A DNA stretch of 64,000 bases from an uncultured Poribacteria bacterium (GCA_958296135.2 CATQHZ020000001.1:4928001-4992000), one strand, 5' to 3'. Positions 1 to 64,000 are shown, numbered from the stretch's first letter. Made by a program: numbers and translations. Notes: generated from the letters alone by a model not told the origin.

Positions 1-156
1 GATAGCGACAGCTAACGGTGCTTTTTTCGCCAACGCTTTGGTAAGTTCAGTGCTCGGCTCCACCGGTTCAATGTCGGCAAAGATGCCTTGGAGATCAAGT
101 TTTTCGAGGTGAAATGCTTCCCGTACCATCTCCAAGGTCCAACTGCTATATGCCAT
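1..156 (-). CDS. N-terminus (truncated by window edge) of a conserved hypothetical protein, probably PD-(D/E)XK/HsdR-N-like
   Basis: Manual translation from ATG at 156 gives MAYSSWTLEMVREAFHLEKLDLQGIFADIEPVEPSTELTKALAKKAPLAVAI, open to position 1, with GGGAGG upstream. It resembles the MAYSxFTL..V...F.L family; the fold assignment is inference. Confidence 0.6.
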   Translation of the reverse strand, partial: MAYSSWTLEMVREAFHLEKLDLQGIFADIEPVEPSTELTKALAKKAPLAVAI

Positions 157-269
157 GATGGGAGCCCTCCCTGAGAAGAGTTTCGTTTTCGTTATTGCAT
201 ATTTTTTGACTCGCTGCTATGATAGTATATCATTTTAATGCGAACATTGCAAGGAAAAAGGAGATTCTC

Positions 270-1052
270 ATGAGAATACTGTTATTTTGGATAATCCTCG
301 GCGCGACGCTTGCGCTTGGGATACACAGCGATGCAATTCGCGATGATGCAGACCTGGTTGTTTACTACTCCTTTGACGAAGATGAGAAGGAGGTAGCGGA
401 CGACAGCGGCAACGGATTCGATGCCGAAATCTCTGCGGCAGACTGGAGCAAAGAGGGTAAATTTGGCGGTGCCATGGAATTTGATGGCGCGAGCAGTGCT
501 GTCAAAAGCCCACCCGAAATCCCCGGCCTCACCGATGGAGAATTAACGGCGATGACTGTGGAGCATTGGGTGATGCTCAGCGCGATAACCGGTGATACAC
601 AGCAGGTTTGGGAGTCGTTGAACGCCGCCGGTGCTTGGCCCGCAGAGACTTTCATCGAAGGTGCCGCCGAGATGGTGTTTTACATCTACGACACGAAAGG
701 CACTGAACATCGCACGCCTATCCCGGAATTGCCCACCAAAAAGTGGGTGCATATCGCCGGCACCTATGATGGCAAAGTCCAGAAGTCCTATTTCAACGGC
801 AAAGTCGTAAGTGAGGATGCGTGGAGTGGGAAATTTGTTATCTTCCCTTCGCCGGCGGGTGCTATCGTCCTCGGTAAGGACAACGAAGCGGATATCCAGC
901 ATCTCAACGGCTTTATCGATGAGTTTGCGTTCTATACGCGCGCCTTGACAGAGGCTGAAATTAACGCCGATATGAACAAAGGCGTGCTATTTGCGGTAGA
1001 CCCGGCGGCGAAATTGAGCACGACGTGGGCAGGCATTAAGGCGGGGTATTGA
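270..1052 (+). CDS. Secreted LamG-like jellyroll (concanavalin A-like) protein with C-terminal TTW tail
   Basis: AGGAG RBS before ATG 270, signal peptide, LamG motifs YYSFDE, GKFGGAMEFDG, WVHIAGTYDG, GFIDEFAFYTRALT. Tail AVDPAAKLSTTWAGIK. Confidence 0.9.
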   Translation: MRILLFWIILGATLALGIHSDAIRDDADLVVYYSFDEDEKEVADDSGNGFDAEISAADWSKEGKFGGAMEFDGASSAVKSPPEIPGLTDGELTAMTVEHWVMLSAITGDTQQVWESLNAAGAWPAETFIEGAAEMVFYIYDTKGTEHRTPIPELPTKKWVHIAGTYDGKVQKSYFNGKVVSEDAWSGKFVIFPSPAGAIVLGKDNEADIQHLNGFIDEFAFYTRALTEAEINADMNKGVLFAVDPAAKLSTTWAGIKAGY

Positions 1053-1126
1053 AGGGAAAATTTTCGTGCCGGTTGAGGGTTCGCGAGGGCCAGGTCTTCG
1101 CGCGACGGTTAAAAATTTGACAATAA

Positions 1127-2095
1127 ATGCGAATTTTGCTAACATGTCTGCTGAGCCTCGTGCTTGCTATCGGTAACACTTCGGGACAACTGATGCCGCC
1201 TGTCCCCTTCGCGTTTGCATCAGATGTGAACGGTGATTGGGACATCTACCTGACAGACACGGCGGGCGCGCAACCGGTGAATCTCACGAACCACCCGGAT
1301 GCGGATTACTATCCGAGTTGGGCACCCGATGGCACGCAGCTCGCCTTTTTCTCACGGCGCGATGCAAATCACGAAATCTACGTGATGCACGCCGATGGCA
1401 CGAATCAGAGACGTGTGACGCATCACCCGGCAACCGATAAGGCACCCGCCTGGGCACCCGATGGCGAACGCATCGCTTTCACGTCCAATCGGAAAGGGCA
1501 TTTTGACATCTACCTGCTGCATCTTAAAAGTGGCGAACTGGTCAGTCTGACCGGAAACCCGTTTCAAGACGAGGTGCCGACCTGGGCACCCGATGGAAAC
1601 AAACTCGTTTTCCATTCAAAACGGGGACTCAATTGGGATGTCTACGTGATAGATGTCAACAGCCAAGTGGAACAGCGGTTGACGCATCAGCGGTTGATGG
1701 ATGTCTACCCGGCGTGGGCACCCGATGGCGCGAGCATCGTGTATGCTTCAATGCGTGGCGACGACTTCGATCTCTGGACGATGGAAACCGATGGAGGGAA
1801 CAAGAATCCCATCACCGACACGCCAACGGACGAGGCGGTTCCCGCCTGGTCTGCCGATGGGGCCTACATCGCGTTTCAATTTGAGAAGGATGGCAGATGG
1901 GTTATCCAACTCATGAAGGCAGATGGGAGCGAACGCCGTGAACTGATTGACAACAATGCTTGGGCCGCGCAACCGAAATGGAAGCCTATTGGTTCGGATG
2001 CGCTGCGAATAAAAGCGGCGGGTGGATATAGTCGGCAAAAACTTTGGCCACCCCTACAAATTCGGCAGTGGGGCGACATTAAAGCCCCAAAATAA
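1127..2095 (+). CDS. Secreted TolB-like/PD40 beta-propeller protein
   Basis: Signal peptide and 5-6 repeats of LT...D..P.W.PDG..(L/I)(A/V)F.S.R. Degenerate tail QWGDIK. Confidence 0.9.
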   Translation: MRILLTCLLSLVLAIGNTSGQLMPPVPFAFASDVNGDWDIYLTDTAGAQPVNLTNHPDADYYPSWAPDGTQLAFFSRRDANHEIYVMHADGTNQRRVTHHPATDKAPAWAPDGERIAFTSNRKGHFDIYLLHLKSGELVSLTGNPFQDEVPTWAPDGNKLVFHSKRGLNWDVYVIDVNSQVEQRLTHQRLMDVYPAWAPDGASIVYASMRGDDFDLWTMETDGGNKNPITDTPTDEAVPAWSADGAYIAFQFEKDGRWVIQLMKADGSERRELIDNNAWAAQPKWKPIGSDALRIKAAGGYSRQKLWPPLQIRQWGDIKAPK

Positions 2096-2114
2096 AAATA
2101 AAGGAGATGTTTTT

Positions 2115-2762
2115 ATGCGTTATAGAACGTTCATATTTGGGATGCTCTTCATAGCCGGTGCCTTGCTGATAAGTGGGCTCAGCTACGGCTTTGATTGGGC
2201 AATTGAAGCAGAAATGGCGGACACCATTGAAGCACCGATGATAGTCGCTGACGATGCGGATGCCTCCGGCGGCCAATATGTGTGGATGGAAGGCCCACCC
2301 GCAACCGGCGGCGGGGGTGAAGGCTGGGTGGAATACAAACTGGACCTGCCTGCTGGCACCTATGCCTTGTGGGGCAAAGTCATCGCCGAAGATGGCAATA
2401 GCGATTCGTTCTGGGTGACATGGCAACCCGCCGATGCGGACGAAGACGCGCAGCTGACACAGAATACCGAGTTCCGATGGGGTGTCGGCCAAAGCGCAGA
2501 GTGGCACTGGGACCGGATTAATCACTGGCTCGATGGCGGGACGTTTGAACGGGAATGGGAACAGCCCGGCGGCGAAACTACGCTCCGCATCGCTGTCCGC
2601 GAAGACGCAACGAAGTTAGATGTGATTTTCATCACGGATAACCTCTCCGAGGACGCAGCGGAAGTAGGCCCCCGCGACCCGGGCCCCGAAGATTCTCTCA
2701 CCCCGGTTGAACCGCAAGATAAACTTGCAACAACGTGGGGAAAACTGAAACAGGCACGGTAA
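2115..2762 (+). CDS. Secreted beta-sandwich (carbohydrate-binding-module-like) protein with TTW tail
   Basis: AAGGAG RBS, signal peptide, IEAE...ASGG.Y/DSFWV/REDATKLD motifs typical of galactose-binding-like CBM folds. Tail PVEPQDKLATTWGKLK. Confidence 0.8.
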   Translation: MRYRTFIFGMLFIAGALLISGLSYGFDWAIEAEMADTIEAPMIVADDADASGGQYVWMEGPPATGGGGEGWVEYKLDLPAGTYALWGKVIAEDGNSDSFWVTWQPADADEDAQLTQNTEFRWGVGQSAEWHWDRINHWLDGGTFEREWEQPGGETTLRIAVREDATKLDVIFITDNLSEDAAEVGPRDPGPEDSLTPVEPQDKLATTWGKLKQAR

Positions 2763-2869
2763 CTTCTGGTGGTTCCGGGAGGCGCGGTTTGAAACCGCGC
2801 CTACGGGGAGTGTGCAACTCGGTAGGGCGAGCCGACAACGCGCCTTACCGTAAAAGAAAGGAGGTTTTT

Positions 2870-3544
2870 ATGAAATACTGGGTAATTTTTCTTCTACTCT
2901 TTCTGCCGGTGTTCGCCGGGATTCCAGCGGGATTCGGTGCCGATATCGAAATCGCTTTGGAAGCCGAACTGGCGGATGAGATTGTAGAACCGATGATTAT
3001 TGACGAAGAAAAAACGGCTTCCGATGGGAAATTCATCTGGATGGAAGGACTGCCTGCCACCGGGGGCGGCGGTGTCGGTTGGGCAGAATTTATCATCAAT
3101 ATCCCCGCACCCGGCAAGTATGCACTCTGGGGACATGTTACCGCATGGGATGGCAACAGCGATTCCTTTTGGGTAACATGGCAACCCGCCGACCCGGACG
3201 AAGACGCGCAACAGACGCAGAATACTGAGTTCCGCTGGGGTGTCGCACAAGGCGGCGCATGGCACTGGGACCGCATCAATCACTGGCTTGATGGCGGCAC
3301 ATTCGACCGGGAGTGGAAGTTCGCGAAAGCCGGCGAAACCGTCCTCCGCATCGCCGTGCGCGAAGACGCGACGATGCTAGACGCGCTGTTTGTCACATCA
3401 AATGTCAAAGCAACGGCAGAGGATGCCGCAAACGTCCGTCTACCTACCGACAAGGACCGGAAAATCCAGATTGAGGGACTTGCCGTGGACGCAAAAGGCA
3501 AAGCCGCTACGACATGGGGCTCCCTCAAAAAGGCGTATCGGTAA
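2870..3544 (+). CDS. Paralogue of 2115..2762, secreted CBM-like protein with TTW tail
   Basis: AGGAGG RBS. Core nearly identical to the upstream gene (DGNSDSFWVTWQPAD.DEDAQ.TQNTEFRWGV...WHWDRINHWLDGGTF). Tail AVDAKGKAATTWGSLK. Confidence 0.8.
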   Translation: MKYWVIFLLLFLPVFAGIPAGFGADIEIALEAELADEIVEPMIIDEEKTASDGKFIWMEGLPATGGGGVGWAEFIINIPAPGKYALWGHVTAWDGNSDSFWVTWQPADPDEDAQQTQNTEFRWGVAQGGAWHWDRINHWLDGGTFDREWKFAKAGETVLRIAVREDATMLDALFVTSNVKATAEDAANVRLPTDKDRKIQIEGLAVDAKGKAATTWGSLKKAYR

Positions 3545-3966
3545 TACCCACCGAACTCGTTTCTTACACCGTAGGGCGAGGGCCTGTCCCTCGCCATGCT
3601 TAGGGCGTTCCTCATATCGTTTTTTATACCGTAGGGCGAGGGCCTGTCCCTCGCCATGCCCGCCTCCCATATCCAGCCATTCCGAAACAGATAGGACCGG
3701 TTGCGATAATATTCAATTCGCCACCGGTCAAATCCCCGTTCAAATTCAACGACGCGCGCCGGTGGGCCGAGGCGGTGTTGCAAATCTTCAGCCGCCTGCT
3801 TATCGCGCGTAACAAGCGAGTGTGTCAAATAGGCGAGCCCACCGAGGATCCCGACGAGCGTGAGTTTCCCTCTATTTTTCGCCGAAAGGAATCCTTCTGC
3901 TTGTGGGATGCCGCCTAAAAAAAGGAAGGCGATGAGGAAGAGGCAAACTGTTTTTTTAGGTTTCAT
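3280..3966 (-). CDS. Small membrane/secreted hypothetical protein whose reading frame runs on through REP repeats
   Basis: MKPKKTVCLFLIAFLFLGG signal and second hydrophobic segment. Protein-like sequence lasts to ~3660, then reads REP-derived sequence and overlaps the convergent gene. Confidence 0.5.
   Translation of the reverse strand: MKPKKTVCLFLIAFLFLGGIPQAEGFLSAKNRGKLTLVGILGGLAYLTHSLVTRDKQAAEDLQHRLGPPARVVEFERGFDRWRIEYYRNRSYLFRNGWIWEAGMARDRPSPYGIKNDMRNALSMARDRPSPYGVRNEFGGYYRYAFLREPHVVAALPFASTASPSIWIFRSLSVGRRTFAASSAVALTFDVTNSASSIVASSRTAMRRTVSPAFANFHSRSNVPPSSQ
3568..3661. repeat. Tandem GTAG-type REP palindromes
   Basis: Two copies of accgtagggcgagggcctgtccctcgccatgc 60 bp apart. Confidence 0.85.
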
Positions 3967-3985
3967 CCGGTTTCTGACGCTCCTG

Positions 3986-4100
3986 CATGGCGAGGCACAA
4001 GGCCGCGCCCTACGGTAAAGGGAAGGTTTTCGTAATCGAGAGACCGCGAGGCACAAGGCCGCGCCCTACGGTAAAGGGGAGGTTTTCGTGATCGAGAGTC
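3986..4100. repeat. REP-type tandem repeat
   Basis: Two copies of gcgaggcacaaggccgcgccctacggtaaaggg..aggttttcgt.atcgagag. Confidence 0.8.
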
Positions 4101-4317
4101 TGGCGCGAGCTGTTCCCATTCGGCGATGATGGTTTTTCCATCGTCGGGCGGTTGGCTGCACCGCTAGTGCGAGTGTGGTGGAAAAACCATAGGGGACTCT
4201 GGCCCAAAAAGCGAGTCCTCGCCGCCGTGCTCTTGGACAAATTCACGCTTCTTCTCCAGATACACATCGTTCCCTGGATGCGGATAGAGTTGTGCTTGAA
4301 GTTCCGCGTGCCTTGGG

Positions 4318-4416
4318 ACGCGGTTTCTGTGAAAAAATCGCGTTAAAAGTTGCGATTTCTATCAACTTCGTATTAAGAATACCACATTATTGTTCGTTTG
4401 TCTGTCAAATTAAAAT
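4318..4416 (-). promoter_or_regulatory. ~95-bp AT-rich promoter-bearing segment directly repeated at 9497-9592
   Basis: ctgtgaaaaaatcgcgttaaaagttgcgatttctatcaacttcgtattaa...ccacattattgttcgtttgtc is shared. The minus strand reads ..GACA-AACGAACAATAATGTGG-TATTCT. Confidence 0.7.
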
Positions 4417-4507
4417 GCGGAAAAATTGAAGAAAGTTGCTGCGTACGCTTCTGCTTGAAAAGCGAGGAGCCACAAGAGGACAGCGATGGGGAGAATCAAT
4501 GTGTGTT

Positions 4508-4981
4508 TCATTGTTGTCCTCCCCTGTAGACGCGTGGCGGCCGTCGTGGCGGCCTTTTTGCGTCATGGGCTCTGCTCCTTTCCCACCAATCCTCCTGCTT
4601 TTGCATGTGTGTCTTTAGTTTTTCAGCGAAGGCTAGCCGTTCTTCGGGCATCATGTTGGCGATGCGTTGGTGCTCCTCTGCGACGCGTTTGTTTATCATT
4701 TCAATACCGCCTTCACCGCTTATATGAGGAAAAGGATCCTCTCGGTCCAATAACTCCCCTTCGGCTCTCAGTATGATTTCTTTTTCTGCCCATGCGCGGT
4801 ATTCGGGGGAATAACCCTTCGTGCTTCGGATGACCCGCAACCGTTCGACGTATTCCGGGGTTGCGAGGATGTCCTCTAGCGATGCATCAAATTCCTGCTT
4901 CTGCCATTCGGCCCAGAAGTAGATGCCGGTGCAGAAAGCGATGAGGATGGCTATCGCGATAACCGGGTTTTTCGGGTTCAT
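4508..4981 (-). CDS. Membrane-anchored hypothetical protein sharing only the N-terminal anchor module with the array paralogues
   Basis: GGAGA RBS before ATG 4981. IYFWAEWQKQEFDASL matches IYFYAEWQKAQFDAAL of the neighbours; the C-terminus is unrelated and helical. Confidence 0.75.
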   Translation of the reverse strand: MNPKNPVIAIAILIAFCTGIYFWAEWQKQEFDASLEDILATPEYVERLRVIRSTKGYSPEYRAWAEKEIILRAEGELLDREDPFPHISGEGGIEMINKRVAEEHQRIANMMPEERLAFAEKLKTHMQKQEDWWERSRAHDAKRPPRRPPRVYRGGQQ

Positions 4982-5194
4982 TATCAAATTCTCCATTGCG
5001 CGCTTTTGATGGCGCGCGGTTGGTAAACGTTATCTATATCTCTCTGTCGGCGCGAGTGGTTCGCGCGGGGTTGTGTCAAAATGGATTTGACAGGTTAAAG
5101 TTGATTTTAACACGCATTGATTTTTTCTGAAGAAAAGTACGCGTTAAAATGTGTGATGGGCGGATAGAAATATCCACCCTGACAGATTGCGCGT

Positions 5195-6013
5195 CTACTT
5201 TTTGAGTTGGCGGATGGCCTCCTTCACTCGTCTGCTCCTGGGATCCTCCGCCAGTATCCGCTCGAGTTTTGGCAGGATGATGTGTGCCACGATGCCGTCT
5301 AAGTCTGACCGGTGCTGTGTGCCAACCTGCCTTAGGATTCTAGCAGCGTTCGCCACGCCTCTGGTATAATGTTCGTCCCCTTCTTTCAAATCCAGATAGG
5401 GGATGAGGTAGGGAACAGATGGGGGTCCCATGGCGACGAGTGCTTCGGTGAGAGGGCTGCCTCCAATAGGGCTCTCAACCTGATAAGCGACGAGGATTTC
5501 AATGGAGCGGGGATCGCGGAGGGGACAGAGTGCCTCCATCAACATGACGATTTCTTCGGTATTGTCGTCAGGGCCCCCTTCGTAGCCAAGGTTCACCGGT
5601 GGTGGTGTCAATTGCGCGATGAGTGCTGGGGTTCGGGGGTCTGCGGTGCCGCCCCAGGCGAAGGGATTTTCCATAATATAGTCAAGTTTGGCCCAGGCTT
5701 TGGCAACCGGGTCCTCGGCATCAAGTTCGGCGAGGTTTTCGGGTTTGCTTGCCTCGTGCGGGCTGCCGGTGCTGGGTGGTTTCCAGTCGTCGCTGGGTAT
5801 GAGTTCGGTCTCGCCGGTGTCGTTATTGTGTGCATCGTCGGCGGGTTTCCAGTCACCGTCGGGTTTCCCGTGGCCGCCGGGTTGTTCGTCGGCGGCGGGT
5901 GGCACGGGGAGTGCTGCGTCGAATTGTGCTTTCTGCCATTCAGCATAGAAGTAGATGGCGAGGCAGAGCGCGAGCAGGATGCAGATTGCGCTGATGATAG
6001 TTTTGCCGTTCAT
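5195..6013 (-). CDS. Membrane-anchored HEAT-repeat-like protein, array 1 copy
   Basis: N-terminal TM, Pro/Asp-rich linker, helical domain with LRDPRSIE.L / ALVAMGPPSVPYLIPYL (HEAT/PBS-lyase-like). Confidence 0.8.
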   Translation of the reverse strand: MNGKTIISAICILLALCLAIYFYAEWQKAQFDAALPVPPAADEQPGGHGKPDGDWKPADDAHNNDTGETELIPSDDWKPPSTGSPHEASKPENLAELDAEDPVAKAWAKLDYIMENPFAWGGTADPRTPALIAQLTPPPVNLGYEGGPDDNTEEIVMLMEALCPLRDPRSIEILVAYQVESPIGGSPLTEALVAMGPPSVPYLIPYLDLKEGDEHYTRGVANAARILRQVGTQHRSDLDGIVAHIILPKLERILAEDPRSRRVKEAIRQLKK

Positions 6014-6127
6014 TTGGGTTCTCCTATTGGAAACGTTTTTGTGTCAAAACGTTTGTTTTGACGGGTTGGTGTTTATGCGAGGGAGAGGGTTTTCTCTCTC
6101 CCTCGCGCGAGGGGAACAGGGACATCC

Positions 6128-6961
6128 CTATCTTTTCAGACGCGCAACGGCTCCCTTTATGCCCATGGCTATAGGGTACATAATCTTATCGTTTGCTTGC
6201 AGCGCCTCCAATTTCGGCAGGAGGATGTACTCTACAATGCTATCTAATTCCGCACGGTGCTGCGCCCCGATATGGCCTAAGACCTTAGAAGCTACACTCA
6301 TGCCCCTGCTGCCCAAGTTATCGGGAAATTGCGGCGATGGATCTTCTTCACCTTCACCCATATCGTCCAGATAGGGGATGAGATAGGGGACAACGGGCGG
6401 CCCCATGGCGATGAGGGCTCTCTCAACATTGCCACTCATTATGTTCCCACCACACTGATATGCGATGAGGGTTTCGATGGACCGCGGGTCGCGGAGATCG
6501 GCGAGTTCGTCTAGCAAGGCACCGATTTCTTCTGCATGGGCCTCGCTCTCAAGATAGTCAACTATCGGTGTCAATTGTTGGACGAGCCCTGCGGTTCGGG
6601 GGTCTGCGGTGCCGCCCCAGGCGAAGGGGTTTTCCATAATATAGTCAAGTTTGGCCCAGGCCTTGGCGATGGGGTCGGCTGCATCGAGTTCGTCGAGGTT
6701 GCCGGGTTTGACGAGTGCTGGCAGTTCAATATGTTGTTGCCAGTCGACGCTGGGTATCAGGTCGCCGGTGTCGTCATGTGCATCGTCGGCGGGTTTCCAG
6801 TCACCGTCGGGTTTCCCGTGGCCGCCGGGTTGTTCGTCGGCGGCGGGTGGCACGGGGAGTGCTGCGTCGAATTGTGCTTTCTGCCATTCAGCATAGAAGT
6901 AGATGGCGAGGCAGAGCGCGAGTAGGATGCAGATTGCGCTGATGAGGGTTTTGGCGTTCAT
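6128..6961 (-). CDS. Membrane-anchored HEAT-repeat-like protein, array 1 copy
   Basis: Paralogue with AGGAGA RBS. C-terminal half nearly identical to 7076..7912, middle segment nearly identical to 8030..8830. Confidence 0.8.
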   Translation of the reverse strand: MNAKTLISAICILLALCLAIYFYAEWQKAQFDAALPVPPAADEQPGGHGKPDGDWKPADDAHDDTGDLIPSVDWQQHIELPALVKPGNLDELDAADPIAKAWAKLDYIMENPFAWGGTADPRTAGLVQQLTPIVDYLESEAHAEEIGALLDELADLRDPRSIETLIAYQCGGNIMSGNVERALIAMGPPVVPYLIPYLDDMGEGEEDPSPQFPDNLGSRGMSVASKVLGHIGAQHRAELDSIVEYILLPKLEALQANDKIMYPIAMGIKGAVARLKR

Positions 6962-7075
6962 GAGGGTTCTCCTATTGGAAACGTTTTTGTGTCAAAACGT
7001 TTGTTTTGACAGGTTTGTGTTTATGCGAGGGACAGGGTTTTCTCTCTCCCTCGCGCGAGGGGAACAGGGACATCC

Positions 7076-7912
7076 CTATCTTTTCAGACGCGCAACGGCT
7101 TCCTTTATGCCCATGGCTATAGGGTACATAATCTTATTGTTTGCTTGCAGCGCCTCCAATTTCGGCAGGAGGATGTACTCTACAATGCCATCTAATTCCG
7201 CACGGTGCTGCGCCCCGATATGGCTTAAGACATTAGCAGCTACACTCATGCCCCTGCTGCCCAAGTTATCGGGAAATTGCGGCGATGGATCTTCTTCACC
7301 TTCACCCATATCGTCCAGATAGGGGATGAGATAGGGGACAACGGGCGGCCCCATGGCGATGAGGGCTCTCTCAACATTGCCACTCATTATGTTCCCACCA
7401 CACTGATATGCGATGAGGGTTTCGATGGACCGCGGGTCGCGGAGATCGGCGAGTGGGTCTAGCAGGCTGTAGATTTCTTCGGCGTGTGCTTCACCCTCAA
7501 TCATATCGGGGGGTGGCATCAATTGCTGTATCAGCCCTGGGGTTCGGGGGTCAGCGGTGCCGCCCCAGGCGAATCGGTTGTCGGCGATGTCGTCAAGTTT
7601 GGCCCAGGCTTTGGCGATGGGGTCGTCTGCATCGAGTTCGTCGAGGTTGCCGGGTTTGACGAGTTCTGGCAGTTCAATATGTTGTTGCCAGTCGACGCTG
7701 GGTATCAGGTCGCCGGTGTCGTCATGTGCATCGTCGGCGGCGGGTTTCCAGTCACCGTCGGGTTTCCCGTGGCCGCCGGGTTGTTCGTCGGCGGCGGGTG
7801 GCACGGGGAGTGCTGCGTCGAATTGTGCTTTTTGCCATTCGGCGTAGAAGTAGATAGCAAGGCAGAGCGCGAGCAGGATGCAGAAGCTGCTGATGAGGGT
7901 TTTGGCGTTCAT
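7076..7912 (-). CDS. Membrane-anchored HEAT-repeat-like protein, array 1 copy
   Basis: Paralogue with the same architecture and conserved intergenic spacer. Confidence 0.8.
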   Translation of the reverse strand: MNAKTLISSFCILLALCLAIYFYAEWQKAQFDAALPVPPAADEQPGGHGKPDGDWKPAADDAHDDTGDLIPSVDWQQHIELPELVKPGNLDELDADDPIAKAWAKLDDIADNRFAWGGTADPRTPGLIQQLMPPPDMIEGEAHAEEIYSLLDPLADLRDPRSIETLIAYQCGGNIMSGNVERALIAMGPPVVPYLIPYLDDMGEGEEDPSPQFPDNLGSRGMSVAANVLSHIGAQHRAELDGIVEYILLPKLEALQANNKIMYPIAMGIKEAVARLKR

Positions 7913-8029
7913 GAGGGTTCTCCTATTGGAAACGTTTTTGTGGCAAAACGTTTGTTTTCACAGATTGGTGTTTATGCGCGGGAGAGGGTTTCTCTCTCCC
8001 GCGCGAGGGTCAGGGCCGGGGTGGCGGCC

Positions 8030-8830
8030 CTATCTTTTGAGCCGGGCGATGGCCTCCTCCAAGTCCCGTACTCGAATCTCTGTAGGGAATGGATCTGTAA
8101 GTGCCAGCCCCAATTGTTTCTCCAATTTTGGCAGGATGATGTGTTTGACGATACCGTCTAACTCCACCCGGTGCCGGGCCCCGATATGGCCCAAGACATG
8201 AGGGGCAACATACACGCCCATGGCCTCATCGTCCTCTTCGTCCAGATAGGGGATGAGGTAGGGGACAACGGGCGGCCCCATGGCGATGAGGGCTTCGCTG
8301 ACAGGGGCAGTTCCTATGTTACCCCCACACTGATAAGCGACGAGGGTTTCGATGGACCGCGGGTCGCGGAGATAGGCGAGTTCGTCTAGCAAGGCACCGA
8401 TTTCTTCTGCATGGGCCTCGCTCTCAAGATAGTCAACTATCGGTGTCAATTGTTGGACGAGCCCTGGGGTTCGGGGGTCTGCGGTGCCGCCCCAGGCGAA
8501 GGGATTTTCCATAATATAGTCAAGTTTGGCCCAGGCTTTGGCGACGGGGTCGTCTGCATCGAGTTCGTCGAGGTTGCCGGGTTTGACGAGTTCTGGCAGT
8601 TCAATATGTTGTTGCCAGTCGACGCTGGGTATCAGGTCACCGGTGTCGTTATGTGCATCGTCGGCGTGCCATTCACCGTCGTGCCAGTGGCCGCCGGGTT
8701 GTTCGTCGGCGGCGGGTGGCACGGGGAGTGCTGCGTCGAATTGTGCTTTCTGCCATTCGGCGTAGAAGTAGATAGCAAGGCAGAGCGCGAGCAGGAGGCA
8801 TATTGCGCTGATGAGGGTTTTGGCGTTCAT
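8030..8830 (-). CDS. Membrane-anchored HEAT-repeat-like protein, array 1 first gene
   Basis: ATG 8830 after AGGAGA. Carries GGHWHDGEWH. C-terminal half nearly identical to 22033..22842 and 23929..24747. Confidence 0.8.
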   Translation of the reverse strand: MNAKTLISAICLLLALCLAIYFYAEWQKAQFDAALPVPPAADEQPGGHWHDGEWHADDAHNDTGDLIPSVDWQQHIELPELVKPGNLDELDADDPVAKAWAKLDYIMENPFAWGGTADPRTPGLVQQLTPIVDYLESEAHAEEIGALLDELAYLRDPRSIETLVAYQCGGNIGTAPVSEALIAMGPPVVPYLIPYLDEEDDEAMGVYVAPHVLGHIGARHRVELDGIVKHIILPKLEKQLGLALTDPFPTEIRVRDLEEAIARLKR

Positions 8831-8934
8831 GAGGGTTCTCCTTTGGAAACGTTTTATAGCAATCAAGTCGAGACCAGGAGGGCTCTCCTACAAGAGGGCC
8901 TCGAGACCTTTTGTCTCTCCTACAGGACTCCGCT

Positions 8935-9417
8935 TCATCTCGGGTGCGGGGAGATGAAGAGGTGTTGTTCGTTGAGACCTAACGTGATGCGCCGGTTGTC
9001 CTTTTCAAGGACGACCTGTTTAGGGGCAATCATAACCAAGCACCAGCCGTTTTGGGACACATCATCGAGCGTGACGAAGTGAATCTGTTGCGTGTCGACC
9101 GCTTTCAAGACAGCTTGATAGTGATTGCGTTCGTCTATCAAGATAGTTCCGACGAGGTGGAAGGGGACATCGCTTTTGGGTTCGGGCTTCCAACCGAGGG
9201 GTCGGAACAGGTTATTGTCGATAATCACCTGATAGTGTTCGGGGAGTTCTTCGCCCCATTCGGATGCGCGTGTGCTTTCAGGTGATATTTGGGTGTCGGT
9301 TTCGGGTGGCTCTACGGGTAACGTCCGTTTCGGTTGAGGTTGTTCCCGTGTGATGAGTAGGCCGCCGCTTATCACGAGCAGCAGCATCGCGATGGATGCG
9401 GCGAGGGTTTTCATCAC
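8935..9417 (-). CDS. Bitopic protein with GspC(HR)/PilP-like beta domain
   Basis: N-terminal TM, Pro-rich linker, then IIDNNLF.P..., FHLVGTIL, AVLK....Q.HFV....V..GW.LV.IAPKQVVLEK..RRITL, a pattern typical of T2SS protein C/PilP. Confidence 0.6.
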   Translation of the reverse strand: MMKTLAASIAMLLLVISGGLLITREQPQPKRTLPVEPPETDTQISPESTRASEWGEELPEHYQVIIDNNLFRPLGWKPEPKSDVPFHLVGTILIDERNHYQAVLKAVDTQQIHFVTLDDVSQNGWCLVMIAPKQVVLEKDNRRITLGLNEQHLFISPHPR

Positions 9418-9554
9418 GGTTTGATTTCTCCTTTTGTTGGGCGCGTGGCTGAGGCGCGCGGTTGGTAAACGTTATCTATGGACCGAGCGAACGTTTCGCG
9501 CGGTTCTGTGAAAAAATCGCGTTAAAAGTTGCGATTTCTATCAACTTCGTATTA

Positions 9555-9583
9555 ATTGTCCCACATTATTGTTCGTTTGTCAA
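9555..9583 (-). promoter_or_regulatory. sigma70-type promoter for the GspC-like/array 1 operon
   Basis: Minus strand TTGACA-17 bp-GACAAT with extended TG. Homologous to TTGGCA-17-TATCAT at ~25221-25249. Confidence 0.55.
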
Positions 9584-9628
9584 ATTAAAATTGAAAAATG
9601 AGGAAAATGTGACTTTTTTGTTTAAACC

Positions 9629-9657
9629 TTGACAAAAAGATATTTTTCGTGTATTCT
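9629..9657 (+). promoter_or_regulatory. sigma70-type promoter of nadA
   Basis: TTGACA(9629)-17 bp-TATTCT(9652). Confidence 0.7.
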
Positions 9658-9671
9658 ATCCTGAAGTATGA

Positions 9672-9742
9672 TTTTTGTATTGCCCAGCAGTGGTTTCGCT
9701 GTATCTGTGCAGGAAACGTTACGCCTGGCGACAATACAAAAA
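9672..9742 (+). promoter_or_regulatory. Long bulged hairpin in the nadA 5' UTR (candidate cis-regulatory RNA)
   Basis: tttttgtattg/caatacaaaaa, ccag/ctgg, gtttc/gaaac and ctgta/tgcag nested pairings end just before the TGGAG RBS. Confidence 0.5.
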
Positions 9743-9760
9743 CGTTGGAGCGTGATTGGC

Positions 9761-10876
9761 ATGAAGTCCACGAAAGGAACTCGCCACACGGAAGGTGCTA
9801 CAAACGGCACGAGAGATTTAACGCTTGCGGACGTGAAACAGGAACTGTATAACCGACATCATCCTAGTTTGACGTTCCTCGATATCGAAGCACACGCCAA
9901 GACTATCCATAGGATACGCGCCCTGAAGCAGAAGCATGACGTTGTCATGCTCGGGCACAACTATATGGAGCCCCTCGTTTTTGGGTTATCCGACAAAGCC
10001 GAACAGGGTGATTCACTCGGGCTCAGCATGTATGCCGCAAAGACAGAGGCACAATACCTCATCTTTAACGGTGTGCCGTTCATGGCGGAAACAGCCAAGA
10101 TTCTGAGCCCCGATAAAACTGTGCTGGTCGCGGATAAGACAGCAGGCTGTTCGCTTGCCGATAACTTCGGCGCAGAAGATGTCAAGGTGTTGAAAGCACT
10201 TTACCCGGGCGCGCCGGTGATGATTTACGTTAACAGTTATGCTGAAGCGAAGGCAGAATCCGATATCTGCTGCACGTCTGCTAACGCAGCGCATATCGCC
10301 AAGTCGCTACCGGGCGATACTGTTATTTTTGTGCCAGATATCTTCTTCGCGCAGAATCTGGAGGAAGAGCTCAAGGGTGAAAAAACGGTTGCCTACCCCG
10401 GCAAGGACAACACGGCGCGCGGCGCAGTCTGCGAGGTGCACGAACGGTTTACGCTGGCTGACTTGCTGGCAATCCGGGAGTCGTTTGAGATTCCAAAAGG
10501 ACATTCGCATCGCAAGTTGTATGCGCACTGGGAATGCCGCCCGGATGTCCTGAAGGAAGCTGATTTTTACGGCAGCACCAGTCAGATTATGAAGGACATC
10601 GCGGCACGCGTCGCGGGGGATGGATTAGAGCGTGCCTTCGTCGCATCGGAGTGCGAACTCACTTCAAATCTCGCGCAGGAATTCCCGGCTGTCCAATTCT
10701 GGACAGCGTGCTCCATCCGATGCACGCACATGGCGAAGGTGAGTCTCGGCAAAATCGCCAACATCCTTGAAGCCATCGATGAGGGTGCCGACCTCGGTGA
10801 ATTCGAGGTAACGCTGGATGCGGATGTCATTGACAACGCGCGTGCGCCTATTGAACGGATGTTGGAGTTTTCGTAA
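9761..10876 (+). CDS. nadA: Quinolinate synthase A
   Basis: GHNYM, GDSLGLS, FMAETAKILSPDK.VL...AGCSLAD, YVNS.A..KA.SDICCTSANA, HWEC, GSTSQI and C.HM motifs. Confidence 0.95.
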   Translation: MKSTKGTRHTEGATNGTRDLTLADVKQELYNRHHPSLTFLDIEAHAKTIHRIRALKQKHDVVMLGHNYMEPLVFGLSDKAEQGDSLGLSMYAAKTEAQYLIFNGVPFMAETAKILSPDKTVLVADKTAGCSLADNFGAEDVKVLKALYPGAPVMIYVNSYAEAKAESDICCTSANAAHIAKSLPGDTVIFVPDIFFAQNLEEELKGEKTVAYPGKDNTARGAVCEVHERFTLADLLAIRESFEIPKGHSHRKLYAHWECRPDVLKEADFYGSTSQIMKDIAARVAGDGLERAFVASECELTSNLAQEFPAVQFWTACSIRCTHMAKVSLGKIANILEAIDEGADLGEFEVTLDADVIDNARAPIERMLEFS

Positions 10877-10894
10877 TTCGCGAGGCGTGGTTGA

Positions 10895-11452
10895 GTCTGG
10901 CGAGGGCCCGGCGAGCGCGAATCGCCGAGGGTGCCCCTCGCAATCGGGGCATGGCGCGGCACAGGACCGCGACCTACGGTACAAGAAGCCTTTTCACCGT
11001 AGCGCGAGGGCCGTCACGCCGAAACGTTGTCATCTCTGCAGCCTCGCTGCAGAGATGTCCACTGTCCCTCGCGATCGTTCACACAACAAGAAAGCCCCTT
11101 TTTACTCGCGCAAGGCATGGCGCGAGCACAGGACCGCGCCCTACGGTACAAGTAGCCTTTTCACCGTAGCACGAGGGAAAACCTGGCGAGCGCGATCCAA
11201 ACGGCCCCTTTCACCGTAGCGCGAGGGCCTGTCCCTCGCGATCTCTCTCGCACCAAAACCGCCCGCAGCCCCGATCGCGAGGGAAAACCTGTCCCTCGCG
11301 ATCGGGGCATGGCGCGGCACAGGACCGCGCCCTACGGTAAGGGAAGGGGCTCGTGTCGATCGAGAGACCGCGAGGCACAGGACCTCGCGCTACGGGCCGC
11401 GGGGCGCGAGCGGCGCGGCACAGGCCCTCGCGCTACGGGCCGCGGGGGCGCG
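10895..11452. repeat. REP/REPIN cluster between convergent genes
   Basis: Multiple gcgcgagggcctgtccctcgcg, aggaccgcgccctacggt and catctctgcagcctcgctgcagagatg palindromic modules. Confidence 0.85.
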
Positions 11453-11462
11453 ATGGGGTGAA

Positions 11463-12518
11463 CTAAAATCGCGTAATGACAGAGACCCGGTGTGCATTGC
11501 CTACATAAGCATCAGGGACGTAGGCGTAATCGAATTGGAAGTCGATGTTCGCTAAGGCATCATCGCCGCTGCGCCGCACGCCGATGCCGAGTGCCAACCC
11601 GTTCGCCGGATTGTCGTTCAAACCGATACGGTAACCGATGCGCGCCGCCACAGCATCGTAAAACCATCGTTCCGCGCCGACGTGGAAACTGGGGGCGGCA
11701 TCAATTAACGGGATATGCGCATCCGCGCCGAATGCCCAAAGTTCAAGCGCGGGCAGTACCTCATCATCGGATTCAGAGGCATCGAGGCCAGAAGTTTCTC
11801 CTACGGAGGCATCGGGACTAGAAGTCCCACCTACTGGCTCCTTCCACGTCCGGTACGCCATGCCTGCACGGATAGCTATCGGGAGATTCTCGCCGCCATC
11901 TAGGAAACCAGCGTTTTGCACCGCAACGCCGATACCCAAGTGATTGTCAACAAGGCGCAGGAGGATGCCGACATCCGCTGCGACACCATAAGAGTTCTGG
12001 ATGTCTAACTGCTGTGAGATCATCTTCGCCGTGCCGCCGACAGACATCGCCGAGCCCAACGGGAAGGCGAGCGATAGCCCGGTGGCGAAGCCGCCTACGG
12101 TGACGGTGCTGTCCGGCTCCTTCGTCGGGCTGATGCGCCGCTCAATCTCGGTGAAGCTGCCGAGGAAACTGGCTCCCCAAGTGAACCGTTCGGTGCGCTG
12201 CGCGTAGCCGACTGTCTGGTTGTTAATGTCGGCAAACGAGAAGTGCTGCATCGCCGTGAGCTCTCTGTCCTGAACGGAGGTGAGCCCGGCGGGATTCCAA
12301 AAGATGGTGTTAATATCGTTCGCGATGCCAGCGAACGCGCCGCCCATGCCTGCCGGGCGGCTGCCCCCCTCGATTTTAAGGAAGGCGGCACCGGCGGTGC
12401 CGGCATCGTCATGGATATTCACCGCCAGCGCGCTTGGGTTAAGAAGGCACAGCGCACCGACAGAAAGGGACACCACGATGAGTATCTGTTGAATTTTTCG
12501 TATGCACAAATTTTGCAA
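11463..12518 (-). CDS. PorV/PorQ-family (UPF0164-like) outer-membrane beta-barrel
   Basis: GAAFLKIEGGSRPAGMGGAFAGIANDINTIFWNPAGL signature and C-terminal FDYAY...GNAHRVS..RF. Probable TTG start at 12518 after GAGGAG; the longer ORF reads through repeats. Confidence 0.85.
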   Translation of the reverse strand: MQNLCIRKIQQILIVVSLSVGALCLLNPSALAVNIHDDAGTAGAAFLKIEGGSRPAGMGGAFAGIANDINTIFWNPAGLTSVQDRELTAMQHFSFADINNQTVGYAQRTERFTWGASFLGSFTEIERRISPTKEPDSTVTVGGFATGLSLAFPLGSAMSVGGTAKMISQQLDIQNSYGVAADVGILLRLVDNHLGIGVAVQNAGFLDGGENLPIAIRAGMAYRTWKEPVGGTSSPDASVGETSGLDASESDDEVLPALELWAFGADAHIPLIDAAPSFHVGAERWFYDAVAARIGYRIGLNDNPANGLALGIGVRRSGDDALANIDFQFDYAYVPDAYVGNAHRVSVITRF

Positions 12519-12585
12519 GGTTTTTCTCCTCAAGGAAGCACGGTTGGATGAAGTTTCAAATTTAAAACGGACACTCTCCACACAC

Positions 12586-12787
12586 GGGTATCTCCGTAGG
12601 AGAACCCTCCTGGTCTCGATGCATCGGGTATCTCCGTAGGAGAACCCTCCTGGTCTCGATGCATGCGGTATCGGGCGCGGTTGGAAACCGCGCCTACCGG
12701 GGTGTGATAAGGGTATCTCCGTAGGAGAGCCCTCCTGGTCTCGATGCATCGGGTATCTCCGTAGGAGAGCCCTCCTGGTCTCGATGC
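12586..12787. repeat. Tandem REP family-2 units (~40 bp)
   Basis: Four copies of gggtatctccgtaggaga(a/g)ccctcctggtctcgatgc plus one ggcgcggttggaaaccgcgcctac unit. Confidence 0.85.
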
Positions 12788-12802
12788 GGTGTGTGACAAA
12801 AC

Positions 12803-15800
12803 TTAGTCAACAACAAGCACCTTCCCGACAACGTTCGCACGGTTGCCAGTGGCATTGAACGCCTCTAAACGGAAAATGTAGATACCTCGCGCAACCGGAT
12901 TGCCTGCCTGATTTCTCAAATTCCATTTCAGCAGCTGATCATTCCGCATCCCCGATACAACATCAGGATAGGTTTGCGAGAGCACCATGTCGCCGCTCCA
13001 GTCGTAGATGCTCAACGTCAACTCCACGGTGTCACCCATCGGCACGTTCACATCAAACGAGAAGAACGCCACATCGCCTCTGGAGATGCGCAGTGGATTT
13101 GGCCAGCCAAACGTTGAACCCCGGAAGGTCAGCGATACAGACATCGTATACTTGCCGATGTCGTAAACCTCGTAGTTGCCGGCTTTGTCGGTAACGCGAA
13201 CATCCAGGTCATACTCACCGGAACGCGAGGGTAGGAAATCCAGAGACCAGCGGCTCCACGGTTCCTCTTCGGCGTTGCTATCGTCTACTGCAGGCACCGG
13301 GTCGATGGGTTGTTCGTCCGGTCCGGTGCCGACAATTTCCACAAGCCACACGCCGGATGCTGGCACCTGCTGTTCATTATCGCCGATGCGCTGTGTGCCG
13401 CTCGGGTCTGTCGCAGTGCCTTCCAGGGGCAGTGCCTCATCAGTCAACTCCTTTACGCCGCCATCGCTCGTTAGGGTAGCAGTCGGAGCCGTCGTTTCAT
13501 AGAGGAACTCCGTCGTGATCGAATCCTGTGGCGCGAAGCCGAGAAATTCAGCGTCGTTTCCGACACTCGTCACCGTTACCTGATAAAGCCCGCGGGTAGT
13601 CAAGCCTGCCGATTTGAACACCAACGTATCAACACCGTTCTGCTGCGTCGTGCCGGCGAGTTGTGCGCCGCCAGGGGCCTTCACAACAATTCTTGACTGC
13701 GCGAGGTTCACCCCCAAGCCATCGTCAAACATATTGGCTTGGATGACGACACCGCCTGTCGTAGAAATCGCTGTTGGGTAGTCCAGCGCGTTGGCATCCA
13801 CCAGCAGTGGTGCGCCGTTGATAAGCAGCGTGCTGTCATCAATAACCGGGGGTGCTGTATCGTAGGTAAACACCTTTTCATAAGGCGCGCTGCTGTTCCC
13901 CGCCCGGTCCTTCGGCGAGACGGTGATGCGGTATTCGCCATCGTTTGAGCCATCATCTGCGAGCGGCGTTGTCAAGCGGAAACGGAGGGTATCCTGCGAG
14001 GCATCCTCCACTTTGCCTGAAATCGTCTTCCCACCGTTCGGTGAAATGCGTTCAAACGAGAGCCAGTCATCGTCCAAATTCTCCCAATCAATGCCAGATT
14101 GGTTATCGGTGAGTTTGACCTGGATTTCCGTGAGGGAGTTGTTAACACCCGATTCGGTGACAACAAGTTGAATGTCCTCAGTTTCCAATTCCGGTGCTTC
14201 CGTATCGTAGGTGAACGTCAAGCTTTGGGCATCACCGCTGCGTCCGGAGGCACTAATCGGCGTAAACTCAATGGTATAAATGCCATCTTCGGAGCCGTCT
14301 TGCGCCAGCGGGCGCGCCAACGTATAGGTAAGCCGGGAAGCATCGCGCTGTTGTTGCCCAGGGATGACGCGCGCGCCAGGGCCGAGCAACCGAAGCGTGG
14401 AGAGATGTCTCGCCTCTGTCTTGGCATCAGCCGACTCCAGTTCCACTTCGATGCGTGAAATTTTCTCGTTGGTGAAGGCATCTTCCGCCGGCGCAGTGAC
14501 CGGTTCTGTGGAGACGACGCTCGGTAACGTGCGCGAAAGTAGGAAACTGCGCTCAAACCGCAATGCGTCACCGTTGCCGGCTCTATCCCGCACTTGGACA
14601 CGGATGCGGTAACGTCCATCTTCTACCAACGGATTGAGATTCAGTGTCAGTTCAGATTCCCCATTGTTGCTAAGGGCCCCAGTGATGGAGGTCCCCCCCG
14701 GTGCAACCAATGTCAACGTCGTCGCGGAGAAGTCTATCCCGCTACCGCCTGCATCTTCCAAAGTCGCTTCAACCTGAGACACGTCGTCGGTGAGAATGTC
14801 ACCGTCCGCCGGCACGGTGCTGACGAGCTGCGGTGCCTGCGTGTCGTAGACAATGCTATGTTCTGCCTCATACCTATTTCCCGATTTGTCAACGAGGGTT
14901 ACCCGGACGGTATATTCTCCATCCTCGCTGCCATCTTTAGCGAGAGGTTGCGGCAGCGTGAGGAAAAGCCTGTCAGTCTCATTGTGCGTCAGGTCTGTCG
15001 GAACCTGACTTCCCGCCGCATCAAGCAGTGTCATCGACTGCTCTTCCACCCAGAATTCGGCAGGGCCGACATCTGCAACGGTGACACTCAGCTGCGCCAA
15101 TGCTGATGGGGCGGACAGATAAGTGACAGGTTGACTCATATCCATCGGGGATGCATCGGTTATCTCCGGCGGTTGGGTATCAAAGACAAACTGGCGGTAG
15201 ACAGCCGCGCCTTGCCGCCCCGCTTTATCGCGCGGCGTTATCGTCACCGTATAACGGCCGTCAGCAGTGCCATCGAGCGGCAACGCACTCGGCACCCAGG
15301 TCAATGCGTCTACACCGTCATCGGTTGTCGTACCGGGGACAGGAGTGCCAGCAGCGTTTGCAACGGTGATGGTTGAACCACCTTCGCCGAGTGCCACGCC
15401 TGCACCGCTCGGGTCTGCCAACATCGCGACGATGCTTGTGGCTTCGCCGTTGACATAAACGATACCGCCTGCTTTACCATCTATCCGCACCGATGTCACA
15501 CTCGGTAAGTCAACATCGAGGCGGAAGCGGTAAGTCACCGCGCCCCGCGCAGTATTGCCAGCGATATCCTGTGGCGTAATGCTCAAGGTATAGATACCCA
15601 GTGCCTGCGGCGCAACAAACTGCGCTCTTAATACGGTAGACTGGGGCTCGAGAGGAACAGGCTCTTGCGCTACGGTCACCGGCATCAGTGTCAGTGACAG
15701 CGTCTCGTCCTCCGGGTTTGTTAACGTAACCGTCGTGTTGGCAAAGTCCACGCGGGTAGTTGCTTCTTCAAACGCAATCTCCAGCTCACTGAAACCGAGT

Positions 15801-18800
15801 TCCGTAATCACCGTCGGCTGTGTGGCAACGAGCCGGGTCGGCTCCGCCGTGTTTAACGTCACGCCGGAGACTTGCGGCACCTGCGTATCATAAACCACAG
15901 CGTAGTCCGCTTGCGTCTCATTGCCCGCTCTGTCCACCAGCGTGAGCGTGACGGTATAAGTGCCATCGGCACTGCCATCTATCGGCAACGGGTCCGTCAA
16001 CGTGAGGAACACCTGGTCTGTCTCGTTGTGCTTCAGCGCCGAGGGCACCTCGTCGCCATCAGGCGCGCGGAAGTGAACCCGCTGCGCCGCTAAGTCTAAC
16101 GCCGCCGGGCCGACATCCGCCACGGTGAAACGCACCTGCGGATTTTGTGAGAAACTGGCATTGACATAGGTACGCGGTTGATTCAGAACGATTGGTGTCG
16201 CTTCGGTTACCCGCGGCGGTTGGGTATCAAAGACAAACTGGCGGTAGACAGCCGCGCCTTGCCGCCCCGCTTTATCGCGCGGCGTTATCGTCACCGTATA
16301 ACGGCCGTCAGCAGTGCCATCGAGCGGCAATACCCCCGGCACCCAGGTCAATTCGGCCACACCGTTATCCGTTGTCGTGCCGGGGACAGGAGTGCCAGCA
16401 GCGTTTGCAACGGTGATGGTTGAACCGCCTTCACCCAGGGCGATGCCTGCACCGCTCGGGTCTACCAGGGTGGCGACGATGCTCGTGGCTTCGCCGTTGA
16501 CATAAACGATACCGCCGACTTTGCCATCTATCCGCACCGATGTCACACTCGGTAAGTCAACATCGAGGCGAAAGCGGTAAGTCACCGCGCCCCGCGCAGT
16601 ATTGCCAGCGATATCCTGTGGCGTAATGCTCAAGGTATAGATACCCAGTGCCTGCGGCGCAACAAACTGCGCTCTTAATACGGTAGACTGGGGCTCGAGA
16701 GGGACAGGCTCTTGCGCTACGGTCACCGGCATCAGTGTCAGTGACAGCGTCTCGTCCTCCGGGTTTGTTAACGTAACCGTCGTGTTGGCAAAGTCCACGC
16801 GGGTAGTTGCTTCTTCAAACGCAATCTCCAGCTCACTGAAACCGAGTTCCGTTATCACCGTCGGCTGTGTGGCGACGAGCCGTGTCGGCTCCGCCGTGTT
16901 TAATGTCACGTCGGAGACTTGCGGCACCTGTGTGTCATAAACCACCGCGTAGTCTGCTTGCGTCTCATTGCCCGCTCTGTCCACCAGCGTGAGCGTGACG
17001 GTATAAGTGCCATCGGCACTGCCATCTATCGGCAACGGGTCCGTCAACGTGAGGAACACCTGGTCTGTCTCGTTGTGCTTCAGCGCCGAGGGCACCTCGT
17101 CGCCATCAGGCGCGCGGAAGTGAACCTGCTGCGCCGCTAAGTCTAACGCCGCCGGACCGACATCCGCCACGGTGAAACGCACCTGCGGATTTTGTGAGAA
17201 ACTGGCATTGACATAGGTACGCGGTTGATTCAGAACGATTGGTGTCGCTTCGGTTACCCGCGGCGGTTGGGTATCAAAGACAAACTGGCGGTAGACAGCC
17301 GCGCCTTGCCGCCCCGCTTTATCGCGCGGCGTTATCGTCACCGTATAACGGCCGTCAGCAGTGCCATCGAGCGGCAATACCCCCGGCACCCAGGTCAATT
17401 CGGCCACACCGTTATCCGTTGTCGTGCCGGGGACAGGAGTGCCAGCAGCGTTTGCAACGGTGATGGTAGAACCGCCTTCACCCAGGGCGATGCCTGCACC
17501 GCTCGGGTCTACCAGGGTGGCGACGATGCTCGTGGCTTCGCCGTTGACATAAACGATACCGCCGACTTTGCCATCTATCCGCACCGATATCACACTCGGG
17601 ACGTTGACATCAAGGCGGAAGCGGTAAGTCACCGCGCCGCGCGCCACATTCCCGGCAATGTCTTGCGGTGTGATGCTGAGCGTATATACCCCGAGGGCCT
17701 GCGGCGCAACGAACCGCGCTGTCACCTGCGTTGTGCCTTTCGGCGTGAGCGTCAACGGGAGCGTCTCGTTCTCCGGGCCTGTCAACGTCATCGTCGTGTT
17801 GGCAAAGTCCACACGCGTGGTTGCTTCTTCAAACGCAATCTCCAGCTCACTGAAACCGAGTTCCGTAATCACCGTCGGCTGTGTGGCAACGAGCCGTGTC
17901 GGCTCCGCCGTGTTTAACGTCACGTCGGAGACTTGCGGCACCTGTGTGTCGTAAACCACCGCGTAGTTTGCTTGCGTCTCATTGCCCGCTCTGTCCACCA
18001 AAGACACGGCGATAGAATAACTACCGTCCGCGCTGCCATCTACCGCCAAGGGTTCTGTGAACGTTAAGAACATCCGGTCCGTCTGGTTACGAGTAACAAC
18101 CGCGCTGAGTGCCGTGCCATCAGCACCGAGGAGTTGTGCAGTCTGTTCGGACATCTCGACACCCGCCGGGCCGACATCGGCCACGGTGAAACTGAGCTCG
18201 GTATCGCTCGCAAAGCCGGCAGTGACAAACGTGACAGGGGCCGTCAGCGACAGCGGTGCTGCGTCTGTTATCTGTGGCGATTGCGTATCATAAATAAACT
18301 GCCGTCGCGCCACTTCGCCTTGCCGCCCGGCTTTATCTACCGGGGTGACAGTGACTGTGTAGCGTCCATCGGCGGTGCCATCTGTCGGCTGTCCAATCGC
18401 CTGCCATACAAGCTCGGTTGTCCCCTGAACGGTTGTAACGCCCGGTATCTCCGTCCCATCGGCATTGGTGACACTGATTCTCGAACCTTCGTTACCAAAC
18501 GCCAAGCCTGTTCCTGTCGGTGCTGTCAATGTGGCGACAATGCTCGTCGCGCCGCCGTTAACGTAAACGACAGTCCCGATTTTCCCACCGATTGCAACAG
18601 CACTGACTCTTGGCAATGCAACATCAAGTCGGAACGGATAGACAAACGGGCGCGGGCTGACATTACCGGCGTAGTCTTGCGGCGTAACGGAGAGACTGTA
18701 GTTCCCGGAGGCTGTTAACCTTGAGAAATTGAGCGTCAAACTGCTTTTCCCATCATGCGTCACGTTAATCGCGATTGCCTCGCCATCGGGCCCCGTCAAA

Positions 18801-21574
18801 GACACGGCGGTATTGCCGATGTCAATGTCAAGCGGTGTCGGGGCATCCCCTGCAGTTTCCTCAAAAGTCACCGTGATACGAGAGAACCCTTCCGCTATGA
18901 CAGGAATGCGCTCGGTGGCTATCTCCATCGGCGGCGTTGTCAACGCGACGACGCTCGTAATTGATGGCAGCTCCGTATCCACATCTAAGCGGAATCGGTA
19001 GACAAACGGACGTGCACTGACGTTACCGACATAGTCTTGCGGCGTAACTGAGAGCGTGTAGTCTCCCGATGCCAGCAATTTTGAAAAATTAACGCTTACC
19101 GTGCTGTTGCGAGGGACAGCCCCTCGCGCGACGTTAACATTGAGGTTGATGGCGATGTCTGTTCCGCCCGGTCCTGTCAGCGTCACAGCGGTGTTGCCTA
19201 TGTCAATATCGTCTTCTTCAAACCCTACCGTGATGCGGGAGAACGCCTCTGCAATGACAGGAATGCGCTCTGCGCCCATGTCTGTCGGAGTTCCTGTCAA
19301 CGCCTGCACGGTGGTAATTCGCGGAAACTGGGTATCCACGTTGAACGTGAAATCCTCTGTCCACCGTTGCCCACTAAAATCTACGAACGTAGCAGTGATG
19401 GTGTATTCTCCATCCGCTGAGCCATCGTCGGGGAGGACGGCTTCCGTGCGCCAGGTCAGCCGTCGGTTCTCTTCGTCAGCAGGGGCGGGAGCGATGTTCC
19501 TCGGAATAGGCACGCCACCGGGGGATTTTACGACGAGCGTCGATGCATCAAAGTCTATGCCGACACCGATGTAGTCAACGAGCTCTACGGCGACGAGCCC
19601 CTCGGCAGCCGCGGTGAGACTGTTTACCGTTGACGTTTCCGGCCGGAGCAAGCGGATTTTGGGAGCCGTTTGACTCACCAAAAAGAACTCTCGACGTGCC
19701 GCCGCGCCCTGGTTTCCGGCACGATCGACCGGCGTAACCTCGATTACGTAAAGCCCATCATCTGAACCATCTACGGCGAAGGGAGCGAGGACTGTCAGCG
19801 TCGCTGTCTCTGTGCCGTTGCTCGTGATGTTTACCGGCACCTCCGTGTCGTTGTGCATGAGCCCGAAGGTGCTCTGGACGAAGTCAATGCCGCTGGTGCT
19901 TTCCTGGAGGTTCACCTGCACCTGCGTGAGGGACGACACCGTCTCGTTTGAGTCCGGAACGGTGGAGACAAGCGTCGGAATCTGTGTATCGTAGATAAAT
20001 TGGAAACTTTCAGTCTCCGTGTTACCGAGTCTATCTGCAACGGTGACATCAAGCGTGTAGATTCCATCTTGGCTTCCGTCTCTGCTGACAAGCGGCTGGG
20101 CTAACAAGAGAGCGACGCGGTTGTTATCCCGGTCTGGAATGATTTGGGGCTCGGGAGCAGGGGTTCCTCCTACTGGATGAAAAGTGATAGTTGCGCCTGT
20201 TTCCACATCTACCCCTGTCCCTGCACTTCCATCAGGATTGGCATCGCTAAACGTGGCGGCGATTTGGTAAAGGGGTGCCGAGTGATAGAGCCTCTTCTGA
20301 ATTCCGCTAAACGCCTCTCCCTCTTCACTTGCGCTTAAGGTGACAAGCTGCGGGGCGCGGTTGTCGTAGATGAAAGGCACCTGCGTCTCTGTCCGATTGC
20401 CGGCTTTGTCAACGGCATCGATGACTATCGTGTATTCGCCATCCTGTTCACCGTTCGTTGGAACTAACGGCGTGAGGAACTCCAAGCGGATTTTGTCTTC
20501 CGAAGGAGACACTTGCTGTCCCAAGACGGGCCTTTCGTCCGGCGCAGTCAAACGGATAGTTGAGGAACCGCGGCTGAGTCCATCCTCAAGGTTATCAGCA
20601 AGCGTTGCCTCAACGAATGTCACCTCCCCGTTTACGCCTCGGCTCGGCGGAATGTCCCCTTGACTAGTGGCTACGCTGATTAACGTGGGCGCGGCGGTAT
20701 CGTAGGTGAAAGTTGTCGTGCCTTCGGCGGGGTTTCCCGCTTGATCAACGATGGTATAAGATAAGGTGTAGGTGCCGTTTTCGCCCAGTGTATCCAGCTG
20801 ATTTCCTAAGGTCAGCGTGAGGGCTGTGCCTGTAAGCGTCGTCGCGCCGCTCAGCACCGTGCCATCTTCGGCAGTAAGACTGATTGCTGTCTGATTATCG
20901 GTGAAATCAATCTCGGTTCCGGATCCTTTGTCGGCTGTCACGGTGATGGAGCTGAGGGTTGCGGCGATGTAGCCGCCATCGACGAGGGTAACGTTTCCAT
21001 TTCCCTGCACGCGCGTAATGTTGGGTGGCTCCCGATCGATGATGATTGCAGCAGTTGCGCCCACCAGGTACTTGTTTGAATGCTCTGGCCCAACGGGGTT
21101 GAGAGCATTCCCCTGTTCCTCCATAGGCACGTGGGCAATGGTGAAACGAAGCTGCAACGTATAGGAACCGTCGGGTAGTTCTCTCCCGTTGCCATCTTCA
21201 CCATCCCAACGGTAGATATAACTCCCGCTGCTAGTTCGGAGGTTAGAATTGGGAACTTGAAACTCGGTGCCGTTTCGGAGGAATACGAGCTCCGTTTCGT
21301 GGACATCTTCGGAGATGCTATAGGAAACGTTGATGGTATCTTGGACACCGTCGTTGTTGGGCGAAAATTGGTGTGCATCAACACTGATGGAGGCCCGAAC
21401 ATCCCAGGCTTCTCCAAAAGCGTCATGCGGTTGAGTTTGCCCCACATGTGCTTCTGACGGAACAGCAAGCATGATAAAAAAGGTTAGACAGATGACTCCC
21501 TGAATTAGGGCTGTTAATAGCACGTGGTAGTTTTTCATGGATGTATTATTGTTTCTTGGCACTGGTTTCTCCAT
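12803..21574 (-). CDS. Giant secreted Ig-like repeat surface protein/adhesin (2923 aa) with FlgD-Ig/T9SS-like C-terminal domain
   Basis: Signal peptide, N-terminal FSPNNDGVQD/FlgD-like domain, many DG.Y.(V/I).V...D.AGN Ig repeats. C-terminus WPNPL...IYDWSGD.V...WNLRNQAGNPVARGIYIFRL...GKVLVVD. Confidence 0.85.
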   Translation of the reverse strand: MEKPVPRNNNTSMKNYHVLLTALIQGVICLTFFIMLAVPSEAHVGQTQPHDAFGEAWDVRASISVDAHQFSPNNDGVQDTINVSYSISEDVHETELVFLRNGTEFQVPNSNLRTSSGSYIYRWDGEDGNGRELPDGSYTLQLRFTIAHVPMEEQGNALNPVGPEHSNKYLVGATAAIIIDREPPNITRVQGNGNVTLVDGGYIAATLSSITVTADKGSGTEIDFTDNQTAISLTAEDGTVLSGATTLTGTALTLTLGNQLDTLGENGTYTLSYTIVDQAGNPAEGTTTFTYDTAAPTLISVATSQGDIPPSRGVNGEVTFVEATLADNLEDGLSRGSSTIRLTAPDERPVLGQQVSPSEDKIRLEFLTPLVPTNGEQDGEYTIVIDAVDKAGNRTETQVPFIYDNRAPQLVTLSASEEGEAFSGIQKRLYHSAPLYQIAATFSDANPDGSAGTGVDVETGATITFHPVGGTPAPEPQIIPDRDNNRVALLLAQPLVSRDGSQDGIYTLDVTVADRLGNTETESFQFIYDTQIPTLVSTVPDSNETVSSLTQVQVNLQESTSGIDFVQSTFGLMHNDTEVPVNITSNGTETATLTVLAPFAVDGSDDGLYVIEVTPVDRAGNQGAAARREFFLVSQTAPKIRLLRPETSTVNSLTAAAEGLVAVELVDYIGVGIDFDASTLVVKSPGGVPIPRNIAPAPADEENRRLTWRTEAVLPDDGSADGEYTITATFVDFSGQRWTEDFTFNVDTQFPRITTVQALTGTPTDMGAERIPVIAEAFSRITVGFEEDDIDIGNTAVTLTGPGGTDIAINLNVNVARGAVPRNSTVSVNFSKLLASGDYTLSVTPQDYVGNVSARPFVYRFRLDVDTELPSITSVVALTTPPMEIATERIPVIAEGFSRITVTFEETAGDAPTPLDIDIGNTAVSLTGPDGEAIAINVTHDGKSSLTLNFSRLTASGNYSLSVTPQDYAGNVSPRPFVYPFRLDVALPRVSAVAIGGKIGTVVYVNGGATSIVATLTAPTGTGLAFGNEGSRISVTNADGTEIPGVTTVQGTTELVWQAIGQPTDGTADGRYTVTVTPVDKAGRQGEVARRQFIYDTQSPQITDAAPLSLTAPVTFVTAGFASDTELSFTVADVGPAGVEMSEQTAQLLGADGTALSAVVTRNQTDRMFLTFTEPLAVDGSADGSYSIAVSLVDRAGNETQANYAVVYDTQVPQVSDVTLNTAEPTRLVATQPTVITELGFSELEIAFEEATTRVDFANTTMTLTGPENETLPLTLTPKGTTQVTARFVAPQALGVYTLSITPQDIAGNVARGAVTYRFRLDVNVPSVISVRIDGKVGGIVYVNGEATSIVATLVDPSGAGIALGEGGSTITVANAAGTPVPGTTTDNGVAELTWVPGVLPLDGTADGRYTVTITPRDKAGRQGAAVYRQFVFDTQPPRVTEATPIVLNQPRTYVNASFSQNPQVRFTVADVGPAALDLAAQQVHFRAPDGDEVPSALKHNETDQVFLTLTDPLPIDGSADGTYTVTLTLVDRAGNETQADYAVVYDTQVPQVSDVTLNTAEPTRLVATQPTVITELGFSELEIAFEEATTRVDFANTTVTLTNPEDETLSLTLMPVTVAQEPVPLEPQSTVLRAQFVAPQALGIYTLSITPQDIAGNTARGAVTYRFRLDVDLPSVTSVRIDGKVGGIVYVNGEATSIVATLVDPSGAGIALGEGGSTITVANAAGTPVPGTTTDNGVAELTWVPGVLPLDGTADGRYTVTITPRDKAGRQGAAVYRQFVFDTQPPRVTEATPIVLNQPRTYVNASFSQNPQVRFTVADVGPAALDLAAQRVHFRAPDGDEVPSALKHNETDQVFLTLTDPLPIDGSADGTYTVTLTLVDRAGNETQADYAVVYDTQVPQVSGVTLNTAEPTRLVATQPTVITELGFSELEIAFEEATTRVDFANTTVTLTNPEDETLSLTLMPVTVAQEPVPLEPQSTVLRAQFVAPQALGIYTLSITPQDIAGNTARGAVTYRFRLDVDLPSVTSVRIDGKAGGIVYVNGEATSIVAMLADPSGAGVALGEGGSTITVANAAGTPVPGTTTDDGVDALTWVPSALPLDGTADGRYTVTITPRDKAGRQGAAVYRQFVFDTQPPEITDASPMDMSQPVTYLSAPSALAQLSVTVADVGPAEFWVEEQSMTLLDAAGSQVPTDLTHNETDRLFLTLPQPLAKDGSEDGEYTVRVTLVDKSGNRYEAEHSIVYDTQAPQLVSTVPADGDILTDDVSQVEATLEDAGGSGIDFSATTLTLVAPGGTSITGALSNNGESELTLNLNPLVEDGRYRIRVQVRDRAGNGDALRFERSFLLSRTLPSVVSTEPVTAPAEDAFTNEKISRIEVELESADAKTEARHLSTLRLLGPGARVIPGQQQRDASRLTYTLARPLAQDGSEDGIYTIEFTPISASGRSGDAQSLTFTYDTEAPELETEDIQLVVTESGVNNSLTEIQVKLTDNQSGIDWENLDDDWLSFERISPNGGKTISGKVEDASQDTLRFRLTTPLADDGSNDGEYRITVSPKDRAGNSSAPYEKVFTYDTAPPVIDDSTLLINGAPLLVDANALDYPTAISTTGGVVIQANMFDDGLGVNLAQSRIVVKAPGGAQLAGTTQQNGVDTLVFKSAGLTTRGLYQVTVTSVGNDAEFLGFAPQDSITTEFLYETTAPTATLTSDGGVKELTDEALPLEGTATDPSGTQRIGDNEQQVPASGVWLVEIVGTGPDEQPIDPVPAVDDSNAEEEPWSRWSLDFLPSRSGEYDLDVRVTDKAGNYEVYDIGKYTMSVSLTFRGSTFGWPNPLRISRGDVAFFSFDVNVPMGDTVELTLSIYDWSGDMVLSQTYPDVVSGMRNDQLLKWNLRNQAGNPVARGIYIFRLEAFNATGNRANVVGKVLVVD
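15131..18000 (-). repeat. Near-identical 1047-bp (349-aa) internal tandem repeats in the giant protein
   Basis: Identical antisense ORFs recur at 15131/16178/17225 and 15267/16314/17361 (offset 1047). Confidence 0.9.
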
Positions 21575-21706
21575 GGCATTCTGTTCATTGAAACATGGGG
21601 AGCCGAATTGTCCCCTGGAGACTGCGAGGGACAGACCCCCGCGCTACGGTATGAAAACGGGTTTAAAAATGGGACGAAATTCGCCCCCGAATTCGCGGTT
21701 TAACAG

Positions 21707-21736
21707 ATTAGACGCAGAACTCTGAAAAAGGTTGAA
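21707..21736 (-). promoter_or_regulatory. Candidate ECF-sigma promoter upstream of the giant protein
   Basis: Minus strand TTCAAC-CTTTTTCAGAGTTCTG-CGTCTAAT fits the ECF AAC-16/17 bp-CGT pattern. Confidence 0.5.
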
Positions 21737-22032
21737 AAAAAGTATCAATTCTCTATCGGGCTGCTCAAACTTTTTTCACGATGCGTGCATAACCTTTTAA
21801 AATGTTGCCGGAGCGGTGTGACGCTCGGGTCTTCGCAAGGTCAGGAGGTTATGCACATTTTATTGTGCGCGTTGGTTAGGCACGCGGTTGGTAAACGTTA
21901 TCTCTATCTCTCTGTCGGCGCGAGGGGTTCGCGCGGGGTTGCGTCAAAACGTTTGTTTTCACAGATTGGTGTTTATGCGCGGGAGAGGGTTTCTCTCTCC
22001 CACGCGCGAGGGTCAGAGCCGGGGTGGCGGCC

Positions 22033-22842
22033 CTATCTTTTGAGCCGGGCGATGGCCTCCTCCAAGTTCCGTATTCGAATCTCTGTAGGGAATGGATCTG
22101 TAAGTGCCAGACCCAATTGTTTCTCCAATTTTGGCAGGATGATGTGTTTGACGATACCGTCTAACTCCACCCGGTGCCGGGCCCCGATATGGCCCAAGAC
22201 ATGAGGGGCAACATACACGCCCATGGCCTCATCGTCCTCTTCGTCCAGATAGGGGAGGAGGTAGGGGACAACGGGCGGGCCCATGGCGATGAGGGCTTCG
22301 CGGACAGGGGCAGTTCCTATCTTACCCCCACACTGATAAGCGACGAGGGTTTCGATGGACCGCGGGTCGCGGAGATAGGCGAGTTCGTTTAGCAAGTCGC
22401 CGATTTCTTCTGCATGGGCCTCGCTCTCAAGAGAGTCGACTATCGGTGTCAATTGTTGGACGAGCCCTGGGGTTCGGGGGTCTGCGTTGCCGCCCCAGGC
22501 GAAGGGGTTGTCGGCGATTTCGTCAAGTTGTGCCCAGGCTTTGGCAACCGGGTCTTCGGTGTCTGCCTCGGCGAGGTTTTCGGGTTTGCTTGCCTCGTGC
22601 GGGCTGCCGGTGCTGGGTTTCCAGTCAACGCTGGGTATCAGGTCACCGGTGTCGTTATCGTGTGCATCGTCGGGTTTCCAGTCACCGTCGGGTTTCCCGT
22701 GGCCGCCGGTTTCGGTGTCATCGGCGGGTGGTGGCACGGGGAGTGCTGCGTCGAATTGCTGCTGCCAGTCGGCGTAGAAGTAGAGGGCGAGGCAGAGCGC
22801 GAGCAGGAGGCAGATTGCGCTGATGAGGGTTTTGCCGTTCAT
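22033..22842 (-). CDS. Membrane-anchored HEAT-repeat-like protein, array 2 copy
   Basis: Paralogue of 8030..8830, ATG 22842 after AGGAGA. Confidence 0.8.
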   Translation of the reverse strand: MNGKTLISAICLLLALCLALYFYADWQQQFDAALPVPPPADDTETGGHGKPDGDWKPDDAHDNDTGDLIPSVDWKPSTGSPHEASKPENLAEADTEDPVAKAWAQLDEIADNPFAWGGNADPRTPGLVQQLTPIVDSLESEAHAEEIGDLLNELAYLRDPRSIETLVAYQCGGKIGTAPVREALIAMGPPVVPYLLPYLDEEDDEAMGVYVAPHVLGHIGARHRVELDGIVKHIILPKLEKQLGLALTDPFPTEIRIRNLEEAIARLKR

Positions 22843-22958
22843 GAGGGTTCTCCTTTGGAAACGTTTTTGTGTCAAAACGTTTGTTTTGACGGATTGGTAT
22901 TTATGCGTGGGAGAGGGTTTCTCTCCCGCGCGCGACGGTAACTGTCGGAGTTATGTCC

Positions 22959-23753
22959 CTATTGTTTGAGGGCGACGATGGCCTCCTTCACGCGCCCCTG
23001 CTTATAAGAGCTTATAAATCCCTCTGCGAGCAGCTGCTCGAATCTTGGGAGGATAATGTGTTCGACGATACCGTCTAGGTCTGCCCGGTGCTGGGTCCCG
23101 ATTGCGCTTAAGATCCTGGCGGCTTTCAGTACGCCCTTAGAACCTTTTTTCTCCTTAAGTGCCTCGTCCAGATAGGGGACGAGGTGTGGGACCACGGGGG
23201 GGCCCAGGGCGATGAGGGTTTGGGTAGCAAGGCCGGAGCTCATGCCGCTGTCGCATTGATAGGCGACGAGTGCCTCAATGGCGTTGGGATCTCGGAGTTT
23301 GGCGAGATCCGTCAGCACGAAGCTGAGGTCCATTGCGTGTGCTTCGCTCCTCATTCCCCTGGGTGGCGGCCATTCGAGTTGCGCGATGAGTTCGTCGGTT
23401 TGGGGGTGTGCGGTTCCTCCCCATGCGAATCGGTTCTCGGCGATTTCGTCGAGTTTTGCCCAGGCTTTAGCGATGGGGTCGTCTGGGTCGAGTTCGCCGA
23501 GGTTTTCGGGTCTGACGAGTTCTCGCGGTTCGATATGTTGTTGCCAGTCGTCGCTGGGTATCAGGTCACCGGTGTCGTTATCGTGTGCATCGTCGCCGGG
23601 TTTCCCGTGGCCGCCGGGTTGTTCGTCGGCGGCGGGGGGTGGCACGGGGAGTGCTGCGTCGAATCGCTGCTGCTGCCAGTCGGCGTAGAAGTAGAGGGCG
23701 AGGCAGAACGCGAGTAGGAGGCAGATTGCGCTGATGAGGGTTTTGCCGTTCAT
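22959..23753 (-). CDS. Membrane-anchored HEAT-repeat-like protein, array 2 divergent copy
   Basis: Same N-terminal anchor, divergent helical domain (LRDPNAIEAL, LIALGPPVVPHLVPYL). Confidence 0.8.
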   Translation of the reverse strand: MNGKTLISAICLLLAFCLALYFYADWQQQRFDAALPVPPPAADEQPGGHGKPGDDAHDNDTGDLIPSDDWQQHIEPRELVRPENLGELDPDDPIAKAWAKLDEIAENRFAWGGTAHPQTDELIAQLEWPPPRGMRSEAHAMDLSFVLTDLAKLRDPNAIEALVAYQCDSGMSSGLATQTLIALGPPVVPHLVPYLDEALKEKKGSKGVLKAARILSAIGTQHRADLDGIVEHIILPRFEQLLAEGFISSYKQGRVKEAIVALKQ

Positions 23754-23928
23754 GAGGGTTCTCCTTTGGAAACGTTTTTGTGTCAAAACGTTTGTTTTGA
23801 CGGGTTTGTGTTTATGTGTGGGAGAGGGTTTCTCTCCCGCGCGCGACGGTAATGGTACCGCAGGCATCGAGACCGGGAGGGCTCTCCTACCGGGCCCGCG
23901 CGCGATGGTGAGGGCCGGGGTGGTGGCC

Positions 23929-24747
23929 CTATCTTTTGAGCCGGGCGATGGCCTCCTCCAAGTCCCGTATTCGAATCTCTGTAGGGAATGGATCTGTAAG
24001 TGCCAGCCCCAATTGTTTCTCCAATTTTGGCAGGATGATGTGTTTGACGATACCGTCTAACTCCACCCGGTGCTGGGCCCCGATATGGCCCAAGACATGA
24101 GAGGCAACATACACGCCCATGGCCTCATCGTCCTCTTCGTCTAGATAGGGGAGGAGGTAGGGGACAACGGGCGGCCCCATGGCGATGAGGGCTTCGCGGA
24201 CAGGGGCAGTTCCTATCTTACCCCCACACTGATAAGCGACGAGGGTTTCGATGGACCGCGGGTCGCGGAGATAGGCGAGTTCGTTTAGCAGTCCCAAGAT
24301 TTCTTCTGCATGGGCCTCGCTCTCAAGATAGTCAACTATCGGTGTCAATTGTTGGACGAGCCCTGGGGTTCGGGGGTCTGCGGTGCCGCCCCAGGCGAAG
24401 GGATTTTCGGCGAGTTCGTCAAGTTTTGCCCAGGCTTTGGCAACCGGGTCCTCGGTGTCTGCCTCGGCGAGGTTTTCGGGTTTGCTTGCCTCGTGCGGGC
24501 TGCCGGTGCTGGGTTGCCAGTCGTCGCTGGGGATGAGTTCAGTTTCACCGGTGTCGTCATGTGCATCGTCGGCGGGTTTCCATTCGCCATCAGGTTTCCC
24601 GTGGCCGCCGGTTTCGGTGTCATCAGCGGGTGGTGGCACGGGGAGTGCTGCGTCGAATCGCTGCTGCTGCCAGTCGGCGTAGAAGTAGAGGGCGAGGCAG
24701 AGCGCGAGGAGGAGGCAGATTGCGCTGATGAGGGTTTTGCCGTTCAT
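23929..24747 (-). CDS. Membrane-anchored HEAT-repeat-like protein, array 2 first gene
   Basis: Paralogue, C-terminal half nearly identical to 22033..22842. Confidence 0.8.
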   Translation of the reverse strand: MNGKTLISAICLLLALCLALYFYADWQQQRFDAALPVPPPADDTETGGHGKPDGEWKPADDAHDDTGETELIPSDDWQPSTGSPHEASKPENLAEADTEDPVAKAWAKLDELAENPFAWGGTADPRTPGLVQQLTPIVDYLESEAHAEEILGLLNELAYLRDPRSIETLVAYQCGGKIGTAPVREALIAMGPPVVPYLLPYLDEEDDEAMGVYVASHVLGHIGAQHRVELDGIVKHIILPKLEKQLGLALTDPFPTEIRIRDLEEAIARLKR

Positions 24748-24785
24748 GAGGGTTCTCCTATTGGAAACGTTTTATAGCAATCAAG

Positions 24786-24896
24786 TCGAGACCAGGAGGT
24801 CTCTCCTACCGAAGGGAAGTCGAGACCGGGAGGTCTTTCCTACAAGCGAGGTCTCTCCTACAAGAGGGCATCGAGACCGGGAGGGCTCTCCTACGG
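24786..24896. repeat. REP family-2 tandem units
   Basis: Repeated tcgagacc(a/g)ggaggtctctcctac. Confidence 0.8.
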
Positions 24897-24905
24897 GACT
24901 CCGCT

Positions 24906-25107
24906 TCATCTCGGTTGCCAGGAGATGAAGAGGTGTTGTTCGTTGAGCACTAACGTGATGCGCCGGTTGTCCTTTTCAAGGACGACCTGTTTGGGTGCAA
25001 TCATAACCAAACGCCAGCCGTTTTGGGACACATCATCGAGCGTGACGAAGTGAATCTGTTGCGTGTCGACAGATTTCAAGACGGCTTGATAGTGATTGCG
25101 TTCGTCT
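24906..25107 (-). pseudogene. 5'-deleted copy of the GspC/PilP-like gene 8935..9417
   Basis: DNA nearly identical to 8935-9136. Joined directly to the RBS segment ggtttgatttctcct with the start and TM region missing. Confidence 0.8.
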
Positions 25108-25633
25108 TTGCGGTTTGATTTCTCCTGGTGCGTGGGTTAGGTGCGCGGTTGGTAAACGTTATCTACGGGCCGCGTGATCGATTTCGCGCGGGTGCTGTGA
25201 AAAATTGCAATCATGTTTAAATGATACCACATTTTTGCTCGTTTGCCAAGTCATCATTTCGCGCGACAGTCGCGCGATTGTTTTTTATTTTCATTAAAAC
25301 CGCGTGTTATGTCAAAAAATGCAAGGGCGTTTTTTTCATATAACGGGCGCAATTGAATAATAGCGTTGCCAACCTTGATGATGCGCAATCGTTTATTTCT
25401 CATCGAAAACGGGCGGATATAGAAATCCGACCTTACTAACGTTTTCAGGTTTTCGCTGCGGTTTTGCGCGAGTGACGTAATAATTCTATCATTTTTGCGA
25501 TTTTTGTCAAAAACGTGAAAAAAGTAAAGTTGAGGGAGCGCGAGGGACAGGTTTTCCCTCGCGCTACGGTTTAATGAGCCGGCCGGGAGCGCGCGGGGGA
25601 CAGGTCTTCCCTCGCGCTACGGCTTAATGAGCC

Positions 25634-26641
25634 CTACCCAATCTCCCCATTCGCGACCATCGTCAATAAGGCAGAATCGTCCGTCGTGAGCGGTAAATGA
25701 ATCTTCGCGCGCCGGCGGCTGGACTCATACGTCGCGAAGATGAGCTCTGTCGCTTGCAGTGCCTTGCGGCCGCTTAACTCTGGCTCACGGCCCGTCTTGA
25801 TGCAGTGGACAAGATCGAGGACGGAGAGCGTCGTCGCATCGCGTTCGGGAACCAAACCGCTGAGATTGGGCTGTTCCCAGTCGGCACCCTCGCGGAGGAT
25901 GCGAATCGGCGCGCCACCGCCGCCGACATCAATGATACCCTTCGTGCCGATAAGCCGATTGGCAAAGCCGGATAAGCCGGTCCCGCCAGTAGCCAGTAAC
26001 CCTTCCACGCCGTTTTTCCAGCGCAGCCACGATATGCCGCTTGTCTCTACCTGCGTTCCGAAAACGGTTCGTTCTTCGGCTACATCTATTTGACCGGTAA
26101 CCCAGTCAATGGGTTCGTCATTATTGTAAAAAAAGAACATGTCAAACCAATGCGTTCCCCAGTCAAGCAAATTTGGGCAGGCGGCTTCAAGCCGCCGCAA
26201 TTCGCCGATTGCGCCTTCATTCGCGAGCCGTTTCGCCTTGATGAACTGCGCGCCGAACCGGCGTTGATGGCAGAACGTGATGACGACATCGTTGTCAACG
26301 CACGCCTGATAAAGTGCCTTCGCCTCGCCCCAGGTCGGTGCCATCGGTTTCTCGCAGTGGATCGCCTTGATTCCGCTGTTGGCGGCAGCGATAACCATGT
26401 CCTTATGGAGGGCAATCCACGTGCAGACGCTGACGAAATCAAGCGATTCGTTGTCTAGCATTTCCTGATAGTTTTCGTAGGTATTCGGCACGTCAAACTG
26501 CTCGGCGAAAGCGTTGCGTGCGTCTTCAACCGGGTCAGAACACGCGACGATGTCGACATCTGGGGATGCCTCATAGCCGCGTGCGTGCGAGCGTCCGCGC
26601 CCGCCGCATCCGATGATACCTGCTTTGAAGGTGGTTTCCAT
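25634..26641 (-). CDS. Gfo/Idh/MocA family oxidoreductase
   Basis: GIIGCGGRGRSH Rossmann motif, IHCEKPMA, GTHWFD. AGGAGA RBS before ATG 26641. Confidence 0.9.
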   Translation of the reverse strand: METTFKAGIIGCGGRGRSHARGYEASPDVDIVACSDPVEDARNAFAEQFDVPNTYENYQEMLDNESLDFVSVCTWIALHKDMVIAAANSGIKAIHCEKPMAPTWGEAKALYQACVDNDVVITFCHQRRFGAQFIKAKRLANEGAIGELRRLEAACPNLLDWGTHWFDMFFFYNNDEPIDWVTGQIDVAEERTVFGTQVETSGISWLRWKNGVEGLLATGGTGLSGFANRLIGTKGIIDVGGGGAPIRILREGADWEQPNLSGLVPERDATTLSVLDLVHCIKTGREPELSGRKALQATELIFATYESSRRRAKIHLPLTTDDSALLTMVANGEIG

Positions 26642-26664
26642 GCACATTCTCCTTTTCGCCCCTG

Positions 26665-27043
26665 TAACCGTAGGCGAGGGACAGGCCCTCGCAGTGTGCT
26701 TTGATCGGGAGATTGCGAGAGACAGGTTTTCCCTCGCGCTACGACTTAAGGGAGCTGTATCACAAGTTAGGTTAAAACGCAAGTAACGTTTTTCACGGCC
26801 CAGGACCCTTTAGTTTTCGATTTCTGTGGGATATTGCGAAAATCCACAATGCTCCCTCTCAGTAGGTAAGACTCGCTCGAACAACAGAATGAGAGAACAA
26901 AGACAGGCCGTTCTCCCCGGTAGGAGAGACCGCCCGCGTCTCGATGCACCCCTGCACCGTCCACACAAGGCGGGCGCGCCTCCCGCTCCCAGACACAGGC
27001 CGCGTTCTCCCCGGTAGGAGAGACCTCCCGCGTCTCGATGCAC
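26665..27043. repeat. REP clusters (families 1 and 2)
   Basis: gcgagggacaggccctcgc and two copies of cggtaggagagacc.cccgcgtctcgatgcacc. Confidence 0.75.
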
Positions 27044-27044
27044 C

Positions 27045-27959
27045 TCACGCGCCAACATTGACAACCTTCAAGGAGAAGTGCGTCCATACCTCATCAAACC
27101 CCTTGTCGCCGAGATACGTGCCGCCGTATGCCGCGACGCGATACGCCTTGCCGGTCGCCGCGCTTAATTGCTCGGCTATCTCAAACAACTCGCTTTCGTG
27201 CCGCGGACGTTCCGGGGCAGTGACGCGACATTTGAGAAAGTTCGGGGGCTGCGAGTGGCGTTCGTCATACGCGAGATGAGCGTAGTCCTTCAAAATCGTT
27301 TGCAGCATCTTCGGCGTTTCACTGCGTCTGCGGATGAGGGCTGCTACGGCTTTCTGGGAGGCTTCTGCCAGCACCTTTGGCGGCGTTGCTGCGGGTGTCC
27401 CGTTGCAGTGCCTGAAAGCAAATTCCTGCCACTCTTCCTCAGCATTGTCGCCGTTTGAATAAGTTGCGCCGTAGGATGCCACCTGATAGGGCTCCCGGGT
27501 CAGAGTGCTAAACCGGCGGGTTATCTCAAAGAGAGCCCGAGGATCCGCCGGGAAGTTCGATGCTAGCACACGACATCTTAAGAGCGTCGGCGGTTCCGAG
27601 CCGCCTTCATCGTATTCAAGGTAGTCGTCATCCGCCAAGAGAGTTTGGAGAGTTCTCGGTATATTGTCTCGTCGAACGAGTTGAACAATCTCCGCTGCTG
27701 CCTCCCGCAGATTTTCGTTTAACTCCTGCCGAGAGATGCCATTGAGTTCATCATCTTCAAGCGTCGCGATGAAGATGCCTTTGCTTAGATCCATGGGGAA
27801 CCCGCTTTTTTGCGCAACGCCATCGCGGGCATACCGGACACGCCCGCCAAAAGTCGGGCCGTACTTCCGGATGTCAAGAAATTCCATCCGAAGAAACGCG
27901 ATGGAATTCCTTTCTTTGACCTCTTTCAGGTCAACGAGACGCATTTCAAATCGGCTCAT
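27045..27959 (-). CDS. Hypothetical protein: novel N-terminal domain plus two ~90-aa tandem domains; candidate partner of the upstream ART-like gene
   Basis: N-terminal IAFLRME...YGP..G.VRYA..G..Q..GFPMDL.K.IF is shared with 43939..44340. Repeat LQT.L.D...L.YDE..S.PP..L.CRV.A...LFEI....S..T...Y.VA.YG.TY occurs twice. Confidence 0.75.
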   Translation of the reverse strand: MSRFEMRLVDLKEVKERNSIAFLRMEFLDIRKYGPTFGGRVRYARDGVAQKSGFPMDLSKGIFIATLEDDELNGISRQELNENLREAAAEIVQLVRRDNIPRTLQTLLADDDYLEYDEGGSEPPTLLRCRVLASNFPADPRALFEITRRFSTLTREPYQVASYGATYSNGDNAEEEWQEFAFRHCNGTPAATPPKVLAEASQKAVAALIRRRSETPKMLQTILKDYAHLAYDERHSQPPNFLKCRVTAPERPRHESELFEIAEQLSAATGKAYRVAAYGGTYLGDKGFDEVWTHFSLKVVNVGA

Positions 27960-27979
27960 CGTTATTTCTCCTAGGATAG

Positions 27980-28585
27980 TTAGAAACCTGATTCAGCGAA
28001 CACCTCAAAACGCCGCTCGACCCAGTCCGGAGGAACATGACTGCGGATAAGCATTTCTGCATCCCGTAGCGAATGCACAAGTGTCTTGAACTGCAGTGTG
28101 AGATTGGGCTCGCAAGGTGCACCTGGTCCCGGTGGTTGAGGGTGCCGGCCCACCAGAAAATCCGACATCAATCCGGGGTTAGCAACCCCTAGCAAAAAAT
28201 CGGGAAGCCCGTTGTGCTGGTAAAATGGAACGGCTCCTTGCGAATCGGCGTGGATCGGATGCTGTAAGGTCTGCACTACTTCCTCAACAGGATCCCAGAA
28301 TTGCAGGTCCCGGGACAAATCTTCTTCAATCCTTATTTCGTAAACGTAGGCTGGATTATCGGGGCTCGGATTCTCCTTACCAAAAAACACGGCATAGGTC
28401 CACGCCACTGCATACGAACGAGTCAACGAAATGTAAGGGCTCTCTTCAGTCCCTATCGCGACATGCGTTATCAATGCCTCGGGTGTCAGACCTACTTCCG
28501 GCAAATGCGCCGCAAAACCCACCCGGCGGGAATCGTTTTTATGCCAATGTGTCCCAATCCCCGCGCCTTTATAGAATGTGGGCAT
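27980..28585 (-). CDS. Putative ADP-ribosyltransferase (R-S-E clade-like)
   Basis: N-terminal FYKG, central SPYISLTRS..VA..YA, YVYEI and late DAEMLI...VP motifs line up with CT/PT-like ART folds. AGGAGG RBS before ATG 28585. Confidence 0.55.
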   Translation of the reverse strand: MPTFYKGAGIGTHWHKNDSRRVGFAAHLPEVGLTPEALITHVAIGTEESPYISLTRSYAVAWTYAVFFGKENPSPDNPAYVYEIRIEEDLSRDLQFWDPVEEVVQTLQHPIHADSQGAVPFYQHNGLPDFLLGVANPGLMSDFLVGRHPQPPGPGAPCEPNLTLQFKTLVHSLRDAEMLIRSHVPPDWVERRFEVFAESGF

Positions 28586-28874
28586 AAACCCTCCTTGAGA
28601 AATCTTTTTTCGCGATTGACACCGATGTCCAATTCTGATATAATTTACCGCAAATTGAGTCAAAATGTCAAGTTTTTTTGCCGCTATTTTTTCGTATTGG
28701 CGCAAAGCGTTAGGCAGTTGCTTCTGGGGCAATGACCGGATATTACCAGGTCTGCATGCACCGTTGTTGCCTGCTGCGTTCTTGATGCTATTTCAACGAA
28801 GGAATCGCGGTTAGAAAATCGCTCCTGCCTGAACAGCTGGTAACTAGTACCAGACCTAAAGGAGGTAGAGAAAA

Positions 28875-29282
28875 ATGGCAAACGTAAAACACGCCCTAGT
28901 CGAATATCCGATTCAGGATAACGTGCGGCTTGAGGCGTATTGGCGAGACGATGCCGGCGGGCGCGGCCCCGCAGCATCGCTGTATGTGCATGACGACGAG
29001 ATTATGCGCTTCGACTGCTTCGGCGACGATAACGGACACTGCCACTTCAATCTGCGGCAGACGCGCGGCAGAAGATGGATGTACCCCGCTGGTTCGTTCC
29101 GGGACCACATTCAGCAGAGCCTGTTCGATCTCCGAAACAACCTCGGGTTCTGCCTCCAGACGCACCAAGACGAACGGGTGCAGAAGATGCAGATAGACGC
29201 GGCAAGCCTTGAACAAGCATCGCGCGCAATGGCGGCGCAACTGCTGACATTCGCCGATGAGTTGACAGAGGAACCGGCATGA
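28875..29282 (+). CDS. Hypothetical protein, translationally coupled to nnr
   Basis: GGAGG RBS, ATGA overlap with 29279, SLYV..DEIMRFDCF...GHCH motif. Confidence 0.75.
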   Translation: MANVKHALVEYPIQDNVRLEAYWRDDAGGRGPAASLYVHDDEIMRFDCFGDDNGHCHFNLRQTRGRRWMYPAGSFRDHIQQSLFDLRNNLGFCLQTHQDERVQKMQIDAASLEQASRAMAAQLLTFADELTEEPA

Positions 29283-30895
29283 AGGTTGTCACGGCGGCGG
29301 AAATGCGCCAGATCGACAGCGATACGATAGAACGCATCGGCATTCCCGGCATCGTCCTGATGGAAACCGCCGGGAATGCCATCGTCCGCTCCATCCAACG
29401 TCACTATCCTGACTGCCGGCGCATCAGCATCTTTGTCGGCAAAGGGAATAATGGCGGTGATGGGCTCGTCATCGCGCGGCAGTTGGCGCATGCCGGTTGC
29501 GATGTGCATATTTTCCTCGTCTCTCCCGCGGAAAGTTTTACCGGCGACGCAGCAACGAACCTCCAAATTGCCCAGAATTTAGGGCTGCCGATGGAGGAAA
29601 TCACAGCACCGGTAGAAACCATCTCCCGCGCACAGACAACCGCACCGCATACCGTAGCGCAATGGACTCTGTTTGTCGATGCAATTTTCGGCACGGGACT
29701 CCGCCGACCGGTTGTCGGGAAGATTGCCACGGTGATTGACTGGATGAATCGTCTCCCCGTGCCTACCGTCGCGGTTGACTTGCCTTCTGGGTTGGATGCC
29801 GATACCGGGAAGCCACTCGGCGCGTGTGTTCGCGCAGATAGGACGGTGACTATCGGGCTGCCGAAGCGCGGGCTGTTGTTGCACCCCGGTGCCGAGTTCG
29901 CCGGAAAACTGGAAATTGCAGACATCGGTTTTCCCAAATCGGTTATTGACGCGCAAAATATCGGCGTGAATTGGACAACAGCGCAGGCAGCGACACAGTG
30001 GCTGCCGCCTCGGCCGGATGCCTCTCATAAAGGCAGTTATGGACGCGTCCTCGTCGTCGCCGGCTCAACAGGAATGACAGGCGCGGCGGCTTTGGCCAGT
30101 GAGGCAGCATTGCGCATCGGCGCAGGCATCGTCACCCTCGCAATCCCGAAAAGTCTGAACCCGATTTTGGAGATGAAGCTGTCTGAGGTGATGACGTTGC
30201 CTTTACCAGAAACGGCGGCAGGCAGTTTGGCGGCAGCCGCCGCCGAACCTATCCTCGAATTTGCAGACAAGACAAAATCGGTGATGGCTATCGGGCCGGG
30301 GTTGTCGCAACACCCGGAAACTGTGGCACTTGTCCACCGCTTGGTTCACGCGAAATCGGGATTTAGCATGATAATTGACGCAGATGGGTTAAACGCACTG
30401 AACCAAACCATCACACCTTCTACCGGAGCGCGAGGGCCTGTTCCTCGCGCTCGCTCGAATACTGACATCGTCCTTACGCCGCACCCCGGTGAGATGGCAC
30501 GTTTAATAGGAACAACTATCCCACAAATAGAGGCAGACCGGCTCGGCACAGCACAGAAATTTTCACAGGAATGGGGTGTCACCCTTTTGCTCAAGGGCGC
30601 GCCTACCGTCACCGCGTGTACGGACAGGAGTCTCTGGATAAATTCAACCGGCAACCCCGGCATGGCGACAGCCGGCATGGGAGATGTCCTCACCGGCATC
30701 ATCGCCGGTTTGATGGCGCAAGGGTTGTCAGGCGAAAGGGCGGCTGGGCTTGGCTGTTATCTCCACGGCTTAGCGGGGGACATCGCAGCGGAATCGTTCG
30801 GCATGCATGGATTGACAGCAGGCGATGTGCTAAACGCTGTGCCTCAGGCGATTAAGGCTCAAGACACCCCTGCGAAAACCTCCCGGAGAACGTAG
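29279..30895 (+). CDS. nnr: Bifunctional NAD(P)H-hydrate epimerase/dehydratase (YjeF)
   Basis: GKGNNGGDG, DAIFGTG, AVDLPSG, HKGSYGRVLVVAGS, IDADGLN, LTPHPGEMARL, GNPGMATAGMGDVLTG. Confidence 0.95.
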   Translation: MKVVTAAEMRQIDSDTIERIGIPGIVLMETAGNAIVRSIQRHYPDCRRISIFVGKGNNGGDGLVIARQLAHAGCDVHIFLVSPAESFTGDAATNLQIAQNLGLPMEEITAPVETISRAQTTAPHTVAQWTLFVDAIFGTGLRRPVVGKIATVIDWMNRLPVPTVAVDLPSGLDADTGKPLGACVRADRTVTIGLPKRGLLLHPGAEFAGKLEIADIGFPKSVIDAQNIGVNWTTAQAATQWLPPRPDASHKGSYGRVLVVAGSTGMTGAAALASEAALRIGAGIVTLAIPKSLNPILEMKLSEVMTLPLPETAAGSLAAAAAEPILEFADKTKSVMAIGPGLSQHPETVALVHRLVHAKSGFSMIIDADGLNALNQTITPSTGARGPVPRARSNTDIVLTPHPGEMARLIGTTIPQIEADRLGTAQKFSQEWGVTLLLKGAPTVTACTDRSLWINSTGNPGMATAGMGDVLTGIIAGLMAQGLSGERAAGLGCYLHGLAGDIAAESFGMHGLTAGDVLNAVPQAIKAQDTPAKTSRRT

Positions 30896-31073
30896 GGCGG
30901 GGGCCTGTCCCCCGCCGTGCCAGCTCATCTCCCGTGGCCCGTAGGGCGGGGGCCTGTCCCCCGCCAAGCATCAAGCGCAAGGGACAGACCTTCGCCCTAC
31001 GGACAGCCGGACAGGCCGAGGGGAATTTGGAACGATACATTCGCGAAAATCTTAATTTTTCAAGGAGACATCA

Positions 31074-31856
31074 ATGGAACTCGGATTGACAGGAAAAGTC
31101 GCCGTCATTACCGGCGGTAGCGAAGGAATTGGCAAAGGTATCGCGACGCGCCTCTCCGCTGAAGGCGCGAACGTCGCTATCTGTGCGCGACGCGAGGAAG
31201 TTTTAACGGATGCAGCAGCGGAAATTCGCGCGCAAACAAGCAGCGAAGTCCTCGCAATTCCCGCAGACGTGACAGCTCCAGAAACGCTGCAGAATTTTAT
31301 CGGACAAACCGCATCCCACTTTGGCAAGATCGACATTTTAATCAACAACGCCGGACGTTCGGCGGCAGACGCGTTTGAAGCGACGAGCGACGCAGAATGG
31401 TACGCCGATCTGGATTTGAAGTTGATGGGCGCGGTGCGTTGCGCGCGTTTGGTGATTCCACACATGAAAGCCAACGGTAGCGGTAGAATCATCAACATTA
31501 CGCATCCGGGTGGCAAACAGCCGGGCGCAGGTTCGGTTCCCACTTCTGTCAGTCGAGCGGCAGGCATCGCGTTGACGAAGGCACTCTCCAAAGAACTTTT
31601 ACCCCATAACATCTTGGTAAACACCGTGTGTCTCACCTCTATTAAGAGCGCGCAGGGAGAACGCGCATGGCAGGCGGCGGGTTCACCGGGAACGCTTGAG
31701 GCATATTGGGACGCGCGCGGCGCGGAGCATCCCCTCGGCCGTTTAGGCGAACCGGAGGAAGTAGGCAATTTAGTCGCCTTCCTCGCTTCAGACTGCGCGG
31801 CGTTTATCACCGGCACCGCGATTAACATTGACGGTGGACTCTCCGCAGTGGTATAA
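31074..31856 (+). CDS. SDR family oxidoreductase
   Basis: TGGSEGIG, NNAG, LGRLGEPEEV...FITGTAINIDGG. Confidence 0.9.
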   Translation: MELGLTGKVAVITGGSEGIGKGIATRLSAEGANVAICARREEVLTDAAAEIRAQTSSEVLAIPADVTAPETLQNFIGQTASHFGKIDILINNAGRSAADAFEATSDAEWYADLDLKLMGAVRCARLVIPHMKANGSGRIINITHPGGKQPGAGSVPTSVSRAAGIALTKALSKELLPHNILVNTVCLTSIKSAQGERAWQAAGSPGTLEAYWDARGAEHPLGRLGEPEEVGNLVAFLASDCAAFITGTAINIDGGLSAVV

Positions 31857-31859
31857 GCA

Positions 31860-32052
31860 TCGCGGTTGCAAACCGCACCTCCCAGCCCCTATCGGAACCG
31901 TAGCACGAGGGAAAACCTGTCCCTCGCAAACCCCATCGGCGCGGTTTCAAACCGCGCCTACCATCCCCGTAGGAGAGACCTCCCGGTCTCGATGCCCGGT
32001 AGGAGAGACCTCCCGGTCTCGATGCCCGGTAGGAGAAACCTCCTAGTCTCGA
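31860..32052. repeat. Mixed REP cluster
   Basis: Three tandem gtaggagagacctcccggtctcgatgccc units plus gcggtttcaaaccgcgcctac. Confidence 0.8.
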
Positions 32053-32067
32053 AAACAGAGGAACAAA

Positions 32068-32475
32068 ATGAGCACCTACAAAATTTATCCCATCGCGGCC
32101 GCAGATGCCGCCACCGCCTTCCAGATAGAATTAGATGCACGCGCGCTCGCCGCGGCGGAAGCGATAGAAACCAGCAGCGCAGATGGCGCGCAACGCGAGG
32201 CAATCGCGAAGCAACACCTCGGCGCGGATTATGAGAAAGGCTACCGCGGCACCGCGTGGGACCTGCACGGCATCTCTGCCGGTCTGACACCGGCCCGCTT
32301 GGCACGCATGCTGGAAGCACACGGCGAATTTTTTGACGCGTGCGAAGAACGTGAAACGTTCGATCACAGCCTCATGGTAAATGTTGAGGAAGAATTAGCC
32401 GCGCAGCTAGAAGAGATTCCGGATTCGGTTTTGGATGCGATTGTTGCGGCATACAAGGCTGAACTTTTGGGATGA
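32068..32475 (+). CDS. Hypothetical acidic protein
   Basis: GAGGA RBS, protein-like composition, no recognised motif. Confidence 0.65.
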   Translation: MSTYKIYPIAAADAATAFQIELDARALAAAEAIETSSADGAQREAIAKQHLGADYEKGYRGTAWDLHGISAGLTPARLARMLEAHGEFFDACEERETFDHSLMVNVEEELAAQLEEIPDSVLDAIVAAYKAELLG

Positions 32476-32479
32476 TACC

Positions 32480-33036
32480 GCCCCCTCGCGCTACGATGGA
32501 AGAAGAAAGAGGCCTCATCAAACGTAAGGCGGGGGCCTGTCTCCTGCCTGGCATCAACAGGCCTTTTACCGTAGGGCGGGGGCCTGTCCCCCGCCATGCA
32601 TCGATCACGAGGAACAGGCCCTCGCGCTACGATGGAAGAAGAAAGAGGCCTTAGTGAACGTAGGGCGGGGGCCTGTCCCCCGCCAATGCATCAACCGGCC
32701 TTTTACCGTAGGGCGGGGGCCTGTCCCCCGCCATGCATCGATCACGAGGAACAGGCCCTCGCACTACGATGGAAGAAGAAAGAGGCCTCGGCGCATCAGC
32801 ATCGCGAGGGACAGTGGACATCTCTGCAGCGAGGCTGCAGAGATGACAACGTTTCGGCGTGACGGCCCTCGCGCTACGGTAAAAGGAGCAGTTGCCGCCG
32901 CGAGGAACAGGCACTCGCGCTACGGGGAAGAGGAAAGGTCTCGCGGCGCATCAGCATCGCGAGGGACAGTGGACATCTCTGCAGCGAGGCTGCAGAGATG
33001 ACAACGTTTCGGCGTGACGGCCCTCGCGCTACGGTG
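32480..33036. repeat. Large REP/REPIN cluster
   Basis: Repeated gtagggcgggggcctgtcccccgcc / ggccctcgcgctacg and catctctgcagcgaggctgcagagatg modules. Confidence 0.85.
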
Positions 33037-33185
33037 AAGAGGAAAGATGCCTCTCGGAACAACAAGCGTCCTAAACCCAATCATGTTTTCACTATCCTTT
33101 CTCGGTTCAACTGGCTCTATACAGATAACCCAAACATTCAGGATGCCTTTTCACAACGCGAATTCCCAAAAAGGAGGAAAACGTC

Positions 33186-34667
33186 ATGCTACGCACCCTG
33201 ATCCGCCAAGAATTGCTCGTGCATTTGATGAGCGCGCGGTTTTTCGCCGCCGTCGTGATTACCGTGCTGCTCGTCGTCGCCAATACGTTTGTGTTGCTGG
33301 GCGCGTATGAAGAGCGGCTCGCAAACCATAGCCAGCGAGAAGCGGTGATGCGCGGGAAAATCGCCGACGCACCCACCTACTCGTCTTTAAGGCTAGCAGT
33401 GGCACGGCCCCCAAACCCACTGAGTCTCTTCAGTGCCGGGTTGGACACGCGGTTTGGGAGTGCCGTTGACATCTTTCATACGCAAGTGCCATCCCTTTTA
33501 AGGGTGGGGGCACCGCTGAGCTCAAAGAACCCGTATCTAAACCTCTTTTCGCACATCGATCTGGTGTTTCTCTTCCAAGTCGTGTTGAGTCTGCTGGCAC
33601 TGCTGTTCGCTTATGATACGATTGCCGGCGATTCGGAAGCCGGCACCTTGCGGCTGGTGCTCTCGCATCCTGTCGGGCGCGGGGCCGTCTTATTTGCGAA
33701 ATATCTGGCCGCCATGGTCTGCCTGCTGCTGCCGCTGCTGATGAGTCTGCTGCTCGTGCTGATTCAATGCACGCTTGCCCCCTCGCTGCAACTCGGCCCG
33801 GCGGAGTTTCTACGTATCGGCGGCATCGTGGTGACAACGGTGGTTTACCTGTCGGCGTTCTACCTGATCGGGTTGCTGATTTCCACGACGACGCGCCGCG
33901 CGGCGACATCGCTCATCCTTTGCATGTTCGTGTGGGTGGTTTTGGTGCTAGTCTATCCGAACTGGAGCCGGTTTGCTATCGATCCGATTGGCGATACGAA
34001 TGCCCGCCGCACCTCCGCCTATCAACAGATTGATCAAATTCGGGAAGAGGCAGAACGAGAGGAACGCCGGTTCCTCGCCAACAGCCCTCTGACAGGCAAG
34101 CCGCCGTGGTTTAACATTGACTTTCCCGAATCTCGGCGGATGTTCTGGCGGGGCGGAGCAGACCAGCTCATCGGCAAATTGAGAAACACCGCCGACCCGC
34201 TTGTGCCGCACCTCCAACAGTATCACGCATTCATGAACCAGATGCACATCCGACTGGCAGAAAAGGAGGGGTTAGTGAGACAACAAATGGTGGCGGAAAC
34301 CGAGCTGCGGCGAGCGAGATGGGATGAACGCCTCATGAAACTGAGTCCTGCAAGTCTCTACTCTTTTGCCACCGCCGCCTGGGCCGGCACCGATGTGGAC
34401 GGGATAGTGGATTATCTCCGTGCGACGCGGCGATACCGGCGCACCTACATCACCTATCTTCAGGATAAAGAGGCGTTCGCCAGTCGACAATGGTTTGCTA
34501 CCAACGACGGGCCAGTCGCCTGGTCAGATCTGCCACCCTTCCGCTTTCGGCCGGCCGCAGTCGGTGTCTACGCGCAGCGCGCCCTGCCAGAACTGTTGGT
34601 GCTGTGCTTAATCAATCTCGGCGTGTTCATGGGCACATTTCTTATCTTTGTCAAAATGGAAGTTTAG
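33186..34667 (+). CDS. ABC-2-type transporter permease, type A1
   Basis: PNPLS.F..GLD, NP.L..F..ID..F.F..VLSLL.LLFAYD.IAG..E.GTLRLVL...V.RG..L.AK, multi-TM with large extracytoplasmic loops. Paralogue of 51978..53489. Confidence 0.9.
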   Translation: MLRTLIRQELLVHLMSARFFAAVVITVLLVVANTFVLLGAYEERLANHSQREAVMRGKIADAPTYSSLRLAVARPPNPLSLFSAGLDTRFGSAVDIFHTQVPSLLRVGAPLSSKNPYLNLFSHIDLVFLFQVVLSLLALLFAYDTIAGDSEAGTLRLVLSHPVGRGAVLFAKYLAAMVCLLLPLLMSLLLVLIQCTLAPSLQLGPAEFLRIGGIVVTTVVYLSAFYLIGLLISTTTRRAATSLILCMFVWVVLVLVYPNWSRFAIDPIGDTNARRTSAYQQIDQIREEAEREERRFLANSPLTGKPPWFNIDFPESRRMFWRGGADQLIGKLRNTADPLVPHLQQYHAFMNQMHIRLAEKEGLVRQQMVAETELRRARWDERLMKLSPASLYSFATAAWAGTDVDGIVDYLRATRRYRRTYITYLQDKEAFASRQWFATNDGPVAWSDLPPFRFRPAAVGVYAQRALPELLVLCLINLGVFMGTFLIFVKMEV

Positions 34668-34851
34668 TGTTTCGTCATCCGCAAGGTGTCCGGCGAGAGT
34701 TTTTTGAGCGATACCGGTTCACTTACCCGGCAGGGCTGACATTGGGAAGTCTCGCATTCCTAACATGCAAGAAAAGACAACGTCTTTTCGGCCTGACAAG
34801 GAGCATCCCTTTCCAAGACAACGTCAACCCACCTAAAGGAAATACGAAAAA

Positions 34852-36363
34852 ATGATTTGGCACATTGTCACTCGCGAATTCTTTGACCATCTCAACAGCC
34901 TCCGGTTCGCCTTAGCCACGCTCATCCTCGCGGCGTTAATGGTAACCAACGCCGTGGTGCATCTGCGGCGGCATCCGGAGCAGGTCCGGAAGTACTCCGA
35001 AAGAGTCAACACCGTGCGCAACGCGGTGAAGTCACGGACGCAGCTCTATCTCCTGCTGCAAAAGGGACCGGGCGATTTTCGCAAACGGCCCCCTTCTCTC
35101 GCCTTCATCGCCGATGGCGGCGAGGCATTGCTGCCGGGCCAGATCGGGAGCGGCGGTTCTTGGACAAAGACAACGGGCCCGGGCAACTCGCTAAAAAGCG
35201 TTTGGTGGATGGGATATCCTTACCTCAACCTGAGGGCAATGAGCAGCCTGCGCCCGACAGCAACGAAGATAGATTGGGTGTTTATCATCACCTATCTGCT
35301 TTCGTTCCTCCCGATACTGTTTACCTTTGACGCGCTGTCGGGTGAGCGCGAGCAGGGGACGCTGCGCCTCTGTCTCGCAAACCCGATCTCACGCCACGCG
35401 CTCTTGCTCGGCAAATTCATCGGGGCCCTCCTCGCGGTGCTGATTCCGTTCTATTTCGCCGTGTTGCTCAACCTCGCCATTATCTCCACAGATACTTGGA
35501 CGCAGCTGGACACTGCCGCGTGGGGTCGGTTGGGACTCATTGTGCTCATTGCATCGTGCTATGCCGGCATCTTTATTGCCGTTGGGCTCATCGTGTCCGC
35601 CGCCACCCGAGAGAGCCGGTTAACGCTCATCCTGCTGTTGTTAATTTGGGTTACCATGGTAGTGTTTATGCCCTCTACGCTCGGCACGCTCGCGGCCAAA
35701 TGGATGGCACCTGTCCAAACGCAAAACCAATTCAACAAGGCAAAAGAGGCAGCACTTGATCAGGTCAACGAACCCCTCAAGCAGATGCGGGAACGGCTTG
35801 AAAAACAGTTGCTATCAAGGTACTCCCTCAGCAACCTGCCCAAAATGCCGCGGGCAGCAGCGCAAGCCTTGGTGGAAGCCGAGTCGGCAAAGGTTGTTGA
35901 TGCAGATTTACCGATGCTAGCGGCGCTTGTGAGGAAAGATGTAGAAGTCCGCGAGCGGTCCAACCGCGAGCATCTCGCCGCACAAAGTGCCCAAGTCCAG
36001 CGCGCCAGAGCCATCACTCGGTTCTCGCCCGCCGCCACCGTCCAATACGCCTTGGAGTCTATGGCGGGCACCGGATTTAACCGCCACTTGCACTTTCTTG
36101 ATAGCGTGCGGCTCCATATCCGCCAATTCCGAGACTTCATCGAGGAACGAGAGCGTGCCGATGCAGCCAGTCTTCACCTCATCGGCATTCCGCAAGGCAT
36201 GTCCGAGAAGCCGGTCCCGCCGCAGGCCATCCCGATTTTTGAGGATAAGGTGACGTTCCGAGACACGTTGAACACGGCGATGGGGGATATCCTGTTGCTC
36301 GTGTTATTACTGGGAGGGTGTCTGTTAGGTGCATTCCTCGTCTTTGTCCGCTCGGAGGTTTAA
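34852..36363 (+). CDS. ABC-2-type transporter permease, type B1
   Basis: MIWHI...LNSLRFAL, IDWVFI, FTFDALSGEREQGTLRL. Paralogue of 50404..51828. Confidence 0.9.
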   Translation: MIWHIVTREFFDHLNSLRFALATLILAALMVTNAVVHLRRHPEQVRKYSERVNTVRNAVKSRTQLYLLLQKGPGDFRKRPPSLAFIADGGEALLPGQIGSGGSWTKTTGPGNSLKSVWWMGYPYLNLRAMSSLRPTATKIDWVFIITYLLSFLPILFTFDALSGEREQGTLRLCLANPISRHALLLGKFIGALLAVLIPFYFAVLLNLAIISTDTWTQLDTAAWGRLGLIVLIASCYAGIFIAVGLIVSAATRESRLTLILLLLIWVTMVVFMPSTLGTLAAKWMAPVQTQNQFNKAKEAALDQVNEPLKQMRERLEKQLLSRYSLSNLPKMPRAAAQALVEAESAKVVDADLPMLAALVRKDVEVRERSNREHLAAQSAQVQRARAITRFSPAATVQYALESMAGTGFNRHLHFLDSVRLHIRQFRDFIEERERADAASLHLIGIPQGMSEKPVPPQAIPIFEDKVTFRDTLNTAMGDILLLVLLLGGCLLGAFLVFVRSEV

Positions 36364-36394
36364 GACCAGGGTGGTTCGTCTCGTATCCGAAACT

Positions 36395-36996
36395 TCATGG
36401 CACGGAGGGCGGGGGCCTGTCTCCCGCCATGCATCAACCGGCCTTTTACCGTAGGGCGAGGGCCTGTCCCCCGCCATGCATCAATCGCGAGGGACAGCCC
36501 CTCGCACTACGGGGAAGAGGAAAGTCTCGCGGCGTATCAGCATCGCGAGGGACAGGCCCTCGCGCTACGGTGGCAGAAGAAAGAGGCCTTATCGAACGTA
36601 GGGCGGGGGCCTGTCCCCCGTCAGGCAGCAACCGGCCTTTTACCGTAGGGCGGGGGCCTGTCCCCCGCCATGTCTCGATCGCGAGGGACAGCCCCTCGCA
36701 CTACGGGGAAGAGGAAAGGTCTCGCGGCGTATCAGCATCGCGAGGGACAGGCCCTCGCGCTACGGTGGCAGAAGAAAGAGGCCTTATCGAACGTAGGGCG
36801 GGGGCCTGTCCCCCGTCAGGCAGCAACCGGCCTTTTACCGTAGGGCGGGGGCCTGTCCCCCGCCATGTCTCGATCGCGAGGGACAGGCCCTCGCACTACG
36901 GGGAAGAAGAGCGCGAGAATAAGCCCTCGCGCTACGGGGAAGAGGAAATATACCGCGGCGTATCAGCATCGCGAGGGACAGGCCCTCGCACTACGT
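36395..36996. repeat. Large REP/REPIN cluster with ~195-bp tandem units
   Basis: Repeated gcgagggacaggccctcgcgctacgg and gtagggcgggggcctgtccccc units. Confidence 0.85.
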
Positions 36997-37038
36997 TATA
37001 TAAGAGTCATCGACTTAGCAACTGAAAGGAGAAATACC

Positions 37039-38709
37039 ATGTTGAACAAAACACATCGCCATCACGGAGGGCTCCTATTCGGACTCATCGTCCTTTTGAC
37101 CTTCGCGATGATAGTCACTTCTCATGCCAAAACGATAGAGGAGGTCATCCCCGCGGATAGCTTCCTTTATCTCAAACTCCAAAACTTGGCCGCGTGCCGC
37201 GAGGCAATCGAAACCTCCGACAATTGGAAGGCAGCCGCCGAGTTTATCACTGCGAGCCCCAACTGGGCACTGATGAACCAAATGCTGCAAATAGTGCCGA
37301 TAGTCACCGGGACAGACATTCCCAAGCTCATTGACACGTTTCTGGAAGACCAGGTCGCGCTCACCGTTTCCGCCGGAGAAGAAGGACTCCTCGTCGGGCT
37401 CGTGGTCCAGAATGCGGGTAAGACAGCCGCCGCCGAGCAGACCTTTACTACGCTCACCGAAAGGCTCGCCAGCATGATGGGGCACGAAGTCAACGTGACA
37501 GAAGATACCTATCGGGACATCACGTATCACGCCGTCGCTGTGAGTGGACAGCAGTTCACTTACGGGAGCCTGGACGCAGACCTTTTCCTCGTGGGACTCA
37601 CCCCAGCCAGTTTCAAGAAGGTGGTGGATGTTTACCGCGCCGAGCAGGAATCGATTGCGACAAACGCGACGTATCGTTCCGTGGTGGAGATGACAGGTGA
37701 GCGCGAAGTGTTCGCCTTCGTGGATGTCACCGTGGGAGGGCCCTATTTGCAACTCCTGTTACCGCCGGTTGTCAGCCGCGAACTCGCAGGTTTCCGCACG
37801 TTGGGATATACCTTGGCCCTGTTACGTCCGGGCGACGGCCATCGGCTATACGGACACCTCAACGCCGAGCAGAAGGAGACGCTGATTGCTCGGTTTCAAG
37901 GGGCCACCGCGATGCAAACCACGCGGGGACTCGCCGGCACAGAGGAATTTTTCCTTGCACTTCCGCCTCAGACAGCACCCCTATTCTGGCAAACCGTGCT
38001 AGGTGGGCAGGCCCCCTCCGAGGTTCGCAACTTTCTGTTCCCACCAACCGCGGAGTTGCAAGCCGCCCTCGCCGGCGAACTGACTTACACTATCGACCTT
38101 ATCAACTTCGGGGCGCACTCAGGCTCATTATATACGGTACGCTCTAACACAACAGATGACGTGCTAGACTCAGTCGGCATTGACTTTGAAGAACTCAACG
38201 TTGGTGTCCTCTTCATCCCCGATGCACCGGAAAAATGGCACGCGGTGTTCCAAGGAATGTTGGATAAGTGTGCTGTCCAGCCGCGCCGAGAAGTGGACTA
38301 TCGCGGCATTACTTGCAACATCGTAGAGATTCCCGGTTCCCTCTACTACGGCACTATTGACGACATCTTTTTGTTAGCATTTTCGGAGAAACAGTTCCAG
38401 ACGCTAGTGGACGGGCTGTTAGCCGAACCGGCCTCGGGTGGTTTGCAGCAGCGGCTCGCGGCGTTCGCCGCACCGCCCGCAGCGTGTCTCCAATTTGACT
38501 TCGGGGCTTTTATCAGAGGCAGAGCACCGAGTAACTCAAGGATGCCCGCAGAGGTAGTCGCATCCACGGGGCAGATGGAGCCGCTCTTCGCGTCCCTCGT
38601 TGTCCAAGAGGGGACCGCATCGCTAGACATCGGCCACGCGCCAGAGGAAACAGGGAGTGAGGCACTCGCGAAACTGGCACCGTTTCTGCTCTTGCCGCTT
38701 CTTTTTTAG
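37039..38709 (+). CDS. Exported DUF3352-like protein
   Basis: AGGAGA RBS, signal peptide, VIPADS..YL, Y.DITY, FLVG.T..SFKKVVD and FLLAFSE..FQ.LVD repeated alpha/beta pattern; the family name is inference. Confidence 0.65.
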   Translation: MLNKTHRHHGGLLFGLIVLLTFAMIVTSHAKTIEEVIPADSFLYLKLQNLAACREAIETSDNWKAAAEFITASPNWALMNQMLQIVPIVTGTDIPKLIDTFLEDQVALTVSAGEEGLLVGLVVQNAGKTAAAEQTFTTLTERLASMMGHEVNVTEDTYRDITYHAVAVSGQQFTYGSLDADLFLVGLTPASFKKVVDVYRAEQESIATNATYRSVVEMTGEREVFAFVDVTVGGPYLQLLLPPVVSRELAGFRTLGYTLALLRPGDGHRLYGHLNAEQKETLIARFQGATAMQTTRGLAGTEEFFLALPPQTAPLFWQTVLGGQAPSEVRNFLFPPTAELQAALAGELTYTIDLINFGAHSGSLYTVRSNTTDDVLDSVGIDFEELNVGVLFIPDAPEKWHAVFQGMLDKCAVQPRREVDYRGITCNIVEIPGSLYYGTIDDIFLLAFSEKQFQTLVDGLLAEPASGGLQQRLAAFAAPPAACLQFDFGAFIRGRAPSNSRMPAEVVASTGQMEPLFASLVVQEGTASLDIGHAPEETGSEALAKLAPFLLLPLLF

Positions 38710-38793
38710 GACAGCACTGTAGGAGAGACCTCGGGGCTCAATACCACACTTTTGGAAAAATCTGAAACTTTTTTGGATTTTTCCAAAAGAGAC

Positions 38794-38822
38794 TTGACAA
38801 AAAATCGAAATTTGTATAAAAT
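38794..38822 (+). promoter_or_regulatory. sigma70 promoter upstream of small leader ORF 1
   Basis: TTGACA(38794)-17 bp-TAAAAT(38817). Confidence 0.75.
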
Positions 38823-38886
38823 AGGGACAGTTTTAAGTTTCAAGAGAAGCAACATCCGTAAACCTTGCTTAACGGGGAACAACACA

Positions 38887-39030
38887 GTGAATCAGCGAAT
38901 TCTTAATCCCATTGTGAAACAGGGCACCCATCGCGGGACGCGGCACCTCTCGTGCGCGTCCGCTCCCTTTGTCGCCCCATCACGAGTTCCCGAGCGACTT
39001 AAGACCCCCCCCTTCCTTATCTTCTGTTAA
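38887..39030 (+). CDS. Conserved 47-aa small ORF (leader/precursor peptide 1) MNQRILNPIVKQGTHRGTRHLSCASAPFVAPSRVPERLKTPPFLIFC
   Basis: GTG start with GGGG RBS. Homologous to 58399..58575 with several synonymous substitutions and codon-length indels. Confidence 0.7.
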   Translation: MNQRILNPIVKQGTHRGTRHLSCASAPFVAPSRVPERLKTPPFLIFC

Positions 39031-39186
39031 GTTTTTATCCCCGGCGGCATCGGTATGCGTCGGTATTCTGCCTTAACTTCCGCACGCGCCCGGCGCGTTG
39101 CGGGCCATCTCCGTTGCAAAACAAAAGACTTGCAACTTTTCAACTAGAACCCCTTTAGGGGTGCAACGTTTATAGGAGGTCTGTTT

Positions 39187-40734
39187 ATGCAAATGCTTTG
39201 GCTCATTATCCGACGCGAAGTTGTCTCCAATGTGCTCACCTCTCGCTTCATCATCGGGTTTCTCGTCTGCCTGCTCGCAACCGGTGTCGCCGTGTTGGTG
39301 CAAGTCAACGATTATGAAAAGCGGTTGACGGCTTACCACACCGCCGTGCGGGAATCGCAGGATGAAGCGCGGACGTGGGATGTCTATTCCAAAATCAATC
39401 CGAAGGCGCACCGAAAGCCGAATCCCCTCGGCATCTTTCACGCCGGGATGGAAACATTCGGCGGGAATACTGTGAGTGTTGAACCCGCCCGCCCGATTTG
39501 GAGCGGGCTGCATATCAGCTTCTTCGCCCCCATTCAGAAGATGGGAACGGACAACCCGTTCCTTTCGATTTTTCTGTCGGTGGATGTAACGTTCATCTTC
39601 AAAATCGTGCTCAGTGCGCTAGCGATTCTGTTCGCTTACAACGCGATTTCGGGGGAAAGGGAAGATGGCACCCTCAAACTAGTTTTATCAAACGCTGTGC
39701 CGAGGGACACGATAGTGCTCGGGAAATACTTGGGCGGGATGTTCTCGCTGCTGCCCATTGTTGGCGTGAGTCTCCTATTCGCCCTCCTTTTTGCCTACGC
39801 CTCACCGGCGACGGCCTTTGATGGCAAAGACCTGGCGCACATCGGGCTCATCTTTGCTATCTCGCTGGTGTATGTCTCAACGTGGTATCTGCTCGGGCTG
39901 CTGTTTTCTGTCTGGACGAAGGAAGCTGCCACCACGCTCATCCTGTCCATGTTTGTCTGGGTGATTGTGACAACCGTCCATTCAAATGTCGCGACATTTG
40001 CCGTGGAGCGACTTTTGCCCTCGCAGCCGACAGCGGAATCTTTCCGGCCGATTTTTCAAGAGGCATTGCAAATCTGGGACGCTTTCAGGAAAGAACGGAA
40101 CGCCTACGTGAAACAGAGAGGCCGTGAACAGGCGGCAGACTGGGAGAATCCGCAAGATGCAATTTCCTGGCCATCCAAAGAACTTGCAAGTGAAATAAGT
40201 CACGGTTCTGGAACAGCCCCGTGGTACTCCAAAGAGACCTATGGCGTGAACAATATTGAGCACGCCGACTTGTCCATCTTTCTGGAGATATTAGGCTATC
40301 AGGAACCACTTCGCATTCGCTATGCGGATAAAGTTGAGGAAGTGCTCAACCGACCGAGTCGAGCCGCCGCAAAGAACGCCCAATTGGCAGCGGATATCTC
40401 GCGTCTCTCCTTCGCCGATGTCTATAGTTTTGCGGTGGGCACGCTCGCCGGCACCGACCGGCAGAGCTACACCGATTTTCTGTCCGCCACGCGAACCTAT
40501 AAGCGGCAGCTGGTTGATTATCTCGCCGATAAAGAGGCGTTTTCCTCGCCGACGTGGTTTTCCAGTGACAGGGGCGCGGTGGTGCTCACAGATATGCCGG
40601 TGTTCCGGCACCGGCGGCTGTCGCTATCAGAGAGCCTCTCTCGCGCCGCCGGCGACATTTTGATTTTAGTCGCATGGAATATCATCCTGTTCATGGCGGC
40701 GTATGTCTCGTTCCTCCGCTATGACCTGGGTTGA
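39187..40734 (+). CDS. ABC-2-type transporter permease, type A2
   Basis: AGGAGG RBS, KPNPLGIFH.GME, DNPFL, FAYNAISGEREDGTLKLVLSN. Paralogue of 55533..57032. Confidence 0.9.
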   Translation: MQMLWLIIRREVVSNVLTSRFIIGFLVCLLATGVAVLVQVNDYEKRLTAYHTAVRESQDEARTWDVYSKINPKAHRKPNPLGIFHAGMETFGGNTVSVEPARPIWSGLHISFFAPIQKMGTDNPFLSIFLSVDVTFIFKIVLSALAILFAYNAISGEREDGTLKLVLSNAVPRDTIVLGKYLGGMFSLLPIVGVSLLFALLFAYASPATAFDGKDLAHIGLIFAISLVYVSTWYLLGLLFSVWTKEAATTLILSMFVWVIVTTVHSNVATFAVERLLPSQPTAESFRPIFQEALQIWDAFRKERNAYVKQRGREQAADWENPQDAISWPSKELASEISHGSGTAPWYSKETYGVNNIEHADLSIFLEILGYQEPLRIRYADKVEEVLNRPSRAAAKNAQLAADISRLSFADVYSFAVGTLAGTDRQSYTDFLSATRTYKRQLVDYLADKEAFSSPTWFSSDRGAVVLTDMPVFRHRRLSLSESLSRAAGDILILVAWNIILFMAAYVSFLRYDLG

Positions 40735-40923
40735 GGTCTTTCGTATTGGCGCAAAGCGTTCAATAACAGGGGATGGTGCAATGGCATCTTTCGCCGTATA
40801 TCTGTCATCGTCGTTGACGATGACTACGTTCTTGCAGCGATTTTTCAACACCGATCCAGCGCAAGGATTTCACGAACGAAGTCCTTACTCGCTGAACAGA
40901 ACCTGCATGCAAAGGAGTGACGA

Positions 40924-42369
40924 ATGATTTGGCATATTGTAAAGAAAGAAATCTATCACAACCTCACGACGTTGAGGTTCGCGTTGATGATCCTGCTGCT
41001 GCCGCTCCTGATGATAGCGAACGCCCTCATCTATGGCTTAGCCGGCGGCGGCTGGATGGCGGAAAATAACACGCATCACCAATTGGCAGCCAGATCTTTC
41101 AACGAACTCAAAGCGTCAGCGGCTCAGAGTCTGGCGGAGTTAGCCCTCGTCGGGCCTGGGCGCATTTCCAAGCGGCCCAGCCCGCTGATATTCTGCGCCG
41201 ATGGAGCGGACGAAGTCATACCGAAATTCGTCATGATGAAGAGCGACATTCACAGTAGTCGCAGCGGCGGTAACGATGCGGAACCTTACGCATGGCGTTT
41301 TCCGTGGACATTAGAATATCCGCTGCCGAGTGAGAGCGGTAATTCGATGCAACGCATCAAATTGGACTGGGTGTTCATTGGGATTCTCATGAGCTTCTTC
41401 ACCATCTTGTTCACGTTTGATGCCATCGCCGGGGAGCGCGCCCGCGGCACACTCAGTCTCATCATGTCCAACCAGATCTCCCGCGGGCAGGTGCTGTTGG
41501 CCAAATACCTCGGGGCATTTATCACGCTCATGGTGCCGCTGGCTATCGGTATCCTGATGAACTTGTTGGTTATCCTCCTTAGCGGCAGTATCCCGCTCGC
41601 CGGCGGCGAGTGGCTGCGCATTCTCGGCATGGTGGGGCTGCTGGCACTGCTGGTTTCAAGTTTCATCTTCCTCGGACTGTTTTTCTCCAGTCGTGTCTCA
41701 AATGCTATCACCGGGTTAGTGTGGCTCTTATTAACCTGGGTCTGCCTCGCGTTCGCCTTTCCGAGTCTGCTCGGCACCTTCGTCGGGAACCTTAACCCGA
41801 TTCCATCCGTTGATGAAGTCTCGTTACGGAAAGAGGCACAACTAGCGCAAATCGAAGAAGAATTTCGGGAGCCCCACTCCACACGGCTAAAAAAAGCGCC
41901 GTCTGCCGAAGACCCCGAGACGACGCGCCGCTGGGCCACCTACTTTCTCGCGCGGATAGAGACGCAGACGCAGCTCGCCGATGCACAGATCGACTGGCAG
42001 TTCCGACAGGTGCAACTCGCCCGAGACCTGACGCAGTTCTCGCCGATAGCGTGCTTCCAATATGCGATGGAGGGACTCGCAAACACAGGTGTTGTGAGCT
42101 ACATGAATTTCGTCAAACACGCGCGCCGCTATCGCCAAACGTTTACCGATTTCATCAAGACGGAGGATAGGACAGACTCGGCGAGTCTGCATATCTATCC
42201 GGTGAAAGAGGGATTATCTCAAAAACCGGTTGATGTGGCAGCGGTGCCGCAGTTTCAAGAGGCACTCTCGCATGAAAGTGTGCTGCTGCCGGTGGGATTG
42301 CTAATCCTATTTAACGCGCTGTTCTTCATCATCGCGCAGATTTCGTTTCTGAAGAGCGAGGTGAAGTAA
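40924..42369 (+). CDS. ABC-2-type transporter permease, type B2
   Basis: MIWHIVKKEIYHNL, FTFDAIAGERARGTLSLIMSNQ. Paralogue of 53971..55419. Confidence 0.9.
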   Translation: MIWHIVKKEIYHNLTTLRFALMILLLPLLMIANALIYGLAGGGWMAENNTHHQLAARSFNELKASAAQSLAELALVGPGRISKRPSPLIFCADGADEVIPKFVMMKSDIHSSRSGGNDAEPYAWRFPWTLEYPLPSESGNSMQRIKLDWVFIGILMSFFTILFTFDAIAGERARGTLSLIMSNQISRGQVLLAKYLGAFITLMVPLAIGILMNLLVILLSGSIPLAGGEWLRILGMVGLLALLVSSFIFLGLFFSSRVSNAITGLVWLLLTWVCLAFAFPSLLGTFVGNLNPIPSVDEVSLRKEAQLAQIEEEFREPHSTRLKKAPSAEDPETTRRWATYFLARIETQTQLADAQIDWQFRQVQLARDLTQFSPIACFQYAMEGLANTGVVSYMNFVKHARRYRQTFTDFIKTEDRTDSASLHIYPVKEGLSQKPVDVAAVPQFQEALSHESVLLPVGLLILFNALFFIIAQISFLKSEVK

Positions 42370-42622
42370 ATATCCCTTTCACCGTCGCGCGAGGGAAAAC
42401 CCGGCGAGCGCGAATCGCCGAGGGTTCACCTCGCAAAATCAAACTGAGCGAAAAAAAATGCAACCTTTTCGCATCACGGGTGTGTAACATTTCAGTCAGG
42501 CAACTTTTTTGCAACTCGTTTGTAGTTTGGATAAGTAGACAACCTTTGTTTCCGAATTTTTCAGGAAATAGGGTATAATAGCATAGAGACCGGAACCAAC
42601 AACGATGATGGAGGTTTTGAAA

Positions 42623-43765
42623 ATGAGACATCAAAACGGTTGGCTCACGCTTACCTTTCTCAGCGTTTTCGCCATCGTCCTCTCTCTCAGCGGACAGGCG
42701 AACGCGGAAACTTGGAGTTACTCTGCTCGTTACTCTCACAACGGGGTAACTCTCAGCGAAGTCGTGGAATTTGAGAGCCCGGATGCAATCACCACGGGAC
42801 AATATGAGGGAACGCAGACTGCGGCGGCACTCATGGCGGCGTTTGATGCGGCTTACACTAAGGCACGCCCGAAAACCACTGTGACGGTGTCGCGTCAAGG
42901 GAAGCGTGCTGAAATCAAAAGCGAGTGGACCGAGGCAGAAATCGATGCCCGGTATCCACGCGCCGAGTGGCTGCAGCTGCTTTTGGATAAAGACATCACA
43001 ATAACGCACTTCGGAGACTACGCCATGTCTCTGTCGAAACGGCATACGCTGGCACTCTTGAAGGATAACCCGAAACTGTGGCAGTGGCGGCTCCTGGGCA
43101 TTCCACCGACGAAAGATTGGCATACCTACAAAGCGGCGTATCTCAATAAGGGCGTAGACTTCCATGCGCAGTCCCGGAAAGTGGCGGCATCTGTCGAAGC
43201 GGTGAAGGAACAAGTTGAACGCGCGAAGGAACTTATTCCTGCCGTGCCAGCTCCGCCGCACATTCCTGCGATGCCGATTCCTGCCGTGCCAGCTCCGCCG
43301 CACATTCCTGCGATGCCGAACCTCTGGCAAGAAGTTGATGAAATCGAGCAACTGGTCGAAGAGTTCAAAGCGGCAATTGAGGAAGTCTCCAAGGCCAGGG
43401 ATGACATCGGTGATGAAATCCCGCAACTAGTCGAAGAGTTCAAAGCGGCAATTGGGGAAGTCTCCAAGGCCAGGGATGACATCGGTGATGAAATCGAGCA
43501 ACTGGTCGAAGAGTTCAAAGCGGCAATTGGGGAAGTCTCCAAGGCCAGGGGTGACATCGGTGAGGGCATCAACGGACAACTGAAGCACACGAAAGCGCAA
43601 GTGGCGCACGCGAAGCAGCAGTTAAAACGTGCTGAGGCACAAGTTGAACGCGCGAGGCAACAGTTGAGACGTGCCCAAGAGGCTTTGGAACGTGAGAGAA
43701 AGCGGACCTCGCCGCCAGCTCACAAGCGCGAACCGAAGCAGGATAGCAAGGAGGGGACGCTTTAG
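42623..43765 (+). CDS. Secreted hypothetical protein with Pro-rich and helical/coiled-coil tandem repeats
   Basis: GGAGG RBS, signal peptide, 2x IPAVPAPPHIPAMP (42 bp), 3x DEIEQLVEEFKAAI.EVSKARDDIG (75 bp), C-terminal coiled coil. Confidence 0.75.
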   Translation: MRHQNGWLTLTFLSVFAIVLSLSGQANAETWSYSARYSHNGVTLSEVVEFESPDAITTGQYEGTQTAAALMAAFDAAYTKARPKTTVTVSRQGKRAEIKSEWTEAEIDARYPRAEWLQLLLDKDITITHFGDYAMSLSKRHTLALLKDNPKLWQWRLLGIPPTKDWHTYKAAYLNKGVDFHAQSRKVAASVEAVKEQVERAKELIPAVPAPPHIPAMPIPAVPAPPHIPAMPNLWQEVDEIEQLVEEFKAAIEEVSKARDDIGDEIPQLVEEFKAAIGEVSKARDDIGDEIEQLVEEFKAAIGEVSKARGDIGEGINGQLKHTKAQVAHAKQQLKRAEAQVERARQQLRRAQEALERERKRTSPPAHKREPKQDSKEGTL

Positions 43766-43938
43766 GGGCTCATCCTTTTATCGGTAGGGCGAGGGCCGTC
43801 ACGGTCACGCCGTCTTTTTACCGTAGGGCGAGGGCCGTCACGCCGAAACTTTGTCATCTCTGCAGCCTCGCTGCAGAGATGTCCACTGTCCCTCGCCATG
43901 CCCGATCTTCCCCAGATCGCATTTTATGAGGCGTTACC

Positions 43939-44340
43939 ATGAAAATGCGCAAAATTGACCTGGATCACGTCACATCCAGCTGCGATGCCATCGCCTTTCT
44001 CCGCATGGAAGTTCCTGATGAGCGGTATTATGGCCCCCTGCCATTCGGACACGTTCGGTACGCTTACAAGGGCATTGAACAAGAGGCAGGCTTCCCCATG
44101 GATCTGGATAAGGAAATCTTCCTGACACGGTTCGACGAGGTTCCGGTTAAGAATGCACTCGGAGAAGATGAACCCTTGGATGCAGCAGCATGGCAAGCCT
44201 TAGAGGCGGCTTTTCGCAAGGCCGCACCCGATTTTATTGCAGCAGTGCAAGAAGACTACGCAGCGCGCTGGCAAAGGTTTTTTGGCAGCGACGAGGAAAT
44301 TGAAACCCCACAGGAGGCATATCATGTTACAAACGCGTGA
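43939..44340 (+). CDS. Hypothetical protein (stand-alone copy of the N-terminal domain of 27045..27959), overlapping the ATPase start
   Basis: IAFLRMEVPDERYYGPLPFGHVRYAYKGIEQEAGFPMDLDKEIF. GAGG RBS. Confidence 0.75.
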   Translation: MKMRKIDLDHVTSSCDAIAFLRMEVPDERYYGPLPFGHVRYAYKGIEQEAGFPMDLDKEIFLTRFDEVPVKNALGEDEPLDAAAWQALEAAFRKAAPDFIAAVQEDYAARWQRFFGSDEEIETPQEAYHVTNA

Positions 44341-45058
44341 CTTAACGAAAGTCTACAACGAGACTGTCATGGCGGTGAATGCACTCAACCTCACCGTCAA
44401 CGATGGCGAAATCTATGTCGTACTCGGCGCGAACGGTGCCGGCAAAAGCACGACGATATCGATGCTGCTCAACTTCATTGAACCGACGAGCGGCACAGCA
44501 CTCATCGGTGACATCGAGATTCCGAAGTTTCCGCTGGAGGCGAAGCGGCACCTCGCCTATGTCTCCGAGAACGTGGAACTCTATCGCAACTTCACCGCCC
44601 GACAAAACCTCGCCTTTTTCGCCAAACTCGGCGGCCGGAAAAAGGTATCCAACGCGGATTTGGATGCCACCCTTGGGCGCGTCGGATTACCCGAAGCAGC
44701 GTTCACGCGGCGGGTGAAGACGTTCTCCAAAGGGATGCGGCAACGCTTGGGCATCGCGATTGCTATGATGAAGAATGCGCAGGCGGTGCTGCTGGACGAA
44801 CCGACTTCGGGGTTAGACCCGAAGGGCGGTGCCGATTTTCTAAACCTGCTGCGTGACTTGCGGGAGGAAGGGAAAGCTATCTTCATGTCGACACACGACA
44901 TTTTCCGCGCGAAGGAGATAGCTGACAAGATTGGCATTCTCGTCGCCGGCAATTTGGAGCGCGAGTTAACGCGCGAAGATATAGCGCAGGAAAATCTGGA
45001 GGCGTTGTATCTCCGCTACGTCGCGGGGTATGAACCGGCAGAGGAGGACAGCGAGTGA
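44324..45058 (+). CDS. ABC transporter ATP-binding protein (ABC-2/CcmA-GldA-like)
   Basis: Walker A GANGAGKST, signature FSKGMRQR, Walker B LLDEPTSGLDP, H-loop STHD. AGGAGG RBS before ATG 44324. Confidence 0.95.
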   Translation: MLQTRDLTKVYNETVMAVNALNLTVNDGEIYVVLGANGAGKSTTISMLLNFIEPTSGTALIGDIEIPKFPLEAKRHLAYVSENVELYRNFTARQNLAFFAKLGGRKKVSNADLDATLGRVGLPEAAFTRRVKTFSKGMRQRLGIAIAMMKNAQAVLLDEPTSGLDPKGGADFLNLLRDLREEGKAIFMSTHDIFRAKEIADKIGILVAGNLERELTREDIAQENLEALYLRYVAGYEPAEEDSE

Positions 45059-47400
45059 TGTATTTCGTCGTTTCTCGCGGGGGTTTGGCTGCGTCTGGCC
45101 GGGTCCCGTTTCCTTCTCCGGCAGACGTGCCGCTTTCAAGTCTAGCCGGTAGGCATCCGTTTGGCGCGCCGGTTCTCAGGCTGTTCCTCTGCCTGCTGTT
45201 CCTGCTGGCCCCCGTGTCTCTGTCCCCTTTGTTCGCGCAAGATGCGGCGAAGACGAAGGATGAGCAGAGCCGTGAAATCGCCACCAAACGCGCCCGCTTG
45301 GAGATGGAACTCGCCGAGAACCTGATGAAGGAGAAGCAGATTGAACTCGAAAATCTGCAGGCGATGATGCGCGAAGAGAACAACATCGTTACCGTCTCCG
45401 AGGTGAATCAGGCCGAGGAAGAACACAAACGCGCCATCGCCGAGTATGAAAAGGCGAAGTTGAACCTGCAGCAGGTGGAACTCGATTCGTTGAAGGATGC
45501 ATGGCACATCACCGTCGAAAGCACGCGGCTCTATGAATCGCGCGACGGCAGGGAACTGTTCGCCATTACGCTGCGCAACAGGTCCCTGCCTGTCACTCTC
45601 ACCGAGAGCTCCAAAGTGCTTGGACGCGAGGTTGTCGTGAGCGCGCAAGTGGACGACATCTTCGTCTCCATTAAAGAGAAAGAGGACTTTGGCCGGGGCG
45701 GTGCCATCATCGCCGAACCTTACGAACGCCGAATTGAGACGTTGAAAGAAGGCGAAGCGGTGACCCTGGAGTTTGAGCTCATCAAGGAGGATGTCCGGAA
45801 TGTCGTCGTGGCATTGGACTACCTCGATGTTGAGGAGGAACGCAACATCCACCTGAAGCAGGAAGAACCCTACATCTCCGTCGTCTCGGCGCGCCGTTAC
45901 AAACAGGGAGACCGGCGGCGGTTGGAGGTTATCCTTACCTACGGTGCAGTAACAAGCGATGACGACGCATCGGTGGACACCGTCCAAAACACGGCGCAGG
46001 AAATCAACAACGTCTACATCTCGATTCAAGACGATTCGGCGGCCATCATCGGCTACCCTTACGAGCAAAAGATTCGGACGCTGCGCGACGGCGAGGAGAA
46101 ACTGCTGGACTTTGAACTCCGCCGGAATGTGGATAGTCTCACCGTCAATTTGCGCTATCTGGACAAGGATTACCCCTATAAAATCCACTTGGAGGAAGAC
46201 ACGCGCCACCTCTCGATTTTGAGTGCCAAGAAGTTCCGGGTAGAGAACCAGATGATGGTAACGCTGCAACTGAAGAATACCTCCACAACAGAGGCGATGC
46301 CGATGAATGCCACCCCAGAGGAAATCGCCGCCGCTAATGAAATCCGCTCGCTTTATGTCTCCTTGCTTGATGTCACCGATGACACGAACATCGTCAAACC
46401 TTACGAAGCAAACGTCCCAGTGCTCGGCTACAATGAGACAGTAGCACTGACATTTCAACTCCAAAAAGATGTGGAAAGCCTGAAGGTGTCGCTCAAGTAC
46501 CCAGAACTGCCCGAACCGGACATACGGCTGATTTATCTGCAGAAGGAATCGGCGTTGGATGTCGTCAATGTCAGTTCGTTGCGGTTTTCACAGGAGGGAA
46601 ACCTCGGCAGCAATGTTACCTATGATTTGACGTTGGATCGGTTAGCGGAGACAGAGAACACGTTTCAGTTGCGCGTCATTAACCTGTTGGACCGGCTCAC
46701 GTTTGAATTTCAGGACCCCGAGACGAAATCGCGGCAGTCACAGGTGAAGTTTACACAAGAACAATCCAAGCGCGCCCTGCAGTTGATTGTGTACCTGCCG
46801 GAAGAGTTGGATGCCGCCTATCTTGATAGCACACTGGAATTTTACGTGGCGGTGCTCGATGAATCGGAGGCAAACGCACTCGGCGGTGCCAATAACCGGC
46901 TGGACTTGCCTGCGGAGCGGCTGGCCGGTATCCAAGGCGGAATTGAGCGGTTTGAGTTGATTCCGAAAGGGGTGCCAGAGATTGAACTTTTCGTGCCGAA
47001 TGCGTTCCAAACGATTCAGGTAGGCGAGCCGGTGCAGATGACAGCAACGCTCGAGAACATCGGCACGCGAGATCTGGTGGACATCCGCATGGTGGTGGAA
47101 GTGAACACCGAGTGGAACTACACCGTGTCGCCGGAAGTCATTCGTTCGCTAAAGCGCAACGAAAATACAGAGATTCAGGTGACGTTGAACCCACCCTCAG
47201 ACATCGGCGTCGGAGAATATGAGGCGAAGGTGAATGCGGAAGTCACCGTGGATAACCGCAAGGTGGAAGCACGCGACCGGTCGATTACGGTGAAGGTGGA
47301 GTCGCAGACGCAGGTGTCAATCACGACGCTGCTGTTTGTGCTGCTGATTCTCCTGGTCATCGGCATCGCCATCGTCACGATACGGATTAGCCGCCGGTAG
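45055..47400 (+). CDS. Membrane-anchored periplasmic protein: helical hairpin, three beta repeats, NEW3-like Ig domain, C-terminal TM
   Basis: Signal peptide, coiled coil, 3x (V/I)SI.....II..PYE..I..L..GE...L.F.L..DV.SL.V.L.Y, L.N.GT.DL.DI...W...V.PE.I.SL...P.DIGVGEY (NEW3-like), C-terminal TM + IRISRR. Confidence 0.8.
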   Translation: MMYFVVSRGGLAASGRVPFPSPADVPLSSLAGRHPFGAPVLRLFLCLLFLLAPVSLSPLFAQDAAKTKDEQSREIATKRARLEMELAENLMKEKQIELENLQAMMREENNIVTVSEVNQAEEEHKRAIAEYEKAKLNLQQVELDSLKDAWHITVESTRLYESRDGRELFAITLRNRSLPVTLTESSKVLGREVVVSAQVDDIFVSIKEKEDFGRGGAIIAEPYERRIETLKEGEAVTLEFELIKEDVRNVVVALDYLDVEEERNIHLKQEEPYISVVSARRYKQGDRRRLEVILTYGAVTSDDDASVDTVQNTAQEINNVYISIQDDSAAIIGYPYEQKIRTLRDGEEKLLDFELRRNVDSLTVNLRYLDKDYPYKIHLEEDTRHLSILSAKKFRVENQMMVTLQLKNTSTTEAMPMNATPEEIAAANEIRSLYVSLLDVTDDTNIVKPYEANVPVLGYNETVALTFQLQKDVESLKVSLKYPELPEPDIRLIYLQKESALDVVNVSSLRFSQEGNLGSNVTYDLTLDRLAETENTFQLRVINLLDRLTFEFQDPETKSRQSQVKFTQEQSKRALQLIVYLPEELDAAYLDSTLEFYVAVLDESEANALGGANNRLDLPAERLAGIQGGIERFELIPKGVPEIELFVPNAFQTIQVGEPVQMTATLENIGTRDLVDIRMVVEVNTEWNYTVSPEVIRSLKRNENTEIQVTLNPPSDIGVGEYEAKVNAEVTVDNRKVEARDRSITVKVESQTQVSITTLLFVLLILLVIGIAIVTIRISRR

Positions 47401-47417
47401 GGAGGACTGAAAACGAC

Positions 47418-48791
47418 ATGAACATACGACTGACAGCACTGTCACTGTGCTTGCTGTTGCTAGTGGCGCGTGCTGTCCCCGCGCAACGGCTCGTTTCCCT
47501 GACACCGACGCGCGCCATCGCATTGGCATTGAAAAACAACGAGGCCGTCAGGCAGGCAGAAAAGGTTGTTGAACGCACCCAGGCGAATCTTCGCCTCTCC
47601 AAAGCCATCTATCTGCCGCAGGTGGGACTTACCGGTGAATATAAACGCCAAAAGGCGGGCGATACCGATGAACGGGACTACCTCTCCCGCGGGCAGCTCA
47701 GCCTCTTGCTGGCACAATTCGGCGAAGTACCGGAAGGACTTGACACCACGCAGGAAGCCGTACGGAAAGCAGAGATTGCCGCCGAACGCGTCAAAAAAGA
47801 CATTGTCTCCGAACTCCGCAACCTCTGGCACGATATTATCTTGACGCAGGAGGAAATTACGCAACGCCGCGCGATTGAGGTAGAACTCGTCAAAAAACTG
47901 AAAGGCACGCAAATCAAACACGAGAAAAAGCGGATTCTCTTCTTGAGCCGCCTCAATACGGAATTGGAACTGTCGGAACAGCAGCTCGCACTGAACGAAC
48001 TCCAGCGGCGGCTGGATGTGGACACGGCGGAACTCATCCGCCTCACCGGGCTGGACCCGCTCGCAAACGTCGTCCTCTCGCAACCCCTGCCAGACGACGA
48101 CATCACACTGGAAGCCGCTGTGGAATTCGCGCTCGGCAACAGCCTCGCGCTGCAGGACTTGAAAGGCGACATCGCCCGCCAAGAACGACTCGTCGGCGAG
48201 ACGCTCTGGAACCGGTTCCCCGAAGTCTCTGCCGAGGCGCGCTATCGCGACTTGCGCGTCTTGTTGGAACAGCATCCAGGCCAGCGGACATGGGATGCAA
48301 CGGCGCGCTACTCGCCAGTGCTGCTGGACAGAGAACGCGATGTGCCGAGCATCTTTGAACGCACCCCGCGTGCCGAACAGGGATGGGAGCTGCGGTTTAA
48401 TCTCAACATTCCGCTGTTCGATGGACACGAAACAAAAAACTTGCGTTCCGCTGAACTCGCAGAATTGGAGCGACTGCATCTAGAACACACCGACAAACGG
48501 AAACGCCTCCGCGTCGCCGTCCGGCGCGATTACCGCGCTGTCGCCAACGCTCAAGAACGAATTGAGATTGAGCAGCGACGCGTAGAAATCTATGAGCAAC
48601 GCCTCCGTGCAATTGAACGCGTGCTGGATGAAGTCACGGTGGAATTGCCCAATTATCGCGGGTTGACGTTTGACGATGCGTTCCAGGCACAGGCGCAGTT
48701 CACTGAGGCGCAACGCGTCTTCTATCAAGCACGCCGAGATGGTGCCCGGGCTAAAGAGAAACTGCGGCAAACGATGGAGTGGATTGATTAA
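47418..48791 (+). CDS. TolC-family outer-membrane channel protein
   Basis: Signal peptide, AIALALKNN, A.YLPQV.L.G.Y, TLEAAVEFAL.NS, LNIPLFDG two-repeat OEP pattern. Confidence 0.85.
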   Translation: MNIRLTALSLCLLLLVARAVPAQRLVSLTPTRAIALALKNNEAVRQAEKVVERTQANLRLSKAIYLPQVGLTGEYKRQKAGDTDERDYLSRGQLSLLLAQFGEVPEGLDTTQEAVRKAEIAAERVKKDIVSELRNLWHDIILTQEEITQRRAIEVELVKKLKGTQIKHEKKRILFLSRLNTELELSEQQLALNELQRRLDVDTAELIRLTGLDPLANVVLSQPLPDDDITLEAAVEFALGNSLALQDLKGDIARQERLVGETLWNRFPEVSAEARYRDLRVLLEQHPGQRTWDATARYSPVLLDRERDVPSIFERTPRAEQGWELRFNLNIPLFDGHETKNLRSAELAELERLHLEHTDKRKRLRVAVRRDYRAVANAQERIEIEQRRVEIYEQRLRAIERVLDEVTVELPNYRGLTFDDAFQAQAQFTEAQRVFYQARRDGARAKEKLRQTMEWID

Positions 48792-48804
48792 TAAGGAGAA
48801 GAGC

Positions 48805-49395
48805 ATGAGCACACAACAAATTCACCACGCGGAAGTGGGCATCCAACCCACACCAACCGCGCAGGAACCCCTCTCCCTGCCAACGATGACCTTGGAAGAA
48901 TTCCTTGAAAGCGATTTAGAGGGATACGAATATGTTAAAGGAGAATTAATACCGATGCCCCCTACCTCAGGCGAACACGGCGATATTAGCGTCAACCTTA
49001 TTGTGCCATTAGGTGCGTATGTCCGAGAAAATCAGTTAGGGCGTGTTTACATCCCGGACACGGGATTCCGTATAGGCGAGCGCGTGCTGATACCCGACAT
49101 CGCGTTTCTCTCAAACGCGCGGCTGCCAGAAGAACGGCGCAAGGCGTTTGAAATCCCGCCGGATTTGGCGGTAGAAGTGGTCTCCCCATCGGACGCGCAG
49201 TTTCGGATTGTCCAAAAGGTGCTGAATTACTTGGATGCCGGCACGCAACTCGTCTGGGTAATCGAACCAGTGGCGAAAACGGTGACAGTCTATCGTTCCG
49301 AAACCGACATCACGCTGCTCACGCGCGAAGACACGCTAACCGGTGAAGAGGTAGTACCGGGATTTTCGTGTGAAGTCGGGGAACTTTTCGAGTGA
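48805..49395 (+). CDS. Uma2 family PD-(D/E)XK endonuclease-like protein
   Basis: YEYVKGEL.PMPP...HG, PDIAF, PPDLAVEVVSPSD, YL.AG..LVWVIEP, GE.VVPGF. Confidence 0.9.
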   Translation: MSTQQIHHAEVGIQPTPTAQEPLSLPTMTLEEFLESDLEGYEYVKGELIPMPPTSGEHGDISVNLIVPLGAYVRENQLGRVYIPDTGFRIGERVLIPDIAFLSNARLPEERRKAFEIPPDLAVEVVSPSDAQFRIVQKVLNYLDAGTQLVWVIEPVAKTVTVYRSETDITLLTREDTLTGEEVVPGFSCEVGELFE

Positions 49396-49571
49396 TTTTG
49401 TATGGGCGCAAAGCGTCCCATCAGAACTGTTGGGGCAATCGCGTGGCACGGCGGGAGACAGGCACCGCCCTACGAGTTAATATCAACAGCCACCAGATTT
49501 GTAAGGGCAGATGTCTATGGTTTCCGCCCGCGTCAACCGCACAAAACAACTTGACTTAACAGGAGCCAAAC

Positions 49572-50162
49572 ATGAGCACACAACAAATTCACCACGCGGC
49601 AGTGGGCATCCAACCCACACCAACCGCGCAGGAACCCCTCTCCCTGCCTGCGATGACCTTGGAAGAATTCCTTGAAAGCGATTTAGAGGGATACGAATAT
49701 GTTAAAGGAGAATTAATACCGATGCCCCCTACCTCAGGCGAACACGGCGATATTAGCACTAACATTGATTGGTATTTGCAGGTGCATGTCCGAGAGAATC
49801 AATTGGGCCGGGTCTATCTACCCGACACAGGGTTTCGTATAGGCGAGCGCGTGCTGATACCCGACATCGCGTTTCTCTCAAACGCGCGGCTGCCAGAAGA
49901 ACGGCGCAAGGCGTTTGAAATCCCGCCGGATTTGGCGGTAGAGGTAGTCTCCCCATCGGACGCGCAGTTTCGGATTGTCCAAAAGGTGCTGAACTACTTG
50001 GATGCCGGCACGCAACTCGTCTGGGTAATTGAACCAGTGGCGAAAACGGTGACAGTCTATCGTTCCGAAACCGACATCACGCTGCTCACGCGCGAAGACA
50101 CGCTAACCGGTGAAGAGGTAGTACCGGGATTTTCGTGTGAAGTCGGGGAACTTTTCGAGTGA
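49572..50162 (+). CDS. Uma2 family protein, tandem duplicate
   Basis: Nearly identical to 48805..49395, including ~60 bp of downstream DNA. Confidence 0.9.
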   Translation: MSTQQIHHAAVGIQPTPTAQEPLSLPAMTLEEFLESDLEGYEYVKGELIPMPPTSGEHGDISTNIDWYLQVHVRENQLGRVYLPDTGFRIGERVLIPDIAFLSNARLPEERRKAFEIPPDLAVEVVSPSDAQFRIVQKVLNYLDAGTQLVWVIEPVAKTVTVYRSETDITLLTREDTLTGEEVVPGFSCEVGELFE

Positions 50163-50255
50163 TTTTGTATGGGCGCAAAGCGTCCCATCAGAACTGTTGG
50201 GGCAATCGCGTGGCACGGCGGGGGCCAGTGGACATCTCTGCTGGAAAACCCGCTG

Positions 50256-50342
50256 CGGTCGACGGCGTAGGCGGGTTTGCGAAAGCCAAACCCGCCGAAG
50301 ATGCGTCATTCGGCTTTGCGAATGACGCTGCGCCGTCGACCG
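50256..50342. other. Highly structured palindromic element (three-way junction) between convergent genes
   Basis: Outer stem cggtcgacggcgtag/ctgcgccgtcgaccg, inner hairpins ggcgggtttg..gaaa..caaacccgcc and gcgtcattcg..cgaatgacgc. Confidence 0.6.
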
Positions 50343-50403
50343 AAGAGATGACAGACTGAAGGCGTAACGGCCCCCGCCCTACGGTGAAAGGGGGCGGTTG
50401 ACA

Positions 50404-51828
50404 TCACACCTCCGCACGAACAAAGACAAGATAGGCACCCGACAGCAACACCACTAGAAACAGAAGCAACAGCAAAAAATCCATCGCCGCGGCATTGAAA
50501 TCACGGCTGAGGCTGAGTGTATCTGCAAATTTCGGAATCGCCTCCGGCGGGACGCTTCGTTCCGACATCCCCTCGCTGATGCCCAAGATATGTAGACTCC
50601 CCGGGTCGGCTCTATCCATATCCGCGACGAATTGGCGGTAATGGCGCGCATACCGCCGCACATTTTCTAGGAACTGCTGATGCCGTTCAAACCCCGTGCC
50701 CGCGAAGGCTTCAAACAGCTGCGACACAATCGCGGCGGGAGAAAGGCGAGTCATCGCGCGCGCACGTCTGCCCTGCGCCAACTGCTGGCTGAGATAGTCA
50801 TCGTTGAAGCGTTCAAACCGTACCGCATCCGTCTGCACATATTCTCCCCACAGCTGCAATTCTCTATAGGCGCGCGTGCCCGGGCGCGCGTTCTTTTCAG
50901 GCGGACGCAACTGGTATCGTTCCACGTATGCCTTCTTGTTCTCCTTCGGGATGTGCAGCCTGCGCCGCCAGAATTCGTTGTAGTCCACCGGCGCATTCGT
51001 GGCACCGCGGAGTGCCGCCAATGTGCTAGGCATAAAGACAACGAAGCAGACCCAGGTGAACAACAAGATGACAAGACTCACGCCGCTCTCTCGCACGCGG
51101 GCGGAAATGAGGAGCCCAAGCGCAATAAAAAGCGACGTATAGAGGACAGCGATGCCGCATAAGAGAGCCAAACGGCCCCACTCTTCCGCGCCGAGTTGCA
51201 CGGCACTTGAGGTAGAAATCACCAGCAAATTCATCACAACAGCGAGCGCGAATGGAATGAGAATGCTGAGAAAAACACCGAAGAACTTGCCCATTAAAAC
51301 GGTGTGCCGCGGTATAGCATTCGCAAGCATTAAGCGCAAAGTGCCGCGTTCACGTTCGCCGGCGATAGCATCAAAGGTAAACAGAATCGCAATGAAACTG
51401 AGCACATAGCCGACGATGAACGCCCAATCTATCTGCGTGAAATCGGGGCGGATATTGAGCAGATTCGGGTTCTCTTGAGGATACGTGAGCCGCCATATAG
51501 GCATTTCTCCATCAACCCAATTGTGTCCTTCAGCGAGTTTTGGCAAAAAATTCTCGCTACCGTCAGCACAGAACTGGAGAAGTGACGGTTTCTTGTAAAG
51601 ATGCCGCGGGCCCTCTGAAGCGAGGCGATAGAGGCTGCTGCCGCGCGCGTTCAGTTCCTTCGTAGCGCGCGCGACGTTGTCATGGTATGCCTGCGTCCGC
51701 TTCGGATGTTCATGCAGATGCACCGCGGCGTTAGTGAGCATCAGCGCGATGAGCAGCACCGTCGTTAAAGCAAAGCGGAGGCTATTCAGATTATCGTAAA
51801 GGTCGCGTCTCGCAATGTGCCAAACCAT
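50404..51828 (-). CDS. ABC-2-type transporter permease, type B1 (second copy)
   Basis: MVWHIARRDLYDNLNSLRFAL, IDWAFI, FTFDAIAGERERGTLRL, ends FVRAEV. Confidence 0.9.
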   Translation of the reverse strand: MVWHIARRDLYDNLNSLRFALTTVLLIALMLTNAAVHLHEHPKRTQAYHDNVARATKELNARGSSLYRLASEGPRHLYKKPSLLQFCADGSENFLPKLAEGHNWVDGEMPIWRLTYPQENPNLLNIRPDFTQIDWAFIVGYVLSFIAILFTFDAIAGERERGTLRLMLANAIPRHTVLMGKFFGVFLSILIPFALAVVMNLLVISTSSAVQLGAEEWGRLALLCGIAVLYTSLFIALGLLISARVRESGVSLVILLFTWVCFVVFMPSTLAALRGATNAPVDYNEFWRRRLHIPKENKKAYVERYQLRPPEKNARPGTRAYRELQLWGEYVQTDAVRFERFNDDYLSQQLAQGRRARAMTRLSPAAIVSQLFEAFAGTGFERHQQFLENVRRYARHYRQFVADMDRADPGSLHILGISEGMSERSVPPEAIPKFADTLSLSRDFNAAAMDFLLLLLFLVVLLSGAYLVFVRAEV

Positions 51829-51977
51829 GATGATACCCAATTCCTCTCTGCAGTTCGGGATTCGTCGCGGACGAAAAACTTAACGCCAGAAACGCAGCAT
51901 GCAACAACGGCGCATGCGGTGCTACGTCAAGAAACGTGATGACACGGAATCCCTCATCGAACGCTTTGCGCCAATAC

Positions 51978-53489
51978 TTAAACCTCGCGCCGAATGAAAA
52001 CCAACAGGATACCCATAAACAGCGCGACGTTCACCAAAAACAGGAGCAACATATCGGGCAACGCGCGCTTTGCATGCATTAGGACATCGCTACGCTCAAA
52101 GGAGAAACGCGGCAAGGCGCGCCAGTCAACCTTCCTTTCTTCCACGAAAAACCATTGTTGTGAGGCGAACATATCCCGCGCATAGAAATAGTCAATCACT
52201 TGCAGACGATAACGTCTCACGGCGGCAAAAAACGCTTGCATGCCGCCCAAGTCTGTGCCAGCCCACGCCTGCGCCGCCGAGTCGAACATGCCCACCGGTG
52301 AGAGTTTGAGCCACAATCTATCCATCACCGCTTGCCGGACGAAAACATCGTCAAGCACCGGCTTTCGGATACGCCACGTCCTCTCCGCCGCACGGATAGT
52401 CAGCGGTTCCATAAAAACGTAATAGCGTTTGACGAGTGGAATGTGCTTCTCAAAGGCCGGCGGCACATCCGAAAGCACGGTGGTGTGCTCTGTATCATAG
52501 TAGGCAAGGAGCATTGCATCGACATCGGCATGAAACCAAAGTTCCCAAACACCTTCAAAATTCGGCGCATCCGGATCGACACCTTCGCGCTTCAGGAACT
52601 GCTCCCGCTCCCGCTTCAATTCGTCCCAGATCTGTTGGATTTGATTTTTGGCGGATTGCACGCGCGCCTGCACGCGCGCCGGTGTCACGAACGGAGCATG
52701 GGCAGCACGGATGAGGTTTGGATAGACAAGCACGAGAAAGCCCCACACGAACATCGCGAGCATCAAGGCGGTGTTCGCACGGCGCGTCACGGTGGAAATG
52801 AACAACCCGAGCAGGTAAAACAGCGACAGATACGCAAACGCAGCAAGCACAATCCCGCCAATGCGCACAAAATCGTTTGCCTTAACAGAAATCGAGGCAG
52901 ATGTCGTGAGCAAAAGCGTCGCGAGCAGTAGACTGATGAGCAGCGGAACGAGCAGACACGTCATCGCACTGAACCACTTGGCGAGCAGGATATGGCCGCG
53001 CCGGACCGGCTGCGCGAGGACGAGACGTAAGGTGCCGCGTTCACGTTCGCCGGCAATCGCATCGTAAGCGAAGATGAGCCCCAGCAGGCTGAGCACGACT
53101 TCAAAAATGAAGACAATGTCAATCGACGAAAAGAACGCCAAGAACGGGTTATCTGTGCCGTGCATTTCGGCATCCCACAGCGACGGCACAAACCCGTGAT
53201 ACACACCGATGAGGTTGCCAACCCGTTTGTCTAAACCGACGTTGAAAATGCTGAGCGGATTCGGGGCCCTATCCACAAACAGCATGTAGTCAGAATAGGC
53301 TTTCGCCTCGCGCAACTGGTTTTGGTGCCGTTTGACAGAGGCGTGGTAACTTCCTAACCGGTGCTCGTAGTCCTGAATCAGCACCGCCGTATTTGCGACA
53401 ACAAGAAGCAACGTGATGAAAAGTGCCGCCGAGAACCGGAACGTCATGAGGTTGTTGAGCAGTTCTCTGCGGATGAGGATGGGTAACAT
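51978..53489 (-). CDS. ABC-2-type transporter permease, type A1 (second copy)
   Basis: PNPLSIFNVGLD, DNPFL, FAYDAIAGERERGTLRLVL, KLSP...AWAGTD. Confidence 0.9.
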   Translation of the reverse strand: MLPILIRRELLNNLMTFRFSAALFITLLLVVANTAVLIQDYEHRLGSYHASVKRHQNQLREAKAYSDYMLFVDRAPNPLSIFNVGLDKRVGNLIGVYHGFVPSLWDAEMHGTDNPFLAFFSSIDIVFIFEVVLSLLGLIFAYDAIAGERERGTLRLVLAQPVRRGHILLAKWFSAMTCLLVPLLISLLLATLLLTTSASISVKANDFVRIGGIVLAAFAYLSLFYLLGLFISTVTRRANTALMLAMFVWGFLVLVYPNLIRAAHAPFVTPARVQARVQSAKNQIQQIWDELKREREQFLKREGVDPDAPNFEGVWELWFHADVDAMLLAYYDTEHTTVLSDVPPAFEKHIPLVKRYYVFMEPLTIRAAERTWRIRKPVLDDVFVRQAVMDRLWLKLSPVGMFDSAAQAWAGTDLGGMQAFFAAVRRYRLQVIDYFYARDMFASQQWFFVEERKVDWRALPRFSFERSDVLMHAKRALPDMLLLFLVNVALFMGILLVFIRREV

Positions 53490-53512
53490 GTTTTTATTGA
53501 CGGTGCTTTCAT

Positions 53513-53952
53513 CCGGCCTTCACGCCGTAGGGCGGGGGCCCGGCGATCGCGAATCGCCGAGGGTTTCCCCCGCCATGCTCAACATCGCGAACAACCCCGC
53601 GCCCTACGGGGAAGAGGAAAAAGGCCTCGGTAGATCAGCAACGCGAGGGACAGGCCCTCGCGCTACGGGGCAATGAACCGGCGCTTTCATCCGGCCTTCA
53701 CGCCGTAGGGCGGGGGCCCGGCGATCGCGAATCGCCGAGGGTTTCCCCCGCCATGCCCAACATCGCGAACAACCCCGCGCCCTACGGGCAAATGAACCAG
53801 CACTTTACTCCCAACATCGCGAACAACCCCGCGCCCTACGGGCAAAAAACCCGGTGCTTCACGCCGTAGGGCGGGGGCCCGGCGATCGCGAATCGCCGAG
53901 GGTTTCCCCCGCCATGCCCAACATCGCGAACAACAGACTCTCGCGCTACGGT
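53513..53952. repeat. REP/REPIN cluster
   Basis: Three copies of cacgccgtagggcgggggcccggcgatcgcgaatcgccgagggtttcccccgccatgc.caacatcgcgaacaa. Confidence 0.85.
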
Positions 53953-53970
53953 TCAACGCATCAGGAGCAT

Positions 53971-55419
53971 TTACTTCACATCGCTTTTCAAAAACGAAAC
54001 CAGCGCGACAATAAAGAACAGCGCACTAAACAGAACCAACAACCCAACGGGCAGCAGCACGCTTTCATACGAGAGTGCCTCCTGAAACTGCGGCACAGCG
54101 GCCGGATTCACCGGTTTTTGTGACAACCCCTCTTTCACGGGATAGATATGCAGACTCGCCGAGTCGCTCCTATCCTCTGTCTTGACGAAATCGGTGAACG
54201 TCTGCCGATAGCGGCGCGCTTGTCGGACGAAATTCATGTAACTCACAACACCTGTGTTTGCGAGTCCCTCCATCGCATATTGAAAGCACGCTATCGGCGA
54301 GAGCTGCGTCAAGTCACCAGCCAATTGCACTTGTCGAAACTGCCGGTCGAGGTGCTCATCGGCAAACCGAGTTTTCGTTGCAACTTCTTTGGTGAAGAAT
54401 TCTGCCCATTGGCGAGTCGCTTCCGGATCTTCGGTAGAGGCGGCTTTTGCTAATTTGCCTTTGTTATCAAACGGCTCATAGTCGTCCCGAATCTGCTTCA
54501 ACTGCTTCTCTTTTTGCAGGGAGACTTCGTCCACGGAGGGAATCGGGTTCAGATTGCCGACAAAGGTACCGAGCAGACTTGGAAACACAAACGCTAAGCA
54601 CACCCAAGTTAACAGCAGCCAGACCAGGCTCGTCACCGCGTTGGTGACGCGACTGGAGACAAACAGCCCGAGGAAGATAAAGTTGGAGACATGCAGCGCA
54701 AAGAGCCCTACCATGCCGAGCAGGCGCAGCCAGTCACTGCCATCAAGCGGTATACTCCCGGTGAGGAGGATAACAATCAGGTTCATCAGAATGCCGATGG
54801 CGAGCGGCACCATGAGCGTCACAAACGCGCCGAGGTATTTTCCCAACAGCACTTGGGCGCGGGAGACTTGATTGGACATGATCAGGCTCAGCGTGCCGCG
54901 CGCCCGTTCCCCGGCGATAGCATCAAACGTGAACAAGATGGTAAAGAAACTCAGCAGCACCCCGATGAACACCCAGTCGATTTTGATGCGTTGTGTTGAA
55001 CTGCTGTCACTGTCCAACGAATATTCCAACACCCACGGGCCGCTCCACTTGTAGTTATACTCCTTCCGGCTATCACCGCTTCGGCTGGAGCTACCGGAAA
55101 CCTGCATGCGGACCCTGCCCGGTATCAGTTCATCCGTGCCATCAGCGCAGAATGTCAGGCGACTCGGCCGTTTCGGCATAGTACCGGGGCCTTCCATCGC
55201 TAACTTCGCGAGACTCTCCCCGGCGATGGTTTGAAGCCGCGTCTGCCGCTTCTTGAGTTCATTGTGATAGGTATCGTTTCGCGCCGGATACCCATTTTCG
55301 CCTAACCCGTAGATAAGCGCGTTCGCTACCATAAGCAGCGGCAGCAGGATGAGGGTCAGCGCGAACCGCAGCGTCGTCAGGTTATGATAAATCTCTTTCT
55401 TCGCAATATGCCAAATCAT
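53971..55419 (-). CDS. ABC-2-type transporter permease, type B2 (second copy)
   Basis: Close paralogue of 40924..42369. GAGGA RBS. Confidence 0.9.
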   Translation of the reverse strand: MIWHIAKKEIYHNLTTLRFALTLILLPLLMVANALIYGLGENGYPARNDTYHNELKKRQTRLQTIAGESLAKLAMEGPGTMPKRPSRLTFCADGTDELIPGRVRMQVSGSSSRSGDSRKEYNYKWSGPWVLEYSLDSDSSSTQRIKIDWVFIGVLLSFFTILFTFDAIAGERARGTLSLIMSNQVSRAQVLLGKYLGAFVTLMVPLAIGILMNLIVILLTGSIPLDGSDWLRLLGMVGLFALHVSNFIFLGLFVSSRVTNAVTSLVWLLLTWVCLAFVFPSLLGTFVGNLNPIPSVDEVSLQKEKQLKQIRDDYEPFDNKGKLAKAASTEDPEATRQWAEFFTKEVATKTRFADEHLDRQFRQVQLAGDLTQLSPIACFQYAMEGLANTGVVSYMNFVRQARRYRQTFTDFVKTEDRSDSASLHIYPVKEGLSQKPVNPAAVPQFQEALSYESVLLPVGLLVLFSALFFIVALVSFLKSDVK

Positions 55420-55532
55420 CCTTTCCTCCTTCGCAATGCATTTGATTCGCGTTGTTGGTGCAATAACGTTCGCTTACGTTAGCCATCATACTGACTACGT
55501 TCCTGGCACTAATGCTTTTCGGGACATCGCGC

Positions 55533-57032
55533 CTACAATTCATAGCGAAGGAACGAGAGATATGCCGCCATGAACAGGATAAGGTTCCATGCCTATAAGA
55601 TAAACATATCGCCTTGCGCGCGAGCGAGACTCTCCGTGAGGGAGAGACGGCGGTGTTTAAAAACAGGCATACCCGTAAAATCCGCCTTGCCCTGGTCATC
55701 GGAGAACCACTGGCGCGAGGAAAACGCCTCTTTATCGGTGAGGTAGTCGACAATCTGCCGCTTATAGGTTCGCGTGCCTTTGATGAAATCGTTCGCGCCC
55801 GCCCGGTCGGTGCCGGCTATCGCGCCGATGGCGAAGGTGTACGCGTCGGCGAATGAAATGCGGGCGATGGCATCAGCGAGTTGCGCGTTGCGCTCCCGGT
55901 CTTCGCTTGGTTTCTTGAGTAGCGCCTCCACTCTGTCGGCATAGCGAATGCGAAGCGGTTCTTGCCAGCCCAGAAATTCCTGATATCTGGACGTATCCGC
56001 AACGTCAAGACTGTTCGGCACCCATTTCTCTTTCAAGAATACGGGGCTAGAGCCGGAGGAAGAGCTGCCCCCAGTGCGCTTTGTATCCGGCGGATAGGAA
56101 ACGGTATCCAGCGGGTCCTCGTGGCCGAGTCTTTTGAGATACCGGTCGCGCTCTTGCTTGAAATCTTCCCACAACTGCCTGGCTTCGGAAATCGCCAGCG
56201 GCTCCACCGGATGCGGCGGAAACTTCTCCACAGCAAACGTCGCAAGGTTGGAATGCACAATCGTCAGCAGCACCCAAAGAAACATGGAGAGGATCAGTGT
56301 CGTCGCGGCTTCTTTCGTCCAGATGGACAGGAGGAGCCCGACGAGATACCACGTCGAGACATACAACAGCGAGACGACAAGCATCACACCCATGCGCCCC
56401 ATATCGGCACCGTCAAAATCGGTTGCAGGAGAGGCTTGCGCGAGAAGCAGCGCAACCAGAAAACTAATAACAACGATGGGAATAAGCGAAAGCATGCCGC
56501 CAAGGTATTTCCCGAGCACCAGCGTATCCCTCGGAATCGCATTGGACAGCACCAGTTTTAACGTGCCATCTTCCCTTTCTCCAGAAATGGTGTTGTAAGC
56601 GAACAGAATCGCCAACGCGCTCAGCACGATTTTGAACACGAAAATAACATCGACGGTGAGGAACCGCGCCAGAAAGGGGTTATCCGAACCCAGTTTCCGC
56701 GCATCTGAGCTATCGCGCCATACCGGTACGGGAAGCGCGATGCTGATGGCATTGGCACCGACGTTCTCCATCCCGACGTGAAAGATGCCGAGGGAATTCG
56801 GCTTTCGGTGCGCCTTCGGATTGATGTCAAAGTAGAGGTTCCACCCTTCCTCTTCTCCCTGTGCCTCCCGCACGGCGGTGTGATATGCCGTGAACCGTTT
56901 TTCGTAATCGTCCACTTGCACCAACACGGCGACACCGGTCGCGAGCAAGCAGACCAGAAATCCGATGATGAAGCGGGCCGTCAACACATTGGAGACGCAC
57001 TCTCGGCGGATAATGAGCCAAAGCATTTGCAT
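55533..57032 (-). CDS. ABC-2-type transporter permease, type A2 (second copy) with in-frame TAG at 55593-55595
   Basis: Paralogue of 39187..40734. After TAG the frame continues AWNLILFMAAYLSFLRYEL*, matching AWNIILFMAAYVSFLRYDLG*. Confidence 0.85.
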
Positions 57033-57075
57033 AAACAGACCTCCTTTCACTTGTCCTCAAACAGTATGTCTGATT

Positions 57076-57186
57076 CGTCTTGCGAGCAGGGAGCAACTCA
57101 CCCGTGGATTCCCACCGACGCAGCGTCTCCCTGGTAGTGCCAAGTCACTCAGCAACCTCACCCATCTTGACCTTTATGTTTTGCAT
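57076..57186 (-). mobile_element. Decayed IS607-family tnpA (MerR-HTH N-terminus) remnant
   Basis: Manual translation MQNIKVKMGEVAE*LGTTRETLRRWESTGELLPARKT, with one internal stop and truncation. AT-rich upstream flank. Confidence 0.65.
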
Positions 57187-57388
57187 ATACCTATATTATA
57201 CGACATTTTTATAGATACTGCGCATTAAAATTGCACTTGATGCAGCGCCTCACCGATATCCTGCGATGTGCCTAGGCTATTCCGACCGGCACCGAGCCCC
57301 GCGACATACCGCAAGCACGCCATTACCTGGTCTCGTAGGCACATGAGGCATCGAGACCAGGAGGTCTCTCCTACAAGCAAGCACGCCA

Positions 57389-58234
57389 TTACCTAGTCTC
57401 GTAGGTGGCTCTCCTGCGTTTCATATCGCCCCAAGTGGTGGCGGCCTTGTCTCTCGGCGAAACCGAGAGAAGGTGGCCCTTCAGGACTGTGCGGATTTCT
57501 GCTTGGGTGAGCACGCGGTGCCAGATGGCAACTTCGTCAATCGCACCTTTGTCAAAGGCAAACTGCAGGCGGTCCTTGGCACATCCAATCCGCAGGGCTT
57601 GGTTATTGCCATCAGCGGGAACCTCGGTGGGAGGAAAACCAAACTCTTGACCGTCGAAGAAGACTTCGCCATCAAGATACATTTTCATAAACGCACCATC
57701 ATAGGTGCCGACAACGTGATGCCACGTTTTGTTTTCCATCTTTGGAAGGACCCCGCTGGAGCTCGTTCGACCGCCGGGGGTGCCCAAAATCATCACGAGA
57801 ACGGTGCCCTTTAAGTGCCCAAGGTCCCAGTCTGCGTCCTCCACTTGGAAGACGGCCATGCCGTAGGCCTGCAAGCCCACCTTCGCGGCATAGACGCCTT
57901 TTTCAAACCAGTAGCCCGAGCCCTCCGTCCAATTGTCCCGAGAAATCCATGCGCTCAGGGTTATCTCACCGTTGATGTTCAGCGCGTCCGCAGCAGGAAG
58001 CGTGACGCAGTCCTCCGTCACGGCGGCACTCTGAATTGCATCCCCATATTTGCCTCGGACAAACTGGGGGTTGCCGACAATCTCCGCATCCAACCCGTTG
58101 CCGGATGCATCAAGAATCATCTCGCGTTTCACGTTGTCAAAGGTGAGATAAACGTCGAGGGCTTCATCCAGTCCCGCTGTGGCAGAGAGAACCGTGAAGA
58201 GTCCAACGATAAAAATAAATGCGATGCGTATCAT
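57389..58234 (-). CDS. Secreted LamG-like jellyroll protein with TTW tail
   Basis: AGGAGG RBS, signal peptide, YLTFD, GKYGDA, WHHVVGTYDG, GAIDEVAIWHRVLT. Tail SVSPRDKAATTWGDMK. Confidence 0.9.
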   Translation of the reverse strand: MIRIAFIFIVGLFTVLSATAGLDEALDVYLTFDNVKREMILDASGNGLDAEIVGNPQFVRGKYGDAIQSAAVTEDCVTLPAADALNINGEITLSAWISRDNWTEGSGYWFEKGVYAAKVGLQAYGMAVFQVEDADWDLGHLKGTVLVMILGTPGGRTSSSGVLPKMENKTWHHVVGTYDGAFMKMYLDGEVFFDGQEFGFPPTEVPADGNNQALRIGCAKDRLQFAFDKGAIDEVAIWHRVLTQAEIRTVLKGHLLSVSPRDKAATTWGDMKRRRATYETR

Positions 58235-58398
58235 TGAGATTTCCTCCTAAACTTACGGCTGCACCTGAAAATAGCGCAGGGAAAATATGCACCGGGACAG
58301 TCCCAATGCAACAGAAATAGCCCGCCACGCGAAGTGCGCGCGCGGGGGTGAAGGCATGACGACGACAAACCCCGCCGCTGCCCTATTTGGTATAAAAC

Positions 58399-58575
58399 TT
58401 AACAAAACATAAGTAAGGGGGGGGTCGAGCCTACTTTTCTGTCGTCAAGGTGAACGGAAACGCGTGACAGCGCGACGAAGGGACCGGACGCACACTGGGG
58501 GTGCTGCGTCCCGCGAGGCCCAAGCCGGTCTGCGGTAACCTGTTTAGCAATGGAGTTAAGCATTCGCTGGTTCAC
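58399..58575 (-). CDS. Conserved 58-aa small ORF (leader/precursor peptide 2) MNQRMLNSIAKQVTADRLGPRGTQHPQCASGPFVALSRVSVHLDDRKVGSTPPLLMFC
   Basis: GTG start with GAGGA RBS, homologous to 38887..39030. Confidence 0.7.
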   Translation of the reverse strand: MNQRMLNSIAKQVTADRLGPRGTQHPQCASGPFVALSRVSVHLDDRKVGSTPPLLMFC

Positions 58576-58650
58576 TTGTGTCGTTCCTCGTTCTGTCTGT
58601 TTCTCTGGCGGCGGCGCGATTTTTCGCGCGCACCGTCGTGTTTGCAACTT

Positions 58651-58679
58651 ATAATACACGAAATTGCAAAGAATGTCAA
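58651..58679 (-). promoter_or_regulatory. sigma70 promoter upstream of small leader ORF 2
   Basis: Minus strand TTGACA-17 bp-TATTAT. Confidence 0.75.
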
Positions 58680-58877
58680 CTTATTCTACGGAAAATCTGA
58701 AAACAGTGGTTTTCCGCGACATGTCTATGAATTTTAGCAGCAATCGCGAGAAATGTCAAACATTTTTTCATTGTTCTGCAAGTTGATACGGGCGGATATG
58801 GCAATCCTCCCTGACACGCACCGCGCGTGCCCGCTTGCCGAAAATGCCCCCTTAATTACTGAAACTTCAGATGTGGA

Positions 58878-59978
58878 TTAGTAATCAGCAATCGCACCGT
58901 CCCTCAACCGGCTATCGGGCCAGGTGAAACGCCTGTCAGACTCCTTTCCGACTTCAATGACGCGTGCTTCGTCAACCTCAACGCCTAAGCCGGGGCCTTC
59001 AGGTAAGGAAACGTATCCCTCTGCGTCCATCTCCCACGTTTTGTGTGCAACGCCGTCTGGCAGCACGTTCTCGTAGCCTTCATGGATGAGGAAGAACGGC
59101 ACGGAAGCGGCGAGCTGGAAACTGGCGGTGAGTCCGAGATAAGACATCGTGCAGTGGGGGGCTATCGGCACGTGATGCGCTTCGGCGAGGGCGGCTACCT
59201 TTTTCACCTGCGTGATGCCGCCGCCGTGCCCGCAATCGGGTTGCAAGATGTCAATCACCTGTGCCTCCAAAATTTCGCGCACCTCCCAGATAGTCCGGTC
59301 GCGTTCGCCAGTAGCCAGGGGAACAGGGACAGATTCGCGGATTTTGCGCATTACCTCAATGTTGCCGGGCACCCACGCTTCCTCTAAAAAGAGCAAATCA
59401 TCGGACTTGAGGTAACTGGCGAATTGCTTGACGATAGGCGGCGGGAGGCAGCTGTGTGCATCAAACATGACAGCACCGTCGGTGCCAACTTTCTCTCTCG
59501 CATCCTGAACGCGCTGCAGGAGTTCGGCTATCTCGTCAGGTGTGCCGGCGAAGGGTTTGGAACCCCCGGGGCCTGTCTTAATCGCCTTTGGGCTCGGATA
59601 TTTCCAAATCTTGTCGCGGCACGGGCCTCCGAGGAGGCGATACACTGGCACTCCCCACAACTTACCGGCGATATCCCAGAGTGCCATATCAATAGCGGAG
59701 AGGGTATGCACCATGATTCCGCCGCCGCGGATGTTGCGATGCGCGCGAAACATGCGTTGCCAGAGATGCTCAATGCGCGTCGGGTTCTCGCCGATGATGA
59801 GTTCGGACAAGGAACGTGCCAGCGCACAGGAGACAGTGGGCTCCATGTTGTTAATTTCACCCCACCCGATGACATCCATGTTGGTATCAATCTTGACATA
59901 AGACTTGACACCCATGGGAAACGCGGTGAGGTTTGTCACGCGTATGTGTGACGCGGTGTCTTGGTAGTGGGCTTCCAT
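58878..59978 (-). CDS. Mandelate racemase/muconate lactonizing enzyme family (galactonate dehydratase-like)
   Basis: GWGE, SAIDMALWDIAGK..GVPVYRLLGG, FDAH, FLEE, PLATGER, LQPD.GH.GGIT, IAPH, PGLGVEVDE. Confidence 0.9.
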   Translation of the reverse strand: MEAHYQDTASHIRVTNLTAFPMGVKSYVKIDTNMDVIGWGEINNMEPTVSCALARSLSELIIGENPTRIEHLWQRMFRAHRNIRGGGIMVHTLSAIDMALWDIAGKLWGVPVYRLLGGPCRDKIWKYPSPKAIKTGPGGSKPFAGTPDEIAELLQRVQDAREKVGTDGAVMFDAHSCLPPPIVKQFASYLKSDDLLFLEEAWVPGNIEVMRKIRESVPVPLATGERDRTIWEVREILEAQVIDILQPDCGHGGGITQVKKVAALAEAHHVPIAPHCTMSYLGLTASFQLAASVPFFLIHEGYENVLPDGVAHKTWEMDAEGYVSLPEGPGLGVEVDEARVIEVGKESDRRFTWPDSRLRDGAIADY

Positions 59979-60071
59979 TTGATGAGTTCCTCCTTAGTGA
60001 GTATGCCATTACGCTTGAGGCAAGGCTATGGGTTAGGGGCCGTCTGGGAGCACCGTCGGCACGCCTTTGAT

Positions 60072-60515
60072 TCAAAAGCGGGAGTTTTCCGCCGCAACAG
60101 TCTCGGTAGTCATAGGATGCCTGCCCTCCGCCGCCGGTGCTTTTAACCCTGGGGCGGCAGCCTCTGTCGCTGTTCCAAGCCTGAGATGCTCTTGCACTAA
60201 CGGCTCAATGGAAAGCCTACATCCGAGTGTGTTCAGCAGCGTCTGAAGCGTGCCGAGGCACTTTTCACAGTGTTCGCGCGCTTCGTCGCTGAATAACACG
60301 TTCAAGAAGGTTTCCGGTGCCACACCGGTCTGCTTAGCAAGTGCCGAAATGCCGCCCTGTGCCTCAACGACGGTTTCAATTGCAGACATCACCGCGGCAG
60401 TATTCCCAAAGCGCTCATACTCTTCCATTACCGCGTGGAGAAAGCTGATTGCTTCCTCCCCATCGGCAAGGCGTTTCACCCGGTATTCGTGCCAATCTAG
60501 CGTTGAGTCGTTCAT
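60072..60515 (-). CDS. Addiction-module antidote (HI1420-like HTH antitoxin)
   Basis: AGGAGA RBS, L.D.EEA..FL.A.MEE......A...AI..VVEAQGGISALAKQTG.....L...L...TL..LLNTLG.RL.I. Confidence 0.75.
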   Translation of the reverse strand: MNDSTLDWHEYRVKRLADGEEAISFLHAVMEEYERFGNTAAVMSAIETVVEAQGGISALAKQTGVAPETFLNVLFSDEAREHCEKCLGTLQTLLNTLGCRLSIEPLVQEHLRLGTATEAAAPGLKAPAAEGRHPMTTETVAAENSRF

Positions 60516-60632
60516 CGGTATTTCTCCTTTTCGGACGTTGCTAGCTCGAAGGGATTCAAACCATTCGGTGAATGGCACGCGTCCAGCTTGTGTTCGGAAG
60601 GCGCGCAGTTTGCGCGGAAGAACATTACGCAT
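60516..60632 (-). pseudogene. Truncated RelE/ParE-type addiction-module killer gene, in frame with the antitoxin
   Basis: MRNVLPRKLRAFRTQAGRVPFTEWFESLR matches the killer-protein N-terminus (G..PF.EW..SL); the rest of the toxin is absent. Confidence 0.65.
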
Positions 60633-60774
60633 TGATAACTTCTCGTCCATCTGTTTCAATTGTTGTGCAGCACATCGCCAATATGTATAGTCTAACACAT
60701 TTTCCTTTTTTTCTTGACAAAAATGACGAAAGTTGCTAAAGTCACCCACAAGATGGACACAGGAGGCAGAACTT

Positions 60775-61842
60775 ATGGAAACCAACCAGACATACCGAAT
60801 CGGCATCATCGGATGCGGCGGGATGGGACGCTCCCACTCCAGAGCCTGGACAAAACAGCCGAACGCCACGCTTGTCGCCGCCATGGATATTTACGAAGAA
60901 TCCGCGAAACGCGTCGCAGACGAATATGATGTCCCCGCGATTTACACGGACGTTAACGAAATGTTAGCGAAAGAAGCATTGGACATCGTCTCTATCACGA
61001 CGTGGCAGGGGCCCCGCGCTGAAGCGACAGTTGCCGCCGCGAACGCCGGCGTGAAAGGCATCATCGGGGAGAAACCGATGTCCGCTTCCCTCGGACAAGC
61101 AGACGCTATGCTTGCCGCTTGCGAGGCGAACGGCGTAAACCTGGTCATCGGGCATCAGGGGAGATACGCACCCGCGAATATAGAGGCGCGCCGACTCGTC
61201 GCAGCTGGCGCAATCGGAGAACCGACGACGGTGCATCACCGCGCCAAACAGCACGCCGGGCTGCTCAACACCGGCACACACGCGATTGACGGCTGGCGGT
61301 TCCTCTTGTCCGACCCGGAAACGTTATGGGTTATCGGCCAGACCGCCCGTACCACCGACCGGTGGGAACGCCGCACCATCTGCGAAGACCTCTGTATGGG
61401 CCTCGTCTGTTTTGAAGGCGGCGCACGCGGCATCTACGAGGGCGACCTGCCGGAACCCAACGTCCCCATGCCAAAAATCGCTGGCACAGAAGGCATGATT
61501 CGGAACGGCCCTGATGGCACCCTGCTCCTCCAAAACGGAGACGCGAAGGGATGGCAGCAGATTACGCCACCGCCGGAACCGAAAAATCAATTCCAAGAAC
61601 TCATTGAGTGGATAGAAGGCGACATCGATGCCCACCGTGGCAGCGGCGTTCAGGCGCGATACACTATTGAAATTATGATGGCGATTTACGAATCGCTGCG
61701 CATCAAAAACGTCGTCACTATGCCGTTAGAGACGAAGGAGTTGCCGCTAGAATTGATGGTGAACGATGGCACACTGCCGGTCTTGGAAGAAGGCAGATAC
61801 GATCTGCGCGCACCGTTTGAGGGTCAAACGCGGAAACGTTAG
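60775..61842 (+). CDS. Gfo/Idh/MocA family oxidoreductase
   Basis: GIIGCGGMGRSH, GEKPMS, GTHAID. AGGAGG RBS. Confidence 0.9.
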   Translation: METNQTYRIGIIGCGGMGRSHSRAWTKQPNATLVAAMDIYEESAKRVADEYDVPAIYTDVNEMLAKEALDIVSITTWQGPRAEATVAAANAGVKGIIGEKPMSASLGQADAMLAACEANGVNLVIGHQGRYAPANIEARRLVAAGAIGEPTTVHHRAKQHAGLLNTGTHAIDGWRFLLSDPETLWVIGQTARTTDRWERRTICEDLCMGLVCFEGGARGIYEGDLPEPNVPMPKIAGTEGMIRNGPDGTLLLQNGDAKGWQQITPPPEPKNQFQELIEWIEGDIDAHRGSGVQARYTIEIMMAIYESLRIKNVVTMPLETKELPLELMVNDGTLPVLEEGRYDLRAPFEGQTRKR

Positions 61843-61865
61843 TTGCAGAAAACCGTACGACCGAG

Positions 61866-62560
61866 GCATGGCGGGGGAAACCCTCGGCGATTCGCGATCG
61901 CCGGGCCCGCGCCCTACGGACTAAGGGGCTTTTAACCGTCGCGCGAAAGAGGCCCCTTTTAACCGTAGCGCGAGGGCCGTCACGCCGAAACTTTGTCATC
62001 TCTGCCGCCTCGCTGCAGAGATGTCCACTGTCCCTCGCGAACGTGGGTCAAAAGGAGCCGCCCCGCAACCCATAGCGCGAGGGAAAACCTGTCCCTCGCG
62101 AACCCTCTTGATAGACCGAAGCATGGCGAGGCACAGGACCGCGCCCTACGGACTAAGGGGCTTTTAACCGTCGCGCGAAAGAGGCTCCTTTTAACCGTAG
62201 CGCGAGGGCCGTTACGCCGAAACTTTGTCATCTCTGCCGCCTCGCTGCAGAGATGTCCACTGTCCCTCGCGAACGTGGGTCAAAAGGAGCCGCCCCGCAG
62301 CCCATAGCGCGAGGGAAAACCTGTTCCTCGCGAACCCTCTTGATAGACCGAAGCATGGCGAGGCACAGGACCGCGCCCTACGGACTAAGGGGCTTTTAAC
62401 CGTCGCGCGAAAGAGGCCCCTTTTAACCGTCGCGCGAGGGCCGTCACGGTCACGCCTACAGAAAAAGTGCGTGTGTCGCCACGCGTAAGCACGCTACCTT
62501 TAACGTTGTCATCTCTGCCGCCTCGCTGCAGAGATGTCCACTGTCCCTCGCGAACGGCCT
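61866..62560. repeat. REP/REPIN cluster with 232-bp tandem units
   Basis: ccctacggactaaggggcttttaaccgtcgcgcgaaagaggc recurs at ~61912, 62144 and 62376. Confidence 0.85.
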
Positions 62561-62595
62561 TTCACCAGAAACACGCATAGGAACAACAAAAAACC

Positions 62596-63069
62596 ATGAA
62601 ACAGGAACACCCAACGCGCCGCTCATTTTTAGAAACCCTGACTGCATGCATCGGCGGAATAATCAGCCTAGCCGGCGGCATCCCGCTCATCGGCTTCGCA
62701 ATCGCGCCCGCCTTCAAAAAAGGCGAATCGAAATGGGTTGACTTGGGCCTGGTCGAGCGGCTCAAAGGCAGCCGCTTCAAGAAGGTTGACTATACCTTCA
62801 CCGCGAAGGACGGCTGGGTGAAGGCGACGAAAAAAAGGTCTGTCTATGTGACAGATGCTGGCAACGGCGAGTGGGCTGTCTTCTCTCGAACCTGCTCGCA
62901 CCTCGGCTGTCTCGTCCGTTGGAATGAGGGACGCGGCGAGTTCCTCTGTCCCTGTCACGGAGCGGTTTTTGACAAAAACGGGACGGTCATCGCAGGGCCG
63001 CCGCCGCGTCCCTTGCAAAAACTCGAGGTCAAAGTGGAAGCTGGCGTTTTGTATGTCCATGAAACCTAG
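62596..63069 (+). CDS. qcrA: Rieske Fe-S subunit of a cytochrome bc complex
   Basis: Tat motif TRRSFL plus TM, CSHLGC and CPCHG, GPPPRPL. Confidence 0.9.
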   Translation: MKQEHPTRRSFLETLTACIGGIISLAGGIPLIGFAIAPAFKKGESKWVDLGLVERLKGSRFKKVDYTFTAKDGWVKATKKRSVYVTDAGNGEWAVFSRTCSHLGCLVRWNEGRGEFLCPCHGAVFDKNGTVIAGPPPRPLQKLEVKVEAGVLYVHET

Positions 63070-63203
63070 CCAATACCAGAACGATCCAGTTCTCCCAGTC
63101 TGTTTTTTCCGCGGGAGACAAGCGGATATAGAAATCCGCCCTTAACAAGCACACGGCGTGCGTTCCGATAAAGCGGCAGAAAACCCGCTAGGAACTAGAA
63201 AAA

Positions 63204-64000
63204 ATGAAACAATTTCTTGCGGACCGGCTCCCGTTAGCAGAAATCAGCGCGCATCTGCGCAAACCGTTGCCGAAACATATCAATCTGCTCTTTTCGTTGG
63301 GCAGTTTGGCGATGTTTCTCTTGTTGCTACAAGCAGCGACAGGCGCATTTCTGGCACTCTACTACTCGCCATCGCCAGACCACGCGCACAACGCTGTCAC
63401 CTATATCAGCGAAGAAGTGCCGTTCGGTGCGTTCGTGCGCGGCTTGCATCACTGGGGCGCGAGCGCGATGGTAGTCATCGTCTTCCTGCATCTGCTCCGC
63501 GTCGTGATTTATAGCTCCTACAAAGCCCCGCGTGAATTGACATGGCTAGTCGGCGTGCTGCTGTTCCTCGTCGTGCTCGGCTTTGGGTTCACCGGCTATC
63601 TCCTGCCGTGGGATGAGAAGGCGTATTGGGCAACCGTCGTCGGCGTGGAAATCGCGAGCACTGCACCGGTATTAGGCGAATTCGTCGCGAAAGTGCTGCG
63701 CGGCGGTTCAGAAATCGGCGCGGTGACACTCTCCCGCTTTTATGCACTGCACACAATCTGGCTGCCATGGATAGCGTTCGGGCTCGTCGCCGCGCATCTC
63801 GCCTTCGTGCGGTTTTACGGCTCATCCGGGGAACCGCGAAATACCCCGGAAGAGATGAAGAGCGGCAAACCGTTCTATCCGCATCAGGTGTTTGAAGACG
63901 TTGTCGGGATGCTGATTCTGTTTGTGATTCTGGCATCCGTCGCGCTGTTCGTCCCAGTGCCACTAGAAGATATCGCAGACCCGACGAATGCCGACTATGA
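63204..64000 (+). CDS. qcrB: Cytochrome b (b6 + subunit IV regions in one frame), truncated by window edge
   Basis: Manual translation: QAATG.FLA.YY.P, RGLHHWGAS, HLLRV...YKAPRELTW, GFTGYLLPWD..AYWA, TLSRFYALH, KPFYPHQ, ADPTN. Confidence 0.9.
   Translation, partial: MKQFLADRLPLAEISAHLRKPLPKHINLLFSLGSLAMFLLLLQAATGAFLALYYSPSPDHAHNAVTYISEEVPFGAFVRGLHHWGASAMVVIVFLHLLRVVIYSSYKAPRELTWLVGVLLFLVVLGFGFTGYLLPWDEKAYWATVVGVEIASTAPVLGEFVAKVLRGGSEIGAVTLSRFYALHTIWLPWIAFGLVAAHLAFVRFYGSSGEPRNTPEEMKSGKPFYPHQVFEDVVGMLILFVILASVALFVPVPLEDIADPTNADY

Follow-up and report, generated by a model that had tools for sequence, protein, structure and literature searches.

Why do the two arms of one ABC-permease locus in an uncultured Poribacteria bacterium start with the same succession of promoter, small ORF and conserved leader, and what could such a leader be doing there? 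The locus lies in a stretch of 64,000 nucleotides (GCA_958296135.2 CATQHZ020000001.1:4928001-4992000), referred to here as the window. An initial annotation had regarded both leaders as copies of one element heading ABC-permease operons and their small ORFs as encoding selected peptides, i.e. either ribosome-arrest or sensing leader peptides of a new family or an exported, RiPP-like substrate of the transporter. Poribacteria are uncultivated and, to our knowledge, nothing is known on the regulation of the accessory genes thought to mediate their life in sponges.

Two leaders in one permease locus

Copy 1 (38794-39186, plus strand) and copy 2 (58235-58679, minus strand) occur on opposite strands with 19 kb between them. 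Their alignment displayed 76% mean column identity over approximately 400 nt, interrupted by two indels of 15 and 18 nt, and confirmed the common architecture described initially: a near-consensus promoter is followed by a GTG-initiated ORF and by about 150 nt of conserved sequence ending, in both cases, with the AGGAGG RBS of the next gene. The peptides of 47 and 58 amino acids likewise aligned as had been written, the indels corresponding to 5 and 6 codons. The constituents of both copies are as follows.

Copy 1
38750..38788, plus strand: inverted repeat just 5' of the -35 box, read from the sequence; weak, spurious Rfam hairpin hits fall here
38794-38822, plus strand: promoter TTGACA-N17-TAAAAT, 11/12 matches to the sigma-70 consensus
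38887..39030, plus strand: small ORF (ORF1) with GTG start, 47 codons and stop
39005..39012, plus strand: C8 run, completing an ACC codon and continuing as CCC CCC (Thr-Pro-Pro)
39043..39072, plus strand: hairpin P1, backed by covariation in the family and also present in the single-sequence fold
39080..39104, plus strand: hairpin P2, a GC-rich stem followed by a T-rich tail
39113..39136, plus strand: hairpin P3 (AU-rich variant) followed by TTTT; P3 of the family is backed by covariation
39145..39178, plus strand: 34-nt RBS-proximal repeat (small CCCC/GGGG hairpin, AU-rich stretch and GGAG)

Copy 2
58731..58759, minus strand: second, upstream promoter module, TTGACA-N17-TAAAAT
58651..58679, minus strand: main promoter TTGACA-N17-TATTAT, 11/12 matches
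58399..58575, minus strand: small ORF (ORF1) with GTG start, 58 codons and stop; SD-like GAGG at 58589-58586
58455..58476, minus strand: segment internal to ORF1, predicted partner of the SD, start and first codons (58589-58564); present in the MFE fold
58417..58424, minus strand: C8 run
58353..58382, minus strand: hairpin P1
58321..58346, minus strand: hairpin P2 with T-rich tail, terminator-like
58278..58310, minus strand: hairpin P3 (10 pairs) with T-rich tail, terminator-like, 43 nt 5' of the LamG-like start codon

The sequence of copy 1 (38750-39203) was recovered with zero differences in the independent contigs listed for three of four public runs; the contigs, from one sample, end near 58322-58334 at a repeat boundary, short of the C run of copy 2. 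A search of public runs for RNA data containing this sequence listed none. Copy 1 is followed by an ABC-2 permease gene (39187) and copy 2 by a gene for a LamG-like secreted protein (58234), after which come four ABC-2 permease paralogues. The first permeases of the two arms share 310 of 496 residues (63%), a level that identifies the permease locus, as judged from its sequence, as an old inverted duplication. The leaders of the two arms are about as similar to each other as the coding DNA.

Family extent and genomic placement

The resemblance between copies 1 and 2 goes far beyond chance, since 33 additional near-full copies were recorded in the same genome and in three related ones. After removal of duplicates, the family amounted to 35 near-full unique copies and about 10 partial or diverged members in four Poribacteria genomes. 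The genome of origin gave 13 nhmmer hits, 7 of them near full length, and long matches were obtained in the three others. BLAST with copy 1 as query badly under-finds this family and detected only copy 2 in its own genome; the family was recovered with copy 2 as query and a profile of the first 14 copies.

Other searches outlined a narrow distribution. A degenerate 24-nt pattern of P2, run on one genome per GTDB species, matched 27 stretches, among which 26 belonged to four Poribacteria MAG records (16, 6, 3 and 1) and the remaining one, outside Poribacteria, is likely a chance hit. The peptide profile search suggested in the initial annotation was carried out in six frames and matched 5 of the 176 genomes of the phylum (7, 8, 21, 2 and 1 matches), the single match in the fifth genome being weak and containing stops. 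A module composed of the C run and P1-P3 was also found in other genera and in six JGI metagenome contigs carrying the 3' module, about half of these cases being devoid of a recognisable ORF. The range of the family is two or three genera.

No known model described these elements. Rfam gave 0 matches at the gathering score in the 64-kb window and, with E values up to 10, noise only for both regions (best sub-threshold score of 18.7 bits for a cut-off of 91). Pfam searches with 17 peptides and NCBIfam searches with the two window peptides yielded nothing better than E=0.1, and no published intergenic repeat, ncRNA or leader of Poribacteria was found in the literature outside subscription journals. 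The proposal of a new leader-peptide family therefore stands for its novelty with respect to Rfam, Pfam and NCBIfam and for the conservation of the frame; its other part, a selected peptide, was not retained (see below). Leader ORFs, attenuators and reused promoters are known kinds of element; what is new is their combination and its spread before dozens of unrelated accessory genes in an uncultivated symbiont.

Promoter conservation was complete among the aligned copies (26/26), and most copies displayed a second promoter module about 80 nt upstream, in tandem. A same-strand ORF with a plausible RBS started 77-438 nt after P2 in all of the 24 copies examined. Among the downstream proteins, 14/22 scored above a Pfam cut-off and their families were mutually unrelated: LamG, ABC-2 permease (three copies), WD40, patatin, dockerin/cohesin (three copies) and N6/N4 DNA methylase, as well as lamin-tail domain, LRR, GTPase, coiled-coil and trypsin-like peptidase. 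With such diverse downstream genes, the cassette is not specific to ABC-permease operons. The initial description as a header of such operons applies to a short subfamily (copy 1, L021 and L024), located upstream of an ABC-2 permease in 3/3 species, and does not extend to the other copies. Likewise, the exporter link expected from gene neighbourhoods did not emerge, most copies having no adjacent transporter gene.

Near-identical promoter regions preceding non-homologous genes in one genome are the mark of putative mobile promoters (PMC3575422), and this was what the family displayed. The likeness includes the similarity of entire upstream regions, promoter comprised, and the many copies per genome; the cassette differs by adding a maintained ORF and approximately 300-550 nt of structured RNA. 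By heading at least 35 genes in four genomes, it would define a regulon-like set from sequence alone.

The small ORF and its C run

The reading frame showed clear signs of maintenance. A GG doublet was present 8-10 nt 5' of the start codon in 35/35 copies, the start being GTG in 30 and ATG in 5. From the start through the C run, the frame was open in 34/35, the exception (L076) carrying a +1 insertion, and the stop codon followed 0-8 codons past the run in 31/34. The ORF spanned 43-65 amino acids in 32/35 copies; three ran on to 112-154. Within the ORF, 10 of 12 indel length classes were divisible by three (3, 3, 3, 3, 12, 15, 15, 15, 18 and 18 nt), versus 13 of 44 outside (Fisher p=0.0012; binomial p=0.0005 against one third for the ORF), these approximate counts referring to lengths that differ from the mode between anchor columns and not to reconstructed events. 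The ORF frame is apparently under selection. Since it is kept and contains two or three proline codons near its end, a translated leader ORF is plausible. The SD-like GG could nevertheless be kept for pairing instead of ribosome binding.

Conservation of the ORF was looser at the margin of the family. Among 13 diverged or partial members possessing a C run, 5 displayed an in-phase ORF of at least 35 codons, 4 had 11-14 codons and 4 had none. Because so few of them keep the ORF, the C run and the hairpins may form an older core that works without translation. A second ORF reached by frameshifting at the C run was also considered and rejected, the frame reached varying between copies. The long open frames downstream of the run lie in pyrimidine-rich, stop-poor sequence.

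The peptide itself behaved differently from what had been claimed for it. Mean pairwise diversity in 26 copies was 0.236, 0.252 and 0.307 at codon positions 1, 2 and 3, close to that of the untranslated 3' part (0.301) and below that of the 5' UTR (0.365). Pooled Nei-Gojobori pN/pS reached 0.79 in the ORF frame versus 1.09 and 0.86 in the other frames, and a codon model on the ML tree gave an omega of 0.86. Comparison of copies 1 and 2 over 38 aligned codons gave 8.0 synonymous versus 17.0 non-synonymous differences. The "at least seven" synonymous changes counted initially were thus roughly right, but the selection on the peptide that they were meant to indicate is not apparent from this pair (dN/dS 0.78) any more than from the whole family. 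As to the homologues, the absence of frameshifts and stops that had been anticipated was largely observed; the synonymous bias anticipated with it was not. On the basis of these comparisons, the small ORF peptide is without amino-acid selection.

The syntenic ortholog pair L021/L024 led to a similar picture. Identities by codon position were 0.81/0.89/0.83 in the small ORF, and 0.94-0.95, 0.94-0.99 and 0.76-0.82 in three flanking genes. The element as a whole (0.78-0.84) evolved near the rate of third codon positions, and other intergenic DNA of the same pair was only about 0.50 identical.

These figures have to be confronted with another explanation of a repeat carrying a promoter, i.e. that it has no regulatory content, that its copies are young and nearly neutral, that the ORF is incidental and that the hairpins serve as transcript-end or stability elements. 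The similar divergence of ORF, 3' part and 5' UTR agrees with it, as do the third-position rate of the L021/L024 element and the existence of degenerate copies (L046 with an internal deletion, L076 with its frameshift, L042 with a lost C run); promoter reuse before unrelated genes is moreover documented (PMC3575422). Against neutrality stand a bias toward multiples of three that is confined to the ORF (p=0.001), a frame open in all near-full copies but one, hairpins with compensatory changes (see below), the invariance of the C run and start region, and the low identity of the remaining L021/L024 intergenic DNA. We consider this explanation improbable.

A functional peptide fared even worse. 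It would act either by sequence-specific arrest, in the manner of SecM, TnaC or RAPP/CruR, or as an exported Cys-containing or RiPP-like ABC substrate; Thr/Ser-Pro-Pro near the C-terminus in nearly all copies and the position of both window copies upstream of ABC-2 permease loci are in its favor. Yet, only 8 of 58 alignment positions were invariant among 17 peptides, Cys was present in 30/35 and consequently absent in 5/35, and the TPP.L.FC tail described as conserved occurred in a few copies only. The tails of 0-8 residues past the C run differed according to the frame, so that C-run length shifts the tail past Pro-Pro. An arrest peptide conserved at the amino-acid level does not fit such an omega when Thr/Ser-Pro-Pro is the one element kept, and kept through the invariant C run, whose proline codons lack synonymous variation. 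The exported-substrate reading is without support because no RiPP enzymes occur nearby and no hypervariable core exists; neither signal peptides nor modification enzymes were seen, Pfam and NCBIfam gave no hits, and most copies are not beside transporters. A peptide function of either type is hardly credible.

The C run was among the most conserved elements of the family. It is C8 in 22 copies, C9 in 8, C10 in 2, C11 in 1, C7 in 1 and degenerate in 1 (35 copies), lengths that come from long-read assemblies and may hold homopolymer errors, independent contigs covering copy 1 only. CCC is the sole codon used for its two or three prolines, without any synonymous variation, which places the constraint on the nucleotides. 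CCC is the slowest of the proline codons, and CCC-C, being prone to frameshifting, is avoided by normal genes (PMC8129111); an invariant C run is thus odd unless pausing or nucleotide identity is wanted. Around the run, C/G peaked at 1.5-1.64 and YC dinucleotides numbered 13-15 per 60 nt; C thus exceeds G only modestly, and helix Pc is predicted to engage part of the tract in base pairs. The genome contains a rho gene (99.5 bits, 479-aa open frame).

The ORF of this cassette would be a clean example of a sequence selected for being translated and not for the product that it encodes. Such an ORF would be misjudged by dN/dS filters as well as by peptide-centred annotation of small ORFs.

Leader structure and candidate modes of action

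Four hairpins, P0 at the 5' end and P1-P3 after the ORF, were well supported by covariation. Their partners were paired in 91.5% of 1293 cells, against 28-47% with slid partners, a control in which helices derived from the same sequences as those counted are favoured. Changes on both sides affected 18/39 pairs, whereas shuffles gave 9.0 +/- 1.8 (0/500 reached the observed value), and the covariation score was 0.186 compared with 0.05-0.09 for slid partners. A T-rich tail comes after both P2 and P3, which in copy 2 were flagged as terminator-like.

Averaged pair probabilities over the 35 copies revealed four further helices; averaged single-sequence probabilities were preferred here because RNAalifold, on the full or the 3' alignment, returned sparse consensus structures only. 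One helix encloses the C run, its 3' arm holding the usual stop codon, and two are small hairpins within the ORF. The last one is a long-range helix in three parts, in which the SD, start codon and codons 3-4 pair with a segment that lies approximately 120-135 nt downstream and is nearly invariant. Together they were paired in 92.5% of 1256 cells, with 24 two-sided cells versus 7.5 +/- 2.3 in shuffles. For the long-range helix, the mean pair probability was 0.5-0.74 and 88-96% of cells were paired; none of its pairs displayed changes on both sides, so that covariation neither confirms nor contradicts it and thermodynamic prediction and conservation are what it is founded on. Occlusion of the SD and start codon by this helix is predicted, and would explain the invariant third codon positions in the partner segment.

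Multi-copy small ORFs with a strong promoter and an SD closed by a long-range helix are also typical of type I toxin mRNAs (hok, tisB, aapA). By analogy, the family could consist of genes for a small basic protein, with a stable mRNA whose SD is opened by processing. Its multiple unannotated copies, strong promoters and 43-65-codon ORFs evolving fast at the amino-acid level would be in line with this, as would the predicted occlusion of SD and start by a distant segment in most copies. Yet, the peptides are hydrophilic (mean GRAVY -0.32), basic (mean net charge +5.6) and rich in proline (10%), and lack a hydrophobic helix. Unlike these toxins, the family moreover shared no antisense promoter (a common reverse-strand sigma-70-like site was found in 0/26 copies), and an omega near 1 argues against any selected protein. 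A toxin-like gene is accordingly very improbable.

Whole-leader folding energies were modestly lower than those of shuffled sequences, with z values of -1.87 (5/100 shuffles as good) and -1.54 (8/100). No competing antiterminator pairing appeared in the averaged probabilities, P1-P3 being independent local hairpins (0.5-0.87) in all copies. The mutually exclusive terminator and antiterminator pairings of the trp and his attenuators were thus not found in the cassette.

The reading that we prefer, tentatively and with a little less than even confidence, is that of a movable cassette of promoter and leader, in which ribosomes translating the ORF through the C-rich tract would control whether transcription terminates prematurely, either by Rho or at hairpins. 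One or two strong sigma-70 promoters would drive a structured leader before many unrelated genes, and the RBS and start codon of the 43-65-codon ORF would be closable by the long-range helix. The act of translating the ORF, not the peptide, would matter. Ribosomes crossing or pausing on CCC-CCC would shield the C-rich tract and maintain coupling to transcription, allowing RNA polymerase to read through into the downstream gene; in an untranslated leader, Rho loaded on this tract and/or the hairpins P2/P3 would bring about premature termination. We infer translation, termination and their link from the family, its promoter, the maintained frame without peptide selection, the hairpins and the presence of rho, all of which were demonstrated here.

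Some features sit uneasily with this translation-gated model. P1 lies about 20 nt and P2 about 60 nt past the stop codon, a distance at which a ribosome halted at the stop would be unable to mask P2/P3 directly. The low number of diverged C-run members that keep an ORF of at least 35 codons (5/13) counts against any translation-based model. Finally, conservation of the long form up to a T run (see below) would fit a free-standing RNA gene equally well.

Long and short forms could indeed be distinguished. In the major subfamily, at least 10 copies were conserved for approximately 230 nt past P3, this extension being composed of a pyrimidine-rich stretch, a purine-rich stretch and a T run. The end of the purine-rich stretch is complementary to the bases directly after P3 and would form a further closing helix. 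The leader thereby passes from approximately 360 to approximately 600 nt. Both window copies belong to the short form and are truncated shortly past P3.

The long form brings the cassette close to OLE, ROOL, GOLLD and raiA, large or medium structured ncRNAs of unknown function that are present in Rfam, since it attains approximately 600 nt and contains conserved hairpins; it differs from them by its maintained ORF, the absence of an Rfam match and a distribution in two or three genera. A stand-alone, highly expressed structured RNA gene acting in trans, be it an sRNA or a dual-function RNA that also encodes a small protein, is unlikely and nonetheless the main rival, and a serious one because diverged C-run members often lack the ORF. 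Such an RNA would terminate at P3 or, in the long form, at the subsequent T run; its C run could for instance bind a protein or seed pairing with G-rich sites, and the genes around it would be bystanders. The tandem strong promoters that it possesses, the terminator-like hairpins at its end, the long form with closing helix and T run and the structure kept along the entire length all accord with this, as do the ORF-less modules of other genera and metagenome contigs and the mutually unrelated downstream genes. Several observations weigh in the opposite direction. The terminator-like P3 of the window copies is only about 45-50 nt from the next start codon, and no other promoter-like site was found in the stretch scanned between leader promoter and gene in either of them. 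A same-strand gene downstream in 24/24 copies is not required by a trans-acting RNA, the short subfamily stays before ABC-2 permease genes in three species, and frame maintenance needs translation.

Translation-gated termination has relatives among known systems. uORF-dependent Rho attenuation is described for tnaC, speFL, cruR, mgtL and corL and, in tnaC, speFL and cruR, the Rut site is shielded by a ribosome that occupies the uORF or has reached its end (PMC12360218). The cassette resembles such attenuators by a long 5' leader containing a small ORF (a candidate for translation), by a gene on the same strand further downstream, by the presence of rho, and by a C-rich, putatively Rut-like tract at or just after the ORF end that a ribosome could cover. 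It departs from TnaC, SpeFL and CruR, which act through conserved residues, by its non-conserved peptide and longer ORF (43-65 codons), and from Rho attenuators in general by the predicted SD/start occlusion, the additional terminator-like hairpins and the multiple copies before unrelated genes.

Consecutive proline codons in a leader ORF ahead of terminators recall the mgtP/mgtL leader of Salmonella (PMC3641672) and the effects of EF-P on coupling, polyproline pausing and EF-P being reported to alter coupling as well as Rho and intrinsic termination (PMC5021804). Compared with mgtP/mgtL, the cassette possesses only two or three proline codons, always CCC and forming one homopolymer conserved at the nucleotide level; no alternative stem-loops were found in it, and its downstream genes have no link to Mg2+ or proline.

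A more specific version of the preferred reading appears rather doubtful, though conceivable from the sequences: a portable promoter and translation-gated termination switch built around poly-C and responding to one translational-status signal (EF-P, prolyl-tRNA or tRNA m1G37). The poly-C tract would be a minimal, ribosome-shieldable Rho entry or pause site, and uncultivated sponge symbionts would have copied the switch before dozens of accessory or host-interaction genes (for eukaryote-like WD40, LRR and cohesin/dockerin proteins, patatin, LamG, exporters). In either version, the cassette would provide a compact device, made of promoter, occluded small ORF, C run and hairpins, that could be moved to E. 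coli reporters.

Repeats of another kind border the window copies. The 34-nt RBS-proximal repeat joined to the end of copy 1 recurs at about 10 other sites in the same genome and lies outside the family cassette. The inverted repeat at 38750..38788 could represent an operator, or mark where the preceding transcription unit ends. An analogous inverted repeat occupies the equivalent place in copy 2.

Long and degenerate forms of the cassette

The major subfamily of the cassette (a sigma-70 promoter followed by a structured leader RNA with a small ORF) was distinguished by a conserved 3' extension of about 230 nt after P3, the last of the hairpins that follow the ORF, which brings the length of the complete unit to about 600 nt. 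This extension was seen at ten of the loci compared (L045, L049, L035, L040, L050, L051, L032, L048, L036 and L034), where pyrimidine-rich sequence gives way to a purine-rich stretch and then to a T run. The end of the purine-rich stretch is complementary to the bases located right after P3. The family also includes degenerate copies:

L046 (G004): internal deletion that has brought the promoter spacer into direct contact with sequence just 5' of the C run (a C7-C11 tract near the ORF end)
L076: +1 frameshift within the ORF
L042: C run lost

Sequences upstream of the main promoter

Most members of the family carry a tandem duplicate of the promoter module, together with the A-tract that precedes its -35 box, about 75-80 nt 5' of the main -35, and some copies display a third, partial module. 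In both window copies, a GGAAAA...TTTTCC-type inverted repeat lies just 5' of the -35. This repeat may be an operator or else the terminator of the preceding unit. The upstream elements of the window copies are:

38750-38788: inverted repeat, copy 1
58685-58715 (-): inverted repeat, copy 2
58731-58759 (-): additional upstream promoter module, copy 2

Other repeats in the window and genome

A 34-nt motif, in which a small CCCC/GGGG hairpin is combined with AU-rich sequence and GGAG, constitutes a second RBS-proximal repeat, distinct from the cassette family. Start codons of unrelated genes lie immediately 3' of its sites, of which about ten further ones were recorded in the genome:

39145-39178: window site
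L003-L012, around position 1501-1534: other sites

The region 33186-57050 carries eight paralogous ABC-2-type permease genes (PF12679 + DUF3526) in two inverted arms, together with one ABC ATPase, an outer-membrane efflux protein, a DUF3352 protein and an NPCBM-associated-domain protein. Between these permeases, a short dispersed repeat of very high copy number occupies the gaps. In contigs of public runs from one sample that match the window, summed contig depth reached 4-100x that of neighbouring bins in four bins, which were interconnected by many contig joints:

42085-42751: raised contig depth
43419-44085: raised contig depth
53424-54090: raised contig depth
56759-57425: raised contig depth
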